Positions 1 through 5,360 of a stretch of DNA of 5,360 nt are shown here, piece after piece. The translations under genes and the position numbers were made by a program. The DNA comes from a virus (taxonomy: Duplodnaviria > Heunggongvirae > Uroviricota > Caudoviricetes). How positions within the stretch are numbered: the first letter of the stretch is position 1; the number at the start of each line of letters is the position of its first letter. The stretch lies in IMG/VR virus record IMGVR_UViG_2667527777_000004. One strand, written 5' to 3'. Below the pieces are notes generated by a model. It saw nothing but the letters and a program-made list of their open reading frames with translations, ran no database searches and was not told where the DNA came from.

Positions 1-1
1 T

Positions 2-505
2 CGTTCGCTGGGGTTGCGTGCGGAAAAAATCCGCTCAATGTACCGTGAAAGCGACATCGTGCCGGGAGAGCAGACCGCCACCAGCATACTGAAGCAGCGC
101 ACAAAAAATCTTGCGCCGCTGCCTCACGCCCACCAGCAACAGAATCCACCACAGGAAGAGACGGTGGTCAGCATTGCCGTTGATCCGGAATCTCCGGCTC
201 AGTATCTCCAGCGCCAGAAACCACAACGGGAAGAGATGCCTGTATACACGCGCTGGGTAAAAACGCAGAAATGCATGACGTGTGGCAATCAGGCAGATGA
301 TCCGCACCACATCATTGGTCATGGACTGGGAGGGATGGGAACAAAGGCTGACGATTTGTTTGTTATTCCGCTGTGTCGTAAATGCCATAACGAACTACAC
401 GCCGGGGTAAAAGATTTTGAAGAAAAACACGGTAGTCAGTTGTTGTTGCTGATTCGTTTTTTAATGCACGCGAGAAATTCGGGTGTTCTGAAGTGGAAAG
501 CATAA
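2..505 (+). CDS. 5'-truncated DUF968 (YdfU-like) prophage protein, C-terminal part with HNH-like Cys/His motif
   Basis: Reading frame is open to the window edge; the track's start at 14 is a TTG, so the true start is probably upstream. Translation contains CMTCGN...HHIIGHGLGG...FVIPLCRKCHNELH (CxxC ... HH ... CxxCH..H), typical of DUF968/HNH-like zinc-binding modules. Position immediately upstream of rusA matches lambdoid nin-region order. Stop TAA at 503-505 abuts the rusA ATG at 506. Confidence 0.6.
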   Translation, partial: RSLGLRAEKIRSMYRESDIVPGEQTATSILKQRTKNLAPLPHAHQQQNPPQEETVVSIAVDPESPAQYLQRQKPQREEMPVYTRWVKTQKCMTCGNQADDPHHIIGHGLGGMGTKADDLFVIPLCRKCHNELHAGVKDFEEKHGSQLLLLIRFLMHARNSGVLKWKA

Positions 506-871
506 ATGACCGAACGCATAGAATTTGTTTTGCCTTACCCGCCAACGGTGAACACCTACTGGCGACGTCGTGGCAGCACATATTTTGTATCAAAAGCCGG
601 TGAGCGTTATCGCCGTGATGTGGCGCTAATTGTTCGCCAGCAGCGACTGAAATTAAACCTGTCCGGAAGGCTGGCGATAAAGATTATTGCAGAGCCACCG
701 GATAAGCGCCGTCGTGACCTGGACAATATCCTGAAGGCACCGCTGGATGCGCTGACGCATGCTGGACTACTTATAGACGACGAGCAGTTTGATGAAATCA
801 ATATTGTGCGCGGTCAGCTCGTTCCTGGTGGGCGGCTGGGGATAAAAATCACAGAACTGGGGTGCGCATGA
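506..871 (+). CDS. rusA: RusA Holliday-junction resolvase (crossover junction endodeoxyribonuclease)
   Basis: 121-aa product with LPYPPTVNTYWRR near the N-terminus, the DKRRRDLDNILKAPLDALTHAGLLIDDEQ acidic catalytic core and a C-terminal GGRLGIKITELG, closely resembling E. coli RusA as recalled. Start is coupled to the upstream stop (TAAATG); the stop overlaps the next gene's start (ATGA). Confidence 0.9.
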   Translation: MTERIEFVLPYPPTVNTYWRRRGSTYFVSKAGERYRRDVALIVRQQRLKLNLSGRLAIKIIAEPPDKRRRDLDNILKAPLDALTHAGLLIDDEQFDEINIVRGQLVPGGRLGIKITELGCA

Positions 872-1551
872 ATAACCAGTATTTACAGTTTGTGCGTGAG
901 CAGCTCATTATCGCCACCGCTGATTTGAGTGGGGCAACAAAAGGTCAGCTTGAAGCCTGGCAAGAGAATGCCATGTTCGATACAGGGCGTTACAGGCGTA
1001 AAAAAATCCGGTACCGCGATGAAGTGACTGGAAAAATGATAACGCGGGATAATCCACCAATCCCGGGAAAGCAATCGCTGGCGAAGGGGACGTCAATTCC
1101 TCTGGTCAGTCCGGTTGAGTTTTCGACATCATCGTGGCGGCGGGCTGTTCTGTCTCTTGAAGAGCACTATAAAGCCTGGTTGTTGTGGTGTTACAGCGGG
1201 AGTATTTGTTGGGAATATCAGATCGCGATAACACAGTGGGCGTGGAATGAATTTAATGCTCAATCCGGTACCAGAAAAATTGCAGGGAAAACGCAGGAAC
1301 GCCTGAAAAAATTAATCTGGCTGGCGGCGCAGGCAGTAAAAGCAGAACTTTTTGGTGGGGAAGGTTATGAATACCAGGAGCTGGCATTACTGGCGGGAGT
1401 GACAACTAAAAACTGGTCCAAAACATTTACTCGTCACTGGGTTGCAATGAAACACATTTTTCACCGACTGGATAGTGAGGCTTTATTGTTTGTAATGAGA
1501 ACACGTTCAAAAAAAAGACGGCATTTTCAAAGCAAAGTGTTGCAAAAGTAG
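868..1551 (+). CDS. Putative late-gene antiterminator Q (start taken at ATG 868 rather than the track's GTG 862)
   Basis: 227-aa ORF directly after rusA and directly before a sigma70-like promoter plus intrinsic terminator, the canonical position of Q in lambdoid phages. ATG 868 overlaps the rusA stop (ATGA). Basic C-terminal tail (RTRSKKRRHFQSK). Family assignment is from synteny and not from recognised sequence identity. Confidence 0.55.
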   Translation: MNNQYLQFVREQLIIATADLSGATKGQLEAWQENAMFDTGRYRRKKIRYRDEVTGKMITRDNPPIPGKQSLAKGTSIPLVSPVEFSTSSWRRAVLSLEEHYKAWLLWCYSGSICWEYQIAITQWAWNEFNAQSGTRKIAGKTQERLKKLIWLAAQAVKAELFGGEGYEYQELALLAGVTTKNWSKTFTRHWVAMKHIFHRLDSEALLFVMRTRSKKRRHFQSKVLQK

Positions 1552-1568
1552 ATTAAAAGGCATATATT
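1540..1568 (+). promoter_or_regulatory. pR'-like late promoter (TTGCAA -17 bp- TATATT)
   Basis: -35 TTGCAA at 1540-1545 and -10 TATATT at 1563-1568 with a 17-bp spacer, overlapping the 3' end of the putative Q gene. A -10-like GATACT at 1580-1585 lies in the initial transcribed region where Q-dependent sigma70 pause elements sit. Confidence 0.5.
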
Positions 1569-1620
1569 CATGCAAATCTGATACTTTGCCGATTTTGTAC
1601 GTGATGGCAAAAGCAAACAA

Positions 1621-1645
1621 AACCCGCCCACAAGCGGGTTTTTTG
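1621..1645 (+). terminator. Intrinsic terminator, tR'-like
   Basis: Stem ACCCGC (1622-1627) pairs with GCGGGT (1634-1639) around loop CCACAA, followed by a T6 run (1639-1644). It lies about 50-70 nt downstream of the pR'-like -10. Confidence 0.7.
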
Positions 1646-1711
1646 TGCCACTTATCTCGGATAGACATGGTGAATGCGCTGGTGGAGGAGATAAGGGTGA
1701 TTTTTGAATGC

Positions 1712-1740
1712 TTGCAACATTGATTTCGTAACGTTATTAT
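1712..1740 (+). promoter_or_regulatory. sigma70-like promoter upstream of the tRNA array (TTGCAA -17 bp- TATTAT)
   Basis: -35 TTGCAA at 1712-1717 and -10 TATTAT at 1735-1740 with a 17-bp spacer, ending 10 bp before the first tRNA. Confidence 0.45.
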
Positions 1741-1749
1741 CCTGCGCCC

Positions 1750-1825
1750 GGCCCTTTAGCTCAGTGGTGAGAGCGAGCGACTCATAATCGCCAGGTCGCT
1801 GGTTCAAATCCAGCAAGGGCCACCA
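1750..1825 (+). tRNA. ileZ: tRNA-Ile2-like, anticodon CAU (lysidine type, AUA decoding)
   Basis: Acceptor stem GGCCCTT pairs with AAGGGCC; D-arm GCTCAGTGGTGAGAGC; anticodon loop CTCATAA with CAT at 1783-1785; T-loop GGTTCAAATCC; encoded CCA. Sequence closely resembles E. coli ileX-type tRNA as recalled; Met(CAU) cannot be excluded from sequence alone. Confidence 0.8.
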
Positions 1826-1826
1826 A

Positions 1827-1903
1827 CCGCCACTAGCTCATCAGGAAAGAGCGTCAACCCTTTAAGTTGAGTGTGCGAGGTTCGAGTCCCCGGTGGCGGT
1901 CCA
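1827..1903 (+). tRNA. tRNA-like gene with atypical anticodon loop; canonical positions read UUU (Lys)
   Basis: 7-bp acceptor stem CCGCCAC/GTGGCGG, D-stem GCTC/GAGC, anticodon stem TCAAC/GTTGA with loop CCTTTAA (C at position 33 instead of U), T-loop TTCGAGT, encoded CCA. T-stem carries one A-C mismatch. Isotype is uncertain; Arg(CCU) with a shifted loop is an alternative. Confidence 0.5.
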
Positions 1904-1905
1904 GT

Positions 1906-1981
<76 letters not shown>

Positions 1982-1984
1982 TAT

Positions 1985-2059
<75 letters not shown>

Positions 2060-2132
2060 GTCAGAGTCTTTCAGTCTGCGATGATGGGAAATCCCGGAGT
2101 GACTGAAAGACGTTTAAGTTATGAATGATCGC

Positions 2133-2558
2133 TTTTTTTTGCAAAATTGCTGTGCAGAAATACTAACCTTCGGGCAGGCGATCATTCATAAGCACTCTGC
2201 TTTTATTCCGATTAACTGTGAGTGGTTTGTTGGATAGAGTGCTTTCCTTACTGTATATATCGTTTCGCCCGCTTTTGCGGTTTTTTCTTTTCAAATCCCT
2301 TTCATTTCTCAGTGTAAAACTACGCCATCCGTTATTTGCGNNNNNNNNNNCTTTTTTTGCAAAATTGCTGTGCAGAAATACTAACCTTCGGGCGTGCGAT
2401 CATTCATAAGCACTCTGCTTTTATTCCGATTAACTGTGGGTGGTTTGTTGGATAGAGTGCTTTCCTTACTGTATATATCGTTTCGCCCGCTTTTGCGTTT
2501 TTTTCTTTTCAAATCCCTTTCATTTCTCAGTGTAAAACTACGCCATCCGTTATTTGCG
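2133..2558 (+). repeat. Tandem direct repeat, two ~208-bp copies (2133-2340 and 2351-2558) separated by 10 N
   Basis: Copy 2 matches copy 1 at a constant offset of 218 bp with three differences seen by eye (gggcaggcg vs gggcgtgcg; ctgtgagtgg vs ctgtgggtgg; one extra T in a T-run). Copy 2 ends at the holin Shine-Dalgarno sequence. Each copy contains a short hairpin plus T-run (CCGC TTTT GCGG TTTTTT). Confidence 0.7.
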
Positions 2559-2569
2559 GAGGTGAGGCT

Positions 2570-2785
2570 ATGAAATCCATGGACAAAATTTCAACGGGCA
2601 TTGCCTACGGCACCTCCGCAGGCAGTGCTGGCTACTGGTTTTTACAGTGGCTTGATCAGGTCAGTCCGTCACAGTGGGCTGCGATTGGTGTACTGGGGAG
2701 TCTGGTTCTGGGCTTCCTGACTTATCTGACAAATCTGTACTTCAAAATCAGAGAAGACAAGCGTAAGGCTGCGAGAGGTGAATAA
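2570..2785 (+). CDS. Class II holin, phage-21 S21 pinholin type, with dual-start motif
   Basis: 71-aa product [30 protein letters not shown]...[19 protein letters not shown]; the two Met codons at positions 1 and 4 (MKSM) give the antiholin/holin pair typical of S21; two hydrophobic segments and a basic C-terminus. Strong SD GGAGGTGAGG upstream. Confidence 0.85.
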
Positions 2786-2805
2786 TGTCGCCATCATTAC
2801 GGTAA
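2785..2805 (+). pseudogene. Possible remnant of an R21-type endolysin start (MSPSLR-stop)
   Basis: ATG overlapping the holin stop (TAATG) encodes MSPSLR then TAA. This resembles the recalled N-terminus of phage-21-type SAR endolysins (MPPSLRK...) but ends after 6 codons. Relies on memory of the R21 N-terminus. Confidence 0.25.
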
Positions 2806-2868
2806 GCGCCCCATCAGCGACGTCTTGTGAAAATTGTCCTGTCTGGCAACAATCGCGCNNNNNNNNNN

Positions 2869-2995
2869 GGTCAGTCCATCACAGTGGGCTGCGATTGGTG
2901 TGCTGGGAAGTCTGCTTCTGGGGCTTCTGACTTATCTGACGAATCTGTATTTCAAAATAAGAGAAGACAAGCGTAAGGCTGCACGGGGAGAGTAA
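2869..2995 (+). other. Second, diverged copy of the holin 3' end (last ~41 codons plus stop); 5' part lies in or beyond the N gap
   Basis: Aligns with 2659-2785 at an offset of 210 bp with ~10 substitutions, nearly all synonymous. Encodes [41 protein letters not shown] versus ...SLVLGFL... in copy 1. Stop TAA at 2993-2995. Confidence 0.7.
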
Positions 2996-2998
2996 ATA

Positions 2999-3628
2999 AT
3001 GAAGCATGAAGAAATGAATCAGCGATTCAATCACCTGGAAAATGAAATCACTGAGCTTAATAAAAAATTGTCGGCGTTGGTGAGTTCTGAAGATGAAAAC
3101 AAACGCCGCGATGAGCATTATGCGGCGATTTACGATTACTGCCACAAAGTCGCTCACGAGACTTTTATGAAGTTTTTGCAGGAAAAGTTTTTACCGGCCG
3201 CATTGTCAGAAAAAGAGGCGGCTTACCTGCGGCCTGAGTACGTCATTACGGTTAACAGTGCCGGAGAGGAAGAGCATAAAAGTGATTTTATTGCGTCTGC
3301 ACCGGATAAAGACCAGGAACCCCATCGGCCTTTCAGGGTTTCCTGTGAAGAGGGTGAGTTCGTCGTTTATGAGAACGGAAAACCTGTCCGGGCATCGCAT
3401 CATCACTGCCTGAAAATTATTAATCTCGCTATCAGATGCCTGAAAGACGAAAACACCAGAGTTATGAAACGCATTGGCCGTTGCATGGGGTATTTGCAGG
3501 TGGCGGCAGAGATTGAAGCACTTGCCAGTGGTGCAGACATGGATGCTGCGGTGCGGGAGGCTCTTCTTCGTGATTTCAATACTCCCCCTTTAAGAAAGAG
3601 CCTGATGACTGGATCCAGCCGGGGCTGA
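2999..3628 (+). CDS. Hypothetical 209-aa soluble protein between holin and endolysin; no family recognised
   Basis: Long ORF with SD-like GGGGAGAG 7-14 nt upstream of the ATG, starting 3 nt after the holin-fragment stop. N-terminal ~40 residues are charged and heptad-like (EEMNQRFNHLENEITELNKKLSAL); central and C-terminal part has Cys/His clusters (YDYCHKVAH, RVSCEEGE, SHHHCLKIINLAIRCL, GRCMGY). No transmembrane segment or signal peptide is evident. Confidence 0.6.
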   Translation: MKHEEMNQRFNHLENEITELNKKLSALVSSEDENKRRDEHYAAIYDYCHKVAHETFMKFLQEKFLPAALSEKEAAYLRPEYVITVNSAGEEEHKSDFIASAPDKDQEPHRPFRVSCEEGEFVVYENGKPVRASHHHCLKIINLAIRCLKDENTRVMKRIGRCMGYLQVAAEIEALASGADMDAAVREALLRDFNTPPLRKSLMTGSSRG

Positions 3629-3693
3629 CTTATCTTAAAAGGCGTATATAAGTTGGCTCGTTATTTGTTGCCGATAAATCCTGATAAATATCC

Positions 3694-4227
3694 ATGAGCG
3701 CAAAAATCAAATACGGCCTGTCGGCTGCTGTTCTGGCGCTGATTGCCGCAGGCGCGTCTGCTCCCCAGATACTTGACCAGTTTCTGAACGAAAAAGAGGG
3801 TAATCACACAACGGCATACCGTGATGGTTCTGGCATATGGACCATCTGTCGTGGTGCCACAATGGTGGATGGTAAGCCTGTCATACCGGGAATGAAGCTG
3901 TCGAAGGAAAAATGTGACCAGGTTAACGCTATTGAACGTGATAAGGCGCTGGCATGGGTGGAGCGCAATATTAAAGTACCTCTGACCGAACCCCAGAAAG
4001 CGGGTATAGCGTCATTTTGCCCCTATAACATTGGCCCCGGTAAGTGTTTCCCGTCGACGTTTTATAAGCGGCTGAATGCCGGTGATCGTAAGGGCGCATG
4101 CGAGGCGATTCGCTGGTGGATAAAAGATGGTGGGCGCGATTGCCGCATACGTTCAAATAACTGCTATGGACAGGTTATTCGTCGTGACCAGGAAAGCGCA
4201 TTAGCCTGTTGGGGGATAGATCAATGA
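3694..4227 (+). CDS. SAR endolysin (GH24 T4-lysozyme-like muramidase with N-terminal signal-anchor-release domain)
   Basis: N-terminal Gly/Ala-rich weakly hydrophobic segment ([21 protein letters not shown]) followed by the catalytic E-x8-D-x5-T triad ([16 protein letters not shown]). Stop overlaps the Rz start (ATGA). Confidence 0.85.
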
Positions 4228-4691
4228 GCAGAGTCACCGCGATTATCTCCGCTCTGGTTATCTGCATCATCGTCTGCCTGTCATGGGCTGTTAATCATTA
4301 CCGTGATAACGCCATTACCTACAAAGAGCAGCGCGACAAAAACGCAAGAGAACTGAAGCTGGCGAACGCAACCATTACTGACATGCAGCAGCGCCAGCGT
4401 GATGCTGATGCACTCGATGCTAAATACACGAAGGAGTTAGCTGATGCGAAAGCTGAAAATGATGCTCTTCGGCGCAAGCTTGATAATGGTGGTCGGGTGC
4501 TCGTCAAAGGAAAATGCCCTGTGCCATCCTCAGCCGAAACCTCCAGCGCCTCCGGCATGGGCAATGATGCCACCGTCGAACTCTCTCCAGTTGCTGGACG
4601 AAACGTTCTCGGTATCCGGGACGGAATCATCAGCGACCAGACAGCATTGAGAATGCTTCAGGAGTACATCAGGACTCAGTGCCTGAAATAA
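4224..4691 (+). CDS. Rz: Rz i-spanin (inner-membrane spanin subunit)
   Basis: [34 protein letters not shown]...[19 protein letters not shown] closely matches lambda Rz as recalled: N-terminal TM helix, coiled-coil periplasmic domain. The track ORF starts 15 nt upstream at 4209; ATG 4224 is preferred from homology and the ATGA overlap with the endolysin stop. Confidence 0.9.
4444..4650 (+). CDS. Rz1: Rz1 o-spanin (outer-membrane lipoprotein), embedded in the +1 frame of Rz
   Basis: [21 protein letters not shown]: signal peptide with lipobox VVGC (Cys19), followed by a proline-rich mature region ([16 protein letters not shown]), matching lambda Rz1 architecture and its nested position. Confidence 0.85.
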
Positions 4692-4724
4692 ATTTTTTTG
4701 CAAATCACAAAGTCCATTTAATGA

Positions 4725-4748
4725 GCCTCGCACTTGCGGGGCTTTTAT
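4725..4748 (+). terminator. Intrinsic terminator downstream of the lysis cassette
   Basis: Stem GCCTCGC (4725-4731) pairs with GCGGGGC (4736-4742), one G-U pair, loop ACTT, followed by TTTTAT (4743-4748). Confidence 0.65.
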
Positions 4749-4893
4749 ATGTCCGCAGTAAACCGCGCATCGCAGCGCGTAACAATCCCGAGTCTTTCAG
4801 AAAGCTGAGCCTGAGAACTGCCGTATAGGTGAGGACCTCTCGGGGACGGCTTTTCTGTGCGAACAGGCTCAACTTTCTAAAGGAGATACCGAC

Positions 4894-5070
4894 ATGAACA
4901 AATCATTAACCGTTCTTCCTTCTGGCGAATACCCGACCATGAGCAGTCTTGAGATGGTGGATTACATTAATGCTGATCGGAAATCCAAAGCGGAGGCGGA
5001 GGGGCTTGCGTTCCCCTGTAAGAAATATCGCAAACTCGAACACCGCAGTTTCATGAAGAAAGTGAGGTAG
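4894..5070 (+). CDS. Short ORF (58 aa) resembling the N-terminus of Rha/antirepressor-family phage regulatory proteins; possibly truncated
   Basis: SD AGGAG at 4881-4885, 8 nt before the ATG. Product MNKSLTVLPSGEYPTMSSLEMVDYINADRKSKAEAEGLAFPCKKYRKLEHRSFMKKVR. Stop TAG at 5068-5070, ~50 bp before a 184-N gap. The family resemblance is from memory of Rha-like N-termini. Not in the supplied track because it is under 60 aa. Confidence 0.4.
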   Translation: MNKSLTVLPSGEYPTMSSLEMVDYINADRKSKAEAEGLAFPCKKYRKLEHRSFMKKVR

Positions 5071-5120
5071 CCTGAGTTTAACGGACACTCCTTCCTGAAA
5101 TAGAATGGCATCAGAAGGAG

Positions 5121-5304
5121 NNNNNNNNNNNNNNNNNNNNNNNNNNNNNNNNNNNNNNNNNNNNNNNNNNNNNNNNNNNNNNNNNNNNNNNNNNNNNNNN
5201 NNNNNNNNNNNNNNNNNNNNNNNNNNNNNNNNNNNNNNNNNNNNNNNNNNNNNNNNNNNNNNNNNNNNNNNNNNNNNNNNNNNNNNNNNNNNNNNNNNNN
5301 NNNN
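5121..5304. other. Assembly gap (184 N); shorter 10-N gaps at 2341-2350 and 2859-2868
   Basis: Runs of n in the sequence. Both 10-N gaps sit exactly at boundaries of duplicated segments. Confidence 0.95.
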
Positions 5305-5360
5305 GAACCGCCCCGGGTTTCCTGGAGAGTGTTTTATCTGTGAACTCAGGCTGCCAGATC

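Follow-up and report, generated by a model that had tools for sequence, protein, structure and literature searches.

The window, by which we mean the whole 5,360-nt stretch of DNA that was analyzed, contains the late region of a lambdoid prophage and is divided by three runs of N into four contigs, all of which, like the genes and elements described below, are given on the plus strand. The first contig (c1, 1-2340) holds the left half of a prophage locus termed here locus A. A 10-N spacer (2341-2350) follows, and then a 508-bp sequence (c2, 2351-2858) that forms a separate contig between both 10-N runs. The second 10-N spacer (2859-2868) leads into c3 (2869-5120), which covers a different locus, locus B, from the 3' end of its holin gene onwards. 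After a 184-N scaffold gap (5121-5304), the window closes with c4 (5305-5360), the end of an IS1203/IS629-type element of the IS3 family, which matches annotated IS1203 family transposase features at 100% identity and is found at up to 50 places per genome. The second spacer is the position at which the original prediction placed a mosaic junction in the lysis cassette; it consists of exactly 10 N, and no sequenced base crosses it.

Genes on c1 identified with Pfam are the C-terminus of a DUF968 protein (14-505), RusA (506-871), and a Q antiterminator of family PF06323 (868-1551), followed by four tRNA genes (1750-2059). Over all 2340 nt, c1 was 99.8% identical to both CP178302.1 and CP182555.1, where it runs directly into a holin gene (the A allele) and a disrupted endolysin gene, rrrD'::IS66. 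In CP178302.1 c1 continues straight into the right part of c2, and the matches to c1 and c2 overlap by 207 nt. The order in complete S. flexneri genomes, DUF968-RusA-Q-tRNAs-holin-rrrD'::IS66, matches c1 together with the right part of c2. The A-allele holin on c2 is complete (2570-2785, 71 aa) and belongs to class II, the phage 21 S type (PF04971; E=1.4e-35, 121.5 bits against a cut-off of 26). Its N-terminus, MKSMDK, contains a dual-start motif formed by Met1 and Met4, as read from the sequence, and membership in this family suggests that the protein may act as a pinholin. The haplotype of this allele was identical in 10 of 10 S. flexneri-type A loci and in E. coli NZ_CP065613.1 (L002).

The holin A gene is followed by a stub (2785-2805; ATG TCG CCA TCA TTA CGG TAA) encoding MSPSLR-stop, in which 17 nt are left of rrrD, the gene for a DLP12/phage 21-type endolysin. 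The K-12 RrrD protein starts with MPPSLRKAV. The stub is exactly that of rrrD in NZ_CP065613.1 through position 2801 and diverges after it, with the TAA stop supplied by the end of an insertion sequence. That sequence is the left terminal 57 nt of a multicopy IS66-family element (2802-2858), inside which c2 ends. It matched 2,209 places in 1,345 E. coli records, with up to 17 places per genome, and in two hits examined (NZ_CP063046.1 and NZ_CP083869.1) the stretch from 2799/2802 to 2858 lies 25-85 nt upstream of tnpA in a tnpA-tnpB-tnpC set. An exact-pattern scan of species-representative genomes recovered the exact rrrD'::IS junction, followed by IS66 genes, in CP178302.1 and in S. flexneri CP182556.1. 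At the A loci of S. flexneri, the junction is followed by ORFs of 224 aa and 115 aa (PF05717) and by a DDE_Tnp_IS66 ORF. Among complete E. coli genomes, none covered at least 80% of 2770-2858, the junction taken as one piece. Read in this way from the sequence, the stub is an rrrD gene that an IS66-family element has interrupted after codon 6, so that the cassette is dead. Since c2 ends in the left end of such an element, the real sequence after holin A would be an IS of about 2.6 kb. The right end of the element lies outside the window; where complete genomes show the IS66 copy at this site, an IS3-family element has inserted into it.

The first base of c3, directly after the 10-N run, lies within a second holin gene that is cut at the start of the contig and has no 5' part. 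What is present is the 3' 127 nt of the B allele (2869-2995), corresponding to codons 31-71 and the stop. Between this holin and a lysozyme gene lies ORF209 (2999-3628, 209 aa), whose sole match was phrog_1085, a family of unknown function, with none in Pfam, NCBIfam or PDB sequence searches. The lysozyme (3694-4227, 177 aa; PF00959, E=1e-24) is RrrQ-like, sharing 166 of 178 aligned residues with K-12 RrrQ and 58 of 176 with RrrD. It is followed by an Rz spanin (4224-4691, 155 aa; PF03245, E=2e-30) with an embedded Rz1 lipoprotein ORF (4444-4650; PF06085, E=4e-21). The end of an IS600-like IS3-family element (5063-5120) terminates c3 and cuts a 58-aa ORF at 4894-5070. This end is 100% identical to IS ends adjoining transposase ORFs of 100 aa and 272 aa in S. 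flexneri loci, and it matched 6,252 places across the E. coli genomes, with a maximum of 43 in a single genome.

The exact ORF209 protein is encoded in many complete S. flexneri genomes, including those of 2457T (AE014073.1) and M90T (CM001474.1), and always in the context DnaC/DnaB-NinH-Q(PF06530)-full 71-aa holin-ORF209-lysozyme-Rz. Locus B in complete S. flexneri genomes, with the order NinH-Q-tRNAs-holin-ORF209-lysozyme-Rz, matches c3, at 99.8% identity from holin nt 90 onwards. The gene that occupies the slot between holin and lysozyme varies, being ydfR in K-12 and some phages and a DUF1327 gene or a 221-aa ORF in other prophages. No deposited phage covered at least 80% of c3, the nearest being lambdoid phages in which the slot holds a gene of the ydfR type or a hypothetical one.

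The near-identity of the two holin 3' ends at 2659-2785 and 2869-2995, from which the original prediction set out, was confirmed as a 127-nt direct repeat of 88% identity with copies 210 nt apart. The count of about 10 differences was too low, as there are 15, although the predicted bias toward third codon positions held, with 12 differences at position 3 and 3 at position 1. The coding effect is limited to the two predicted amino acid changes, V to L and F to L, with one further synonymous change of AGA to CGG. Divergence between the copies is overwhelmingly synonymous (Nei-Gojobori dN 0.022, dS 0.585), and in complete genomes the two copies have their counterparts at different prophage loci, in agreement with the proposal that these are two alleles from different phages rather than a recent duplication. 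The MSPSLR-stop stub after the first copy and the 209-aa ORF after the second were also correctly identified. The second copy is the 3' end of the full-length 71-aa holins of B loci: it was identical to that of E. coli FDAARGOS_944 (L001) at 127 of 127 positions and to that of an S. flexneri B locus (L013) at 126 of 127, compared with 112 of 127 for the A allele. A crossover at 2665-2668, marked by an A-like T in c3 at 2875, was considered and rejected, as the B-type allele of FDAARGOS_944 also has T.

The flanks of the second spacer map to different prophage loci in complete genomes. In E. coli NZ_CP065613.1, c1 (99.7%) and c2 (99.1%) match one prophage at 0.65 Mb, with the order DUF968-RusA-Q-tRNAs-holin-rrrD-Rz, and c3 (98.8%) matches another at 5.02 Mb, with the order tRNAs-holin-hypothetical-lysozyme-lysis protein. 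Loci A and B of complete S. flexneri genomes are separated by 1.2-1.35 Mb and have opposite orientations, as in CP182555.1 (locus B at 0.70 Mb, forward; locus A at 1.95 Mb, reverse) and LR213455.1 (locus B at 3.26 Mb, reverse; locus A at 1.91 Mb, forward). The two are about 95% identical from the tRNA cluster into the holin. Within this region a stretch of 121 nt (2499-2619), comprising the holin ribosome-binding site and the first 50 nt of the gene, is identical in both loci, and a second exact repeat of 207 nt lies just upstream, at about 1926-2132 in window coordinates.

A survey of 5,426 complete E. coli genomes was carried out with window positions 1500-4700, c2 alone, and a synthetic join of c1, core and c3 as queries. 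The layout with tandem holin ends was found in none of these genomes, nor in the other complete genomes examined, and an A-type Q gene joined to ORF209 was likewise absent from all 5,426. Six E. coli genomes covered at least 80% of 1500-4700, but did so with a stretch of 2,532 bp against a query span of 2,959 bp, which means that the repeated sequence is present once in those genomes.

The first 10-N run is flanked in the same manner as the second. Positions 2134-2340 and 2352-2558 are near-duplicates of 207 nt with 4 differences (98% identity), so that both spacers sit between homologous, overlapping sequences (98% over 207 nt and 88% over 127 nt). On its left c2 overlaps the end of c1 by 207 nt and on its right the start of c3 by 127 nt with 15 differences, and the true relation of the flanks of the first spacer is an overlap, not a gap. 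This second near-duplicate, along with the 57 nt of IS66-family sequence and the separate 508-bp contig, had been missed in the original prediction.

Haplotypes were compared across ten A and ten B loci from complete S. flexneri-type genomes. Upstream of the holin, the left part of c2 (2351-2498) has the haplotype of locus B, with C, G, T, G and T at 2351, 2394, 2395, 2439 and 2498. The A loci carry TAGAG at these sites in 9 of 10 cases, as does c1, and CAGAG in the remaining one (L026), followed by holin A and then rrrD'::IS66. All ten B loci carry CGTGT, followed by holin B and then ORF209. The contig c2 has CGTGT followed by holin A and rrrD'::IS66, a mixed haplotype, whereas 0 of the 10 A loci and 0 of the 10 B loci were recombinant. 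Over 2351-2619 it agreed at every position with the B loci L007 and L013, and from 2499 onwards it agreed likewise with locus A; within 2499-2619 it matched both loci of CP182555.1 (L017, locus A, and L007, locus B) without mismatch. Because it joins the CGTGT upstream haplotype to holin A, c2 is a chimera of loci A and B. The switch between haplotypes is contiguous within c2, which is B-type to 2498 and A-type from 2620, and is not at 2859-2868. Most probably c2 is a misjoin and not a real recombinant.

The contig edges follow a pattern as well. The 3' ends of c1, c2 and c3 all lie 57-60 nt inside repeated or shared sequence, with c1 ending 60 nt beyond its last A-specific base (2280), c2 57-60 nt into IS66, and c3 58-59 nt into the IS3-family end. 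The left edge of c3 contains no IS sequence; it falls within the holin gene, and c3 first differs from c2 after a further 9 nt. This edge is 39 nt downstream of the first holin site that discriminates A from B and of the start predicted by a simple graph model, and nt 51-89 of the B-type holin are missing from the window, a point that counts against the scaffolding explanation given below. The possibility that the N runs represent later masking of real bases was rejected, as both coincide exactly with the points where overlapping homologous sequences end or begin, and the resulting duplications are absent from finished genomes.

We consider it very probable, from these sequence comparisons, that the junction was created during the scaffolding of a draft genome, when the holins of two separate prophages were placed in series with 10-N spacers between contigs. 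On this view the proposed mosaic junction does not exist on any DNA molecule. The original prediction had offered two readings of it. A real recombination joint was not supported, since only Ns are present at the joint, an IS66-family end follows holin A, holin B starts at the gap edge, and the tandem arrangement needed for such a joint was seen in none of the complete genomes examined. The other reading, in which lysis regions of two prophages were collapsed across the 10-N gap, was borne out by the mapping of the flanks to different loci, with the refinements that c2 is itself an A/B chimera and that the stub reflects an IS66-family insertion in rrrD rather than a joint between phages.

The sequence most likely comes from a draft genome assembled from short reads, that of Shigella flexneri or a very close relative, and the organism would carry two lambdoid prophage remnants with paralogous late regions, a DLP12-like locus A and a Qin-like locus B. 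The assembler may have broken or mis-threaded at the exact A/B repeats and at IS copies to yield three pieces, c1, c2 and c3. Of these, c1 would represent the upstream part of A, ending 60 nt into the 121-nt repeat, and c2 would combine the upstream branch of B, the common repeat, and the 3' end of holin A with rrrD'::IS66. Read pairs, probably as mate-pair links, would then tie c1 to c2 through locus A and c2 to c3 through locus B, and c2 would be placed between the other two because it has sequence of both loci. A scaffolder that ordered c1-c2-c3 and met negative gaps without a clean overlap would insert minimal 10-N spacers, 10 N being a placeholder convention of such programs. Spacers set between overlapping contigs would account at once for both apparent duplications, the 207 nt at the first spacer and the 127 nt at the second. 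Contig 3' ends located 57-60 nt into repeats are in keeping with a de Bruijn assembler, presumably run with k of about 61. An assembler normally crosses a 121-nt repeat only with read or pair support, and the fact that c2 spans the whole common stretch leaves room for a real recombinant in the source strain, with B upstream and A downstream.

Such a recombinant could have arisen through reciprocal recombination between the inversely oriented prophages within the 121-nt stretch, which would have inverted about 1.2-1.35 Mb of the chromosome. In that case c2 would be the correct contig of one hybrid prophage (B upstream, holin A and rrrD'::IS66) and the other hybrid would consist of c1, the common stretch and c3 (A upstream, holin B and ORF209), making the adjacency of c1 and c3 genuine and leaving as artifact only the placement of c2 between them; even then, the holin ends would not be in tandem. 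The joining of a B-type upstream haplotype to an A-type holin in c2 and the connection of an A-type c1 with a B-type c3 in the scaffold are both consistent with this, as is the opposite orientation of loci A and B in complete S. flexneri genomes, by which a crossover inverts the intervening segment rather than deleting it. An A-type left arm followed by an ORF209-like 221-aa gene and lysozyme also occurs naturally elsewhere (L023), and in E. coli O157:H7 there are documented inversions that arose by recombination between homologous prophages (Iguchi et al. 2006, as cited in PMC6379469). However, the k-mer content is identical in both arrangements, and a misjoin across a 121-nt exact repeat yields the same contigs. 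Nucleotides 51-89 of the B-type holin, which the second hybrid needs, are those absent from the window, and neither the recombinant loci in the S. flexneri-type genomes nor the A-type Q with ORF209 in the E. coli survey turned up. We therefore regard an inversion as unlikely. If it were true, the hybrids would pair an A-type Q with an intact Qin-like lysis cassette and a B-type Q with the IS-killed cassette, and would represent one more case of a type of rearrangement already documented.

A joint on a single molecule, running from holin A and rrrD'::IS66 to a 5'-truncated holin B and ORF209, would require an IS66-mediated rearrangement or adjacent deletion with the body of the IS in the gap. 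An IS66-family end does follow the first holin, and IS-mediated rearrangements abound in Shigella, with ends of IS66, IS600-like and IS1203 elements all present in the window. Yet c3 begins in holin sequence homologous to c2 and not in an IS right end, whereas IS sequence does make up the last 57-59 nt of c2 and of c3. Beyond the IS66 element at the A site, complete genomes have unrelated genes, in which the sole match to c3 is a 58-nt IS end, and in CP182556.1 neither ORF209 nor holin B was found in roughly 7 kb beyond the rrrD'::IS66 junction. ORF209 is always preceded by a full-length holin, and overlap across 10 N is also seen at the first gap in the absence of any IS, all of which makes a joint of this kind very improbable. 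We give almost no credence to the idea that a single prophage recently duplicated the 3' end of its holin gene in tandem. The presence of two copies of the 127 nt at a distance of 210 nt would be expected from it, but 15 differences (dS=0.59) are far too many for a recent event, each copy is 99-100% identical to a different locus in other genomes, and Ns and an IS end separate the two.

The biology underlying the window is ordinary and visible in finished genomes, which have two paralogous lambdoid lysis cassettes per chromosome, one of them disabled by an IS66-family element, and between holin and lysozyme a slot whose gene varies. The case calls for caution with draft genomes rich in IS elements and prophages, such as those of Shigella and EHEC, where N spacers can mimic mosaic joints as well as duplications, and where a small contig that bridges two others can be a chimera.

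Among known systems, locus A is closest to the cassette of phage 21 and DLP12 (S21 pinholin-R21 SAR endolysin-Rz/Rz1; essD-rrrD-rzpD/rzoD in K-12). It shares with them a 71-aa PF04971 holin, an MKSM motif as a putative dual start, and a holin stop overlapping the rrrD-type start (ATAATG), and its upstream order of DUF968-RusA-Q is that of the RrrD-bearing prophage in NZ_CP065613.1. Unlike in DLP12, an IS66-family element has left just the first 17 nt of rrrD at locus A, and the holin is identical to K-12 essD at only 175 of 216 nt. Locus B has the gene order of the Qin cryptic prophage of E. coli K-12 (essQ-ydfR-rrrQ-rzpQ/rzoQ), namely holin, one inserted gene, lysozyme, and Rz with embedded Rz1. 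It differs from Qin in having ORF209 (phrog_1085) rather than ydfR in the slot and an Rz that belongs to PF03245, where the annotation of K-12 RzpQ gives DUF2514, and its holin is identical to essQ at 166-167 of 216 nt. The present case resembles the large inversions between prophages in O157:H7 in that two lambdoid prophages are inversely oriented and share homologous late regions, here of about 95% identity with exact repeats of 121-207 nt, although the recombinant arrangement was found in none of the complete genomes examined. In comparison with collapsed or mis-scaffolded paralogous repeats in short-read drafts of bacteria with many prophages and IS elements, such as Shigella and EHEC, there is no difference in kind: fixed-length N spacers, overlapping flanks, contig ends at a constant depth of about 57-60 nt in repeats and a bridging chimeric contig are all present, and the window represents a textbook instance.

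The contig preceding the holin junction, c2, shares sequence with the contig on its left as well as with c3 on its right. A near-duplicate of 207 nt with four differences lies on either side of the 10-N run at 2341-2350 (2134-2340 versus 2352-2558), showing that c2 overlaps both c1 and c3. The c1 copy carries the haplotype of the DLP12-like prophage (locus A), and the c2 copy carries that of the Qin-like prophage (locus B). Upstream, a cluster of four tRNAs (1750-2059) has the anticodons CAT, Lys-TTT, Thr-TGT, and Gly-TCC, the first of which belongs to a tRNA annotated as tRNA-Ile in RefSeq relatives. The paralogous B-type prophage has tRNA-Arg at the position of tRNA-Lys, and the two prophages share the Thr/Gly part of the cluster as a 207-nt exact repeat (about 1926-2132).

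At the right end of c2, rrrD is cut after 17 nt by an IS66-family insertion sequence, whose left end (2802-2858) supplies the stop codon of the remaining MSPSLR stub. An identical rrrD/IS66-family junction is present in complete Shigella flexneri-type genomes; a search across 5,426 complete Escherichia coli RefSeq genomes did not find it as one piece. In complete S. flexneri (locus L006, CP182556.1, about 5130-7125, minus strand), the IS66-family insertion in rrrD has its own tnpC split by an IS3-family element. Beyond it lie genes for a Mu/P2-like tail sheath and tube, so locus A appears to have lost the rest of its lysis cassette through deletion.

Insertion sequence ends also mark the right edge of the window. 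An IS3-family (IS600-like) terminus at the end of c3 (5063-5120) cuts a 58-aa ORF at 4894-5070, and c4 (5305-5360) is an IS1203/IS629-type terminus. In the S. flexneri B locus L013, an insertion sequence occupies the same site as the c3-end terminus in the opposite orientation. The 184-N gap between c3 and c4 presumably hides further IS sequence.

Between the holin and lysozyme genes, ORF209 (2999-3628) fills a variable slot that in related prophages and phages holds ydfR, a DUF1327 gene, or a 221-aa ORF. It matches phrog_1085, a family of unknown function, and had no match in Pfam, NCBIfam, or PDB. It is common in S. flexneri; at a nucleotide identity of at least 99%, a search across 5,426 complete E. 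coli genomes found it in only six.

Codon 32 of the holin (window 2875) encodes Ser in c3 and Arg, with G at this site, in all 10 complete S. flexneri B loci. Site 2875 was considered as a crossover mark and rejected, as the E. coli B-type allele also encodes Ser; the Ser/Arg variation is a strain-level difference. Modules do get exchanged at or near the holin in nature, as evident from a natural prophage (L023, ADKD01000013.1, 2936-7735) that combines an A-type left arm (DUF968-RusA-229-aa Q) with a holin, a 221-aa ORF, and a 177-aa lysozyme. That exchange differs in form from the arrangement in the window.
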